A DNA stretch of 64,000 nucleotides from Trueperaceae bacterium (GTDB lineage Bacteria; Deinococcota; Deinococci; Deinococcales; Trueperaceae): positions 192,001 through 256,000 of the forward strand of contig JAXHNB010000005.1 of NCBI GenBank assembly GCA_034520945.1, in the 5' to 3' direction. Within the stretch, counting starts at the first letter, position 1; every line of letters begins with the position of its first letter. The notes under the pieces are model-generated. The model was not told the DNA's origin, searched no databases, and saw nothing but the letters and a program-made list of their open reading frames with translations. This document shows positions 1-64,000 of the stretch, piece after piece. The translations under genes were made by a program, and so were the position numbers.

Positions 1-1
1 G

Positions 2-1279
2 GTCGCGCTGTCGGCGCTGTACTACGCCTTGCTGCTCAAGGATCTGGGGTGCAGCAGCAACGCTTCGCGGCTGACGGCGACCTTCGGGGCGGACGACCAG
101 CGCGTGAAGCGCGCGTTCAAATTCACGGACCTCGACAGCCTGGTCGACGGTGCGCGATTCGTGTTGGGCCAGGCCGGTCGCGCCGCCCTCAGGCGTGGCG
201 GCGTCCGCGCGTGGTTTCGGCACGTCCGTGTCGTCGCCAGCGGCGAGGGCGGCGGTCATCGGAGCCTGACGGAGATCCGCTGCGAACGTGGGGCGGACAT
301 CGCCCGCGAGCTCGGCTTCCCGGCCGCGACCTCCGAAGCGATCCGGGCTCTGGACGAACACTGGGACGGCGGCGGCCACCCGTACGGGTTGGCGCGCGAG
401 GCGATCCCCATGCTCGGACGCATCCTCTGCTTGTCGCAGACGGTCGAGGTGTTCCACGCCGCCCGTGGACCGGCGGCGGCGCGGACCGTGGCACGAAGGC
501 GCGCCGGCCGCTGGTTCGACCCGGACGTGGTCGAGGCGTTCCTGGCTGCCCAGGCGGCGCGCGGGTTCTGGGATCGGATCGCGAGCAAGGAGGTAGAGTC
601 GCACGTCACCGACCTAGAACCTGCCGAGCACGTGTTGCGCGCGGACGAGGCGCGCTTGGACCGGATCGCGGAAGCGTTCGCGCGGGTCATCGACGCCAAG
701 TCGCCGTGGACCTACCGCCACTCCGAGCGGGTGCGCGCCTTCGCGGCGGGCATCGCCGGCGAAGTGGGGCTGCCGCCCGAGCGTCGCACGGTCCTCCACC
801 GGGCGGCGCTGCTGCACGACCTCGGCAAGCTGGCCGTGCCGAACACGATCCTCGACAAACCGGGCAAGCTGACGGACGACGAGTTCGCCACCATCCGGCG
901 TCACCCCGCTCTCAGCGAGCGGATCGTGCGCCGGGTCGTCCCGTTCGACCAGGTGGCCGCCATCGCCGGCGCACACCACGAGCGGATCGACGGACGTGGC
1001 TACCACCAGGGCCGCCCTGCGAACGCCCTGCCGCTGGAGGCCCGTATTCTGGCGACGGCCGATGCGTTCGAGGCGATGACCGCGTCACGCCCGTACCGAG
1101 ACGGCATGCCGGTCGAACGGGCGCTCGGGATTCTCCGCGACGACGCGGGTGCCGGGGTCGAGGCCGCATGTCTCGACGCGCTGGAACGGTTCCTGGCGGC
1201 GGACGAGGGGCGCCGCTTGACGAGCGCGTCCGAGCCGGACGGACCCGTCTCGAACGGGCCGGGTCCGAGCACACCCTAG
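2..1279 (+). CDS. Tandem HD/HD-GYP domain phosphohydrolase (5' partial)
   Basis: N-terminal KDLGCSSN...DEHWDGGGHPYG and C-terminal HSERV, LLHDLGK, HHERIDGRGY, RPYR motifs; frame open to the window edge. Confidence 0.85.
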   Translation, partial: VALSALYYALLLKDLGCSSNASRLTATFGADDQRVKRAFKFTDLDSLVDGARFVLGQAGRAALRRGGVRAWFRHVRVVASGEGGGHRSLTEIRCERGADIARELGFPAATSEAIRALDEHWDGGGHPYGLAREAIPMLGRILCLSQTVEVFHAARGPAAARTVARRRAGRWFDPDVVEAFLAAQAARGFWDRIASKEVESHVTDLEPAEHVLRADEARLDRIAEAFARVIDAKSPWTYRHSERVRAFAAGIAGEVGLPPERRTVLHRAALLHDLGKLAVPNTILDKPGKLTDDEFATIRRHPALSERIVRRVVPFDQVAAIAGAHHERIDGRGYHQGRPANALPLEARILATADAFEAMTASRPYRDGMPVERALGILRDDAGAGVEAACLDALERFLAADEGRRLTSASEPDGPVSNGPGPSTP

Positions 1280-1379
1280 CGGTGCGCAGAACGCGCCTTC
1301 GCGGCGATGCCGCAGCCCCCACCGCGCCTGATGCGCAAGACGGGGGGCCGTCGTACACGCCGCAACACAGCGCATCGCC

Positions 1380-2906
1380 TCAGCGCGCGTCGGCACCGTC
1401 GGGCTCGAGCGGCGGGGCGTGGGCGCGGAAGCGCGCGTAGGCGTCCTCCAGCGCGGGACCCGGCCGCGGCGCCCACTCACGGTCGATCGTCGGGGCGGGC
1501 ACGCGGTGCCCACGTGCTCGCCACGCCAGCACCGCCGCACCGTGCGCCGCGCCGGGCACGTCGGCGGGCACGCCGATCGGTACGTTCAGCACGTCGGCCA
1601 GCAGGCGGATCCACCCGTCGCCCCGGGCGCCCCCGCCCGTGGCGAGCAGGCGACCGGGCGTGCCCAGTGGCTGCATGACCCCCCACACGTCGCGCAGGCT
1701 GAAGGCGACCCCTTCCAGCACGGCACGGACCAGGTCGTCGTCCTCGCTGGCGAGCGACAGGCCTTTGAATCCGCCGCGCAGGTCCGGGTCCAGGAACGGA
1801 CTTCGTTCGCCCGCCAAGTACGGCAGGAAGGTGACGCCGCCCGCGCCGATCGGGCGCTCCAGCGCCCGCGCGACCCGGTCTCCGGTCTGCTCCTCTGGCA
1901 CGCCGGTGCGGCGCATCCACCACGCCAGGCTTCCCGCCGCGGCGAGGGTGACGCCCAGAAGGTTCCAGGAGCCGTCCGCATGGGCGAACAAATGGATCCG
2001 CCCGTGCGGATCGGGCGTCGGCTCGGAGAGGGGGGCGAACAGCACGCCGGACGTGCCCAGGCTCAGCGAACCGAGGTCGGGCGCGCCTTGCCCCAGGCCC
2101 AGCGCGGTGGCGGCGGCCGCGTTGTCGCCCGCGCCGGCCACCACCGGCGTGCCGTCCGCCAGGCCGGTCGCGTGGGCCGCCTCGGCGGTGAGCGTCCCGA
2201 CCACATCGTCCGAGCGGACCAGCTGCGGGAACAGCTCCTTCGCGATCCCGACGCGGTCCAGCAGCTCGCCGTCCCAGTCGCCCGTGGCGGGTGACCAGGC
2301 GCCGGAACCGCTGGCGTCGGTCGGCTCCGCCGCAGCGACGCCGGTCAGACGGTAGGCGATCCAGTCCTTGGGGAACAGCACGGTTCGCAGGCGGGCGTAG
2401 GCGTCCGGTTCCTCGTCCCGCAGCCACAGGACCTTCGGCAGCTGGAAGCCGGTGACGGCCGGGTTGCCGGTGCGGCGGACCAGCTCGTCGCGGGGGACGG
2501 CGGCCTCCAGTTCGCGGACCTGGGCGGCGGTGCGTTGGTCGTTCCACAACAGCGCCGGACGTAGGGGGGCGCCGTCTTCGTCCAGTGGGACCATGCCGTG
2601 CATCTGGCCTGACACGCCGACGGCCTCGACGCGGTGCGGGTCGATCCGCGACGTCAGCGCGCGCAGGGCCTCGCCGGCGGCCTGCCACCAGGCGGTCGGG
2701 TCCTGCTCGGTCCAGCCAGGCTGGGGGGTGAGCAACGGATAGTGTCCGGACGCCTCGAACGCGACCGATCCGTCGGGCCGGAGCGCGACCGCCTTCAGGC
2801 CGCTGGTGCCGACGTCCAGGCCGATCGTGACCGAGGCCTCGCGTACCGACGCGGCCGACGGCGCCGGCTTCGCGCGGGTCGCGGCGTGAGCGTCCGGACG
2901 GCTCAT
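1380..2906 (-). CDS. xylB: Xylulokinase (FGGY family)
   Basis: [42 protein letters not shown] motifs; ATG overlaps the xylA stop (ATGA). Confidence 0.93.
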
Positions 2907-4069
2907 GGCGTGCCCAGCAGGATCTCGATGACGCGTTGGTCGATCCGCTCCAGGCCCGGACCGCGGGCACGGAGCGTGTCCAGGGGAAGATCGCGTTCCT
3001 TGAGGGCGGCCGCGTTGTCGGGGCTGTACCGCATCAGGCTCTCCAGCTCGGCGTCGGACACGCGGTAGGCGGCCAGTGCCCGTTGCAGCTCGTCGTCCTC
3101 CTCCAGGTGGCGGGCCTTGGCGGCCAGAATCTTGTAGGTCCGCATGCAGCCGGCCGCGAACGTCCACACGCCGGCGGGGTCCTCGGTGCGCAGCGCGTGC
3201 GCGTCGAAGTGCTTGGGGCCGTCGTAGTGCTTCTCGAGCAGGGCGACGGTGAACAGCGCCGCCTTCGGATTCTCGGCGCCGAAGCGCAGGTCCTGGTCGA
3301 AGCGGGCCATCTTCTGGTCGTTCAGGTCGACGTGGTACAGCTTGCCGGCGTCGATCGCCTGCGCCAGCGCGTGCGGGAACGACAGGCCCGCCATCGTCTC
3401 GTGCGCGAACTCGGGGTTCACGCCGAACCGGTCTGGCTCGTCCAGGGTGGCGATGAACCCCAGCAGGCTGCCGACGGTCGGCAGGAACAGGTCTCCGCGC
3501 GGCTCGTTGGGTTTCGGCTCCAACGCGAAACGCAGGTCGTAGCCCTGGTCCCGCACGTAGGCGGCGAGGTAGTTCAGCGCCTCGCGGTACCAGGCCAGCG
3601 CGTCGGTGAGCTTGCCGGCCCCGTCGACCTCACTGCCCTCGCGCCCGCCCCAGAACACGTACGTCTTCGCGCCCAGCCGCACGCCCAGGTCGATGTTGCG
3701 CATCACCTTCTGCAGGGCGTACGCACGCACGCGCGCGTCGGCGCTGGTGAAGGCGCCGTCCCGGAACGCGGGGTCGCCGAACAGGTTGGTGGTCGCCATC
3801 GGCACCACCATGCCGGTCTCCCGGAGGGCGGCCTCGAAGGCGCGCACGATGCGCTCCCGTTCGGCGGGCGCGGCGTCGCGTGGCACCAGGTCGTCGTCGT
3901 GAAAGTTGACGCCCCACGCGCCGAGCTCCGCCAGGCGGTGGACCGTGTCCACCGGGTCCAGCGGCGGGCGCGTGGGCTCTCCGAACGGGTCGCGGCCCAC
4001 GTTGCCCACCGTCCACAACCCGAAGCTGAAGCGGTCCTCGGGCGTGGGGGCGAAGGGATCGGTGCTCAT
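2903..4069 (-). CDS. xylA: Xylose isomerase (class I)
   Basis: [45 protein letters not shown] motifs. Confidence 0.96.
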
Positions 4070-5213
4070 TCGCGCGTCTCCGAGGAAAACGGCGTCCACT
4101 TGTCATTGCTGGCGGCGCTGGCGACGGTCGCCTCGATGAAGCGCACGCCGCGCGCGCCGTCGCGCACGTTCGGGAAGTCCGCGTCCTGCTGCCCGCGGAT
4201 GGCGGCCGCGATGCCGCCGTACACGTTGGCGAACGCCTCCAGGTAGCCCTCGGGATGCCCGGGCGGGACGCGGCCCAGCTCCTGGGCGGCGGGGTACAGG
4301 CCCGGCCCGTTGCGGGTGTAGATGCGCGCGGGCTCGTCGTTTCGGAGGTAGGTCAGGCGGTTCGGGGTCTCCTGGCGCCAGTCCAGGCCGCCTTCGGCGC
4401 CGTACACCCGCAGGCGCAGGTCGTTCTCCTCGCCGACCTCGACCTGCGAGGCGATCAGGACGCCCTTGGCGCCGCCGTGGAAGCGCAGCAGGAGGTTGCC
4501 GTCGTCGTCCAACAGCCGGCCGGGCACGAAGGTGGTGAGGTCGGCGCACAGCGCCTCGAGCTCCAGGCCCGTCACGGTGGACACCAGGTTCTCGGCGTGC
4601 GAGCCGATGTCGCCGATCGCGCCGGCCATGCCGCTGCGCTCGGGGTCGGTGCGCCACTCGGCCTGCTTGACGCCCTCGTCCTCCAACTTGGACGCCAGCC
4701 AACCCTGGTTGTACTCGATGATCACCTTGCGCAGCTTGCCCAGCATGCCGTCGCGGATCATCTCGCGCGCCTGGCGCACCATGGCGTAGCCGGTGTAGTT
4801 GTAGGTGACGCCGAACACGATGCCGGCCTGGTGGGCCGTGGCGACGAGATCGTCGGCCTGCTCGGCGTTCAGTGCCAACGGCTTGTCGCAGATCACGTGG
4901 ATGCCCGCTTCGGCGAACGCCTTGGCGACGGGGTGATGCACGTGGTTGGGGGTGACGATGGCGACCGCCTCGATGCGGGTATCACTGTCCAGGCCGCGTT
5001 CGGCCTCCAGCATCTCCTCCCAGCTCTCGTACACGCGGGGCAGGCCCAGCGCCTCGCCCGAGGCGCGCGCCTTGTCCGGGGTGGAGGACAGCGCGCCGGC
5101 GACCAGCTCGAAGTTGCCGTCCAGGCGGGCGGCGATGCGGTGCACGGCGCCGATGAAGGCGTCCTTGCCGCCGCCGACCATGCCGAGGCGGATGGGGCGG
5201 GCGGGTTCGCGGA

Positions 5214-5217
<4 letters not shown>
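4066..5217 (-). CDS. Gfo/Idh/MocA family NAD(P)-dependent oxidoreductase
   Basis: [35 protein letters not shown]; start MIREP overlaps the upstream stop. Confidence 0.9.
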
Positions 5218-6221
<1,004 letters not shown>

Positions 6222-6238
6222 GGTGCTCCTTTCGGGAT

Positions 6239-6266
6239 GTCGGGCGCCCCCGCTGGGGCGCCCGAC
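6239..6266 (-). terminator. Intercistronic 12-bp stem-loop after the solute-binding gene (mRNA stabiliser or partial terminator)
   Basis: GTCGGGCGCCCC-CGCT-GGGGCGCCCGAC perfect inverted repeat, no U-tract. Confidence 0.6.
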
Positions 6267-6282
6267 GATGCTTCCCGTCCGC

Positions 6283-7224
6283 TCAGAACGCGGCGTCGGG
6301 GAAGTAGTAGTCCTCTGCGTTCTCCTGCGTGATCAGCGTGGCGCCGAGGATGTACTCGCCCAGCACCGGCACGTCGGAGTAGTAGTTCAGCGCGGTCACT
6401 TCCATGCCGGTGGCGATCATGGCGGGCGGGTACAGCACGTCGACCGGTACGAGGTCGTCGCCCTCCATGACGCGCTTGATCATCTCCTTCATGCCGGCGC
6501 CGCCGACGATGAACATCTCGTCGGTGCGGCCCGCCTGCTCCAAGGCGGCGATGACGCCGACGGCGATGTCGTCGTCCTGGGCCCACACGGCGTCGATCTG
6601 GTCGAAGCGGGACAGGAAGTCCTGCATCACCTCGAAGCCGTCGTCGCGGTTCCAGTTGGCGTACTGCGAGTCCAGCACCTCGATGTCGGTCTCATTCAGC
6701 ACCTCCATGCAGCCGTCGAAGCGCTGGTTGTCGATGACGGTCGGGATGCCGCGCAGGATCACGATCTGGCCTTCGCCGTCAAGGCGATCTGCGATGTACT
6801 CGCAGCTGACGCGCCCCATCTCGGGGTTGTTGCCGGCCACGTAGACGTCACGGATGCCGGGGTCGGTCAGGCCGCGGTCCACCACGGTGACGAACACGCC
6901 CTGCTCCTTGACTTCGGCCACGGGCGCGGTCAGCGGGTCGGACTCGAACGGCAGGATGACCAGCGCGTCGATCTGCTCGATGGCGACCAGGTCCTGCAGG
7001 TCGTTCGCTTGTTCGGTGGAGCTTCCGGCGCTGACGACGACGACGTCGAGGCCGGGGTAGCGCGCTTCGAGCTCGGTCTCGGCCTTGTCGGCCCACCAGT
7101 TCACGCCGCCGGTCCAGCCGTGCGTGGCGGCGGGGATGGAGACGCCGATGGTGACCTCTTGCTCTTGGGCGGCGCCCAGGCCGAAGGCCAAGAGGACGGA
7201 GAGGGCGAGTGCGATTCGTGTCAT
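6283..7224 (-). CDS. Sugar ABC transporter substrate-binding protein (RbsB-like)
   Basis: Signal peptide [37 protein letters not shown] upstream. Confidence 0.9.
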
Positions 7225-7298
7225 GTGTTTCCTCCCTGTGCGTGCGGGGATGCGAGAGATGCCAAGCGTGCGGGGTCGAGCGGGCGCACCACCTCCCT

Positions 7299-8297
7299 TC
7301 AGCGGTTCTTGCCGCGTTGGAGAAGGACGGCCAGGATGATGATCACGCCCTGGACCGCCTGGTTCAGGTAGTTGCTGATCACGTCGGTGAGGTTCAGGAC
7401 GTTGCCGATCGTCGACAGCAGCACCGCGCCGACGATGGTGCCCCACACGTGCCCGGAGCCCCCCTTGAGGGCCGTGCCGCCGATGATCACGGCCGCGATG
7501 GCTTCGAGTTCCCACAGCACGCCGGTGGACCCCGACGCCGAGCCCAGGCGCGGGACGTAGATGATGACGGCCAGCGCGACGCACAGGCCCTGAATGACGT
7601 AGGTGAGGGTCTTGATGCGCTGGACGCGGATGGCGGAGTAGCGCGCGACGGCCTCGTTGCTGCCGATCGCGAACACGTAGCGGCCGAAGCGGGTGCGGTG
7701 CAGCACCAGCGCCCCGATGCCGGCCACGCCCGCGAAGATCCAGATCGGCCAGGGGATACCGAGAAAGGAGCCGTAGTACAGCGGGCGGGTGACGCCGCGA
7801 AGCGTGAGGTCCAGCGAGATGGTCCCGCCGTCGGCCAGGTACGTCACCAACGAACGGAAGATGCCCAGCGTCCCCAGCGTCACGATGAACGGCTCGATGC
7901 CGCCCCGCGTGATGGTCAAGCCGTTGAAGCTGCCCGCCGCCACGCCGATCAGGACGGCCAGCACGATCCCCGCCAGCAGCACCATCACAGGCGACAGTCC
8001 GGCACCGAACAGGGCGTTCATCGCCAGGATCATGGCGCCGGCCACGAACGCCGCCATCGACCCGACCGACAGGTCGAGACCGCCCGCGATGATCACGAAC
8101 GTGCCGCCGATGGCGATGATGCCGATGAAGGCGCTGCGGGTCAGCACGTTGAAGATGTTGGTGGGGGAGAGGAAGGCGGGGTTCATCAGCGAGCCGATGA
8201 CGATCAGCGCCGCCAGGCCCAGCAGGGGGGTGAGCGTCTGCCACGGGATCCGCACCCGCGTCGGGCGGCGTTCGCTGGCGTCAGGCTGCGTACTCAT
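7299..8297 (-). CDS. Sugar ABC transporter permease (RbsC-like)
   Basis: [43 protein letters not shown]. Confidence 0.93.
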
Positions 8298-9807
8298 GGC
8301 GGTCCCCCTGGTCCTTGAGTCCGGTGGCGTACTGCACGATCTCGTTTTCCGTCATCTCGTCGCCGTCAAGAATGCCGGTGATCCGGCCGGAGCGCATCAC
8401 CACCACGCGGTGCGACAGGCCGATGATCTCCTGCATCTCGCTGGAGATGACCACCACCGCCAGTCCGGCCTGCGCCAGTTCGTGCACCAGGTGGTAGATC
8501 TGGCGTTTGGTGCCGACGTCGATGCCGCGGGTCGGCTCGTCCAGGATCACGATGCGCGGCTCGCCCAGCAAGATCTTGGCCAGCACCAGCTTCTGCTGAT
8601 TGCCGCCCGAAAGCTCGCCGGCGAGGGCGTCCAGCCGGCCTCCGCGGATGTCGTAGCGCTCCGCGGCCTGCGCCAGCGCCTCCCGTTCGGCCGGCCGGTC
8701 GAGGAACGGGTTGGCGAAGCGTTCCAACGCTTGCAGCGTCAGGTTCGGCGCCAGCCGCATCGCCTGGATCAGACCCTTCACCTTGCGGTCCTCGGTGAGG
8801 TAGACGAGGCCGGCGCGCTTGGCGTCCTCGGGGTGGCGGATCTGGATCGGCTCACCGTCCAGTTCGACCGTGCCCGTCGCGGGGCGGAGGCCCAACAGGC
8901 CCTCGAACGCTTCGGTGCGGCCGGCCCCGACCAGGCCGGCGAAGCCCAGCACCTCGCCCCGGCGAACGTCGAACGAAGCGTTGCGGACGGCGCCCGGCAC
9001 GTCTAGGCCGCGCACGCGCAGCACCACGTCCGCGCCGGGATCGGGCGCCTTGTCGGGGTACATGTCGCTCAGTTCACGGCCGACCATCATCCGGGCCATG
9101 CTGGGGGGGTCGACCTCGCTCACGTCCTGGGTCGCCACCAGGTGGCCGTCGCGCAGCACCGTGACGCGGTCGGCGATGCGGCCGATCTCGTCCAGCTTGT
9201 GCGACACGTAGGCGATCGCCACGCCCTGCGCCTTCAAGCGGCGGATCAGGGCGAACAGCACCTCCGTCTCGGCGCCGGTGAGGACGTCGGTCGGTTCGTC
9301 CATGAACAGCACCCGGGCGTTGCGGGCGACGGCCTTGGCGATCTCGACCATCTGCATCTGCGAGACCGACAGGTAGCGCACGCGCTGGCGCAGATCGACG
9401 TGGGTTTCGAGCTGCTCCAGCAGTTCCCGCGCCTCGCGCTCCATGCGGCGGCGGTCCAGCAGGCCGTTGCGGACGTACTCGCGGCCGAGGAAGATGTTCT
9501 CGGCCGCCCCCAGGTCCTCCACCAGCGCGAACTCCTGGTGGATCAGCACCACGCCGGCCGCCTCGGCCGCGCCGCTGTCGGGGAAGGTCACGGGCCGCCC
9601 GTCCAGCAGGATCTCGCCGGAATCGGCCGTTTCGTAGCCGGAGAGGCACTTCATCAGCGTCGACTTGCCGGCGCCGTTCTCCCCCACGATGGCGTGCACC
9701 TCCCCGGGGGCCAACGTCAGGTCGACGCCGTGCAGCACCTCGATGGGTCCGAACGACTTCCGTAGCGTGCGACAGGCGAGGATGGGGCTCGGCGAGGCGT
9801 CGTCCAT
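8281..9807 (-). CDS. Sugar ABC transporter ATP-binding protein (RbsA-like, two ABC domains)
   Basis: [33 protein letters not shown]. Confidence 0.94.
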
Positions 9808-9856
9808 GGGGGCTCCGTGTTGCGTGGCCGCGCCGCCTGGGCGGGGCCGCAGGGCG

Positions 9857-9911
9857 TTGAATTGACTGTCTAACTAATTGGGAGCATACTGCGGGTGGCC
9901 GGTGGCGTCAA
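9857..9911. promoter_or_regulatory. Overlapping divergent sigma70-type promoters with candidate ROK operator
   Basis: Minus: TTGACG(9911-9906)-N17-TATGCT(9888-9883). Plus: TTGACT(9862-9867)-N17-CATACT(9885-9890). AT-rich imperfect palindrome TTGAATTGACTGTCTAACTAA at 9857-9877. Confidence 0.7.
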
Positions 9912-9954
9912 CAAGGCGATCGTCCCGGCGACCGCCCGGAGGGAGGAGCCCGCC

Positions 9955-11136
9955 ATGGCGCGCGTCAACCCCGCGCTGATCCGCCAGCTCAACGCCGCCC
10001 GCGTGTTCCACGCGGTACGGCTCACCCCCGGTGCATCGCAACGCCGCCTGTCCGAACTGACCGGTCTGGACAAGGCCACCATCTCGGCGGTGGTCGGACA
10101 ACTGGTCGACGACGGCCTGCTCAGCGGCGTGAAGGCGTCCAGCGGCCGGCCGGGTCGGCCCGAGGTGGCCCTCACCGTCGCGCCGCAGGCCGGCGTGTTG
10201 ATCGGGGCTCGCCTCGAGCTCGGCTCGGTCCGCCTGATGGCGGCCAGCCTGGCGGGCGACCCGATCCGCACCGTCCAGCACCCGGTGGGACGGGAGCCGG
10301 ACGAGGCGCTGGCCCTGCTGACGCGCACGGTGCCGGAACTGATCGATGCGCTGGGCGCTGAGTACGGCCCCGTGCGGGCGCTCGGGGTCGGCGTGCCCGC
10401 GCTGTTCGACGAGCACGGTGCCCTGGCGCTGGCCCCCAACCTCGGGTGGCGCGACGTGCCGGTCCGCGAACGCCTGCGCGCCGAACTCCACGTCCCCGTC
10501 TACGTCGACAACGACACCAAGGCGGCGGTGCTGGCCGAGACCCTGTTCGGCACCTGCCGCGAGGCGCAGGACATCCTGTTCGTGGCCGGCCAGTCCGGCA
10601 TCGGCGCCGCCCTGTACCTCGGCGGCCGTCTCTACCGCGGTCACAGCGGCTTCGCCGGCGAACTCGGTCACGTCAAGGTTCGGCCCGGCGGCCGGCCCTG
10701 CGGCTGCGGCGGCCGCGGCTGCCTGGAGGCCTACGCCTCCGAAGCCGCCATGCTCCGCTCCGCCGCCGAGGCGGGCCTGCCGGCCCGCGATCTGCCCGCC
10801 CTGGTCACCGCCGCCAATGAGGGCGACCGTACCGCCCGCCGCATCCTCCGGCAGGCCGGCGACCTGTTGGGCAACGCCTGCGCCGACCTGGTCACCCTGT
10901 TGAACCCGGAACGGATCGTGCTGGGCGGCGCCATCGCTGCCGCCGCCAGCTACCTGATCCCGCGCATGCGGACGCGGCTGGACCGCCGCGCGCTGGGGCC
11001 GCCCCGCGCCCGCTGCGTCGTGCAGGCCTCCTCCTTCGGCGAGGACGCCGTCACCATGGGGGGCGTCGCCTTGGCGCTGGAAGGGGTCCTGTCCCTGCCC
11101 GCCTGGATGCTGGCCCGCGAGTTCCGCACCGGGTAG
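9955..11136 (+). CDS. ROK family transcriptional repressor (XylR-like)
   Basis: N-terminal HTH (LTGLDKATIS), VDNDTKA, GELGH, CGCGGRGCLEAY; SD GAGGAG upstream; divergent from the sugar operon. Confidence 0.92.
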   Translation: MARVNPALIRQLNAARVFHAVRLTPGASQRRLSELTGLDKATISAVVGQLVDDGLLSGVKASSGRPGRPEVALTVAPQAGVLIGARLELGSVRLMAASLAGDPIRTVQHPVGREPDEALALLTRTVPELIDALGAEYGPVRALGVGVPALFDEHGALALAPNLGWRDVPVRERLRAELHVPVYVDNDTKAAVLAETLFGTCREAQDILFVAGQSGIGAALYLGGRLYRGHSGFAGELGHVKVRPGGRPCGCGGRGCLEAYASEAAMLRSAAEAGLPARDLPALVTAANEGDRTARRILRQAGDLLGNACADLVTLLNPERIVLGGAIAAAASYLIPRMRTRLDRRALGPPRARCVVQASSFGEDAVTMGGVALALEGVLSLPAWMLAREFRTG

Positions 11137-11238
11137 GACGCGGGACGGCGCGCCCTTCACGCCCGCCTGACAAGCGCGGTAGCATCCTGCGCGGTCGGCG
11201 CGGCCCCCGCGCCCGAACCCGCGACCAGGAGGACGTAC

Positions 11239-12327
11239 GTGCCCAGCGCTGATTCGACCCGCCCCTCGGACGCACCGATTCGCGCCGCCCTCGTCGGCGT
11301 CGGCGGCATCTCGCCCCTCCACGCCGAGGGGTACCGGCGGGCCGGCGCCGAGATCGTGGCGCTGGCCGACGTCGACGAAGCCACGCTGGCGCGCCGCGCC
11401 GAGGCGTGGTCCGTGCCGGCGACCTACCGCGACGCGGCCCGCATGTTCGCGGAGGTCCGGCCCGACGTGGTCACGATCGCCACGCCGGTGTCCACCCATC
11501 ACGAGGTGGTGATGGCCGCCGCGAAGGCCGGCGTGCACGTGCTGTGCGAGAAGCCGATCAGCCTGGACCTGCGCCGCGCCGACGAGATGATCATTGCCTG
11601 CCGCGACGCCGGCGTGGTGCTCCAGATCGGGCATCAGCTGCGCTCGGACGGCGCGGTCGCCCAGGCAGGGCGCATGATCGATGAGGGCACCCTCGGCGAC
11701 ATCGCCTTCGTGCGCCTACGGCAGGCACACGACTGGGGCGGCGCGCACGAGGTGCGCGCCAGCTTCGCGACCCGCGCCTCGGGCGGCGGCGGCACGCTGC
11801 TGGACAACGGCTGCCACATGATGGACCTGGCCCGCTTCTTCGCGGGGAACGTCGAGGAGGTGTACACCCGCATGGCCACCCGCAAGTGGGGGGTCGAGCT
11901 GGAGGACACCTCGCTGGTGTCGCTGCGCTTCGCCTCGGGCGCGCTGGGGTCGATCGAGAACGGCTGGACCGCGACCGGCTGGGAGGAGGGGTTCTGGATC
12001 TACGGCAGCGAGGGCTCGCTGGAGTACACCAACCGCCACCAGGCGCCGGTCCTCCGGCACGCCTTCCGTGATTCGCCCGGCACCACCTGGGCCGGCACCG
12101 ACGTCAGCGAGACCCGCTTCGCCGGCGACCGGGCGCACCACCGCCAGGTGCGCGCGTTCCTGCAGGCCGTCCGCGGCGAGCGCGACGTCGTCTGCCGCGG
12201 CGAGGACGGCCGCGAGGCGGTCCGGCTGGTCCTGGCCGCCTACGACAGCGCCGACGCCAACCGGCCGTTGCCGGTGGACCGTGCGTCGACGTCGCTGGAC
12301 TCGGCGGGGGTGGCGCCGGGGGACTGA
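11239..12327 (+). CDS. Gfo/Idh/MocA family oxidoreductase
   Basis: LVGVGGIS, IATPVSTH, LCEKPI, GGTLLDNGCH. Confidence 0.9.
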   Translation: MPSADSTRPSDAPIRAALVGVGGISPLHAEGYRRAGAEIVALADVDEATLARRAEAWSVPATYRDAARMFAEVRPDVVTIATPVSTHHEVVMAAAKAGVHVLCEKPISLDLRRADEMIIACRDAGVVLQIGHQLRSDGAVAQAGRMIDEGTLGDIAFVRLRQAHDWGGAHEVRASFATRASGGGGTLLDNGCHMMDLARFFAGNVEEVYTRMATRKWGVELEDTSLVSLRFASGALGSIENGWTATGWEEGFWIYGSEGSLEYTNRHQAPVLRHAFRDSPGTTWAGTDVSETRFAGDRAHHRQVRAFLQAVRGERDVVCRGEDGREAVRLVLAAYDSADANRPLPVDRASTSLDSAGVAPGD

Positions 12328-12365
12328 AGGAGCGACGCCGCGCGCCGCGCCGGTGCAGGCGCGCT

Positions 12366-12704
12366 TCAGCGATCGTCGCCGGAGCCGCCGATCACGCCGC
12401 GCGACGCCCGGTCCGCCAGCTTGTCGAGGTTCGCGCGGGCGACCTCCTCCAGCGAGATGCCCAGGTCGGCCGAGATGCTGGCCAGGTACCACAGCACGTC
12501 GCCCAACTCCCGCGTCAGCGCCTCCCGCGCGCCGAGCGGCAGCGCCTCGCCCGGCCGCCAGCCCTCGTCGCGCATCAGCTTGCCGAGCTTCTCGCTCACC
12601 TCGCCGGCCTCGCCACTCAGCTTGAGGACGGGGTACAGCAGCCGCGCTTCGTCGGGGTAGTGGGCGGTGGCGCGGGCGCCCTCCTGATACTCCTGAAGCG
12701 TCAT
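12366..12704 (-). CDS. MazG-like nucleoside triphosphate pyrophosphohydrolase
   Basis: LSGEAGEVSEK, ELGDVLWY, NLDKLADR...GSGDDR. Confidence 0.88.
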   Translation of the reverse strand: MTLQEYQEGARATAHYPDEARLLYPVLKLSGEAGEVSEKLGKLMRDEGWRPGEALPLGAREALTRELGDVLWYLASISADLGISLEEVARANLDKLADRASRGVIGGSGDDR

Positions 12705-12865
12705 GGCGGGATGCTACCAGCCCCCGTCCCGACGAGCCTTGGACGGGCGCCGCGTTGACGTGCGGCCGGTGCCGTGGTAGCCGTGCACGCGTCCACACCA
12801 CAACCGTACGTCTCGCTGGAAATTCCGGAACCATCAGGGGGCGAGAACCATGGTGCGCCCATTCC

Positions 12866-15598
12866 ATGAACGCGTCACTCCGCACGTTTCTCCGCGTGGT
12901 CGCCCTTGCCGCGATGGCGGCGGCCACGCTATCCCTCGCCGGTTGCCGCACGGGTGAGGGGTCGCCGCCGGACGGCGATGCCGGCCAGATGCTCGCACCG
13001 GGTGGATCGCTGAGCGGGGACCGAGGCGTCCAGCTCGGCGCGCCCGAAGGAAGCCTGGAGGCCCCGGTGGAGGTCGCGATCGAGGCGGCCTCGGTCCCGT
13101 CCGAACCGCCGTTGCCGTCCGAGGCGCGCGCCGTGGGGGAGGCGGTTCGTCTTTCCAGCGACGAGGACCGCGACCTGCGGGGCGAGACGCCCCTCGGGCT
13201 GGCGCTTCCCATTCCGGACGACGCCGACGCGTCCCGTTTGGCGCTCGCCATCCGGCTCCCCGCCGAAGACGCAGCCCCCGACCGGTTCCACCCCACCCAC
13301 GATCGTCTCTGGAGCATCCTGCCCGGCGTGGTCGACCCGGACGACGAGATGTTCGTCGTGCGCCTGCGCGCCCTGGCCGAAGCGGGGCACGAGATGGTCC
13401 TGGTCGAAGGCGACGGGTACGCGCCGCCGTCGTTCGACATCCTCGAGATCGAGGAGACCGCGGAGGACGGGGCCGGCCGGGCGTCGCGCACGGCCGAACC
13501 GCAGCAGGCGGGGTCGTTGGAGCCGCAGCGGTTCTTGCGCTTCAATTTCCGCAAGAAGCGCGAGGACTTCGTGATCAAGTGCGCCGGCTTCGGCTCGCCC
13601 CCCGACCCCTCCGTGTGTGGCCCGGGCCAGAAGAGCGCCGTGCGCGGCTACCTACGCGACGTCTACGCCGACTTCGTCTCCGACTTCCGCAAGCCGGACC
13701 TGGCCCGCATCGCCGGCGAGGTGGGCGGCCAGAAGGGCTCGTACTACCTCTACAAGATCCGCAAGGACGGGACCGGGGTCTGTGACGGTATCGGTGGCAT
13801 GTACGTCGCGCCGACGAACCTCGGCATCACCTGCCACGAGGGCCTCGGCACCCCGTCGGAGAACACCACCCGCATGGAGTTCTTCCACGCGATCCAGTTC
13901 AACTACGCGCCGATCAGTTGGCACAAGCTCGCCAAGACACGGCAGGACTGGATCCTGGAGGGCACCGCCAGCTTCGTCGAGAACCCCGCCTCAAACGCCA
14001 CCACCGCCATCCGCGACCCTCAGGAGCGCTCGCTTCGTGAGGTGAACATCGCGGTGGAGGAGACCCGGGACGGCGACGATCCCGCCTACGAGATTCAGGA
14101 CTTCTGGGTCTACCTCATCCGTGCGAACGGCACGACGCCCAGGGCGGCCCTGGACCCGCTGTTCAAGCGCGGCGCGACGACCGAAGACGTCGACGACATG
14201 CTGAGGGCCAACTCGGCGGTCCCCTCCGGCTACGATCTCGAGGAGGCCCACTGGGGCTGGGTCCGCAACCAGGCGTTCGAGGCCACGGTGACGCAGGGCA
14301 ACGGCGCCCTCAACGCATCTTGCGTCTTCGACCCAGCAGCGTTCGAAGGTTCGCCGGAGCAGATCTCCTACGACGTGGGGTCCCGCAGCGACGAGCTGAC
14401 CCGCTCGGTCGGGCCCATCGGAGACCTGCGCGCCACGGTGGTGGAGGTCCAGTTGGAGAACAGCTCCAGCGATACGCAGCTGGCCCGCGTCGAAGCCAGC
14501 GGCTCGCTGGACGCGAGGGTCAAGCTCTACCGAGGTGTGAGCAGCGCCACGACCGACTGCGTCAACGTCTCGCGGTCCCGGTCGAACGAACACGAGCTCG
14601 AGCTCTCCCTCGACCCCGGTCAGAATCGCACCGTGTACGCGCTGCTGTCCAACAGCGACATCGCGGGCCCGATCGAGACCTTCGACGTGCGCGTCGGGAC
14701 GCTCGAAGCGATCGGCGTCGAGATCACCGAGCCGGCCGACGGCGCCGCCTTTCCGGAAGGCACGTTGGTCGGCTTCGAGGCGGACGTGCGTTTCTCGGGC
14801 ACGTACGAGCTGGACTGGTCCACGGACGGCGCGTACGCCGGTGCGGGCGGCATCACCGGCGCCGGCACCTCCTTGCTCTGCCCGGACGCGCATTTGATCA
14901 CGGCCGAGGCGACGCTGCAGACGGGGAGCGGCCCCGTGACGGTGTCCGATGAGGTCGCCATCGACATCGAGAACCGCGAGCCCAGCATCGCCATCACCGA
15001 CCGTCCCTCCGGCGACAGCGTGGAGGAGGACGCGCGCGTCACGGTCCGCGCGCGGGCCGACGACCGGTCCTGCAGCACCGGCCACAACGCGAACTCTGCC
15101 GACCAGCGCGAGATCGACTGGTACGTGAACGGCAGCCAGGTCGCGTCGGGCGCTACGCTGATCCATGACGTGAACGCCAGCCCCGGCAGCGCGTTGGACA
15201 TTCAGGCCGAGTACACCGACGAGGCCGGCGCGACGGCCAAGACCGAGGTGCTGGCGTACGACGTCGTCGAGGCGCCCGACGGGCCTCGGCCCCCGAACGT
15301 GACGATCGTGCACCCGCCCGACGGGGACACGCTGTACCGGCCGTGCGGCGAACTTCGCCTCGAAGCGGACGCTGAAGATCCGGACGGCGGCACGATCGAC
15401 GCCTACGACTGGGTCGTGAGCGGTCCCACCGGCTTCAGCAAGAGCTACCAGGGCAACGACATCGTGATCCGGCTTTGGACCTGCTCGGAGCCCATCTTCA
15501 ACGAGCCGGGCGACTTCGACATCGAGGTCACCGTCACCGACGACGAGGGCCAACAGGCCTCGAGCAGCATCGAGGTCACGGTCATTCCGGGGACCTAA
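12866..15598 (+). CDS. Large lipoprotein with gluzincin-like domain and C-terminal Ig/PKD-like repeats
   Basis: Lipobox LSLAGC (Cys27); MEFFH...WILEGTA; PKD-like DPDGGTIDAYDW and VTVTDDEGQ. Confidence 0.75.
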   Translation: MNASLRTFLRVVALAAMAAATLSLAGCRTGEGSPPDGDAGQMLAPGGSLSGDRGVQLGAPEGSLEAPVEVAIEAASVPSEPPLPSEARAVGEAVRLSSDEDRDLRGETPLGLALPIPDDADASRLALAIRLPAEDAAPDRFHPTHDRLWSILPGVVDPDDEMFVVRLRALAEAGHEMVLVEGDGYAPPSFDILEIEETAEDGAGRASRTAEPQQAGSLEPQRFLRFNFRKKREDFVIKCAGFGSPPDPSVCGPGQKSAVRGYLRDVYADFVSDFRKPDLARIAGEVGGQKGSYYLYKIRKDGTGVCDGIGGMYVAPTNLGITCHEGLGTPSENTTRMEFFHAIQFNYAPISWHKLAKTRQDWILEGTASFVENPASNATTAIRDPQERSLREVNIAVEETRDGDDPAYEIQDFWVYLIRANGTTPRAALDPLFKRGATTEDVDDMLRANSAVPSGYDLEEAHWGWVRNQAFEATVTQGNGALNASCVFDPAAFEGSPEQISYDVGSRSDELTRSVGPIGDLRATVVEVQLENSSSDTQLARVEASGSLDARVKLYRGVSSATTDCVNVSRSRSNEHELELSLDPGQNRTVYALLSNSDIAGPIETFDVRVGTLEAIGVEITEPADGAAFPEGTLVGFEADVRFSGTYELDWSTDGAYAGAGGITGAGTSLLCPDAHLITAEATLQTGSGPVTVSDEVAIDIENREPSIAITDRPSGDSVEEDARVTVRARADDRSCSTGHNANSADQREIDWYVNGSQVASGATLIHDVNASPGSALDIQAEYTDEAGATAKTEVLAYDVVEAPDGPRPPNVTIVHPPDGDTLYRPCGELRLEADAEDPDGGTIDAYDWVVSGPTGFSKSYQGNDIVIRLWTCSEPIFNEPGDFDIEVTVTDDEGQQASSSIEVTVIPGT

Positions 15599-15755
15599 CA
15601 ATGCGCGCCCCCCTCGCGGGGCGACCATCGGCAGGGTGACCCGTTTCCGAGGGCCACCGTGCCATGCCACGCACGGAGGCCAGTGGGGCTCGCTCCGGCG
15701 CCTTGCGAGCCCCAGGTCCCTGTGATACGCTCTGCCTCGCCCGAATGGGCCTCGG

Positions 15756-15830
15756 TCGGCGGTAGCTCAGTGGTAGAGCGATCGGCTGTTAACCGATTGG
15801 TCGCTGGTTCGAATCCAGCCCGCCGAGCCA
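15756..15830 (+). tRNA. tRNA-Asn (GTT)
   Basis: Acceptor TCGGCGG/CCGCCGA, anticodon arm ATCGG-CTGTTAA-CCGAT, GGTTCGAATCC, encoded CCA. Confidence 0.97.
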
Positions 15831-15846
15831 ACACGTGCAGGACGTA

Positions 15847-15876
15847 AGAATCGCCCGCCATGACGCGGGCGATTCT
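15847..15876 (+). terminator. Stem-loop after tRNA-Asn
   Basis: AGAATCGCCCGC-CATGAC-GCGGGCGATTCT, 12-bp stem. Confidence 0.7.
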
Positions 15877-15881
15877 GCGTG

Positions 15882-15903
15882 GAGGGTGCCAAGAGGGTGC
15901 CAA
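15882..15903. repeat. Tandem 11-bp direct repeat GAGGGTGCCAA x2 (possible integrase arm-type sites)
   Basis: Perfect duplication about 50 bp downstream of the tRNA 3' end. Confidence 0.65.
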
Positions 15904-15979
15904 ACGCCAAGGACGCGATTTGATGGGGCGCGCGTTCGGCCGAACAGCTTCAAAACGGGACTAGGCGGTAGAATGAGCC

Positions 15980-16171
15980 GTGGACTTCGAAGAACGCTAC
16001 GGACGCTTTGGGGAGGAGGACGACTTCGATCGCGCCTTCTGGGCGAAGCAGCCGCGCGAGGTCGTGTTCGACGCGGCGTACGGGATGATCAAGGACTACC
16101 TGCTCCTGAGGGACTGCCGTGCTGACGAGCCCCGACTTCAAAGAACTGTTGAGTCTTTTCGCCGCGTATGA
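15980..16171 (+). CDS. Small protein, candidate antitoxin
   Basis: 63 aa; TAGAAT -10 five nt before GTG; overlaps the nucleotidyltransferase gene by 53 nt. Confidence 0.7.
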   Translation: MDFEERYGRFGEEDDFDRAFWAKQPREVVFDAAYGMIKDYLLLRDCRADEPRLQRTVESFRRV

Positions 16172-16586
16172 CGTTCGCTACCTGATCATCGGCGGATACG
16201 CGGTCATGCGTTACGCGCAACCACGGTTCACGAAGGACCTGGACGTGCTCATCGCGGTGGACGACGAGAACGCGAAGGCGACGTACGATGCCTTGCGGGC
16301 GTTTGGGGCGCCGCTCGAGAATCTCACGCCCGACGACTTCGCCTCCAAAGGGGCGTATTATCAGCTGGGCGTTCCACCCATGCGTGTCGACGTGATGATG
16401 GACGTGCCCGGCATCGACTTCGGAGACGCATGGCAACAACGCGACACGATCGACGTCGGGGGCGTCCCGGTACACTTCATCGGGAAGAGCGACCTCGTTC
16501 GAGCCAAGAAGGCATCCGGACGTCCTCAGGACCTGCTCGACGTCGCAGCGCTCGAGGACCCATGGCCGTCGGGGCAAGACGGCTGA
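16119..16586 (+). CDS. Nucleotidyltransferase (DUF6036/AbiEii/MenT-like), candidate toxin
   Basis: IIGGYAV...PRFTKDLD and K..SGRPQDLLD motifs. Confidence 0.85.
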   Translation: MLTSPDFKELLSLFAAYDVRYLIIGGYAVMRYAQPRFTKDLDVLIAVDDENAKATYDALRAFGAPLENLTPDDFASKGAYYQLGVPPMRVDVMMDVPGIDFGDAWQQRDTIDVGGVPVHFIGKSDLVRAKKASGRPQDLLDVAALEDPWPSGQDG

Positions 16587-16756
16587 AGCGCGAGGGCACG
16601 CCTCGCATCACACTGGCGCCAGGGTCAACGTACGCATGCAGGACCGCCCGCCCAGCGGCCGGGTGGCGACTTCAAGACGCCCATGGATCTTGCGCGTACG
16701 CGTACCACGCTTACGGGTGCGATTCGTTTGCCGAGTCACCAATCCCGTACGGTGGC

Positions 16757-16858
16757 GAGGTCGCCGAGGCTGAAACGTACGACGCCATTCGCTGGACCTT
16801 CGAGACGACGTTCGAGCCTGGGCAACGCGCGCTTCTTGTGTATCGCGTTCGGGTCGAG
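16757..16858 (+). pseudogene. Possible C-terminal fragment of a DUF11-like beta-sandwich protein
   Basis: YDAIRWTFETTFEPGQRALLVYRVRVE looks protein-like but has no proper start. Confidence 0.3.
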
Positions 16859-16996
16859 GGCACAGCCGATCCTGAGACCGTCCACAGGGACGGGACCGTC
16901 GTCGATGGATTCAGGTTCGACCGGGTCGGCATTCGCGATGTAGGAGCCGGGTACGTCTCGCCCGCAGGGACGCCTGTCCCCTGCACAGGGTGGCAT

Positions 16997-17016
16997 ACAT
17001 CGACTATGGTCTATCT
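16997..17016 (+). promoter_or_regulatory. Candidate ArsR operator
   Basis: ATCGAC-TATG-GTCTAT imperfect palindrome immediately before the arsR ATG. Confidence 0.6.
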
Positions 17017-17017
17017 C

Positions 17018-17344
17018 ATGTTCGATTCTTCGATCCTACTCAGATCGCTCAGCGATCCCACCCGGTGGAAGATCCTCGAGTTTCTCGCCGCTCCGGTCCA
17101 GTCGCAGTGCCGTCGTGATGATGGCGTGTGCGGTTGTGACTTGGAGGCGTTCTTGGGGTTGTCGCAGCCGACGGTGAGTCATCACATGAAGCGGTTGGTG
17201 GAGGCGGGCGTGGTGCGTGCCGCGCGTGAGGGCCGCTGGGTGCACTACGAACTCGACGCGGAGGCGTTGCGGGTGTTGGCGGGCACGTTCGAGCGGTTCG
17301 CCCGCGCGGCGGACGCCCGCGCGGGCGAGGGGGTGACGGCGTGA
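17018..17344 (+). CDS. arsR: ArsR/SmtB arsenic-sensing repressor
   Basis: [33 protein letters not shown]. Confidence 0.9.
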
Positions 17345-18402
17345 CACGGCGGTTGTCGGTACTGGACCGGTTCCTGACGGTGTGGATCTTCACGGCGATG
17401 GGCTTGGGCGTGCTGTTGGGGTGGTCGTTGCCGGCGTTCGGGCGGGCGTTGGACGCGTTGAGCGTGGGCAGTACGAACATTCCGATCGCGATCGGGTTGA
17501 TCGTGATGATGTACCCGCCGCTGGCGAAGGTCCGGTACGGGGCGTTGCCGCGGGTGTTCCGCAACTGGCGGGTGTTGGGGTTGTCACTGATTCAGAACTG
17601 GCTGATCGGGCCCGTCCTGATGTTCGTGCTGGCGGTGGTGTTCCTCCGGGGTCACCCGGAGTACATGGTGGGGTTGATCCTGATCGGGTTGGCGCGCTGC
17701 ATCGCGATGGTGCTGGTGTGGAACGACCTGGCGGAGGGCGACAACGAGTACGCGGCGGGCCTGGTGGCGTTCAACAGCGTGTTCCAGATTTTGTTCTTCG
17801 GGGCGTACGCGTACGTGTTCATCACCGTCCTGCCGGCCTGGTTGGGGTTGCAGGGCAGCATCGTGGACGTCACCTTCATCGAGATCGCGCAAGCCGTGCT
17901 GATCTACTTGGGTGTGCCGTTCGCGGCGGGCATCCTCAGTCGCGTGATCCTGATCCCGCGCATGGGGCGCGATTGGTACGATCGCGTGTTCCTGCCGCGC
18001 ATCGGGCCGCTCACGCTGGTGGCGTTGTTGTTCACGATCGTGATGATGTTCAGCCTGAAGGGCGAGACGATCGTGCAGATCCCGCTCGACGTGATCACCA
18101 TCGCGGTGCCGTTGTTCTTGTACTTCGTGATCATGTTCCTGATCAGTTTCGCGATGGGCCGCCTGATCGGCGCGGACTACGCGAAGACCACCACCTTGTC
18201 GTTCACGGCGGCCAGCAACAACTTCGAACTGGCGTTGGCCGTCGCGATCAGCGTGTTCGGCCTGGGGTCCGGCGTCGCGTTCGCCGCCGTCATCGGCCCC
18301 CTCGTCGAAGTGCCCGTCCTGATCGGCCTGGTGCACGTCGCCCTGTGGTTGCGCCGCCGCGCCTTCCCCGCCACCGCCGCGCCCGAACCGATTCCGAAGT
18401 AG
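17341..18402 (+). CDS. acr3: ACR3 family arsenite efflux transporter
   Basis: [37 protein letters not shown]. Confidence 0.96.
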
Positions 18403-18475
18403 GGGCGTACGCCGCCTGCACGGATGCGATTCGTCTGAAGCTCCACCCCCGATTCGACCTCGAGAGGACCCCCTG

Positions 18476-18865
18476 ATGACCGTGACCGTCTACGACCCAC
18501 CGATGTGTTGCTCGACCGGCGTGTGCGGAGCCGACGCCGATCCCCAGCTGGCTCGCTTCGCCGGCGACCTCGCCTGGCTTCGCGCGTGTGGCGTCGCCAT
18601 CGAACGTGTCAACCTCGCGCAGGAGCCCGCCCGCTTCTTGGAGGAGCCGGCCCTCCGGCCCCTGCTGGAAGCCGGCGGCGCCGACGACCTACCGGCCCTC
18701 GTGATCGACGGGCAGCTCGCGCTCTACGGTCGCTACCCCACACGAGGGGAATTGGCGCGCACCTTCGCGCTAGGCCCCGACGGTGACGAGGGATCCGTGC
18801 ACGCCTCGGGTCAGGAGCTCGGAATGGTCGCGGGCGGCTGCTGCGGCGACGAAGGCTGCTGCTGA
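18476..18865 (+). CDS. arsD: Arsenite metallochaperone
   Basis: YDPPMCCSTGVCG, GRYPTR, C-terminal CC pairs. Confidence 0.93.
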   Translation: MTVTVYDPPMCCSTGVCGADADPQLARFAGDLAWLRACGVAIERVNLAQEPARFLEEPALRPLLEAGGADDLPALVIDGQLALYGRYPTRGELARTFALGPDGDEGSVHASGQELGMVAGGCCGDEGCC

Positions 18866-20667
18866 TGCCCCGACGAGAAGGAGGCAGCCAGACGACGTTT
18901 CCCGACCTCGCACCGTTCTCGTTCTTCACCGGCAAGGGCGGCGTCGGCAAGACCTCCCTCGCCTGCGCCACGGCCGTGTCCCTGGCCGACGAGGGTCGCC
19001 GCGTGCTGCTGGTCAGCACCGATCCCGCCTCGAACGTCGCTCAGGTGTTGGAGACGCCGGTCGGCCCCAGGATCACCCCGATCGAGGCGGTTCCGGGCCT
19101 GGACGCCATCGAGATCGATCCCGCCTCGGCGGCCGCCGATTACCGTGAACGCATCGTGGGGCCCCTACGCGACGCCATGCCCGCCAAGGCGCTGGCCGGC
19201 ATCGAGGAGCAACTCTCCGGCGCGTGCACCACCGAGATCGCCGCCTTCGACGAGTTCACGACGCTCCTCACCGATGACGCGCTGCGCGCCGAGTACGACC
19301 ACATCGTGTTCGACACGGCCCCCACCGGACACACCATTCGCCTGTTGCAGCTGTCCGGCGCATGGTCGTCCTTCCTGGAGAACGGCTCGGGCGATGCGTC
19401 GTGCTTGGGGCCGCTCGCGGGGCTCGAGAAGCAACGCGCGCGCTACGCCGCGGCCGTCGAACGGCTCGCGGACCCCGATCGTACCCAGCTCATCCTGGTG
19501 GCGCGGCCCCAGCGATCCTCGCTGGACGAGCTGGCCCGCACCTCACGCGAACTGGCCGCGATCGGCCTGAACAACCAACGTCTCGCCATCAACGGCCGCC
19601 TGAGCGGCGAACCGCACGGCGACCGCCTGGCGATGGCGCTGCAAAGACGCGAAGCCGAGGCGCTCGCCAGCATGGATCCAGCGCTCGCCGCCCTCCCGCG
19701 TCGCGAGTTCCCCCTTCGCGCCGACGAGCTGATGGGCGTCGCCGCGTTGCGACGCTACGCCGCAAACGCGCCCGCCCCCGCGCTGGGTCACGCGCCCAGC
19801 CCCCAGGACGAGGCCTGGCCCGCCCTCAGCGAGTTGATCGACGACCTCGAGGCGCCCGGCGCGGGACTGGTGATGTTCCTTGGCAAGGGCGGCGTGGGCA
19901 AGACGACCATGGCCGCGGCGGTCGCCACCGAACTGGCGCGCCGGGGGCATGAGGTGCTGCTCACGACGACGGACCCGGCGGCCCATCTCGCCTCGACCTT
20001 GGGCGACGGGATGTCATCCCTGGAGGTCGATCGCATCGATCCCGCCGAGGCGACCGAACGCTACCGCCAGCACGTCCTCCAGACGAAGGGCCAGGGCCTG
20101 GGGCCGGACGCGCGCGCCGCGCTGGAGGAGGATCTCCGCTCGCCCTGCACCGAAGAGATCGCCGTGTTCCAAGCGTTCGCGAAGGCGGTTCGCGACAGCG
20201 CCCGACGCTTCGTGGTCATGGACACGGCGCCGACCGGGCACACGCTGTTGTTGTTGGACGCGGCAGGGTCCTACCACCGCGAGGTGCTTCGTCATGCGAC
20301 CGACACCATGCGGGAGCGCATGACCACGCCCATGATGCGCCTTCAGGACCCCGCGCGGACCAAGCTCCTCATCACCACGTTGCCGGAGACGACCCCGATG
20401 CTGGAGGCGGCCGACCTGCAGGACGACCTTCGCCGCGCGGGCATCGAGCCGTGGGCATGGATCGTGAACGCGAGCCTGTCCGCTGCGGACACCGGCCACC
20501 CGGTGCTCCGTCGGCGCGCCGACGCGGAGCGGGACAAGATTCGACGCTTGACGCGCGACGGGTGGGCAAGTCGGTATGCCGTGGTGCCGATGCTCGCCGA
20601 CGAGCCGGTCGGGACCTCGGGGTTGCGGGGCGTGTTGGCGCCCGCCGTGCCCGCGTCCGCTGGTTGA
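18865..20667 (+). CDS. arsA: Arsenical pump-driving ATPase
   Basis: Two GKGGVGKT, two DTAPTGHT, Cys ligands in SGACTTE, ASCLGP, SPCTEE. Confidence 0.96.
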   Translation: MPRREGGSQTTFPDLAPFSFFTGKGGVGKTSLACATAVSLADEGRRVLLVSTDPASNVAQVLETPVGPRITPIEAVPGLDAIEIDPASAAADYRERIVGPLRDAMPAKALAGIEEQLSGACTTEIAAFDEFTTLLTDDALRAEYDHIVFDTAPTGHTIRLLQLSGAWSSFLENGSGDASCLGPLAGLEKQRARYAAAVERLADPDRTQLILVARPQRSSLDELARTSRELAAIGLNNQRLAINGRLSGEPHGDRLAMALQRREAEALASMDPALAALPRREFPLRADELMGVAALRRYAANAPAPALGHAPSPQDEAWPALSELIDDLEAPGAGLVMFLGKGGVGKTTMAAAVATELARRGHEVLLTTTDPAAHLASTLGDGMSSLEVDRIDPAEATERYRQHVLQTKGQGLGPDARAALEEDLRSPCTEEIAVFQAFAKAVRDSARRFVVMDTAPTGHTLLLLDAAGSYHREVLRHATDTMRERMTTPMMRLQDPARTKLLITTLPETTPMLEAADLQDDLRRAGIEPWAWIVNASLSAADTGHPVLRRRADAERDKIRRLTRDGWASRYAVVPMLADEPVGTSGLRGVLAPAVPASAG

Positions 20668-20772
20668 CGGACGCGGGTGGCCTCGTTGGGGGACCGTATC
20701 CACAGGCGTCGCCCCTGCAGGCAGAGCCCCGCAGATGGACCGAGGCGACCCGGAAAGTACGAGGCGATCACC

Positions 20773-22035
20773 ATGTGGACACGCGCCATGATCTTCGCAC
20801 TGAGCGTCGCCCTCTTCGGCCACGCGGGCGCGCAACCCCGCGCCCTCGACACGCTGGGGGTGGACACCGAGCAGGCCACCATTCCCGTCGACGAGATCAT
20901 GAGTGGCGGCCCCCCGCCCCAAGGCATTCCCGCACTCGGGTTCACCGGTGACCGCGCCGGGGCGGCGCGCCCCAGCCCGGCGCCCAGCTTCGTCGATCAG
21001 GACGTGGCGTCGGACTGGTTGGCGCCGCAAGAGCCCGTCATCCTGCTCGACGTCGGGGGCGAGGCCCGCATCTACCCGCTGCAGATCCTCACCTGGCACG
21101 AGATCGTGAACGACACCGTCGCAGGCGTGCCCGTCGCCGTCACCTTCTGCCCGCTGTGCAACAGCGCCCTGGCGTTCGATCGCCGCGTGCCCGTGAGCGA
21201 GGAGCAGGTGGACGCCGTTCGTGCACTCGACGGCGACGCCACGTTCACGGAGTTCCCAGGCGACCTCGCCGAACGCTACATGGCGCAGACGCGGCGCGAC
21301 ACGGCGCCCGAGCAGGGACTCGAGGTCACCTTCGGCGTTTCGGGTCTGCTGTACGCCTCGAACCTGCTGATGTTCGACACCGCCAGCAGCACGCTGTGGT
21401 CGCAGGCGATCGGCGAGGGCACCGTCGGCACGCTGGCCGGCACCGACCTGGTGCGCTACCCCGCCCCCATCGTCTCGTTCGAGGACGCGCGCCAGGCCCA
21501 CCCCGGCGCGTCGGTGCTGTCCCGCGACACGGGCTTCCAACGCGCGTACGGCAGCAACCCGTACGTCGGGTACGACGACGTCGGCTCGCCGGCGTTCCTG
21601 TTCCGCGGCGAGACCGACGGGCGGCTGGAGGCCAAGGCACGCGTCGTCACCTTCGAGCTCGGCGGCGAGCCGGTGGCGTATCCCTTCGAGGTGCTCCAAG
21701 AGGTGCGGGTCGTCAACGACGAGGTCGGGGGCGTGCCGGTCGTGGTGGTCTGGCAGCCCGGCACGCGTAGCGCCCTCGACGCCCGCCAGATCGCCCAGAG
21801 CGAGGACGTGGGCGCCGTGAACGTGTTCCGCCGCACCGTGGACGGGCGTACCGCGACCTTCGCCTGGGACGGCGACGCGGTCGTGGACGAGGCGACCGGC
21901 TCGGCGTGGGACCTGTTCGGGCGCGCCGTGGCGGGCGAGCTGGCGGGACATACGTTGGAGGCGGTTCCGCACGAAAACACGCTATGGTTCGCCTGGGCCG
22001 CGTTCGAGCCCGAGACGAGGATCTTTGAAAGGTAG
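20773..22035 (+). CDS. Secreted DUF3179 domain protein
   Basis: Signal peptide, GGPPPQGIPAL, WHEIVND, TFCPLCNS, FGVSGLLY, WFAWAAF. Confidence 0.88.
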   Translation: MWTRAMIFALSVALFGHAGAQPRALDTLGVDTEQATIPVDEIMSGGPPPQGIPALGFTGDRAGAARPSPAPSFVDQDVASDWLAPQEPVILLDVGGEARIYPLQILTWHEIVNDTVAGVPVAVTFCPLCNSALAFDRRVPVSEEQVDAVRALDGDATFTEFPGDLAERYMAQTRRDTAPEQGLEVTFGVSGLLYASNLLMFDTASSTLWSQAIGEGTVGTLAGTDLVRYPAPIVSFEDARQAHPGASVLSRDTGFQRAYGSNPYVGYDDVGSPAFLFRGETDGRLEAKARVVTFELGGEPVAYPFEVLQEVRVVNDEVGGVPVVVVWQPGTRSALDARQIAQSEDVGAVNVFRRTVDGRTATFAWDGDAVVDEATGSAWDLFGRAVAGELAGHTLEAVPHENTLWFAWAAFEPETRIFER

Positions 22036-22038
22036 ACG

Positions 22039-22551
22039 ATGCGACGAATCATGATCATCACGCTGGCGTTGGCCCTGGGTGCGCTGGCCTTCGCCCAGCG
22101 GGCCGGCGACGCCGTTCCGGAGTTCACGCTCGTGGACGCGCACGGCGAGGTCGTCCGGCCGCAGGAGTACCTCGGCGCACCGCTGCTGATCAATTTCTGG
22201 GCGACCTGGTGCGGACCGTGCAAGGAGGAGCTCCCGCTATTCCAGGAGGCGTACGAGGAGACCGATCAGCTTCAGATGTTGCTGATCAACCTGGGCGAGG
22301 ATCGCGACGTCGCCCAGAACTATCTCGACGAGCAGCAGGTGACGTTGCGCACCGCCGTCGATCCGTACGCAGGCGTGGGTGCGGATGCCGAGGAGACGGG
22401 CGCGGTGGCGCGCCGCTACCGCGTGCTGGGGCTCCCCACCACGGTGTTCGTGGACGCGGACGGCGTCATCCGCGACGTCCGGATCGGCCAGGTGCTGCCG
22501 AACCAGTTGGCGGACGGCCTCGCCAAGATCGACGTGGTCTGGCGTCCCTGA
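22039..22551 (+). CDS. TlpA-family thiol:disulfide oxidoreductase
   Basis: Signal peptide, NFWATWCGPCKEELP, GLPTTVF. Confidence 0.92.
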   Translation: MRRIMIITLALALGALAFAQRAGDAVPEFTLVDAHGEVVRPQEYLGAPLLINFWATWCGPCKEELPLFQEAYEETDQLQMLLINLGEDRDVAQNYLDEQQVTLRTAVDPYAGVGADAEETGAVARRYRVLGLPTTVFVDADGVIRDVRIGQVLPNQLADGLAKIDVVWRP

Positions 22552-22591
22552 GTCGGGGCGTCAGGCCGTCGCGGCCCGCACCCCGCTCGGC

Positions 22592-22897
22592 TCAGTCGGA
22601 GCCGTCCGCACGCTGCGCCGCCGAATGTTTGCGCATCTGTCCGACCGGGTTGGCGACGGCGTGCCGCGCGGCGGCCCAGGCCTTCTTCCGTTCGCGCTCG
22701 TCGGGATCCAGCTCGTCGTCACGGAGGTCGGCGCAGCGGGCGACCTCGTCCTCGTTGGCGGCGAGCACCATGTTCAGGACCGCGTGGAGGGAATCGCGGA
22801 CGGCCAACCCTTCGCGGAGCATGTCCTGCATCTCCAGCACGCGGTCGACCAGTTCGGCGTGCGTCATGGCCTCGAGTTCCGACCGGGTTCGCTGCAT
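22592..22897 (-). CDS. Hypothetical helical protein
   Basis: SD GGAGG before ATG; amphipathic sequence ELVDRVLEMQDMLREGL. Confidence 0.7.
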   Translation of the reverse strand: MQRTRSELEAMTHAELVDRVLEMQDMLREGLAVRDSLHAVLNMVLAANEDEVARCADLRDDELDPDERERKKAWAAARHAVANPVGQMRKHSAAQRADGSD

Positions 22898-22959
22898 GCG
22901 GCCTCCGGCGGTCACTCTACACGCTCGGGTGCCGGCCGGTCGCCCGGGTATGGTGCGTC

Positions 22960-24321
22960 ATGTTCCGAACGCCTGGCGCAACGCCCGCCAACCCGACCCT
23001 GACCGAGCTGGCGGCCGCCTACCGCGAGGGGCGCACCACCCCCGGCGAGGCGACCGAGGCCTACCTGGCGAGGATCGAGCCCGGACCGGTGTTCCGCACA
23101 CTCACGGCGGAGCGGGCCCGGGCGCAGGCGCGTCGCGCCGAGCGCGCCTTCGAAGCCGGCGTCGACCTCGGCCCCCTGCAGGGCATCCCGTTGGCGGTGA
23201 AGGACCTGCTGGACATGGAAGGGGAGGTGAGCGCCGCCGGCTCGGCCGCGCTGCTGGCCGCCGGCCGCGTCGCGGAAACGGACGCGCCGCTGATCGCCCG
23301 CCTGGACGAGGCCGGCGCGGTGTTCCTGGGGCGGACCCAGATGACCGAGCTCGCCTTCTCCGGCTTGGGCCTCAATCCGCACTTCGGTACGCCGGGCTGC
23401 GTGGCCGACCCGGCACGGGTACCCGGCGGGTCCTCCTCCGGATCGTCGGTGGCGGTGGCGTCCGGCATGGCCTGCGCGGCGCTGGGCTCCGACACCGGGG
23501 GGTCGGTACGGATCCCCGCCGCGTTCCAGGGGTTGGTGGGCCTGAAGACGACCGACCGGGACCTCCCGACCGAGGGGGTGGTGCCGCTGTCCACGACCCT
23601 GGACACGGTGGGGCCCATCGCCCGCACCCCCGAGGACGCCTGGCACCTGTGGCGCGCCATGAAGGCGTGGGGGCCCGAGCCGCCCCCCGCCGCACCGGGG
23701 GCGCTCACGCTATGGGCGCCGCCGACGGTACTGCAGGAGGGGCTCGATCCGGAGGTGGCGCGCGCGTTCGATGCGGCCACGGCGTCGCTGGAGGCGGCCG
23801 GTCATACGGTGATCCGGGACGAGCTGCCTGCGCTGCGCGAGTTGCACGAGCTGTACGGGCGGTACGGCAGCTTTGCCGCGTACGAGGCGCTGGCGATGTA
23901 CGAGGACCTTCTCGAGCAGGAAGGCGTCCGCGTGGATCCGCGCGTGTCGAGCCGCATCCTGGCGGTGCGAGGCCGGCCCGCGACCGACTACCTGCGCCTG
24001 GGCTACGCCCGGACCCGCTTGGCGCGGACCTTCTGGGACGAGGCGCGGCGCGCGGACGCCGTGATCGCTCCGACCGTGCAGGTCCAACCGCCCTACCGGG
24101 CGCCGCTCGAGCGGAGCGACGAGGCGTACGTCCGCGCCAACGCGGCCGTGCTGCGCAACACCACCGTGTTCAACCTGGCATCGGGTCCCGCGGTGCAGGT
24201 GCCGATCGGACGCTGCGAGGCGGGGCTCCCGGTGGGCGGCATGGTCGCGGCGCCGCCCGGACGGGAAGCGCAGGTGCTGGCGGTGGCGACGCGCTGGCAG
24301 GAGGCGCTGGCGGACGGGTAG
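22960..24321 (+). CDS. Amidase signature family protein
   Basis: VKDL, PGGSSSGS, GSDTGGSVRIPA. Confidence 0.92.
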   Translation: MFRTPGATPANPTLTELAAAYREGRTTPGEATEAYLARIEPGPVFRTLTAERARAQARRAERAFEAGVDLGPLQGIPLAVKDLLDMEGEVSAAGSAALLAAGRVAETDAPLIARLDEAGAVFLGRTQMTELAFSGLGLNPHFGTPGCVADPARVPGGSSSGSSVAVASGMACAALGSDTGGSVRIPAAFQGLVGLKTTDRDLPTEGVVPLSTTLDTVGPIARTPEDAWHLWRAMKAWGPEPPPAAPGALTLWAPPTVLQEGLDPEVARAFDAATASLEAAGHTVIRDELPALRELHELYGRYGSFAAYEALAMYEDLLEQEGVRVDPRVSSRILAVRGRPATDYLRLGYARTRLARTFWDEARRADAVIAPTVQVQPPYRAPLERSDEAYVRANAAVLRNTTVFNLASGPAVQVPIGRCEAGLPVGGMVAAPPGREAQVLAVATRWQEALADG

Positions 24322-24330
24322 GGCTGCGCG

Positions 24331-25236
24331 TCAGGTACCACCGCCCGGCTCGGCCGCAGCGGCCGGCGCGCGCAGCGCCCGGCCGGCCAGGAGGCCGAAC
24401 GCGGTGGCCATGCTGCTGGCGTACTTGACCAGCACGTCGGTCGTGATCACCTGACCCATCCATGAAAGCGTCGCGAACGGGGCCCCGGCGAAGGCCAGCA
24501 CCGTGAACAGGATCGTGTCCAACGGGGCGGAGACGGCGTTCGAGGAGGCGACCCGTGCCAGCCACGGGTGGCGCAGCATGCGCTGGTAGATCTCCGTGTC
24601 CGCGCTCTCGGAGGCCACGATCGCCAGGAACCCCACCGCCACGTACCGCAGGGGGGTGCCGACCGTCAATGCAGCGGCGACGTTGGCCACCGCCGCCAAC
24701 ACGATCATGCGGTACACCACCGCGCGTCCGAAGCGGTGCACGCGGTCGCGCTGCGTGAAGGTCACCCCGAAGAACAACGTGCCCACGTTCACCAGGAACC
24801 AGTCGCCGAGGGGAAGGAAGGCGTCGAAGGTGTAGTTGGCCAGCAGCGTGGAGGCCGTGTACACGCTGATCGCCCCCCACATCTCCGCCCGTCGCGCTGA
24901 CGGCAGGGCGAGGAGCAGGCCCGACGCCAGCGCCACGCCGGGCGCCGCCAGGTCCCGTGCGGGCAGGAGCGTGACGCCAAGGAGCAGGCAGACCGCCGCG
25001 CCCGACGCCAGCGTGACGGCGCCGAGGCGGCCTTGGCGGCGTAGCGGACCCGCCAGCGCGTCGCCGAACAGCGCGCCGAAGAACGCCAATTCGGCCCACG
25101 GAAGCCTGTCCGCTGGGTCCTGACCGAAGCCGGCCATCCAACGCAAGGCGCTCACGCCGAGCAGGATCAGGGGCGGCAGCAATGCCAGCCGCGACCATTC
25201 CAGCGACCGGCCGAATCGAGCGAAACGATGCGTCAT
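24331..25236 (-). CDS. VUT/YhhQ-family queuosine precursor transporter with extra N-terminal TM segment
   Basis: [41 protein letters not shown]. Confidence 0.8.
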
Positions 25237-25310
25237 CGCACCCTCCGGGGTGGCGCCCGGACGTGGCCCGGACCGTTCCGGGCGGGCCTCTCCGGATTCG
25301 AATCGGGAAC

Positions 25311-25334
25311 GCCCCCCGGACGGATCCGGGGGGC
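25311..25334 (-). terminator. Stem-loop after tRNA-Pro
   Basis: GCCCCCCGGA-CGGA-TCCGGGGGGC; weak U-tract. Confidence 0.6.
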
Positions 25335-25339
25335 GGCTG

Positions 25340-25416
<77 letters not shown>

Positions 25417-25453
25417 GTGCAGCGCACGATGCTACCAGCGTAGGTCGGGCCGG

Positions 25454-25975
25454 TCAAGGCGGATCGTCGTCCGCGTCCGGGGGCAACGCGGCCTCGACGG
25501 CCCGCTGCACCACGTCGCCGTCGAACCCGCGTCGCGTCAGGAAACCCGCCGCCTTGGCGCGGTCCTTGCGACGGTCGCCGCTGGCGAAGCGCCACGCGTG
25601 CTTTCGCAGCACGGCAGTGGCGGCCTCGTTTTGCTGCGCGTCGTCGAGGGGCGCCAGCGCGGCGGCGCGCGCCTCCTCCGCCACGCCGCGTCGCGCCATG
25701 TCCCGTTCCAACGCCCGCCGGCCCTTGCGGTGCGCGTGGGCCCGGACGAACGCCTCGGCGACCCGCCCGTCGTCGAGGAGGTCCAGTTCGGCCAGGCGCG
25801 CCAGGGCTGCCTCAGCGACGCCCGCCGGGACGCCCTTCCGGGCCAGGCGACCGTGCAGCTCGGCGCGCGCGTAGTCGCGCCGTGCCAACAACGACAGCAG
25901 GTAGCGGACCGCGCGCCCTTCGTCCCAGTCCCGGCCGCGGCGACGATCGTCCTTCCTGGTGGCGCTGGGCGTCAC
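25454..25975 (-). CDS. recX: Regulatory protein RecX
   Basis: LLARRDYARAEL, LLDDGRVAEAFV, FLTRRGF; GTG coupled to the upstream stop. Confidence 0.85.
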   Translation of the reverse strand: MTPSATRKDDRRRGRDWDEGRAVRYLLSLLARRDYARAELHGRLARKGVPAGVAEAALARLAELDLLDDGRVAEAFVRAHAHRKGRRALERDMARRGVAEEARAAALAPLDDAQQNEAATAVLRKHAWRFASGDRRKDRAKAAGFLTRRGFDGDVVQRAVEAALPPDADDDPP

Positions 25976-27150
25976 CGCAGCACCGAGCTGGGGTCCAGGC
26001 CCGCCGCGCGGCGCGCCGGCAACAGGCCGGCCAAGGCGCTGGTCGTCAGCGACAGGGCGCACACCCAGGCCACGTCGAACGCTTGGACCTGGACGGGCAG
26101 CTGGGTGATGAAGTACAGGTCTCCGGGCAGCGGGAACGGTTGCAGGCGGAAGTAGGTGCTGGCCGCCACGCCGAGGGCGGTGCCCAACAGGGTGCCCGCC
26201 CCGCCCAGGATGGCGCCCTCCAGCGCGAAGGTGGCGAGGACCTGAGCTTGGCTGGCGCCCATGGCGCGCAGCACGGCGATCTCGGCGGTCTTCTCGCTGA
26301 CCGTCAACACCAGGACGTTGGCGATGCCCATCGCGGCGACCAGCACGATCAGGAACACCACCACCGAAATGACCGCCTTCTGCAGGCGCAGCTGCGAGAC
26401 GAGCCCCCCGAACACCGAGCTCCATGCCGTCGAGCGCAGGCCGGTGGCGTCCGCCAACGCCAGCCCCACCGATTCGGCCTGCTCGGGATCCGTGATGCGC
26501 ACGTGGTAGCCGCTGATCTCGTTCTCGGCGTTCAGGTAGTCCTGCACGGCCTGCAACGAGGCGTAGGAGGCCACCCCGTCGATGAGCTCGTTGCCGACGC
26601 GGAAGCTGCCCAGGACCTCCAGCTGCCGCCGGTGGCCGCGGATGTCCTGGATCATCACCGAGTCGCCCTCCAGCACGCCCAGCTGCAGGGCGAGGGTGCC
26701 GCCCAGCAGCACCCCGTCCCGCGCTTCCAAGGTGGTGGCGGCGTCCTGGAGGGCGGGGAGGGACAACACCTCCACCTCGCGCGCGGGATCGATGCCGAGC
26801 AGCTGCGTGTACCCCTGTCGCCCTGAGACGCCCAGGCTGGCGTCGGCCCGGCGCGCGATCAACGCCTCGACCGCCAGGAACGGCGCCACCGCGACCACGC
26901 CGGGGTGCTCCGCGATGCGCGCCTGGGCGCCTGCGTCCTGCGGCATGCGGCCGCCCGAGGCGTAGGTCCGGAGCGTCACGTGCGGGGTGGCGCGCAAGGT
27001 GCTGCTGAGCAGCTCGTCGATGAATCCGTTGGTGAGGGAGAGGGCGAGGATCAACACACCCACGCCGACCGCTACGCCGGCGATGGTCAGCACCGTTTGC
27101 AACAGCCGCCGGCGCACGTGCGCCAAGGCGAGGTAGAGGGGAAGCGGCAC
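25972..27150 (-). CDS. ABC transporter permease, LolC/E (FtsX-like) family
   Basis: TIAGVAVGV, EKTAEIAVLRAMGA, YFITQLP, PARRAAGLDP. Confidence 0.9.
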   Translation of the reverse strand: MPLPLYLALAHVRRRLLQTVLTIAGVAVGVGVLILALSLTNGFIDELLSSTLRATPHVTLRTYASGGRMPQDAGAQARIAEHPGVVAVAPFLAVEALIARRADASLGVSGRQGYTQLLGIDPAREVEVLSLPALQDAATTLEARDGVLLGGTLALQLGVLEGDSVMIQDIRGHRRQLEVLGSFRVGNELIDGVASYASLQAVQDYLNAENEISGYHVRITDPEQAESVGLALADATGLRSTAWSSVFGGLVSQLRLQKAVISVVVFLIVLVAAMGIANVLVLTVSEKTAEIAVLRAMGASQAQVLATFALEGAILGGAGTLLGTALGVAASTYFRLQPFPLPGDLYFITQLPVQVQAFDVAWVCALSLTTSALAGLLPARRAAGLDPSSVLR

Positions 27151-27256
27151 GCCCTGGAGTGTACCGCGCGCCCACCCGTCGCCCGGTCGCCGTTCATGAC
27201 GCCGGACGGGCGAAGCTCGGCGCCGGCCGTGCCCCCCCGCACGGGGGCCGAGGGGT

Positions 27257-27877
27257 TCAGTGCACGGACGCTGCCAGGACGGGGCGACCTTCGAACGACG
27301 GCGACGCGGCGTCGGGATCCAAATGGGGACCGTCGTAGCCGTAGCGGACGACCTCGACCTCGACCTCGCGCACGCCCCAGTTCACGGCGCTGGCGTGGTC
27401 GCCGAACCACACGTCGACCTGCTCGTGCTTGCGGGGGTGCATGGTGTCCTCGACGACGAAGATGCCTTGCGCGTCCAGGACCTGTTGGAAGTGCCCCTCG
27501 CCCCCGCCGCCGTGGTAGCCGCCCAGGTCGCGGAGGCGCACCAGCGAGCCGTAGGGAAGCTCGCCTTGCAGAAGGTCACGGCTGGCGGCCAGCACGCCGA
27601 AGCGTGTGCGCGTGCCGGTGGCCGTGACGTGAGGCGCGCTGTCGGTCTGGGCGACGTGCGAGTTGTAGCCCGTCGCGCGCAACCGCATCGTCGGGTTGGC
27701 GACCGGGCCGAGCGTCTCCGCCGGCGGCGCCAGCGACGGGCGGGGTTCGTCCAGGACGACGACACGCGGCTCGACGTCGAGCCGCGTCATCTCGCCGCGG
27801 TCGGCACCGTACGCAGCGATGAGTAGGGCAACGACCAGGCCTAGCGCGCAGAACTTGGTTGCGACGTGCAGGGCCAT
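27257..27877 (-). CDS. 3D domain protein (cell-wall lytic-type)
   Basis: ATGYNSHVAQTD, AASRDLL, VEDTMHPRK, VDVWF; N-terminal hydrophobic anchor. Confidence 0.8.
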   Translation of the reverse strand: MALHVATKFCALGLVVALLIAAYGADRGEMTRLDVEPRVVVLDEPRPSLAPPAETLGPVANPTMRLRATGYNSHVAQTDSAPHVTATGTRTRFGVLAASRDLLQGELPYGSLVRLRDLGGYHGGGGEGHFQQVLDAQGIFVVEDTMHPRKHEQVDVWFGDHASAVNWGVREVEVEVVRYGYDGPHLDPDAASPSFEGRPVLAASVH

Positions 27878-28024
27878 CGCCACCTCCAGGACCTTCGAGA
27901 CTAGCACTCGGCCCGAGAGAGTGATCGTTCGCGGGCGACAGGACCTACGGAATCGTCGTCCAGGACGGAGTGCGGCACCGTTCCCCCTGCCGCTGTGCCC
28001 GCCCCGCCGGGTACCATGGCCGAT

Positions 28025-29298
28025 ATGGAGCCGCAGATCGGGTTCGAACCGCTGGCCGAGGACGGCCGCGCGCGCCTGGGACGCCTCGGCACCGCGCACG
28101 GCACGGTCCTGACCCCGGCGTTCGTGGCGGTCGCCACGCGCGCCAGCGTGAAGAGCGTGCCGCCGGACGCGGCGCGGGCGGCCGGCACCCAGCTGCTGTT
28201 CGCGAACACGTACCACCTCTACCTGCGGCCCGGGGCCGAGGTGGTGGCCGCGCACGGCGGACTGCACCGCTTCATGAACTGGGACGGGCCGATCCTGACC
28301 GACTCGGGGGGGTTCCAGGTGTTCTCGCTCGGGGCGGGCCTGGAGCACGGCGTCGGCAAGATCGCCAGCATCTTTCCCGGCGAGGGCCCCGGCCCCGGCC
28401 AGGCGCGGGCGGGCGAGGGGATGGTGCGGATCGAGGAGGCGGGGGTGACGTTCAGGAGCCACGTCGACGGCAGCCGGCACGTCTTCACGCCCGAACGCGC
28501 TCGATCGAGGTGCAGCGGGCGCTGGGGGCCGACGTGACGCTGGCGTTCGACGAGTGCACCAGCCCCCTGCACGACGAGGCCTACACCGAAGCCAGCGCGG
28601 AGCGGACGCACCGCTGGGCGGCGCGCTCGCTGGAGGCGTTCCGGGCGCGACCGGCCCGCCACGGCTACCCCCAGGCGCTGTTCGGGATCGTGCAGGGGGG
28701 CGCGTTCGAGCGGGTGCGGGTCCGATCGGCCCGCGTGATCGGGGGCATGGGATTCGACGGCTTCGCGATCGGCGGCAATCTGGGCGACACCCACGCGGCG
28801 ATGCACCGCGTGTTGGACTGGACCGTGCCCGAACTGCCCGGCGGCGCGGCGCGTCACCTGCTGGGCATCGGCGACGTGCGCAACGTGTTCGAGGCGGTCG
28901 CGCGCGGCATCGACACCTTCGACTGCGTCGCGCCCACCCGGAACGCCCGCAACGGCGGGGTGCTGGCGCGCTTCGACGACGACGGGCGGCCGCTGACCGC
29001 GTTTCGCCGCAACCTCAAGAACGCGCGTTTCGCGGAGGACGTTCGGCCGATCGATCCGTCGTGCGACTGCCAGGCGTGCCGGCACTACTCCCGCGCCTAC
29101 CTGCGGCACCTGCTCAAGGCCGGTGAGCAGCTCGGGCAGCAGCTCGCGACGCTCCACAACCTCCGGTTCATGGCCCGGATGATGGAGGAGATCCGCACGT
29201 CCATCAGTGCGGGACGGTTTCATGACACCATGCGGGCGTGGCTCGAGCCGGCCTCCGAGGAGGCCCGCCGCGCCGCCGTGAAGGAGGGTCGGACGTGA
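28025..29298 (+). pseudogene. tgt: tRNA-guanine transglycosylase, frameshifted by a 2-nt GC insertion at 28499-28500 (pseudogene or sequencing error)
   Basis: NTYHL and [11 protein letters not shown] in one frame; FDECT, GIVQGG, DCVAPTRNARNG and CDCQAC Zn site in another. Confidence 0.85.
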
Positions 29299-29513
29299 AC
29301 CTGATTTCGGTCGTGATCGGCGTCGTTGCGCTCATGGGGGCGCTGGTCGGCTTCGTGCCGTTGCTGGGGTGGTTGAACTGGTTCGTGATCCCCGTCGCCG
29401 TGGTCGGCCTGGTGGTGGGCCTGCTGGCGCGCGAGCGGGCGGGACGCAACGTGAACGTGGTCGTGCTGGCGCTGGCGGTGGCCCGCCTGGCGATCGGCGG
29501 TGGCGTGGTCTAG
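29295..29513 (+). CDS. Small membrane protein
   Basis: Hydrophobic, PLLGWLNWF motif; SD AAGGAGG; GTGA coupling to tgt. Confidence 0.75.
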   Translation: MNLISVVIGVVALMGALVGFVPLLGWLNWFVIPVAVVGLVVGLLARERAGRNVNVVVLALAVARLAIGGGVV

Positions 29514-29535
29514 GCCCGCGCCGGGTCGGCCTGCG

Positions 29536-30123
29536 TCACTGCAGGTGCTCGATCAGGTCGATGCGGGTGCCGTCCTGCGTCACGAAGCGGACCACGCCGA
29601 CGGTCGGCACGAAGTACACGTCCAGCGCCGTCCGCCCCCCGCTGCTGGTCAGCGTGGTCTGTCGCAACCGCAGGGCGTTGAAGCGCCCGGCGGGCGTTTC
29701 GATGCCCTGCACGCCCAACACCTCTGCGGCCAGGGTGATGTCCACCCCGTTCACCTGGGTGGTGCTCTCCCAGGTGTCGCCCGGTTCGAGGGGCGAGGGG
29801 GGATAGACGATCAGCGGCGGATCGTACGCCATGATCTCGCCCCCCGCCGCGGTGCCGTGGCTCCGCACGCCGTCGCCGAACGAGAGGTACTCCTCGCTCA
29901 CCGGCACGCCCTGGTAGGCGTGCGTCAGCACGATGCGGGAATCGCCCAGCACCTCGCGGGGGCCGCCGAGCGTCTGGGTCTCGCCGTTGGAGTAGGTCCA
30001 GCTGACGCCGGGCGTGTCGGGATAGTACGACCCCTGCGCGGCCGCAAGCCCCCCCGCGAGGAGGAGGCAGGCCGCCAAGCATCGAAGGAGGACCCCCACG
30101 GCGCGGCGGGTGGCGATGCTCAC
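29536..30123 (-). CDS. Secreted beta-rich hypothetical protein
   Basis: Signal peptide; TPAGRF and FVPTVGVVRF; coupled to proC. Confidence 0.75.
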   Translation of the reverse strand: MSIATRRAVGVLLRCLAACLLLAGGLAAAQGSYYPDTPGVSWTYSNGETQTLGGPREVLGDSRIVLTHAYQGVPVSEEYLSFGDGVRSHGTAAGGEIMAYDPPLIVYPPSPLEPGDTWESTTQVNGVDITLAAEVLGVQGIETPAGRFNALRLRQTTLTSSGGRTALDVYFVPTVGVVRFVTQDGTRIDLIEHLQ

Positions 30124-30914
30124 GCGTCGTCGTCCTCGCGGGACAGCTCGTGCGCCCGCGAGGCCGCCTCCTCGACGGCGCGCATCACCGCGTAGCGAGC
30201 GCCGTGGCGTTCCAGCGCCCGCAGGCCGGCGATGGCGGTTCCGCCGGCGGAGGCGACCTCGTCCTTCAGGTCGGCGGGCCGGTCCTCCTCCAGCAGCGTC
30301 GCGGTCGCCAGCAGGACCTGACGCGCCAACTCGCGCGCCGTGGCGCGCCCGAACCCCGCCCGCACGCCGCCGTCCGCCAGCGACTCCGCGAACACCGCCG
30401 TGAAGGCCGGACCGGAGCCGGCCAGGCCGGTAAAGGCGTCGAACAACGACTCGGGGACGGTGTGCACCGACCCGATCGCGCCGAACAGCTCGGTGGCGAA
30501 CGCCATGTCCTCCTGGCCCGCGTCCGGCAGCCCGGCCACGGCGGTGGAGGACAGGCGCACCCGCGCGCCCAGGTTCGGCATGGCCCGGATCACGCGGCGA
30601 CTGCCGACGCGGCGGGCGATCGTCTCGGCGGGGACGCCCGCCATGATCGACAGGTAGCAGGCACTCCGGCGCGCGATCAACGGCGCCACGCGATCGAACG
30701 CCTGGGGCTTCACACCGATCAGGATCCGCTCCGCACGGCGCACCCCGTCGTCGTCCAGCGCCTCCACGCCGTAATCATGGGCCAGCGCGGCCCGGCGTTC
30801 CTCGTCCGGGTGGTAGACGCCGACCTCCTCGGCGCGCAACACGCCGGCCCGCAGGGCTCCGGTGAGCACGGCGCCGCCCATCTTGCCGGCGCCGACGATG
30901 GCCAGTTTCACCAC
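30120..30914 (-). CDS. proC: Pyrroline-5-carboxylate reductase
   Basis: GAGKMG, VKPQ, RAMPN, GSGPAF, SAGGTAIAGL. Confidence 0.93.
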   Translation of the reverse strand: MVKLAIVGAGKMGGAVLTGALRAGVLRAEEVGVYHPDEERRAALAHDYGVEALDDDGVRRAERILIGVKPQAFDRVAPLIARRSACYLSIMAGVPAETIARRVGSRRVIRAMPNLGARVRLSSTAVAGLPDAGQEDMAFATELFGAIGSVHTVPESLFDAFTGLAGSGPAFTAVFAESLADGGVRAGFGRATARELARQVLLATATLLEEDRPADLKDEVASAGGTAIAGLRALERHGARYAVMRAVEEAASRAHELSREDDDA

Positions 30915-30938
30915 GCACGGCCTCCTTCGCGGCCCATG

Positions 30939-31310
30939 CTACCGGCGCGCGCCGCCGAGGCGTGCGACCCATTCCACAAGGTTCGCGCCCAGGACGGCAC
31001 CGATCGCGTCCGCCGCCAGGTCGCCCAGCGACGGGTCCCGCCCGGGCACGTAGGACTGATGCCATTCGTCGATGGCGCCCCAGGCCGACGCCGCCACGAA
31101 CGACGCCCCGGCGCCGAGGCCGGCCAGGCGCAACAGGCCGGCCTGCACCAGGAACAACCCGACGTGCGCCGCCTTGTCCAGGTGCGGCAGCACGCCCAAG
31201 CCGGCCCCCGGCGGGTCGGGCGTGGCGGAGAGCGCCCAGATGCCCGCGGCCCACGCCACCGCCGGCACGGCGTGGAGCATGCTCACGGCGCGCCCCTGCG
31301 GTCGCTTCAC
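30939..31310 (-). CDS. VanZ family membrane protein
   Basis: DKAAH, DEWHQSYVPGR, DLAADAIG. Confidence 0.82.
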   Translation of the reverse strand: MKRPQGRAVSMLHAVPAVAWAAGIWALSATPDPPGAGLGVLPHLDKAAHVGLFLVQAGLLRLAGLGAGASFVAASAWGAIDEWHQSYVPGRDPSLGDLAADAIGAVLGANLVEWVARLGGARR

Positions 31311-31720
31311 GGGGCGGCGGGCGGTTGCACCAGCTCGATCAGCACGCCGCCCGCGGCGCGGGGATGAAGGAACGCCACCTGGCTGCCGCCGCGGCCCCGG
31401 CGGGGCGCGGGGTCGATCGCCTCCGCCCCCTCGCGCTGCAGGCGCGCCAACTCGCGCGCCACGTCGCCTACGCGGAAGGCCACGTGGTGCAGGCCGGGGC
31501 CGCGCCGGGCCAGGAAGCGCGTCAGCGGGGACGCCGCATCCAGGGGGGCCAGCAGCTCGATCAGCCCCGTGCCGCTGCGGAGCAGGCGGACCCGCACGCC
31601 CTGCTCGGGGAGCGTCTCGTCCTCCACCTCGGGGAGCCCCAGCATCCGCCAGGGCGCCGCACCCGCGTCCAGGTCGTGCACGGCCACACCGACGTGGTCG
31701 ATCGGCCACCCCGCGTTCAC
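31307..31720 (-). CDS. mce: Methylmalonyl-CoA epimerase (VOC family)
   Basis: IDHVGVAV, IELLAP, GLHHVAF, FLHPR, LIELVQ. Confidence 0.88.
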   Translation of the reverse strand: MNAGWPIDHVGVAVHDLDAGAAPWRMLGLPEVEDETLPEQGVRVRLLRSGTGLIELLAPLDAASPLTRFLARRGPGLHHVAFRVGDVARELARLQREGAEAIDPAPRRGRGGSQVAFLHPRAAGGVLIELVQPPAAP

Positions 31721-32751
31721 GGTCCGTCCTCCGCGCCGGGCCGGATGCCGATCTCGCCGCGCAGATCGGTGCCGATCCGCCTGCGGGTCTCACTGGGCGC
31801 GTGCCCCTCGGAGAGAAGCAGCATCAGCTTGGTGAGGGCCGCTTCCGGCGTCATGTCGCCGCCCGAGACCACGCCCGCCTCCGCCAGGGCGGTGCCGGTG
31901 GCGTACTGCCGCATGCGCACGCCACCCCGCAGGCACTGGCTCACGTTCACGATCACCACGCCGCGGGCGCTGGCGTCGGCCAGCACCCCCAACAGGGCCT
32001 CGTCCCGCGGGCCGTTCCCGGCGCCGTAGCTCTCCAGCACCATCCCCTCCACCGGGGCGCGCAGGACGTTTCGCAACGTGTCGGCGCCGATGCCGGGGAA
32101 CAGGCGCAGCGCCAGGACGTGCACGCCATGCAGCCGCGCCGCCCGCAACGGCGGGGTGCCGGCGGGGCGGACGCGCGCGGCGTTCACGTCGATCGTCACG
32201 CCGGCCCGGCCCAGTTCGGGCGCGTTGGGGCTCTCGAACGCGTCGAAGCCGAAGGCGGAGGTCTTGGTGGTGCGCACGGCGCGCAACAGGCGCCCGCCGA
32301 AGAACACCGTGACCTCGGGCAGGTCGTCGCGTGCGGCCAGCATCAGCGAGGTGACGAGGTTCTCGCGCGCGTCGCTGCGGGGCTCGGCCAGGGGGACCTG
32401 CGCGCCGGTGAATACCACCGGCCGCGCCAGGCCCTGCAGCAAAAAGGCGACGGCGGAGGCGCTGTACGCCATGGTGTCGGTGCCGTGCAGGACCACGAAG
32501 CCCGCCGCCTCGCCCTGGTGCGCCACCAGGGTGTCGGCGATCGTTTGCCAGTCGCGGGGGCGCGCGTCGCTGCTGTCCAGCAGGGGACCGGGCTCGATCA
32601 GCCGGAAGTCCGGCACGTCGGGATGCGCCAGCTCGGGCATCGCCTCCAACATCGACGTCAGATGCCCGGCCTCGGGCACGTACCCCTGGGGACCGCGGCG
32701 CATGCCGAGCGTGCCACCGGTGTGGACCAGCAGGACGGGCGTGTCGGCCAT
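31717..32751 (-). CDS. ansA: Type I L-asparaginase
   Basis: TGGTLGM, LLDSS, HGTDTMAY, SYGAGN, DMTPEAALTKL. Confidence 0.92.
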   Translation of the reverse strand: MADTPVLLVHTGGTLGMRRGPQGYVPEAGHLTSMLEAMPELAHPDVPDFRLIEPGPLLDSSDARPRDWQTIADTLVAHQGEAAGFVVLHGTDTMAYSASAVAFLLQGLARPVVFTGAQVPLAEPRSDARENLVTSLMLAARDDLPEVTVFFGGRLLRAVRTTKTSAFGFDAFESPNAPELGRAGVTIDVNAARVRPAGTPPLRAARLHGVHVLALRLFPGIGADTLRNVLRAPVEGMVLESYGAGNGPRDEALLGVLADASARGVVIVNVSQCLRGGVRMRQYATGTALAEAGVVSGGDMTPEAALTKLMLLLSEGHAPSETRRRIGTDLRGEIGIRPGAEDGP

Positions 32752-32777
32752 GGGCCCAGCCTACCCGCGGGCCGGGC

Positions 32778-33341
32778 TCAGCGAATGCCGGGCGGAACCT
32801 GCGTCGGGGGCGGCTCGGGCAGGCCCTCGGGCATGGGAACCCCCTCGAGGCGCTTCATCATGCCGTTCTCGTTGCACCCGACGAAGAAGGGGCAGCGCAG
32901 GCACTCCGACCACACGCGAGGGTGCAGGTTCTTGGTCTTGTCGATCAGGTGGAACCCGCAGCGCTCGAAGAAGCCGACCTCGTACGTCCATGCGAACAAC
33001 AACGGAATGCCGACCCGCCGGGCCTCCTCCTCGCAGGCGGCCACCAGCGCCCGCCCCACCCCCTTGGCCTCCACGTCCGGCGCCACCGCCAAGCCCCGAA
33101 CCTCGGCGATGTCGCCCCACAGGACGTGCAGCGCCCCGTTGCCCGCGAACGCGACGCTGCCGTCCGGCCGTTCCACCTCGGCCACGAAGAAGTCGCGGAG
33201 GTTCTCGAAGATGTCCTGCGTGGGTCGCACCAGCATGCGGGACTGCCGCGCCCAGTAGCCGATGTTCTCGAAGATGCGCGGCACGTCGGAGGCGCGGGCG
33301 TGCCGGACGTGCACGGACGCGGCCGCCTCGGGCGTGCTCAC
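32778..33341 (-). CDS. GNAT N-acetyltransferase, short ArgA-like N-acetylglutamate synthase
   Basis: IFENLRDFFV, AEVRGLAV, WSECLRCP..GCNE; coupled to argH. Confidence 0.82.
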   Translation of the reverse strand: MSTPEAAASVHVRHARASDVPRIFENIGYWARQSRMLVRPTQDIFENLRDFFVAEVERPDGSVAFAGNGALHVLWGDIAEVRGLAVAPDVEAKGVGRALVAACEEEARRVGIPLLFAWTYEVGFFERCGFHLIDKTKNLHPRVWSECLRCPFFVGCNENGMMKRLEGVPMPEGLPEPPPTQVPPGIR

Positions 33342-34750
33342 CGCGGGTCCTCCCCCTCGGGCGCCTCCTCCGCCAGCGCCCCCTGCAGCGCGTCGATGCG
33401 TTCCCGCACGCGCACCTGGGCCGTGCCGCCGTAGCTGGTGCGGCCGGCCACCACCTGCTCCAGGGCCAGCGCGCCATACACGTCGGCTTCGATGGCGTCG
33501 TCGACGGCGCGCATCGTCTCGAGCGGCAGCGCCTCCAGCGAGACGCCGCGCTCCAGCGCGGTCCGCACCAGCCGCCCGACCCGCTCGTGCGCCTCGCGGA
33601 ACGGCCGGCCCTTGCGGACCAGGTAGTCCGCCAGGTCGGTGGCGTTGGCGTAGGCCTCGGCCGCCGCCGCGCGCATCCGTTCGGCGTTCACCTGGGTCCG
33701 GGGCAGCATGTCGGCCTGCAGCGTCAGGCAGGCCCGCAGGGTGGCCACCGCGTCGAACACCCCCTCCTTGTCCTCCTGCATGTCCTTGTTGTACGCCAGC
33801 GGCAGGCCCTTCATCACGGTCAACGACGCCATCAACGCGCCGTACACGCGGCCGGTCTTGCCGCGGATCAGCTCGCTGACGTCGGGGTTCTTCTTCTGCG
33901 GCATGATGGAGCTTCCCGTGGTGTGGCTGTCGGGCAGCGTCACGAAGCCGAACTCCTGCGTCGACCACAAAATCAGTTCCTCCGACATGCGCGACAGGTG
34001 CATCATGCACAGGCTGGCCGCCGCCAGGAACTCGATCGCGAAGTCGCGGTCGCTGACGGCGTCCATCGAGTTGTCCGCCGGCCGCGCGAAGCCCAGCAGC
34101 GCCGCGGTGCGGTGGCGGTCGATGGGAAAGGTGGTGCCGGCCAGCGCACCCGCGCCCAGCGGGCTGACGTTCATGCGGGCCAGCCCGTCGCGCAGGCGCC
34201 CCTCGTCGCGCGCCAGCATCTCCTGCCAGGCCAGCACGTGATGCGAGAACAACACCGGTTGGGCGACCTGCAGGTGCGTGTAGCCCGGCATCACCACGCC
34301 CAGGTGCGCCTCGGCGAGGTCGACCAGCACGCGGCGCAGCGCGCGGAGCAGGCGCAGCAGGACCCGGACGTGCCGCCGCAGCCACATCCGGAAGTCGGTC
34401 GCGACCTGGTCGTTGCGGCTGCGGGCGGTGTGCAGGCGCCCCCCGACCGGTCCGATGCGCTGTGTCAACGCCGCCTCGAGGTTCATGTGCACGTCCTCCA
34501 GCGCAAGCTGCCAGTCGAAGGTTCCCGCCTCGACCTCGCCGCGCAGGTCACGAAGGCCCGCGATCAGCGCCGCGGCGTCCTCCTCCGGCACGATGCCCTG
34601 CTCGCCCAGCATGCGGGCGTGCGCCTCCGATCCGCTCAGGTCGTCCAGCGCCAGCTCGCGGTCGACGTCGATCGAGGCGTTGAACGCCTGCACCATTAGG
34701 TCGGTGTCGCCTGTGAACCGACCGCCCCACATCCGCTTGGCGGCGTTCAT
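33338..34750 (-). CDS. argH: Argininosuccinate lyase
   Basis: WGGRF, RSRNDQVATD, PGYTHLQ, GSSIMPQKKNPD. Confidence 0.97.
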   Translation of the reverse strand: MNAAKRMWGGRFTGDTDLMVQAFNASIDVDRELALDDLSGSEAHARMLGEQGIVPEEDAAALIAGLRDLRGEVEAGTFDWQLALEDVHMNLEAALTQRIGPVGGRLHTARSRNDQVATDFRMWLRRHVRVLLRLLRALRRVLVDLAEAHLGVVMPGYTHLQVAQPVLFSHHVLAWQEMLARDEGRLRDGLARMNVSPLGAGALAGTTFPIDRHRTAALLGFARPADNSMDAVSDRDFAIEFLAAASLCMMHLSRMSEELILWSTQEFGFVTLPDSHTTGSSIMPQKKNPDVSELIRGKTGRVYGALMASLTVMKGLPLAYNKDMQEDKEGVFDAVATLRACLTLQADMLPRTQVNAERMRAAAAEAYANATDLADYLVRKGRPFREAHERVGRLVRTALERGVSLEALPLETMRAVDDAIEADVYGALALEQVVAGRTSYGGTAQVRVRERIDALQGALAEEAPEGEDPR

Positions 34751-35271
34751 GGCGCGGTGCTCGGCTGACGCTGCCAGGTGCCGCCGACGCGCTTGTGCAG
34801 CTCCACGCCGGCGCCGTCACGGCCGACCTCGCGGTAGCCCAGCCGCTGGTAGTAGGGCAGCAGCGCCTCCTGGGCGCGGGGGAGCGTCAGCGACAGCGAC
34901 TGCACGTTGCGCTTGATCGCCAACGCCTCGACCTTGGTCATCAACCAGCGGCCGAACCCCTGCCCCCGCGCTTCCGGGAGGGTGGCGATGGGGTCGACGC
35001 GCCATCCGCTGCCGCTGCCCGCCCAGCGCCAGCGGAGACCGCACAGCGCGCGGCCCTGGGCGTCCTCCAGCACCAGGGCGCCGCCGTGCTCCAGCCAGCC
35101 CTGCATGGTCTCGGTCGTGTCCGGAACGTCGTCGCCGCTCGCCTCGTCGGCGCAGGCCTCACGCCACAAGCGCGCCAGGCGTTCGGCGTCGCCCTGGCTG
35201 GCCCAGCGGAGCCGGGCGGCCTCGTAGGCGCGGTTGGAGCCGAGTTCCGCCGGGTCCGCCACCGTGCTCAC
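34747..35271 (-). CDS. GNAT family N-acetyltransferase
   Basis: [16 protein letters not shown]; coupled between argG and argH. Confidence 0.85.
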
Positions 35272-36494
35272 GCCCCGTCTGGGCCTTGTGGCCCCTCAGC
35301 CGCCTGCCGGGCGATGCGGAGCCGCAACGCGTTCAGCTTGATGAACCCCTCCGCGTCGCCCTGGTGGTAGACGTCGTCCTCCTCGAAGGTGACGACGTCG
35401 CGCCGGTAGAGGCTGTTCGGGCTCTTGCGCCCCGTGATCATGAGCGAGCCCTTGAACAGCTTCAGGCGCGCCGTTCCGTTGACGGGTCGCTGCACGTCGT
35501 CCATCAGGTTCTGGAGCGCTTCGCGCTCGGGCGCGTACCAGAAGCCGTCGTACACGCACTGCGCGTAGCGTGGGATCAGCTCGTCGCGCATCTCGAGCAC
35601 CTTGCGGTCCAGCGTGATCTGCTCGACGGCCTTGTGGGCGTGGTAGAGCAGCGTCCCGCCGGGCGTCTCGTAACACCCGCGCGACTTCATGCCGACGAAG
35701 CGGTTCTCGACGATGTCGACCCGCCCCACGCCGTGCGCGCCGGCCAACTCGTTGGCGCGGGTCAGCAACGCGACCGGGTCCAGGCGTTCGCCGTCGATGG
35801 CGACGGGATCGCCGTGCTCGAAGGTGACCTCGACGCTGCGCGGCGTGTCCGGCGCCTGCTCCGGGCTGGCGGTGCGGTCCCACATCTCGGCGGGGGGCTC
35901 GTGCCAGGGATCCTCCAGGACGCCGCCCTCGTAGCTGACATGGAACAGGTTGGCGTCCATCGAGAACGGCTTCTCCTTGGTGGCCGACACCGGGATGCCG
36001 TGCGCTTCGGCGTAGGCGATGCAGTCCTCGCGGCCCTTCAGGTCCCACTCGCGCCACGGGGCGATCACCCGAATGTCGGGCGCCAGCGCGTAGGCGGACA
36101 TCTCGAAGCGCACCTGGTCGTTGCCCTTGCCCGTCGCGCCGTGCGCGATGGCGTCCGCGCCCTCCTCTCGCGCGATCTCGACCATCTTGCGGGCGATCAG
36201 GGGCCGCGCGAAGCTGGTGCCGAGAAGGTAGTACCCCTCGTAGATGGCGCCGGCGCGCAGGACGGGGAACACGAACTCGCGGACGAAGGCGTCTTTGAGG
36301 TCGACGGCGTAGGCGTGCGAGGCGCCGGTCGCCAACGCCTTGCGTTCGGCCTCGGCCACCTCCTCGCCCTGGCCGACGTCGGCGGTGAAGGCGATCACCT
36401 CGGCGCCGTAGGTCTCCTTGATCCAGGCGAGGATGACGGAGGTATCCAGCCCGCCGGAGTAGGCGAGCACCACCTTGCGAACGTCGCGGGTCAT
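35268..36494 (-). CDS. argG: Argininosuccinate synthase
   Basis: [44 protein letters not shown]. Confidence 0.97.
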
Positions 36495-36577
36495 TGGGGC
36501 CTCCTCGGGGTCCGAAGAACGACCCACGCCACGGTCGCACCGCGACACGCCGAATCTCCGCCCGCTCGGAGCGGGGG

Positions 36578-36622
36578 TCAGCGGCGTCGGGCGCGGCGTG
36601 TGGTGTGGGTGTGGTGGGTCAT
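36578..36622 (-). CDS. Candidate argG leader peptide [14 protein letters not shown]
   Basis: ATG ACC CAC CAC ACC CAC ACC ACA CGC CGC GCC CGA CGC CGC TGA; 5 Arg in the last 6 codons, 83 nt upstream of argG. Confidence 0.7.
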
Positions 36623-36633
36623 GGGGATACGCC

Positions 36634-36655
36634 ACGTTGCATGGGTATGCAACGT
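36634..36655. promoter_or_regulatory. Candidate ARG box (ArgR operator)
   Basis: ACGTTGCAT-GGGT-ATGCAACGT perfect palindrome with TGCAT-N4-ATGCA core; extended -10 TGCTAGATT on minus at 36681-36673. Confidence 0.65.
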
Positions 36656-36697
36656 AGGCGATGACGCCCAGCAATCTAGCACCCCCCGCAGGTGCGG

Positions 36698-37603
36698 TCA
36701 AGCGTCCGGCGCGGTCGGCGCCGGCGGCAGCGTGCGCCGCGGGCGCCACCCCGACAGGGCGGCGCAGCACAACACCACGGCGGCGCCGGCGAGGCCCAGC
36801 GCGCCCATGCGCTCCCCGAAGGCGGCCCAGGCGACGGCGCCGGCCACCACCGGTTCGACCGTGGCCACCAGCACCGCGCGCGACGCGGTCGCGCGCCGCA
36901 GACCGAGGCCGTACAGGAGGTAGGCCAGGTAGGTGGACACCAGCGCCGCGCCCGCCAACAAAAGCCAGGCCTGCGGCGGTTTGGCGCCCCACGGCACGAA
37001 CGGGGCGATGCCGATCGCCCCCAGCGGCAGGGCCACGCCGTACAGCTGGACCGGCGGCTGCCGCGCCAGCAGGCGTTTGCCCAGCAGGTAGTAGCTGGCG
37101 TACCCGAACCCCGCCGCCAACCCCCAGGCGATCGCGGCCGGCGTCGGGGTGACCCCCTCGCCCTGCGCGAACGACACCAGCGCTACGCCCGACATGACGC
37201 CGGCGGTGAGGGCCCACTGCAACGCCGTGGGCCGTTCCCCCAGGATCGGGCCGGAGGTGAGGGTCACCCAGGCGGGCGCCGTGTACAGCAACACGAACGC
37301 CAGGCTGATGCCGCCCGCGTCGATGGCGCGGATCAACGCGACGTAGAACAGGCTCACCCCGATCACCGCGAACGCTGCGGTGCCCACGGCGTGGGCGGGG
37401 GGGACGGGGCGGAGGCGTCGCGCGACGAGGGCATGCGCGGCGAAGGCCGATCCGCCGAGGAGCGCCCGCCAGAAGGCGATCTCGGTCGCGGCCACCCCCA
37501 ACGCCAGCAGTCCGGCCGAAAACGCGCCCAACAGGCCCCACAACACGGCGGCCGCCGCGACCAGCACCAGGCCGCCCAGCTCGCCGCCGGGCGCGTCGCT
37601 CAC
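36698..37603 (-). CDS. EamA/DMT family transporter
   Basis: Many TM helices, [23 protein letters not shown]. Confidence 0.9.
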
Positions 37604-39780
37604 GCCTCAGGGTCGCGCGGGGGCAGCTCCAGCCCGTACGAACGGGCGAGGTCCGGCTTTTCCTCCCGCAGGGCGCGCATGCGCCGTCGGTAATTCGCCG
37701 CCTCGACGGCGAAGCCGGCGGCGTTCAGCACCAGGATCGTCGCCAGGATCCAGACCTCCGTGCGCATCCCCAGCCCCAACGCGCCGGGCGCGCCGGCCCA
37801 CTGCCGGGCCACGTCGCCGGCCAGGATCGACCCGGGCACCAGAAGCAGCAGCCCCCACAGCTCGTCCAGGTGCCCGCTTCCGGGCACCAGCAACGCCAGC
37901 ACGTGGTAGGCGGGGGTGCGGGGCGCCCGCTTGGAGACGCGTGGCCTGGGGATCAGCAGGTTGACCGTTAGCGCGACGAACAGCGTGGCGCAGGCGGCCA
38001 GGAACGCCCACCAGGCGGGGGGTGGCACGCCGGCGGGGCGTGCCTGGGCCGAGCTGCGCCACGGCGCCGTGAAGGCACCGCTTAGCGCGTCGCGCCAGTC
38101 GCCGGCCGCCGCCAGGGCGAAGGCGTACGGCGTCGGCACGGCCAGCAAAGGGTCGTCCTGGAGGTAGCGTTCATGGAACGGCGACGGGTTCGCGGCCTCG
38201 GACAGGTGATGGCGGACCACGAGGTCGCGCGGGTCCGCCTCCAGCGCGGCCGTGAGCAGCGACGCGTCCCCCGTGAGCACCGCCCGGTTGACGAGGGCCG
38301 GCGCGATCTCGCCCGCGCGCGCCAGTTCACGCAGCGCCGCCTCCTCCTCGCCGCGCATCGCCAGGGAGGTGCCGCGCGCGAAGGCGGCGTACGGGGTGTC
38401 GGGGAAGGCCTCCACCGCGTCCACGGCCGGGACGCTGGCCAGGGTCCCGGACGCCAGCGCCGGGGGCAGGTCCTCGCCCCGGTCGGCCCAACCGCCCAGC
38501 ACGGCCATCAGGCCGGCCAGCGCCAGCACCACCAACAGCGCCAGCTTCTCGGGCGTGCCCAGGTGGCGTGGCACCCAGGCGCGCGCCAGGGCGGGGGTGG
38601 ACTGTCCCCGTTCGCGGCGTTGCTTGCGCGCCAGCGTCTGGGCGCGCCACACCTTGGCCAGCAGGGTGAGCCACGCCAGCAGAAGGCCGGCGCCTAGGGC
38701 GGCGGCGCCGCCGTGCCCGAAGCGGCCCAGCGACAGCGCCGCCTGGTCCACCCAGGTCGACATGCCGGCACGCTCGAAGGCGCGGGCGCGCTCACGCCAG
38801 ACGGCGGCCGCTTCGCGGTCGCCGCGTTCGCGCAGCAGGTCCGCGAACGCCTCGAGTTCGTCCACGGTGCCGGGGGCCGCTTGGGCGGTGAGGCGCCAGG
38901 CGTACGGCGCCAGGATGCGGGCGGTCCCCAGATCGCCGTCCGCGACCGCCCGGCCGAAGGCCGCGAAGCCGTACGCGGCGCGCAGCGCGGGATCGGTCGC
39001 CAGCCGCGGATCGTAGTCGCGTGCGGCGAAGTCGGACAGCGCCGCTTCCATCGCGTCTGCCGCCGCCCCTTCGTGCCCCTCTTGGGCCAGGGCCGCCCCG
39101 AGGCCGAACGATTCGAAGAACGGCAACGCCGCGGCGGCGTCCACGGCGTCGTCCCGCAAGGCCTCGGCCTCCTCCGGGTCGCCGGCGCTGCGCGACGCCG
39201 CCAGCGCCAACCACGGGTCCGTGGGGTCGCGCGCCCACGCCGTCGCGGCGTCTTCCGCCTCGGCCGCACCTTTGCGCAGCTGATCGAACGTCCGGGGGTC
39301 GGTTCCGAAGCGGACCGGCGCGGCGGGACCGTCGGCCCCGATCGGGAGCGTTTCGGAGCGGCCCGTGGCGTGCACGACCTCGACGACGAGGCCGTCGTCG
39401 CCGCGGCGCAGGGCCTCCGCAGCCGCGGGCAGCGCCGCGCGCCGCCGCACCTCGCCCGTGGCGGCGTCCAGGAAGACGAGGTACGTCCCATGCGCCACGA
39501 CCACCTGATCATCGCGGCGGACCGGCGCCAGCGCCTCGACGCCGGCGGGGCGAAGGGCGACCCGCCATGCCTCCTCGCCGTCCCGCTGCGCCACGACGCT
39601 GGACGATGCGGCGTCCCAGGAGACCTGCAGCGCCGGCGCGTCCTCGTCCCCCGCCGCGGGCGCTTCGGGCGGCGCTTGCGCCGGCACGAGGCCGCAGCAG
39701 GCCACGACGGTCACGACGAGGAACGCGCGCACGAACCGGGCGCGGCGCGTACGCGGATCGGGATCGGACGTCCACAGCAT
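37600..39780 (-). CDS. Large membrane protein with extracytoplasmic beta-rich and helical domains, function unknown
   Basis: Signal peptide, several TM segments, ALLVPGSG motif; TAGGTT -10 six nt before ATG. Confidence 0.7.
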
Positions 39781-39878
39781 GCCGCCAACCTACCGCACCA
39801 CCTCCGTGCGCGGGCGCGGATCCTCCTGGCGGACCGCCGCCGCAGGGACCGTCACGGACGGCTGCTATACTTCGCGAG

Positions 39879-40574
39879 ATGTCTTTTGAAGCGTGGTCCC
39901 GGTTGGCCGAGCCGTTCGGGCCCGACGGCGTGGCGTGGGACGCGGTGGCCGAGGCCGCGGACGGGGCGCGGGTACGTCTGGCCCCCAGGCCGTCCGCGGC
40001 GGCGCTGCGGGCCCGCTTGGACGAGGTGGTGGGCCCGGAGGCCTGGTCGCTACGGCTTCGGCCGTGGGGCGCGGATGGGTTGATCGCCGAACTCGCCATC
40101 GGCGGCGCGACCCGCGCGGCGGCCCGCAAGGCCCCGCCTGGGCGCCGGACGCATGCCGGTGCGGCCGCCCCGGAGGCCGGGTGGGACGCCGACCGCCTGG
40201 CGGCGTCGGCGTTCGCCGCGGCCGCCGGCGCGTTCGGGATCGAGACCGGCATCCGCCTGCAGGACGACGGATGGGTCGACGCCGACCCCGACACGGGCGA
40301 GCCCCTGTACCTCCCCGAGCACCGTGGGGCGGCCCCCGCGCCGCCCGCCGACCCGCCGTCCGGCGGGACCGATGGCGCCGCACCCGCCGATGACAAGCCC
40401 GAAGGGCACGCCATGATCGACCGGCTGGTCGAGCGTCTGCGCGGGGAAGGGCTCGGCGCCGAGGCCGCCCGGATCGTCACATTGCACGGCGGGTACGGCC
40501 GCGACGCCGAGGAGCGCCGCGCCCTGTACGCCGAACTGCGTGCCGTGCTGGTCCAGGGGGGGCCGCGGGCGTGA
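39879..40574 (+). CDS. Rad52/Rad22-like (DdrA-paralogue) single-strand annealing protein
   Basis: RLAEPF, RLDEVVGPEAWS, AFGI; TGCTATACT -10 seven nt before ATG. Confidence 0.65.
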   Translation: MSFEAWSRLAEPFGPDGVAWDAVAEAADGARVRLAPRPSAAALRARLDEVVGPEAWSLRLRPWGADGLIAELAIGGATRAAARKAPPGRRTHAGAAAPEAGWDADRLAASAFAAAAGAFGIETGIRLQDDGWVDADPDTGEPLYLPEHRGAAPAPPADPPSGGTDGAAPADDKPEGHAMIDRLVERLRGEGLGAEAARIVTLHGGYGRDAEERRALYAELRAVLVQGGPRA

Positions 40575-41320
40575 TCAAGGTGGTGGCGGTCGGGGACGTG
40601 CACGGCATGTGGGCCGAGTTGTGGCGCGTCCTCAAGGCCTCGGCGGCCGCCACGCCCAACCTGGAGCCCACCGACGCGGTGATCACCGGGCGGGTGCAGG
40701 TGGTCTGCGTCGGCGACCTGGTGCACTACAAGGACGCCCGCGCCTACGCCAGCGCCGCCGGCGTCGAACCGTACGACGCCAGCGATCCCGACCACCTGCG
40801 GCGGGCCGCCAAGGCGCAGATCCGCGAACTGTACCGGTTCCAGCGCTACGTCCAGCAGGCCGGCGGGCACGTGCAGGTCATCCTCGGCAACCACGACGAC
40901 GTGGCGCTGCACCACCGCTACGAACTGTCCACCCGCGGCGGCCTACGGCACGACGAGTTCGATCCGAAACGGGGTGGGATGGAGCTCCCAGGCGACCTGC
41001 GGACCTGGTTCGAAGGGTTCCCGAGGGAGGTGCGGCGTCACGGCGTGCAGTTCGCCCATGCCGGGCCGACGCCGGGCATGCAGCAGTTCGACGATTTCTT
41101 CTATCACGACCCCGACACCAAGCGTTGGTGGTTCGAGAAGCCCGAGCTGGTGCGTCAGGCGGGCCACCGCTTCGGCGTGTACGGCCACACCGTGATGAAG
41201 GACGGCGTCTACGTCGACCGCGAGCACGGGTTGGCGATGATCGACGCGCTGGCGGAGACGCAGTTCCTGGAGATGTTCCTCGACGACGACCGGCTGGACT
41301 ACACCGTGACCCGGCTGTGA
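40571..41320 (+). CDS. Calcineurin-like metallophosphoesterase
   Basis: GDVHG, GDLVH, GNHD, HAG, YGHT. Confidence 0.88.
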   Translation: MIKVVAVGDVHGMWAELWRVLKASAAATPNLEPTDAVITGRVQVVCVGDLVHYKDARAYASAAGVEPYDASDPDHLRRAAKAQIRELYRFQRYVQQAGGHVQVILGNHDDVALHHRYELSTRGGLRHDEFDPKRGGMELPGDLRTWFEGFPREVRRHGVQFAHAGPTPGMQQFDDFFYHDPDTKRWWFEKPELVRQAGHRFGVYGHTVMKDGVYVDREHGLAMIDALAETQFLEMFLDDDRLDYTVTRL

Positions 41321-41345
41321 AGGCCCGAGGCCGGCGGGCGGGGCC

Positions 41346-42026
41346 TCACAGGGCGTAGCCGCCCTGGGCCGCGTCGCGCACCAGCTCGCCGCCCCGCAGC
41401 ACCACCGTCCGCCGTCGCAGCCGGTCCACGATGTCACGGGAGTGCGTCGCCACGAGCACCGTGGTACCGCGAATGTTGAGGTCGTTCAACAGTTCGAGGA
41501 TCTCCCAGCTGGTGTCGGGATCGAGGTTGCCCGTCGGCTCGTCGCAGAGCAGCAGCGGCGGGTTGGTCACCATGGCGCGCGCGATGGCGACGCGCTGCTG
41601 TTCGCCCAACGACAATTCGATCGGGCTCGCCTTGCGCTTGTGCGCCAGGCCGACCTGGCGCAACACCTGCAGGGCGCGCTGGTCCAGGTTGCCGCGCGTA
41701 CCGGTGGCGCGCAGGGCGAAGGTGAGGTTCTCGAGCGCCGAGCGGCCCCCCAGGAGTCGGTGGTCCTGGAACACCATGCCGATGGCGCGCCGCAGCAGCG
41801 GCAGCCTGCGTTCGGGAAGGAGCGCGAGATCTTGGTTGTTGACCAGGACGCGCCCGTCGCTCGGGGTGATCCGGCGCAGCAGCAGCGCCAGCAGCGTCGA
41901 CTTGCCCGCCCCCGAATGGCCCGTGACGTACACGAACTCGCCTTTGCGCACCGAGAAATCGACGTCGTAGAGCGCGTGGGTGTGCGTGCGCGCGTACGTC
42001 TTGGTGACGTGCTCGAACCGGATCAC
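41346..42026 (-). CDS. ftsE: Cell division ATP-binding protein FtsE
   Basis: MIRFEHVTKTY, GHSGAGKST, MVFQDHRLL, DEPTGNLDP. Confidence 0.85.
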   Translation of the reverse strand: MIRFEHVTKTYARTHTHALYDVDFSVRKGEFVYVTGHSGAGKSTLLALLLRRITPSDGRVLVNNQDLALLPERRLPLLRRAIGMVFQDHRLLGGRSALENLTFALRATGTRGNLDQRALQVLRQVGLAHKRKASPIELSLGEQQRVAIARAMVTNPPLLLCDEPTGNLDPDTSWEILELLNDLNIRGTTVLVATHSRDIVDRLRRRTVVLRGGELVRDAAQGGYAL

Positions 42027-42035
42027 GGCCCCATG

Positions 42036-42970
42036 CTACCGGGCGGCCGCCTCGCCCGCGAGGGCGCGGAGCAGCGTGGCGCGGGCGGCGTCCGCGTCGA
42101 TGCGCGTCAGGACCTCGGCGTTGGGCGTGCCGCGCAGGACGGGATCGCGCAGGTCGCACACCGTCATGCCGCGGGTGTGCTGGCCCCGCAACTCGACCGT
42201 CACCGCCGTCGCCTCGCGCTCGAACGTCGTGGGGTCGCTCAACGCCATCACCGCGCACACGTCGTGCATCGGCGCGCCTTGGCGACCGGTGCGACGCTGG
42301 TAGTTGGTATGGAAGAACGTCAGCAACTCGGCCGCGAACGCGCCCACCTCGCCGGGCATCGCCTGGAGGGCGTCGACCTCCGGCTGGCCGAGCCGGAACT
42401 GGTGCGTCAGGTCGAGCCCCGCCATCACCAGCTGGGCGCCGCTCCGGAACACGGTGTCGGCCGCTTCGGGGTCGGCCAGCACGTTGAACTCCGCCGCCGC
42501 GGTGGCGTTGCCGAAGCTGCGCGAGCCCGCCATCAGGCTGATCCCCCGCACGCGGCGGGGCAGCTCGGGGTCGAGGTGCATCGCCAGGGCGATGTTGGTG
42601 AGCGGTCCGATGCCGACCAGCCACAGATCACTGTAGCGCTGCGCCGCCCGCACGATCGCCTGCGCGGCCGGGAGGGGGTCGGCGGCACGCGTCGGCGTTC
42701 GGGGGTCGGGCCCGGCCAGGCCGCCTTCGCCGTGCACGTCGGGGGCGTGCCGGGGCGCGCCCACCAGCGGCCCGGCCGCACCGCGGTGGACCGGCACGTT
42801 CAGGCCGGCCACCTCGGTCAGGACCAGGGCATTGCGCGTGGTCGCATCGACGGGGGCGTTGCCGGACACCGTCGTGATCGCCACCACGTCGCAGCGACGC
42901 GCCGCGAACAGCAGCGCGAAGGCGTCGTCGTGGCCAGGGTCGCAGTCCAGCAGGATGCGTGGCGCGTCGC

Positions 42971-42974
<4 letters not shown>
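42036..42974 (-). CDS. Nucleoside hydrolase (IU-NH family)
   Basis: [32 protein letters not shown]. Confidence 0.93.
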
Positions 42975-45472
<2,498 letters not shown>

Positions 45473-45644
45473 GGGTGCCTCCTCGAATCCCTGCACGCGT
45501 CGCTCGGGCGAACCTCGGCAGCCCTGCGCCCCTGCCCGGGCGCGCGATGAAAACCGTGGCACTCTACCATTCGCACCGACCCCGGGTCGCCGCGCGTCGC
45601 GTGCTGGGCGCACGGCCGCGCCGCGAGGGGTGGTAGCGTTCCCC

Positions 45645-46964
45645 ATGATCGCCCGCTACGCCACGCCCGAAATGCGCGCCTTGTGGTCCAGTGAAACGCG
45701 CTACCGCACCTGGCTCGAGGTGGAAACCGCGGCCACCGAAGCGTGGGATGCGCTGGGCGCGCTCCCTGGAGGCAGCGGCGCCCGCCTGCGCGCCGCCGTC
45801 GAGGCGGATCCGCCGGACGACGCGTTCGCGGCGCGCGTCGCCGAGCTCGAAGCACGCACCCGGCACGACGTGGTCGCCTTCACCCGCGCCGTGCACGAGC
45901 GTTACGGCGAGGCGGCGCACCACGTGCACCGCGGCCTGACGTCGACCGACGTGGTCGACACCGCCCAGAACCTGCTCTTGGTGCGGGCGTGCGACCTGAT
46001 CCTGGCCGACCTCGCCGCGCTTCGCGAGCGACTCCGGACGCTTGCCAGCCGCACTCGGGACGCCCTCTGCATCGGCCGGACCCACGGCGTGCACGCCGAA
46101 CCCACCACCTTCGGCCTCAAACTGCTGAACTTCGACGCCGCCGCGGCCCGCGACGCCCGAAGGCTCCGCACCGCCCGCGAGACGATCGGCGTGGCGATGC
46201 TGTCCGGCTCGGTCGGGACCTACGCCCACGCCCCCCCCGAGGTCGAGGAACGGGTCGCCCGGCAGCTCGGGCTGGCCGTCGACCCCATCACCAACCAGAC
46301 CGTGGCCCGCGACCGGCACGCCGAACTGCTGGCCGCCCTGGCGTTGGTGGGGACCACCCTCGAGCGCATCTCCCTGGAGATCCGGCACCTGCAGCGCACC
46401 GAGGTGCGCGAGGTGCACGAAGGGTTCGCGAAGGGGCAGACGGGGTCGTCCTCCATGCCGCACAAGAAGAACCCGATCGCGTCGGAGAACCTCACCGGCG
46501 TGGCGCGGCTGTTGCGCGCCCAGCTCGGCCCCGCCCTGGAGGACGTGGCGTTGTGGCACGAGCGCGACGTCAGCCACAGCTCCGTGGAGCGCGTGGTGCT
46601 CCCGGACGCCACCACCCTGGCCTCGTACGGGCTGCGCCGCCTGGGGGCGGTGCTGGACGACCTGGGCATCGACGAGGCGCGCATGGCCTCGAACGTCGAT
46701 GCGCTGCAGGGCCTAATCTACTCCCAACGCGTACTGCACGCCCTGGTCGACGCGGGCATGTCCCGCGAGGCGGCCTACGAGATGGTCCAACGGCACGCCC
46801 TGCGCTGCTGGGACGGCGAAGGGTCGTTCCGGAGCCTGTTGGCCAGCGATCCGCAGCTGCCCCTGGACGACGCCACCCTCGACGCCGCCTTCGATCCCAC
46901 CTGGTACCTGCGGCACGTCGACGCCGTCTTCGCCCGCTGCGGCCTGCCGCGCACCGAGGCGTGA
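45645..46964 (+). CDS. purB: Adenylosuccinate lyase
   Basis: [34 protein letters not shown]. Confidence 0.96.
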
Positions 46965-47881
46965 CCCCCCCGCCCGTGAACGACGGCGCCACCGCCCCGT
47001 GGACCGACCCGCACGGCACGTTCACGGCCGACGACGGCGTGCGCCTGCACGCGGCCCGCGCCGTGCCGCCGGGTGCGCCACGCGCGCAGCTGGTGATCAC
47101 GCACGGCTTCGCCGAGCACGGCGGCCGGTACGGTGCGCTGGCGGCCGCCTGCGTGCAGCGCGGGTTCGCGGTGCACGCCCTGGACCTGCGGGGGCACGGC
47201 CGCAGTCCGGGCCGCCGGGCGCTGGTGCGGCGCGCCGAGCGGCTGGTGCGCGACGTGGACGGGCTGCTGGCGTGGGCCGCGCAGCAGGGCGCGCCCGTGC
47301 TCGCGTTCGGGCACAGCTTCGGGGCGGCGATCACCGCCCGGGTGGTGCAGCAGCGACCGGACGCGGCGGCCGCCGTGGCGTTGTCGGCGCCGTACCTGCG
47401 GACCGCCCTGCCCGAGCCGGGGTGGGTGTTGACGCTGGCGAACGTCGCCTCCCGCATCGCACCCGCGCTTCGCACCCGGCCGATCGACGCAGGCGTGGTG
47501 TCGTCCCTGCCCGCGGAGGTGCGCCGCTACCGCGAGGATCCCCGGGTGGACACCGGCGGCGTACGCCTGGCCAGCGCCCGGGAGCTGCACGCCCTCGGCG
47601 CCCGCGTTCTGCGCGACGCCCACCTCCTGAGCACGCCGACGTTGATCGTGCACGGCGACGACGATCGCCTGGCCCACCCAGGAGGGAGTCGGGCGTTGGC
47701 ACGCGACGCGGGCGAGGCCGTGACGCTCCACCGGGTCGCAGGCGGATGGCACGACCTGCTGCACGACCGGGACGCCGCGGAGACCCGCGCCGTGGTGACC
47801 GACTGGTTCGAGGCGCGCCTGCAGGCGGCCGCCGAGCCCGACGCCTCCGCCGGGCCGGCTAGGTGGGGTCCAAGCGAGTGA
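46961..47881 (+). CDS. Alpha/beta hydrolase, lysophospholipase-like
   Basis: HGFAEHGGRY, DLRGHGRS, GHSFG, HGDDD, WHDL. Confidence 0.9.
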   Translation: MTPPPVNDGATAPWTDPHGTFTADDGVRLHAARAVPPGAPRAQLVITHGFAEHGGRYGALAAACVQRGFAVHALDLRGHGRSPGRRALVRRAERLVRDVDGLLAWAAQQGAPVLAFGHSFGAAITARVVQQRPDAAAAVALSAPYLRTALPEPGWVLTLANVASRIAPALRTRPIDAGVVSSLPAEVRRYREDPRVDTGGVRLASARELHALGARVLRDAHLLSTPTLIVHGDDDRLAHPGGSRALARDAGEAVTLHRVAGGWHDLLHDRDAAETRAVVTDWFEARLQAAAEPDASAGPARWGPSE

Positions 47882-49007
47882 TCACGAACTTGAGGTAGCG
47901 CCCCTCCGGGAACGCCGGACGCACCGGATGATCCAACGGCTGCCCGCCACGGTGATGGATCTCGCCCGTGCGACCCGCCGCCGCCAGGCCGTCCTGGAGG
48001 GCCGCCTCGAACGCGTCTGGCGACACTTGCGCCGTGCAGGAGGCGCTGGCCAACCACCCGTTCGGGGCGACCAGCCGCGCGGCCCCCTCGTTGAGCGACC
48101 GGTACGCCGCCAACGCCCGCCCGCGCTGCCGTTTGCTCCGCGCCATCGACGGCGGGTCCAGGATCACCAGGTCGAAGGTGCGGCCCTCGCGGGCCAGGCG
48201 TGGAAGCAACGCGAACACGTCCCCCTGAAGCGTGTGGTGGGCCGTGGCCGGCAGTCCGTTCAGGGCCACGTTCCGTTCGGCGTCCCGCAGGGCGGGGGCG
48301 GCCTGATCGACGCTCCAGGCCTCCCGCGCGCCGCCCGCCAGGGCGTGCACGCTGAAGGCGCCGGTGTACGCGAACAGGTTCAACACCCGCAGTTCGCTCG
48401 ACATGTCTCGCACCGCCGCGCGGTGCTCGCGGTGATCCAGGAACAACGCCGTCTTCTGCCCCTCCCGCAGGTTGGCCAGGAAGCGCAGCCCGTTCTCCCG
48501 GACCGTCTCCTCGGGCGGCGGCGGTTCGCCCACCAGCGGCGTCACCCCGTCCCGAGCGCGGCGCACCACCCCCTTGAGCCCCACTTCGCGGGCCAGGATG
48601 CGGGCCACGCGCGGCAGGTGGGCGTCCAGCGCCGCGGTGTGCGGCTGAATGGCGGCGAAGCGGCCGTAGCGGTCCGCCACCAGGCCCGGCAGGCCGTCGC
48701 CTTCGCCGTGCAGCAACCGGTAGGCGTCGTGTCCCGCCGCGACCAACGGCGCGCGGCGCTTCACGGCACGGCGGATCGCGCGCGACCACCAGGCGTCGTC
48801 CGGCACCCCCCGCTGTGAGAACAGGCGGACGCCGATCGCGCCGCTGGCGTCGTACAGCCCGAACGCGACCGCCCGTCCCGCCTCGACGCGCACCCAGTCG
48901 CCGGTCTCCAGCTCGTGCCGCGGCAGGTGGTCGCGGTAGATCCAGGGATGCCCCGACGACACCGCGGCCTCGAGCCGATCGGGAAGCGACAGCGTGGGGA
49001 GGCTCAC
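47859..49007 (-). CDS. RlmI/RlmK-like SAM-dependent rRNA methyltransferase
   Basis: GHPWIY, HGEGDGLPG, GQKTALFLDHR, LNLFAYTG, LDPPS, SASC. Confidence 0.9.
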   Translation of the reverse strand: MSLPTLSLPDRLEAAVSSGHPWIYRDHLPRHELETGDWVRVEAGRAVAFGLYDASGAIGVRLFSQRGVPDDAWWSRAIRRAVKRRAPLVAAGHDAYRLLHGEGDGLPGLVADRYGRFAAIQPHTAALDAHLPRVARILAREVGLKGVVRRARDGVTPLVGEPPPPEETVRENGLRFLANLREGQKTALFLDHREHRAAVRDMSSELRVLNLFAYTGAFSVHALAGGAREAWSVDQAAPALRDAERNVALNGLPATAHHTLQGDVFALLPRLAREGRTFDLVILDPPSMARSKRQRGRALAAYRSLNEGAARLVAPNGWLASASCTAQVSPDAFEAALQDGLAAAGRTGEIHHRGGQPLDHPVRPAFPEGRYLKFVITRLDPT

Positions 49008-49786
49008 GTCGGGCGGACGGCGGGCGCGTCCGGCCGTGCCGCCAGCCCCGCCCACGCCACGGCGACGCCCAGCACCTCGTCCAACATCGCCTCGGTGAGG
49101 CGGCCGGTGTTGGTGTTCTGGAAGCTGACGTGATAGCTGTCGATCAGCACCGCCGCCTCGGGCGCAGACGCGTGGCGGTCCAGCCGGTGCACGGCGCCGT
49201 GGCCGAACGGGTGGCGGGCCTTGACGATCCGAGCGCCGCGTTCCCGGAGCAGGTCCAGGTAGGCGTCGTGCGCGATGCGGCCCAGGGCCAGCACGGCCTG
49301 CACGTGCGGCAGGCGTTCGAGGTCCAGCGTCAGCCAGCTTCGGCAGGCGACCAACTCGGCGCGGCGCGGGCGGTTGCCCGGCGGCACGCAGCGGGCGGCG
49401 GCCGTGATCCAGGTGCCCCGCAAGCCGAGCCCGTCCCCGCGGCGCACGGCGTCCGGGCGGTCGGCCAGGCCGGCCCGGTGCAGGGCGGGGAACAGCACGT
49501 CGCCCGAGGCGTCGCCGGTGAACATGCGGCCGGTGCGGTTGGAGCCGTGCGCGCCCGGCGCCAGCCCCAACAGCAGCAGCCGCGCCGCCGGGTCGCCGAA
49601 CCCCGGCACGGGCCGGCCCCAGTAGGACTGGTCGCGGTAGGCGGCGCGCTTGGTGCGCGCCACCTCCTCGCGGTGGGCGGCCAAGCGCGGGCAGCGACGG
49701 CAGGCCGCCAACTCGGCCGGGAACACCTCCGCGTCCCGGTACGCCCCGTGCCGGTCCGCGCCACGCGTCACGTCGTCATGGGTCAC
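49004..49786 (-). CDS. Uracil-DNA glycosylase family 5 (UdgB-like, 4Fe-4S)
   Basis: CRRCPRL, GLAPGAHGSNRTGRMFTGD, YHVSFQNT. Confidence 0.9.
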   Translation of the reverse strand: MTHDDVTRGADRHGAYRDAEVFPAELAACRRCPRLAAHREEVARTKRAAYRDQSYWGRPVPGFGDPAARLLLLGLAPGAHGSNRTGRMFTGDASGDVLFPALHRAGLADRPDAVRRGDGLGLRGTWITAAARCVPPGNRPRRAELVACRSWLTLDLERLPHVQAVLALGRIAHDAYLDLLRERGARIVKARHPFGHGAVHRLDRHASAPEAAVLIDSYHVSFQNTNTGRLTEAMLDEVLGVAVAWAGLAARPDAPAVRPT

Positions 49787-50961
49787 GTCGCGGCGGCCCC
49801 GCGACCGTCCGCCAGGGCGCGCGCCATCCGCGCGATCGCCTCGTCGAGCAGCGCCCGCGACGTCGCCACGTTCAGGCGTGCGAAGCCGCGCCCCTCCGCC
49901 CCGTAGCTCGGCCCGTCGTTCAGGCCCAGGCGCACCCGCTCCAGCAGCAGCCCCGCCGGGTCGTCCGCCAGCGGGGTGTCACGGAAGTCCAACCAGGCCA
50001 GGTAGGTGGCGTCCGGGCGGTGCATGCGCACGCCCGGCAGTTCGGTCCGGACCGCCTCGGCCAGGCGGTCCAGGTTGCCGCGCAGGTACGCCAGCGTGTC
50101 GTCCAGCCAGGGATCGCCGTCGCGGAACGCGGCCGCAGCGGCCAGCTGCGACACGTTCGGGGCCGACATCGCGAAGCCGAACGCCGCCTGCTCGAAGCGG
50201 TCCAGCACCGAGGGGTCCTCGCAGATCGCGAACGAGCCCTTGACCCCGGCCAGGTTGAACGCCTTGGTGGGCCCGTACAGCGTCACGGTCCGGCGGGCCA
50301 GCTCCGGTCCCAGCGAGGCGAACGGCACGTGGGTCGGGCCGTGGTTGAGGTCGGCGTGCAGTTCGTCGCTGACCACGAACAGGCGGTGCGCCAGCACCCG
50401 CTCCGCCAGCGCGTCCAATTCGCCGCGGTCGAACACCCGCCCGGTCGGGTTGTGCGGATGGCACAACATCAACAGGCGCGTGGCGGGCGTGATCGCTTCC
50501 TCCAACGCCTCGGGGTCCAGCCGGAAGCCCTCTTCGTGCTCTGCCAGCGACGCCGACTGGAACGTCCGGCCCTGACGTTCGACCGCCATGCGGAACGGCG
50601 GGTACACCGGCGTGAGCGAGACGACGCCGTCGCCACGGGACGCGAAGGCCTTCGCGGCCGTGAACAGGCCGGCCACGGTGCTGGGGATGATGCGGACCGC
50701 CTCCAGCGGCACCGACCAGCCGAACCGCGTCTCCAGCCGCTCGACCACCGCCTCGCGGACCCCCGGCAGGCCGCCAGGCGGCCCGTACCCGAACAGTTCG
50801 CCCTCGGCGTACGCGCGGATCGCCGCGCGCACGGGCTCGGCCACCGGGTAGTCCATGTCGGCGACCCACATCGGCAGGACGTCGTCTGCGAACCGCCGCC
50901 ACTTGTACAGGGGGCGTTCGCGCAGGTCGGATTCGTGAAGCGCGTCGAAGCGGTGCGGCAT
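49783..50961 (-). CDS. MalY/PatB family PLP enzyme (cystathionine beta-lyase-like)
   Basis: MWVADMDY, CHPHNPTG, SDELHAD, PTKAFN, YLAWLDF. Confidence 0.92.
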   Translation of the reverse strand: MPHRFDALHESDLRERPLYKWRRFADDVLPMWVADMDYPVAEPVRAAIRAYAEGELFGYGPPGGLPGVREAVVERLETRFGWSVPLEAVRIIPSTVAGLFTAAKAFASRGDGVVSLTPVYPPFRMAVERQGRTFQSASLAEHEEGFRLDPEALEEAITPATRLLMLCHPHNPTGRVFDRGELDALAERVLAHRLFVVSDELHADLNHGPTHVPFASLGPELARRTVTLYGPTKAFNLAGVKGSFAICEDPSVLDRFEQAAFGFAMSAPNVSQLAAAAAFRDGDPWLDDTLAYLRGNLDRLAEAVRTELPGVRMHRPDATYLAWLDFRDTPLADDPAGLLLERVRLGLNDGPSYGAEGRGFARLNVATSRALLDEAIARMARALADGRGAAAT

Positions 50962-51004
50962 GGCGGCGAGCATAGCAACCGTCCCTCGGCGGTAGGCTCC
51001 CGTC

Positions 51005-52021
51005 ATGGAGCTCCGCGTCGACGTGCCGCCCTGGGCGCGCTACGTCATCTCCGACCTGACCGCCATGGAGCATGCGCCGCACCCCGTCGACGCGGCGCGG
51101 GTGACGCGGTTCCGCCTCACGCTGCCGGACGCGGTGTACTTCGAGTACGCCTTCCTCGACGAGGCGGGCGACGTCCGGGCCGACCCCGCCAACCCAGGGC
51201 GCGCCGACAACCCCTGGTACGCCGAGCTCAGCGCCGCCAAGGGGCCGGACTACGCGCCGCACCCCTTGGCGGCGCCCGATCCCGAGCTCGCCCAGGGGCG
51301 GCTGCGGCGCCTCCGGCTGCCCACCGCGCACGGCGGGACCCGGCGGGCCACCCTGTACGAACCGCGCGGCGTCGACGGGCCCGCGCCGCTGCTGGTGGCG
51401 CACGACGGCACCGCCTACCTGCGGATCGCCCAGCTCCCCGCCGTGTACGAGGCGCTTCGGTCCCAGGGCCGCGTGCGGGCCGCGCGGATGGCCTTCCTCG
51501 ACCCGCACCGTCCCGAGCGTCGCCGGGCCGAGTACGGCTTCGGCGCGGACGCCGAGGCGTACCAGCAGGACTTGGAGGGCGCGTTCCTTCCGCGCCTGCG
51601 CGAGCTGGCGCACGCCGCGGGCGGCATCTACCTGCTGGGGGCGTCGCTGGGGGCGTTGGCGGCCGCGCGGTACGCCGTGGCCAGGCCGGACCGCGTGGCC
51701 GGCCTGGCGCTTCAGTCGGGCGCGTTCCTGGGCGCCCCGGAAGATCCGGACCCGCACGAGAGCGCGCGGTCGTGGTTCCGCGAGGCATTGGACCGCGACC
51801 CCGGGGCGCTGCCGTGGCGGGTCTACCAGGAGGTGGGCACGTTGGACTGGTTGGCCGAGGTCAACCGGGCGGTCGCGACGCGGCTGGCGGAGCGCGCCGA
51901 GGCGCACGCGTTCGAGACCCGCCCCGCTGGGCACAATTGGACCTTTTGGCGCGACGGTCTGGCCGAGGCGCTCGCGTTCCTGCTCCCCCCGGAGGATGTC
52001 CCGCCCGCAGAAGGACGCTGA
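51005..52021 (+). CDS. Esterase (Fes-like alpha/beta hydrolase)
   Basis: HDG, GASLG nucleophile elbow, GHNWTFW. Confidence 0.85.
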   Translation: MELRVDVPPWARYVISDLTAMEHAPHPVDAARVTRFRLTLPDAVYFEYAFLDEAGDVRADPANPGRADNPWYAELSAAKGPDYAPHPLAAPDPELAQGRLRRLRLPTAHGGTRRATLYEPRGVDGPAPLLVAHDGTAYLRIAQLPAVYEALRSQGRVRAARMAFLDPHRPERRRAEYGFGADAEAYQQDLEGAFLPRLRELAHAAGGIYLLGASLGALAAARYAVARPDRVAGLALQSGAFLGAPEDPDPHESARSWFREALDRDPGALPWRVYQEVGTLDWLAEVNRAVATRLAERAEAHAFETRPAGHNWTFWRDGLAEALAFLLPPEDVPPAEGR

Positions 52022-52076
52022 ATGTCCGGTGCGCCGCCGCCGCGGAGCCCGGGCCAGGGGGTAGCATGGCCTCACT

Positions 52077-53465
<1,389 letters not shown>

Positions 53466-53483
53466 CGCGGCCGGCCCGCCGCG

Positions 53484-54191
53484 TCACCGCTCGCGTTCGT
53501 CGATCACCTCGGCGTCCTCGGGAATGTAGGTGACCTCCTCGTACGTCAGGCCGACGTCGGTGCGGAGGTCTTCCGCCACCAGCTCGGCGAGGAGCGTGTC
53601 GGCCTCTCGGTACAGCCGCACACGGTAGGGGAGTCCCGTGCTCTCCGGCACCACCGCCTCCACCCACACGAGGGTGGCGTCCGCTTCGAGATTGTCCAGC
53701 CGGACCACGTCGGCTGGTCCGTGCGGCGTGTCGGTGCGGCCGGTGAGGGAGGCGTCGTAGCCGCTGAACAACTCGGCGAGGTCGAAGGTCACCTCCACCG
53801 GTTCCGCCTGGTCCGCATCGGCGCCCAGAATCCCGCCGAGCGCGTCCGGGTCGCCGGCGTCGAACAGCGTGACCTGGTGCGTGAGGAAGGTGTAGTTGTA
53901 CACCACGTCCCCGTCCAGAACGATGATGTTGTCGGCCAGGGCGTCGGGCTGGATCACGTACGCGCTGGCGGCGCGCTGGCCGGGCAGCAGCTGCATCTCG
54001 AGCTCGAGGGTGATCCGCGTCCCGTCCGGATCGATCAGGTGGCCGGTGAGGAGGAACGCCGCGTCCTGGAGGGACTCGGCCGTTTCGGCGACTCGGTCGA
54101 GGAGGGCGTCGGCCTCCTCGTCGGCGAAGGCCGTGGAGGGCACCGCCAGGAGCGCGAGGACCATCGAGGAGAGGAGCGCAAGACGTCGCAT
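53484..54191 (-). CDS. LolA-like outer-membrane lipoprotein carrier
   Basis: Signal peptide, QPDALADNIIV, YNYTFLTHQV; beta-rich. Confidence 0.7.
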   Translation of the reverse strand: MRRLALLSSMVLALLAVPSTAFADEEADALLDRVAETAESLQDAAFLLTGHLIDPDGTRITLELEMQLLPGQRAASAYVIQPDALADNIIVLDGDVVYNYTFLTHQVTLFDAGDPDALGGILGADADQAEPVEVTFDLAELFSGYDASLTGRTDTPHGPADVVRLDNLEADATLVWVEAVVPESTGLPYRVRLYREADTLLAELVAEDLRTDVGLTYEEVTYIPEDAEVIDERER

Positions 54192-54316
54192 GCCTGGGAG
54201 CGTACCCGGTGCGGTCCGCGGCGCGGGCTCAGGAGCGTGAAGGCACGTTCAGGCGAGCCACACCTGGAGGAGGGAGGGGGCCGTGATACCTTCGATGTCA
54301 CGAAAGGAGGTCGCGA

Positions 54317-55543
54317 ATGAAACGAATTCTTGCCTCTCTGACCTTCCTGATTCTGATGTCCCTGGCCGCCTCGGCCGCCGCCCAGGAGGTGCGCTTCGAC
54401 CAGCGCGCCATCGTGGTGAACCCGTCGCCGACGTTCGGCGTGACCACCTTCGTCGACAAGGACGGCGAGGTTCCCAACTACCGCATGGGCGAGCAGATCC
54501 GGATCGGCGTTCGCGTGGACCGCGACGCCTACGTCTACCTGTACAGCCTGCAACCCGACGACAGCGTCACCCAGATCCTGCCCAACCGCTTCGACGAGAA
54601 CAACTTCCTCGAGGCGGGCGAGACCCGCGTGTACCCGCCCTCGGGGGCGTCGTACACCTTCAACGTCGAGCCGCCCTCCGGCCTGTCCAAGGTCGTGGCG
54701 GTGGCCAGTACCCGCGAGCTGGACACCCGCCAGCTGGCGCGGTTCCAGTCCGGGCAGGCCTTCGCCACCAACGACCTGTCCCAGGACGGGTTCCAGCGGG
54801 CCTTCCGGATCGTGGTGCAGCCGGTCCCGCAGTCCAGCTGGGTGACCGCCACGGCGTACTACCAGGCCACGCGTGAGGGCAGCACGCCCGCCGCGGCCCG
54901 CCTGGCGATCGACTCCGACCCGCAGGGCGCCACGGTGTACCTGGATGGAAGCCGGCAGGGCACCACACCGCTCCGAATCGAATCGCGTCCGGGGCGCCGC
55001 ACCATCCGAATCGAGGCCGACGGCTACCGCACGTTCGAGTCCACGGTGCGGCTGTCGCCGGGCGACTCGCGACGGATCGACGCCCAGTTGGAGCGGGTGC
55101 GACGCACCGGCCAACTGCGCTTCGAAAGCACGCCGTCGGGCGCCGACGTGTTCGTGGACGGCAGCTACCAGGGCACCACCCCCATCGGGGCCACCACCTT
55201 CGACACCGGCAATGTCGAGGTCCGCTTCGAACGGGACGGCTACCAGGGCGTGACGCACCGCGTCACCGTCGAGCAGGGATCCACCCGCACCGTGCGCGCC
55301 GAACTGCGGCCGCTCCGCGGCACCCTGCGCGTGAGTGGCAACGTCGGGGGCGCCCAGGTGTTCCTCGACGGACGCTCCATGGGGACGCTGGCCTCTGGGA
55401 GCGGCCTCCTCGAGATGACCAACCTGGAGCCCGGCAGCTACCAGCTGACGGTGGTCGCGGCCGGCTACGACACCGTGGTGCGGATCGTCGAGATCGACCC
55501 CGGATCGACACGCAGCGTGAGCGTTCGGCAGAACCGGCGGTAA
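54317..55543 (+). CDS. DUF4384 + PEGA-repeat exported protein
   Basis: Signal peptide, YRMGEQIRI..YVYLY..ILPNRF, repeated SxPxGAxVyvDG..GTTP. Confidence 0.88.
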   Translation: MKRILASLTFLILMSLAASAAAQEVRFDQRAIVVNPSPTFGVTTFVDKDGEVPNYRMGEQIRIGVRVDRDAYVYLYSLQPDDSVTQILPNRFDENNFLEAGETRVYPPSGASYTFNVEPPSGLSKVVAVASTRELDTRQLARFQSGQAFATNDLSQDGFQRAFRIVVQPVPQSSWVTATAYYQATREGSTPAAARLAIDSDPQGATVYLDGSRQGTTPLRIESRPGRRTIRIEADGYRTFESTVRLSPGDSRRIDAQLERVRRTGQLRFESTPSGADVFVDGSYQGTTPIGATTFDTGNVEVRFERDGYQGVTHRVTVEQGSTRTVRAELRPLRGTLRVSGNVGGAQVFLDGRSMGTLASGSGLLEMTNLEPGSYQLTVVAAGYDTVVRIVEIDPGSTRSVSVRQNRR

Positions 55544-55572
55544 CGAAGCCGAGCCGATCGAACCCGCACGTA

Positions 55573-55602
55573 CGCGAGGGCCGTGGAGACACGGCCCTCG
55601 CG
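55573..55602 (+). terminator. 13-bp stem-loop with GAGA loop
   Basis: CGCGAGGGCCGTG-GAGA-CACGGCCCTCGCG. Confidence 0.65.
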
Positions 55603-55616
55603 GTATGCTCGGACGC

Positions 55617-56459
55617 ATGCCCGGCGCGCGCCCTTCCTTCGACCCGCCCCCCGGATCCCGTCCGGGCGACGGCCGTGACGCGCGCGTGACCGCGATCGTG
55701 CTGGCCGGAGGGGACGAGAACGACCTGCTGGCGCGGACCGTCGGCGCTCCCGCCAAGGCGCTGGTTCCGCTCAAAGGCCGGCCGCTGGGGGCCTACGTGC
55801 TGGACGCGTTGCGGGACGCGCGCTCGGTACGCCGGGTGGTGTGGGTGGGCGCGTGCGACGCCGCCATGGCCCGGTCGGTCGACGTGGCCGTGCCCGGCGG
55901 TCCGAGGTTCGTAGATTCGCTGACGCTGGGGGTCGGGGCGGCGCTGAGCGGCGGGACGCCGGGCGAGCGGCTGCTGCTGAGCAGCGCGGACGTTCCCTGG
56001 CTGCGGGGCGCCGCCGTCGACCGGTTCGTGGAGGCGGCGGGTCGGGACCACGACCTGGTGTATCCGGTCGTCTCCCGCGCGGCCTGCGAAGCGACCTTCC
56101 CGCAGGTGCGCCGCACCTGGATCCGCTTGGCCGACGGTGAGGTCACGGGCGGGAACCTCCTCTCGGGCACGCCTGAGGCCGTGATCCGCCTGTTGCCGTG
56201 GGTCGACGCCGTCACACGCGCGCGCAAGGCGCCGTTGCGTTTGGCCGCCATGGCCGGACCGGCGGTGTTGGTGGGCCTGCTCACCGGCCGCGTCACGCTG
56301 CGGGGCCTGGAGCGACGGCTGGGGCGCCGCCTCGGGTCGTCCCTTCGGGTGATGATGAGCGACGACCCGACCCTGGGCACCGACGTGGACCGGCCCGAGC
56401 ACCTGCCCGCCACCCTCGAACTGTCCGCACCTCTCGGGGAGGAGCTTTTAGACGTATGA
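55617..56459 (+). CDS. MobA-like NTP transferase domain protein
   Basis: AIVLAGG, KALVPL, SADVP, TDVDRP; TATGCT -10 seven nt before this ATG. Confidence 0.85.
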   Translation: MPGARPSFDPPPGSRPGDGRDARVTAIVLAGGDENDLLARTVGAPAKALVPLKGRPLGAYVLDALRDARSVRRVVWVGACDAAMARSVDVAVPGGPRFVDSLTLGVGAALSGGTPGERLLLSSADVPWLRGAAVDRFVEAAGRDHDLVYPVVSRAACEATFPQVRRTWIRLADGEVTGGNLLSGTPEAVIRLLPWVDAVTRARKAPLRLAAMAGPAVLVGLLTGRVTLRGLERRLGRRLGSSLRVMMSDDPTLGTDVDRPEHLPATLELSAPLGEELLDV

Positions 56460-57016
56460 GACGACCTTCGCACCTCCGCCTCGCCGCCCTGCTCGGCGCC
56501 TCCGCGTCCGTGGCGGTGGCGGCCCTCGTGGCCTGGGGCGTGCATCTGCTGTCGGGAGCGCGGGGCCGACTCGGCTTCGACGCCGTCAACGCGCAGGGGC
56601 TCCTGGAGGGGCTCGTGTTCGTGGTGGTGTTCGTCACGGCCCTTCGGTACGTGCGCAGCGCCGTGCGCCTGCCCAGCCCGACCCTGCTGTCGTTCGGGGT
56701 CGTGGCGCCGCCGACCGCCGCCCGCGTGGCCCATGACGTGCCGCAGGTCGACGCGGCCCAGGGGCTGCACACGTTGATCGACAATCGCATCGTCATCGTC
56801 GAGGAGAACGGGGTGCCCGTCGGTGTCGCCGGCGTGCGGCGCGAACGGATCACGTCCTGGGAGGACCTCGTCAAGGTCGACGGTCACGTCGCGGTGACCG
56901 ACCTGCGCCGCGTGCTGGCGCACGAGCCGCTGGTGATCGTGATGGAGGGGGGCGAGGTCGTCGGCGTGGTGACGCAGGAGATGTACCTGGCGGGCCTGTG
57001 GGGCGCGGTGCGCTGA
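56456..57016 (+). CDS. Membrane protein with degenerate CBS-like C-terminus
   Basis: Two TM helices; VIVMEGGEVVGVVT; ATGA coupling. Confidence 0.65.
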   Translation: MRRPSHLRLAALLGASASVAVAALVAWGVHLLSGARGRLGFDAVNAQGLLEGLVFVVVFVTALRYVRSAVRLPSPTLLSFGVVAPPTAARVAHDVPQVDAAQGLHTLIDNRIVIVEENGVPVGVAGVRRERITSWEDLVKVDGHVAVTDLRRVLAHEPLVIVMEGGEVVGVVTQEMYLAGLWGAVR

Positions 57017-57026
57017 GTGCGAGGGG

Positions 57027-57935
57027 CTACGGCGAGGAGGCCTGCCCGCGGGGGGGCGGGGCGACGTCGTCGGGCGGTGCGATCAGCGCGTGTTCCGGGT
57101 AGGCCACCAGCGTGAGCGCCCCGGGGCCGAGCCGGGCGCCGAGGAACGCGCCGATGCGTTGGACCCGCCCTTCGCCGATGCGCAGGGTGCCCGCTGTGAG
57201 GCGTGCCTTGGCCGCGTCGGCGGCGCCTGGATCCTCTGCGGCGATCCCGATCACGACGCGGACCGGCGTCTCGCCCAAGCGGCGTTCCAAGATGCGTACC
57301 ATGCGATCGATGCGCCGGGCGGACGGCACCGACGCCACGGACACGAGGTCCCCTTCACGCAGTTCCCACAGCGGCCGGCGTGCCGTCACGGTCGATGCGG
57401 CCGCCTGCAGCGTGCCCATGCGCCGTCCCTTGCGCAACCAGCGAAGATCGAAGGGCGCGAGCAGCATCACGGTGGCGTCGCGCACCCGCAGCGCCGCCGC
57501 CGAGACCTCGTCCGCACCGCGGCCGGCCGCGGCGGCGCGCGCCGCCGCTCGCACCTGCTCGGCCAGGGCCGAACCGGCCGCCAGGCCGTCCACGAATCGC
57601 ACGCGACCCGCCGCACCCGCCCGTTTGGCCCCCTCCTGTGCGTGGGTGAGCGTTTCCGAAAGCCTGCTCGAGACGTGCACCGATACCACGGACGCCCGCC
57701 GGTCCAGGGCGCGCTCGTAGGCGGCGGCGAAGTCGTCCGGGTCGGGCGGCCGCAGCCGCGGGACCTCGCCCGTCTCCCGCATGCGGCCGATGCAATCCAC
57801 CGCCGTCGATTCGCGGCCGTCGCGCAGCTCGTGCTCGCCGAAGCGGACCCCCAGGGGCACCGCCAGCACCTCCAGCGCCTCCAGGGTGCTGCTGGCGAGA
57901 TCGCAGCTCGAGTCGGTCACCACGGCCGTGTTCAC
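57027..57935 (-). CDS. DegV family fatty-acid-binding protein
   Basis: VVTDSSCDL, VHVSSRLSET, LGPGAL. Confidence 0.85.
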   Translation of the reverse strand: MNTAVVTDSSCDLASSTLEALEVLAVPLGVRFGEHELRDGRESTAVDCIGRMRETGEVPRLRPPDPDDFAAAYERALDRRASVVSVHVSSRLSETLTHAQEGAKRAGAAGRVRFVDGLAAGSALAEQVRAAARAAAAGRGADEVSAAALRVRDATVMLLAPFDLRWLRKGRRMGTLQAAASTVTARRPLWELREGDLVSVASVPSARRIDRMVRILERRLGETPVRVVIGIAAEDPGAADAAKARLTAGTLRIGEGRVQRIGAFLGARLGPGALTLVAYPEHALIAPPDDVAPPPRGQASSP

Positions 57936-58054
57936 GCCATCATGGTCGCGGCCACCGGCTCACGGGATTCTGACCCACTCGGTGGCGGAGGCGACCCGCC
58001 GCCGCGGCCCGGCTCCGTACACTGCCGCGTGACCCGATTGGATGTGACCGCAGC

Positions 58055-59227
58055 GTGACCTCCTCCGAGGTGGCCCCCCGACCGCCCGCCATCGCCGTGC
58101 TCCTGCACGGCGGCGCGGGGGGAAGCGGCGTCGTCGCCACCGAGCTGGGCCTTCGCTTCGCCCGCAATGGTCACGAGGTGCACTTCATCTCGAATCGGGT
58201 TCCCTTCAGGTTGGTGGACCGGAGCGACCCCCGGGTGTGGGTGCACCAGGTGGAGACCCTCGCCTACCCGCTGTTCGACGCGCCCCTCACCACGCTGGCG
58301 GAGGCGTCGAAACTGGCCGAAGTGATCGAGGAGCACCACATCGGAATCGTACACGCGCACTACGCCGTGCCGCACGCGACCGCCGCGGTATTGGCGCGCG
58401 ACATGGTGAGCGGTCCCCGGCCGGCGGTGGTGACGACGCTGCACGGCACCGACGTCACCCTCGTCGGCATGGACCGTGCCTACCTGCGCGCCACGCGCCA
58501 CGCGATCCTGCGGTCGGACGCCGTCACCGCCGTCAGCCGACACCTGCGGGACCAGACCCGCAGCGAGCTCGGCATCGACCGCGAAGTTCACGTCATTCCG
58601 AATGCGGTCGACACCGAGCGGTTCCAGGTGGGCGGCGACCCGGCGCTGCGGGCGAGGTACGCCGCGCCGGACGAGCGGATCCTGCTGCACGTGTCCAACT
58701 TCCGTTTCGTCAAGCGTGCCTGCGACGCCGTCCGCGCCTTCGCACGGGTCGTCGCGGAGGTGCCCGCTCGCTTGCTGCTGGTGGGGGACGGGCCCGATCG
58801 TCCCCGCGCCGCCGAGCTGGCACGTACGCTCGGCGTGGAGGACCGGGTCGCGTTCCTGGGCAGTTTTCCGCGCGTCGAAGCGGTGATGGCGGTGGCCGAT
58901 GTGTTCCTGTTGCCGAGCGAGCAGGAGGCGTTCGGGCTCGCCGCGTTGGAGGCGATGGCGGCCGGCGTACCGGTGGTCGCCACGCGTGCCGGGGGGCTGC
59001 CGGAGGTTGTGCTGGACGGAACCACCGGCCTGCTCGTCGACGTGGGCGACCCCGCCGCCATGGCCGACGCCGCCCTGCGGATCCTGCGCGATCCGGCGCT
59101 CCACCTCGCCTTCCAGCGCGCAGGACGAAGTCGCGCCGTCCACGACTTCGCCGAGGACGACGTCGTGACGGCGTACGGCTACGTGTACGAGGAGGCGCGC
59201 GGCGTGGTGGACGCCAGCGGCGCGTAG
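58055..59227 (+). CDS. bshA: N-acetyl-alpha-D-glucosaminyl L-malate synthase (bacillithiol synthesis)
   Basis: GGSGVVATELG, HYAVPHA, TTLHGTD, SNFRFVKR, EAFGLAALEAM. Confidence 0.92.
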   Translation: MTSSEVAPRPPAIAVLLHGGAGGSGVVATELGLRFARNGHEVHFISNRVPFRLVDRSDPRVWVHQVETLAYPLFDAPLTTLAEASKLAEVIEEHHIGIVHAHYAVPHATAAVLARDMVSGPRPAVVTTLHGTDVTLVGMDRAYLRATRHAILRSDAVTAVSRHLRDQTRSELGIDREVHVIPNAVDTERFQVGGDPALRARYAAPDERILLHVSNFRFVKRACDAVRAFARVVAEVPARLLLVGDGPDRPRAAELARTLGVEDRVAFLGSFPRVEAVMAVADVFLLPSEQEAFGLAALEAMAAGVPVVATRAGGLPEVVLDGTTGLLVDVGDPAAMADAALRILRDPALHLAFQRAGRSRAVHDFAEDDVVTAYGYVYEEARGVVDASGA

Positions 59228-60195
59228 GGTGCGGCGTCCTGCGTCCATCCGGGCGGCAGGGGTCCACGCGCCATGCGCGCCCGCGCCGCCAAGGCGATCA
59301 TGGCGCCGTTGTCGGTGGTCAGCTCGGGCGGGGGCACGCGGACGTCCAGGTCCAGTTCGCGCAACGCGGCACGGAGCCGGCGGTTGGCGGCGACGCCGCC
59401 CGCGATGACGACCGTGCGCAGCCCCTCCGCCCGGGCCGCCCGCGCCAGCGTGCGAAGCAACGCGTCCACCACGGTCGCCTCGAACGAGGCGGCGACGTTT
59501 GCGCGCCCGACATCGGGGTCGCGCTCCACCAGCGTGGCCACTGCGGTCTTGAGGCCGCTGAACGAGAAGTCGTACCCCACCTGCCGGCGCAGGGGGCGCG
59601 TGAACGGAATCGCGTTCGGGTCACCGCCCGCGGCCAGCTCGGACAGGGCCGGCCCGCCGGGAAAGGGGAGCCCCAACAGGCGGGCGACCTTGTCGAACGC
59701 CTCGCCCGCCGCGTCGTCCAGGCTCCGTCCCAGTTCGGTGGGGCGGGCTCCCTCCTCGTCGACGCGGAACAGGCTGGTGTGCCCGCCCGAGGCGATGAGG
59801 CACAGGTAGGGCGCCTGCACCCCGTCGAAGGTGGCCGAGGCGATGTGCCCCTCGAGGTGATGGACCGGTACGAACGTCAGGTCGCGCCCCCACGCCAGGG
59901 CCTTGCCCCAGGTGAGCCCCACCAGCAGCGCGCCGATCAGGCCCGGCCCGTAGGTGGCCGCGACCGCCTCGACGTCGTCCAACGATGCGTCGGCGTCGCG
60001 CATCGCGGCGTCCAGCACCGGCCGAAGGTGGGCGAGGTGCTCGCGGCTGGCCCGCTCGGGCACCACCCCGCCGTAGGGGGCGTGCACCGCGGTCTGCGAC
60101 GCGACCACGTTGGCGCGCACGCGGCCGCTGCCGCGCTCGACCAGGCCGATGCCGGTGTCGTCGCACGAGGTGTCGATGCCCAGGATCAGCCCCAC
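59179..60195 (-). CDS. tsaD: tRNA N6-threonylcarbamoyltransferase
   Basis: GIDTSCDDT, GGVVPERASREH, HHLEGH, DDAAGEAFDK, TDNGAMIA. Confidence 0.96.
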   Translation of the reverse strand: MGLILGIDTSCDDTGIGLVERGSGRVRANVVASQTAVHAPYGGVVPERASREHLAHLRPVLDAAMRDADASLDDVEAVAATYGPGLIGALLVGLTWGKALAWGRDLTFVPVHHLEGHIASATFDGVQAPYLCLIASGGHTSLFRVDEEGARPTELGRSLDDAAGEAFDKVARLLGLPFPGGPALSELAAGGDPNAIPFTRPLRRQVGYDFSFSGLKTAVATLVERDPDVGRANVAASFEATVVDALLRTLARAARAEGLRTVVIAGGVAANRRLRAALRELDLDVRVPPPELTTDNGAMIALAARARMARGPLPPGWTQDAAPYAPLASTTPRASSYT

Positions 60196-60236
60196 GAAGG
60201 TGAGCCTACCAAGCGCCCGCCTGCTATCCTCCGCCG

Positions 60237-61364
60237 GTGAGCGAGACGCGCGCGCGCCACTTCGAGCCCCGGCCGGCCGAGGTGGCCGGGGTGACCTTCA
60301 CGCTGAGCGGCGGGTGTCGGGGCGCCCCCCGGCCGCCGGCCGGTTGGGCGGCCCTGGTGCGCCGGGCCGCCGAGGTGCACGGCGACGTGTTGGACGTCGC
60401 CGGCATGTACGGCGTCCCGGCCCGGGCGGTGCCGGACGGCCCGGTGCGTGTCCTGGAGCCCTCCGCCGCCGGCCTGGCGGCGCTACGGCGCGACGCGGGA
60501 TCCGAGGCGAGCCGGCTGCGTGCAGCGCCGGGCTTGCCGTGGGACGCGGCGCCGGGCGCCTGTGACCACGTGTTCCTTGCGCCGCCGGCCGAGCGGGGGA
60601 ACGCACGCGTCCGCGTCGAGCTGGCCGCCGCCGCCCGTGCGCTTCGGATCGGTGGTCACGCCTGGGTGCTGCTCGAGCGGGACCGGGGCGCCAAGCGCTA
60701 CGAGCGCGAGGCGGCCGCCGCGATCGGGCCGGGCGAGGTGGTGGCGCGCGTGAAAGGGTTTCGCCTCTCCCGCTTCCGGCGCTCGGAGGCGGCGGCCGCG
60801 GAGCCGGTGGAGCCGTGGCAGCAATTCGACACGCCGCGCGGGCCGGCGGAGGCGTTGGCGGGCACGTTCGCGAGCGGCAAACTGGATCCCGGGAGCGCCC
60901 GGCTGTTGCAGGCGTTGGACGACGCATCGCCCCCGTGCGAGGGGGCGGAGGTGCTGGACCTGGGGTGCGGGTGGGGCCCGCTGGCCGGTTGGGCCGCCCG
61001 GCGCGGCGGGCGGGTGACCGCCTGCGACGACGACCTGGCGGCGGTCCGCAGCACGGCACGGAACGTGCCCACGGCGCGGGTGGTCCACGCCGACCTGGAC
61101 GAAGGATTGGCGTCGGAGGCGCGCTTCGACCTGGTCCTGGTCAACCCCCCGTTCCATCTGGGTGCGGGCGTGCGCGTGGGGTTGGGCGAAGCGATGGTGG
61201 CCACGGCGGTGGCGCGCCTCCGGCCCGGCGGCGAGGCCTGGCTGGTGGCCAACGAGGCGCTGCCCTACGAGGCGGTGGCGACGCGCCTGGGGTGCGAGGT
61301 GGGGGAGACCGCGCGCAGCGGGGGGTTCAAGGTGTGGCGGGCGCGGCGTCGAAGCGACCGCTGA
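60237..61364 (+). CDS. RsmC-like SAM-dependent methyltransferase
   Basis: FASGKLDPGS, LDLGCGWG, NPPFH. Confidence 0.85.
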   Translation: MSETRARHFEPRPAEVAGVTFTLSGGCRGAPRPPAGWAALVRRAAEVHGDVLDVAGMYGVPARAVPDGPVRVLEPSAAGLAALRRDAGSEASRLRAAPGLPWDAAPGACDHVFLAPPAERGNARVRVELAAAARALRIGGHAWVLLERDRGAKRYEREAAAAIGPGEVVARVKGFRLSRFRRSEAAAAEPVEPWQQFDTPRGPAEALAGTFASGKLDPGSARLLQALDDASPPCEGAEVLDLGCGWGPLAGWAARRGGRVTACDDDLAAVRSTARNVPTARVVHADLDEGLASEARFDLVLVNPPFHLGAGVRVGLGEAMVATAVARLRPGGEAWLVANEALPYEAVATRLGCEVGETARSGGFKVWRARRRSDR

Positions 61365-62235
61365 CGCGCGCGCCCTGGCCGATCGGCGGGGCGAGCACCC
61401 GACCGTCCTCCCCGGCGTACGACGCCAGGATCTCGCTGCAGGTCACGACGTGCTGCGCCGCGCACACCACGCCCAGCGACGGCCCCGCCCCGGACAGGTA
61501 GGCGGCCCACGCCCCGCGGTCCCGCAGCTCGGCCTGCGCCTCTTTGAATCCGGGCAGCAGGCCGTGCCGGTACGGTTCGTGCGTCACGTCGCGCGACGCG
61601 AACCGCAACAGTTCGGGCTCGTCGCGCAGCACCGCCAACGGCCACAACGAGACGCGTCCGGCGGTGAGCACCGCTTCGCTGCGGGAGACCTGGGTCGGGA
61701 GCAGGGCCCGCGCCACCTCGGTCGGGATCTGGAAGGCCGGCACGCCGAACAGCAGGCGCCACGACGGCGGCCAGGGCAGCACACGGGACATCCAGACCTG
61801 ATCATCGCGGGCGGACACCGTCAGACCGCCGTACAGCGCGGGTGCGACGTTGTCGGGATGCCCCTCGAGGTCCGCCGTCAGTTGGAACACGCCGTCCAGG
61901 CCCAGCTGCCCCCCACAGGCGGCGTCGCCGAGAAGCGCGCCCGCCACCAGCGCGGCGGAGGAGGATCCCAGCCCGCGCGCCATGGGAATGGGGTTGTCCG
62001 CGTCCAGCCGGACGGTCGGGGCCTCCCGGCCGCACGCCGCGAAGGCGGCCCGGAACCCCTGATGGATCAGGTTGTCGGGTTCTTCGGGGACCGGACCTTC
62101 GCCGTGGTAGTGGAACGCGTCCTGGGGGGCGGGCGTGGCGCGAACGTGCAGCGTGATGCCCACCGACAGGCCCAGGCAGTCGAAGCCCGGCCCGAGATTG
62201 GCGCTGCTGGCGGGGACCGTCACCTCGAGCGGCAT
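61327..62235 (-). CDS. thrB: Homoserine kinase
   Basis: PASSANLGPGFD, PMARGLGSSSAA, EGHPDNV, SGAGPS. Confidence 0.96.
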   Translation of the reverse strand: MPLEVTVPASSANLGPGFDCLGLSVGITLHVRATPAPQDAFHYHGEGPVPEEPDNLIHQGFRAAFAACGREAPTVRLDADNPIPMARGLGSSSAALVAGALLGDAACGGQLGLDGVFQLTADLEGHPDNVAPALYGGLTVSARDDQVWMSRVLPWPPSWRLLFGVPAFQIPTEVARALLPTQVSRSEAVLTAGRVSLWPLAVLRDEPELLRFASRDVTHEPYRHGLLPGFKEAQAELRDRGAWAAYLSGAGPSLGVVCAAQHVVTCSEILASYAGEDGRVLAPPIGQGARVSGRFDAAPATP

Positions 62236-62244
62236 TCGCGGAGA

Positions 62245-63732
62245 CTACCACGCACCGCCCAGCGCCCGCCGGGCGCGTGGCACGGCCTGGGCCAGGTCGC
62301 TGGCGCGCATGCCCAGGCCACAGCGGCGCGCCGCGCGTTCGCCGGCCCGCGCGTGCAGGTGCACGGCCGCGGCGACGCGGGCCGTGGCGTCACGGTGCGG
62401 CGCGGCCAGCATCGCCCCGAGGAGGCCCGCCAGCACGTCGCCGCTTCCGCCCGACGCCATCCCGGGATGGCCCGCCGCGACGACGCGGACGTGCCCGTCC
62501 GGCGTGGCGATCACGGCTCCAGCCGCCTTGAGCACCACCCCTGCGCGCCACGTGGCGGCCAGCGACCGCGCGGCCTCGACCGGGTCGGCGCTCACCTCGG
62601 CCGCGTCCAGCTCCAGCAGGCGCGCCGCCTCCCCCACGTGCGGCGTCAACCAGGCGTGCTCGGCGTCGCGGACGGCGGCACGCAGGCTCGCGTCCAGCGC
62701 CGTCGCGTCCAGCACGGTCGGCAGGGCGGACTCATGCAGCAGCTCGGCCAGGGCGGGGCGCAATGCGGGGTCCAGGCCCGGCCCCAGCACCCGGGCCGCG
62801 GCGCGCGGGTCGGCGTCGTGCGCCGCGGACGCCAGGGCGTCGGGCGCGGCGCCGAAGGGGTGCACGATCGTCTCGGGCCACCGCGCCGGAAACGGCGCGG
62901 GCGTCACCAGGGTCACCAGGCCGGCGCCCCCGCGGTGCGCCCCGCGGCAGGCCAGCTCGCCCGCCCCGGCGTAGCGCTCGGACCCCGCCACGATCAGCAC
63001 CCGTCCCGCGCCGCCCTTGTGCACCTCTGCGGGCGGGGCGGGCAGGGCGGTGGCCGCGTCTGCGTCGGTCGTCAGCCAGGGGCGTTGGCCGGTGGGAAGC
63101 GCGCCGGGGGGCAGGCCGATGTCGGCCACGCTCCAGGTGCCGAACGCGAACCGGGCAGGCGGCAGGGCCGAGGCCGGACAGGCGCCCGCCAACTGCACCG
63201 TCCGGTCGGCCCGCAGGTGCGGGCCCGGGGGGACGGCGCGGTCGCCGTCGATCCCGCTGGGCACGTCCACCGACGTCACCGGGCCCGCCCAGGCGTTCAG
63301 GCGCGCCACGACCTCCGCCGGCGTCCCCTCCAGCGGTCGGGACAGGCCGGTGCCGAACAGGGCGTCGATCACCAGGTCGGCGTCGGCCAGCGCCGCGTCC
63401 AGCGCGCCTGCCTCCAACGGCTGGATCTCGCCGTGCGCCGTCCAGGCGCGGCGCGCCTCCTCCGCGGCCCCCGCGCGCGAGGCGTGCGGGCGCAGGGCCA
63501 GCACCCGCGGCGCGATGCCGCGTTCGGCCAGCAGCCGCGCGACCACGTAGCCGTCGCCACCGTTGTTTCCCGCTCCGCACACGACCAAAGGGCGGGCCGG
63601 CGGGGGGGTGGCGGCCGTGACGTCGTCCGCGACGGCCCGCCCCGCGTTCGCCATCAGGGTCGATTCGGGGATGCCGGCCCGGACGGCCGCCTCGTCCGCG
63701 GCGCGCATGTCGGCGGCGGTGAACAGGTCCAT
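62245..63732 (-). CDS. nnr: Bifunctional NAD(P)H-hydrate epimerase/dehydratase
   Basis: [34 protein letters not shown]. Confidence 0.93.
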
Positions 63733-63782
63733 GCGCCGAGCCTACCGCCCTCCGGGGGCGGCGGCGCGGCTATCATCCGAAT

Positions 63783-64000
63783 ATGAGCGACCCCCGCGAC
63801 GATTCGCGCGAGCCGGACGCCCCCCGCACCGACGCCGCCGTTCCACGCGCGCCGATCTACCACGAACCCCCGGCGGAGCTCGGCCCACGCCTCGGGCGGC
63901 CCGGCGAACCCCCGTTCACGCGTGGCGTCTACCCGGAGATGTACCTGACGCGCCCGTGGACCATGCGGCAGTACGCCGGCTTCGCCAGCGCCGAGGCGTC
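63783..64000 (+). CDS. Methylmalonyl-CoA mutase, substrate-binding subunit (3' partial)
   Basis: Manual translation: [26 protein letters not shown]. Confidence 0.9.

Follow-up and report, generated by a model that had tools for sequence, protein, structure and literature searches.

We found a 14-codon mini-ORF that ends in a cluster of arginine codons directly upstream of argG in a Trueperaceae bacterium, within the window analysed here (the whole stretch of 64,000 nt, to which all positions refer). Because this mini-ORF is conserved in frame in relatives and is embedded in covarying RNA helices, it is best read as an Arg-codon-sensing leader peptide. The 5′ leader of argG-GNAT-argH is probably a ribosome-mediated arginine attenuator, acting on transcription termination. 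An initial annotation of this DNA had already proposed an arginine-sensing leader peptide, with argG translation switched on by release of its SD. The first part of that proposal stands on the conserved in-frame ORF and the covarying helices, but the translational switch is not supported, as the SD stays paired in our fold models.

The argG operon and its predicted promoter region

The argG gene (argininosuccinate synthase) occupies 35268..36494 on the minus strand, with its ATG at 36494. The product contains the Pfam domains PF00764 and PF20979 and scores 619 bits against NCBIfam NF001770, for which the cut-off is 334. The next gene encodes a GNAT acetyltransferase (34747-35271) and is followed by argH (33338-34750). 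A consensus scan gave a sigma-70-type promoter, TTGACC-17 nt-TAGATT with a TG extension, at 36673..36701 (-), which is one of two promoter-like sites in 20 kb. The TSS is predicted near 36666, which leaves about 43 nt before the mini-ORF, and the mini-ORF is thus placed between the predicted promoter and argG. A TTGAC-N18-20-TANNNT pattern occurs at an equal distance in 33 of 35 relatives, with the predicted promoter ending about 50 nt before the mini-ORF ATG.

Just downstream of the predicted -10 element, we found a 9-bp perfect inverted repeat, ACGTTGCAT-ACCC-ATGCAACGT, at 36634..36655 (-). ARG boxes are palindromic operators of about 18 bp that overlap the promoter or start site of arg genes. 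The palindrome at 36655-36634 resembles such a box, and we take it to be a candidate ArgR operator. A TGCAT..TGCA palindrome is found at the matching place in 17 of 35 relatives by a strict pattern. In the genome itself, the strict palindrome TGCAY-N4-WTGCA occurs four times, two of the other copies adjoining unrelated genes (hydrolase, SnoaL, nitrilase) and the fourth lying at the start of contig C5; with a looser pattern, 14 sites matched. Upstream of argF and argJ, we found neither an ARG-box-like palindrome nor an Arg-run ORF. Since a consensus promoter and the ARG-box-like palindrome lie upstream, ArgR control probably coexists with the attenuator at argG. The putative attenuator would not stand in for ArgR: the genome has an argR gene, and the palindrome is located after the promoter and ahead of the ORF.

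A mini-ORF ending in arginine codons

The mini-ORF was read in the sequence at 36578..36622 (-) and comprises 14 codons and a TGA stop (ATG ACC CAC CAC ACC CAC ACC ACA CGC CGC GCC CGA CGC CGC TGA, 36622-36578). Its stop is 83 nt upstream of argG. Arginine takes five of the six final codons, including one CGA (36589-36587). All these features agree with the initial annotation. The six codons CGC CGC GCC CGA CGC CGC (R R A R R R, 36581..36598 (-)) are putative sensors. A single tRNA-Arg(ACG) gene reads all five Arg codons. CGA makes up 4.4% of the Arg codons in the genome and is readable here only by tRNA-Arg(ACG), as no tRNA-Arg(UCG) gene was found in this genome.

The initial annotation had cautioned that the mini-ORF has no clear SD, and indeed we found no consistent SD for it. 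The mini-ORF is not leaderless by prediction, having a 5′ UTR of about 43 nt. For these two reasons, we infer its translation from conservation alone. In the 3.47-Mb genome, we counted 25 instances of the motif CGN-GCN-CGA-CG closely followed by an in-frame stop, just two of which have an in-frame ATG at most 50 codons upstream. In this genome taken alone, the mini-ORF could be a chance product of 71% GC DNA and is not clearly beyond chance; it rises above chance because it is conserved in relatives. The motif search and a covariance model (R2, described below) both gave one copy of the element in the genome. Two candidate second copies (C1:126499 and C6:617490) were rejected, having neither an Arg-run ORF nor an arg gene. 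Mini-genes of this kind are overlooked by genome annotation.

Covarying helices overlapping the mini-ORF

The mini-ORF forms the 5′ half of a nested stem with three helices (P1, P2 and P3). The 5′ strand of P1 (ACCCACAC, 36603..36610 (-)) lies within mini-ORF codons 5-7, and its 3′ strand (GCGUGGGU, 36522..36529 (-)) lies directly 5′ of a U-rich tract. In P2 (36540..36590 (-)), the region of Arg codons and stop (36590-36577) pairs with 36554-36540. P2 encloses P3, a hairpin just past the stop that joins 36574-36569 to 36563-36558 (-). Two bases of the Ala codon, its G and C, also lie in P2. RNAalifold recovered P1, P2 and P3 from five sequences. When 14 leaders were aligned with plain MAFFT, just five pairs were predicted and no covariation was seen, and the structure emerged only from the five-sequence subset and a model-based realignment.

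The structural alignment of 30 sequences was fitted to the covariance model, which favours pairing counts upward; in it, 81.5% of the cells of the whole stem are paired, compared with 34-45% in slid controls. Compensatory (both-side) changes are found in 15 of the 27 pairs, compared with 3-8 when slid. The covariation score is 0.227, compared with at most 0.057 for the slid controls, and was reached by 0 of 500 shuffles. Among the same 30 sequences, P1 shows compensatory changes in six of eight pairs, and P3 shows them in five of six pairs with 93.4% of cells paired. Covarying stems, for which the initial annotation had suggested a test, are thus supported. That annotation had put the long-range helix at the ATG-proximal ACCCAC, whereas the comparative data place it on the second ACCCAC (36610-36603). 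The pairings that it listed do exist: AUGACCCAC (36622-36614) can pair with GUGGGUCGU (36527-36519) through nine pairs including one G-U, and ACACGCCG (36601-36594) with CGGCGUGU (36552-36545) through eight Watson-Crick pairs. The leader of this genome has a predicted folding energy of -60.8 kcal/mol (z = -3.53), which none of 200 shuffles equalled.

The element is linked exclusively to argG among the best R2 matches: 29 of the best 30 lie directly before argG, and the other one is at a contig end. R2 matched 46 of 128 genomes of the family, once in each except for one genome with two matches. In a phylum sample, R2 matched 5 of 12 of the same family, plus the genome studied here. In other families, it gave one weak match in 82 in family f2, not at argG, and none in 48 and in 8 elsewhere. 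Shorter forms of the element in other families were detected only by eye, not by R2.

The U-rich tract and the SD hairpin

We then investigated the region between the stem and argG. The stem is followed by the U-rich tract UCGUUCUUC (36514..36522 (-)), a candidate termination point. The initial annotation had seen no U-tract terminator; however, a simple consensus scan flagged a terminator-like site at 36549-36525 with the tail GGTCGTTCTT, which is one of just three in 20 kb. The tract of this genome is weak (five U in nine, broken by C and G), and no run of four U was found in the argG leaders of its own GC-rich genus. In the relatives, the 12 nt before the SD have a mean U fraction of 0.42, compared with 0.14 in the remainder of the leader, and the fraction is higher there in 33 of 35. 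Some relatives have clear U runs, such as UUUCUUUUU and UUUUUUU.

A local hairpin at 36501..36519 (-) covers most of the argG SD (GAGGAGG, 36506-36500). It consists of UUCUUCGG (36519-36512), the loop ACC and CCGAGGAG (36508-36501). A competing pairing of GGGUC (36525-36521) with GACCC (36512-36508) also exists in the sequence. The initial annotation had described both, and they could make the leader a translational attenuator: the leader would always be fully transcribed, and a stalled ribosome would free GGGUC, which would pair with GACCC and unmask the SD. The weak U tract of the genus would fit such a switch, and a strong stem a few nt from the SD could hinder 30S binding. In the thermodynamic model, the SD of this genome is largely paired in the free leader, with an unpaired probability of 0.07. 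However, this value becomes only 0.14 with a ribosome footprint on the Arg codons, and the SD hairpin is retained in all three stalled-state MFE structures. Across the 35 relatives, the mean SD accessibility is 0.39 free and 0.43 stalled: it goes up in 7, goes down in 3 and is unchanged in 25. In many of them, the free-state SD is already open, up to 0.73. Blocking the ORF in constrained folds therefore did not consistently release the SD as the initial annotation had predicted, and we consider SD release unlikely. Since the U-rich tract is conserved (33 of 35) while the SD hairpin is not conserved across the relatives as a whole, transcription termination is more likely than SD release to be the level of attenuation, as judged from these models.

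When its A site is placed on the Arg codons, a ribosome covers both the P1 and the P2 5′ strand, and the long stem is lost in the constrained folds (-68.5 kcal/mol free versus -47 to -53 kcal/mol stalled). In the stalled folds of this leader, the alternative hairpins 36549-36525 and AUGACCCAC:GUGGGUCGU still end near the U tract. The replacement hairpins differ between lineages, and no antiterminator helix common to them was found in the constrained stalled folds. Because the ORF supplies the 5′ strand of the terminator-like stem, the ribosome may itself act as the antiterminator, and its footprint alone may suffice.

Conservation of the mini-ORF

We searched the 200 nt before argG for an ORF that starts with ATG, spans 6-22 codons and has an Arg cluster among its final seven residues. 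Such an ORF is present in 20 of 30 relatives, compared with 2 of 30 when the identical 200-nt stretches are read as reverse complements, the relatives not being independent samples. This is in line with the initial annotation, for which conservation of a short ORF with C-terminal arginines was decisive. In the relatives, the mini-ORF is 12-16 codons long and its N-terminal residues vary freely, whereas most have R-A-R-R at or near the C-terminus. The stop is TGA in 22, TAA in 9 and TAG in 4. The third base of the Ala codon varies (GCC in 20, GCT in 9, GCA in 2). In a 19-sequence alignment, whose sequences were chosen by peptide pattern, the ATG and the CGACG are invariant. The A of CGA is paired in just 11 of 30 sequences. 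By eye, the element was not found in 5 of 23 family loci, including one of a genome of the same genus (L003).

The sister family has a shorter version of the mini-ORF. In its genus g16, 26 of 29 genomes have an ORF before argG in which CGA-CGY is followed by a stop within two codons. These ORFs have 8-10 codons (18 in two genomes) and retain only R-R of the Arg cluster, and at least eight pairs between the ORF and the downstream RNA are found in 25 of 27. In other families, we found by eye ORFs ending in RRPA, RQRS, RRPQ and RRARRLH. In every lineage, the conserved residues are at the stop or at most three codons from it. A pattern scan of bacterial genomes gave at least 119 loci with at least 125 matches; among the matches listed, five have an ORF in the CGA frame, four in Trueperaceae/Deinococcales records and one in a Lachnospiraceae MAG. 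Many Chloroflexia matches among those listed were rejected, as they represent the part of an upstream argR-like gene that encodes its C-terminus.

These patterns bear on three further explanations. The first is that the leader is a structured RNA with no coding role (for example a protein-binding site, a riboswitch-like element or an mRNA stabiliser) and carries the ORF by accident. It would account for the covarying helices and for a mini-ORF with no consistent SD, and Thr, His and Pro codons arise automatically in C-rich 5′ strands. On the other hand, it would leave unexplained an ATG that is invariant among the 19 sequences chosen by peptide pattern, a frame that stays open over 12-16 codons with three different stop codons used at one place, and Arg codons that alone are conserved across families whose RNA sequences differ. 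The concentration of the listed CGA-frame ORFs in the same order (four of five, among at least 125 matches) also argues against it. A cmscan search of 35000-38000 against Rfam with E up to 10 gave no leader family, only two chance microRNA matches elsewhere. We regard a purely non-coding leader as very unlikely.

Secondly, the C-terminal R-A-R-R at the stop might act as a nascent peptide in the exit tunnel or at termination, in the manner of the fungal arginine attenuator peptide, and sense free arginine instead of tRNA charging. The position of the conserved residues near the stop in every lineage, and an Ala residue that is kept while its third base varies, would agree with such an arrest. 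However, arrest at the stop in high arginine would prevent the stem from closing and so increase argG expression, the opposite of what is needed. The variable length and N-terminus of the peptide and the reduction to R-R in the sister family also argue against it. As the G and C of the Ala codon belong to P2, RNA pairing can explain their conservation. Peptide arrest is therefore highly improbable. Lastly, a chance ORF, with argG under ArgR alone through the palindrome, has a negligible probability: Arg codons are common at 71% GC, the genome has 25 RARR-plus-stop motifs as well as an argR gene, and argG is preceded by an operator-like palindrome, but the mini-ORF is also kept in relatives of 37% and 47% GC (L023 and L024), the forward and reverse-complement counts are 20 and 2 of 30, and the CGA codon is invariant among the 19 sequences selected by their peptide pattern.

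A proposed mechanism of arginine attenuation

For the ribosome-mediated arginine attenuator, we propose the following course of events. Transcription would begin near 36666, pass the ArgR-box-like palindrome and then enter the 14-codon mini-ORF. The 3′ half of the stem would end at the U-rich tract, which the argG SD follows directly. With ample charged tRNA-Arg(ICG), the ribosome would complete the mini-ORF and depart, and the stem would close behind the polymerase, so that transcription would stop at the U-rich tract. When charged tRNA-Arg(ICG) is scarce, the ribosome would stall on the Arg codons and its footprint would mask P1 and P2 on their 5′ side, so that the stem could not form and transcription would continue into argG. 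Initiation would be subject to a further control, by ArgR.

Leader-peptide attenuation is textbook knowledge for Trp, His, Leu, Thr, Phe and Ile/Val, whereas arginine synthesis is taught as ArgR-controlled. Our literature search gave no report of an arginine leader peptide at arg genes. If the proposed reading is true, arginine would join the attenuation list, through a leader with Arg codons that is conserved before argG across a bacterial order, which presumably includes culturable Deinococcus. It would also represent a compact natural sensor of tRNA-Arg charging, down to eight codons in the sister family, and a case in which a repressor and an attenuator act on one gene. The invariant CGA would offer a testable case of a single slow-decoded codon setting the sensitivity of a switch. 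More speculatively, many phyla might have independent argG leader-peptide attenuators. The Deinococcota type would be marked by one invariant CGA, read through I-A wobble, at most three codons from the stop, with the ribosome as antiterminator, over an ArgR operator; in this way, argG would respond both to free arginine, via ArgR, and to charged tRNA-Arg, via the ribosome. We hold this wider picture to be possible but rather doubtful.

Comparison with known systems

The classical leader-peptide transcription attenuators are trpL, hisL, leuL, thrL, pheL and ilvL. Like them, the argG leader has a short ORF rich in cognate codons in a biosynthetic operon, an RNA structure overlapping this ORF, and a hairpin with a U-rich tract before the first gene; the proposed logic, in which a stall leads to read-through, is also the same. 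Unlike them, it concerns an amino acid off the classical list and has no sequence or Rfam relation to them. The argG mini-ORF itself gives the 5′ strand of the terminator-like stem, and no separate conserved 2:3 helix was found in its leader. It also differs in having no consistent SD and in its combination with a candidate operator of the repressor type.

The fungal arginine attenuator peptide (arg-2/CPA1) has about 24 conserved residues and stalls the ribosome at termination in high arginine. It is alike in that arginine acts through an upstream ORF on a gene of arginine biosynthesis. It is eukaryotic, however, and its conserved peptide of about 24 residues contrasts with the variable N-terminus and the putative Arg-codon hunger logic of the argG leader. 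Only the last 2-5 residues of the argG leader peptide are conserved, and its length is 8-16 codons (18 in two genomes).

In the same phylum, 14 putative leaderless leader peptides with proposed attenuation were described in Deinococcus deserti (de Groot et al. 2014, PMC4007540), in an article that also summarises the trp attenuation mechanism. They precede tyrS, thrS, trpS2, trpEGD, metG, aspS, leuC, leuS, asd, cysS, ilvBH, leuA, a DAHP synthase gene and pheST; argG is not among the 14 given there. A second TSS was mapped 152 nt before D. deserti argG and is not flagged as 5′-ATG in that data set (PMC4007540). These peptides resemble the argG leader in being short, rich in cognate residues and located before genes for amino-acid biosynthesis or tRNA ligases. 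However, their transcripts start at the ATG or 1 nt before it (PMC4007540), whereas the argG leader is predicted to start about 43 nt upstream.

In orf34 of the Salmonella speF leader, low arginine causes pausing at consecutive Arg codons, which refolds the leader and alters downstream expression (Ben-Zvi et al. 2019, PMC6386406). We propose the same relation between Arg-codon pausing, leader folding and downstream expression for argG, but orf34 has 34 codons of unrelated sequence and controls polyamine synthesis via Rho, SD unfolding and RNase G (PMC6386406). In Staphylococcus aureus, the small leader peptide rbfL detects a shortage of arginine by means of rare Arg codons and a scarce tRNA (Kohl et al. 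2026, PMC13009471). This sensing by rare codons is similar to our proposal, but the rbfL codons are AGA/AGG, the gene controlled is a biofilm regulator, and the stalled ribosome occludes the ribosome-binding site downstream, so that starvation represses (PMC13009471).

Finally, the cysS motif uORFC-8-2 of Rhodobacterales was found by comparative genomics and read as ribosome-mediated attenuation (Brewer et al. 2021, PMC8632094). It concerns another amino acid, gene and clade and has no sequence relation to the argG leader. Its architecture is nevertheless alike, with a uORF whose tandem cognate codons lie inside the first stem and a U run that ends the motif (PMC8632094).

A conserved arginine-rich mini-ORF upstream of argG

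The arginine-rich leader ORF that the initial annotation had placed before argG is present on the minus strand (36622-36578). Its codons, ATG ACC CAC CAC ACC CAC ACC ACA CGC CGC GCC CGA CGC CGC TGA, specify 14 residues, and its stop lies 83 nt from the ATG of argG (36494). The argG gene (35268-36494, minus strand; Pfam PF00764 and PF20979; NCBIfam NF001770, 619 bits, cut-off 334) is followed on the same strand by a GNAT acetyltransferase gene (34747-35271), matched by generic GNAT models only, and by argH (33338-34750; TIGR00838, 627 bits). The GNAT gene overlaps argG and argH by 4 nt each, and its position suggests that the 174-aa product could be a short N-acetylglutamate synthase.

By itself, the mini-ORF does not clearly exceed what chance would give in this metagenome-assembled genome of 71% GC. 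An early in-frame stop follows the pattern CGN-GCN-CGA-CG at 25 sites in the genome, and only 2 of these sites have an in-frame ATG at most 50 codons upstream. A consistent SD for the mini-ORF was found neither in this leader, as the initial annotation had cautioned, nor in those of the relatives compared, and the ORF is predicted not to be leaderless.

We then investigated argG loci sampled from 40 relatives, of which 30 loci were fetched. In 20 of the 30, the 200 nt preceding argG contain an ORF of 6-22 codons that starts with ATG and has an Arg cluster among its final seven residues; the reverse complement of these stretches gives 2/30. Within the Trueperaceae, 18 of 23 loci have it, and it is missing from L003 (the same genus), L015, L016, L019 and L021. 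The peptides end alike, and their N-terminal residues vary. As genomes of 37% and 47% GC (L023 and L024) also keep the mini-ORF, GC content does not account for its presence. Nineteen leaders selected on their peptide pattern were aligned, and all share the ATG and CG.GC.CGACG without variation. We also gathered 35 distinct ORF sequences, which were selected for CGA, making its conservation in this set circular; they are 12-16 codons long, stop with TGA (22), TAA (9) or TAG (4), and use GCC (20), GCT (9) or GCA (2) for Ala. A translated ORF is expected to show this combination of a fixed start, a frame kept open and stop codons that replace one another.

A shared leader RNA architecture

All four pairings named in the initial annotation exist in the leader, which folds at -60.8 kcal/mol (z = -3.53; none of 200 shuffles was as good). 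The single-sequence folds of the leaders have one architecture in common, consisting of three helices. P1 (36610-36603 with 36529-36522, minus strand, in the comparative register) is a long-range helix between codons of the 5' half of the ORF and a G-rich strand that immediately precedes a U-rich tract and the SD. P2 (36590-36577 with 36554-36540, minus strand) is an inner helix between the Arg codons plus stop and downstream sequence, and P3 (36574-36569 with 36563-36558, minus strand) is an apical hairpin immediately after the stop. In this register the 5' strand of P1 is the second ACCCAC; the initial annotation had taken the ATG-proximal copy.

RNAalifold recovered the 27 pairs of P1-P3 from five sequences. 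A covariance model built from these pairs detected eight more family leaders (E 1.6e-9 to 0.023), and the seven with E < 0.01 were added to the seed of a second model. In a 30-sequence alignment made with and fitted to the second model, which favours pairing, and whose members are relatives and not independent, standard pairs fill 81.5% of cells, compared with 34-45% after sliding of the 3' partners. In the same model-fitted alignment, 15 of the 27 pairs changed on both sides (3-8 when slid), including 6/8 in P1 and 5/6 in P3, and 60 cells carry two-sided changes (5-14 when slid). The covariation score of 0.227 compares with at most 0.057 for slid partners and was reached by none of 500 shuffles.

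The second model matches at least 46 of 128 Trueperaceae genomes, a lower bound set by stricter filters, in 17 of 36 genera, once per genome except for one genome with two matches. Among the best 30 matches, 29 lie directly upstream of argG and one is cut by a contig end. The model misses variant leaders such as L010, L011, L018, L022 and L024. L010 and L011, both from the genus of the window, lack P1 and a U tract. Their SD is directly preceded by a strong local hairpin, GGCGGGUGCCCC...GGGGCACCCGCC, and a 2:3 alternative pairing CCGCC with GGCGG is possible. These leaders contain the same mini-ORF with different wiring.

Leaders in other families

In a genus of sister family f2 that is Deinococcus-like by inference (g16), an ORF first noted in 4/4 genomes was found before argG in 26 of 29. 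It has 8-10 codons (two of these ORFs have 18), as in MQTLTSRR, and ends in CGA-CGY, with a stop no more than two codons further on. In 25/27 of these leaders the ORF and downstream RNA form at least 8 pairs, which enclose a strong hairpin after the stop. ORFs in family f5 end in TRRPA and TRQRS. At one f5 locus (L073, genome G036), TGA replaces the conserved CGA and the mini-ORF stops before its Arg codons, a possible natural loss of the sensor. Family f3 has MKRRARRLH and another ORF ending in EERRPQ, and no such ORF was seen in the 4 loci read from the Thermus-like family f4.

Two observations concern more distant records among the matches listed. A Lachnospiraceae MAG (L184; Firmicutes, 44% GC) has a 12-codon ORF, MYFYVQRRRNEK, with CGA CGT CGC upstream of argG, which may be an unrelated arginine leader. 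In Chloroflexia (L078-L168), argG is directly preceded by a gene whose end, ...GDNTLIVLFPDEP..., looks like an ArgR C-terminus. Many chance pattern matches arise there because this gene end sits at a fixed distance from argG.

For Deinococcus deserti, 14 leaderless leader peptides with a proposed role in attenuation have been listed (De Groot et al. 2014, PMC4007540), and argG has no entry among them. The same study maps two starts for argG (tables S3-S5): one at +1, leaderless and accompanied by a GAGAAT -10-like motif, and a second at -152 that is not marked 5'-ATG. The latter fits a long leader that could hold an 8-codon ORF. The GAGAAT motif overlaps the would-be SD, and GGAGAGAAT precedes argG in g16 relatives too; an internal promoter might bypass the attenuator.

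Promoter and candidate operator

A consensus scan placed a promoter, TTGACC-17-TAGATT with a TG extension, at 36701-36673 (minus strand), and 20 kb of sequence holds just one other promoter-like site; the promoter is found at the same distance in 33/35 relatives. The upstream EamA-type transporter gene (minus strand) ends at 36698, and its stop codon (36700-36698) overlaps the -35 hexamer. Between promoter and mini-ORF lies a perfect 9-bp inverted repeat, ACGTTGCAT-ACCC-ATGCAACGT (36655-36634, minus strand). It looks similar to the ARG boxes to which ArgR binds and is a candidate operator. The genome encodes ArgR (PF01316, 78.5 bits), and under a strict pattern a TGCAT..TGCA palindrome recurs in 17/35 relatives. 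The other arg genes of this genome gave no confirmation of the candidate operator.

Translational or transcriptional control

The initial annotation proposed that a ribosome stalled on Arg codons frees the argG SD. We compared the unpaired probability of the SD in the free leader and with a 28-nt footprint whose A site is on CGA. It changed from 0.07 to 0.14 in this leader, where all stalled-state MFE folds kept the SD hairpin, and from a mean of 0.39 to 0.43 in 35 relatives (7 up, 3 down, 25 unchanged). A translational switch as the conserved mechanism is therefore not supported by these modelled folds.

The initial annotation saw no U-tract terminator. The 12 nt after P1 and before the SD have a U fraction of 0.42, however, compared with 0.14 in the rest of the leader and 0.17 in the locus. 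This tract is U-richer in 33/35 relatives, several of which have clean runs (UUUCUUUUU, UUUUUUU, UUUAUUUUUUU). In the window it reads UCGUUCUUC, and a simple scan flags the site as terminator-like; it finds three such sites in 20 kb, compared with 4.5 in shuffles. Wherever the A site is placed among the Arg codons of the mini-ORF, the ribosome occupies the 5' strands of both P1 and P2. Under this constraint the folds lose the long stem, and their energy weakens from -68.5 kcal/mol to values of -47 to -53 kcal/mol. The alternative stalled-state hairpins vary by lineage and some still end near the U tract in this leader, so no clean antiterminator emerged from these folds.

The tRNA-Arg genes of this genome have anticodons ACG (1), CCG (2), TCT and CCT, and ARAGORN found none with TCG. 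One CCG call is 94 nt long, compared with 77 for the other, and may contain an insertion or be false. From this gene set, the single tRNA-Arg(ACG) gene reads all the leader Arg codons. CGA, whose decoding requires inosine-adenosine wobble and is slow, accounts for 4.4% of the Arg codons counted in 876 long ORFs of high GC3. Its A is invariant in the 19-leader alignment yet paired in only 11 of 30 sequences. Hence codon identity, not pairing, seems to be selected.

Comparison with known systems

The conserved cis-regulatory leader of argG is real. The preferred interpretation is an arginine attenuator mediated by ribosomes and probably acting on transcription, with an ArgR-type operator alongside it; termination, stalling and the arginine response are inferred. 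Rfam gave no match for the leader, and full-text literature searches (arginine leader peptides, arg-gene attenuation, Deinococcus leader peptides) turned up no account of an element of this kind acting on arginine biosynthesis. Upstream ORFs that sense Arg codons are known for Salmonella speF (PMC6386406) and S. aureus rbf (PMC13009471); neither system controls arginine synthesis. The argG leader would be a further case of an already known kind of switch, the ribosome-mediated attenuator.
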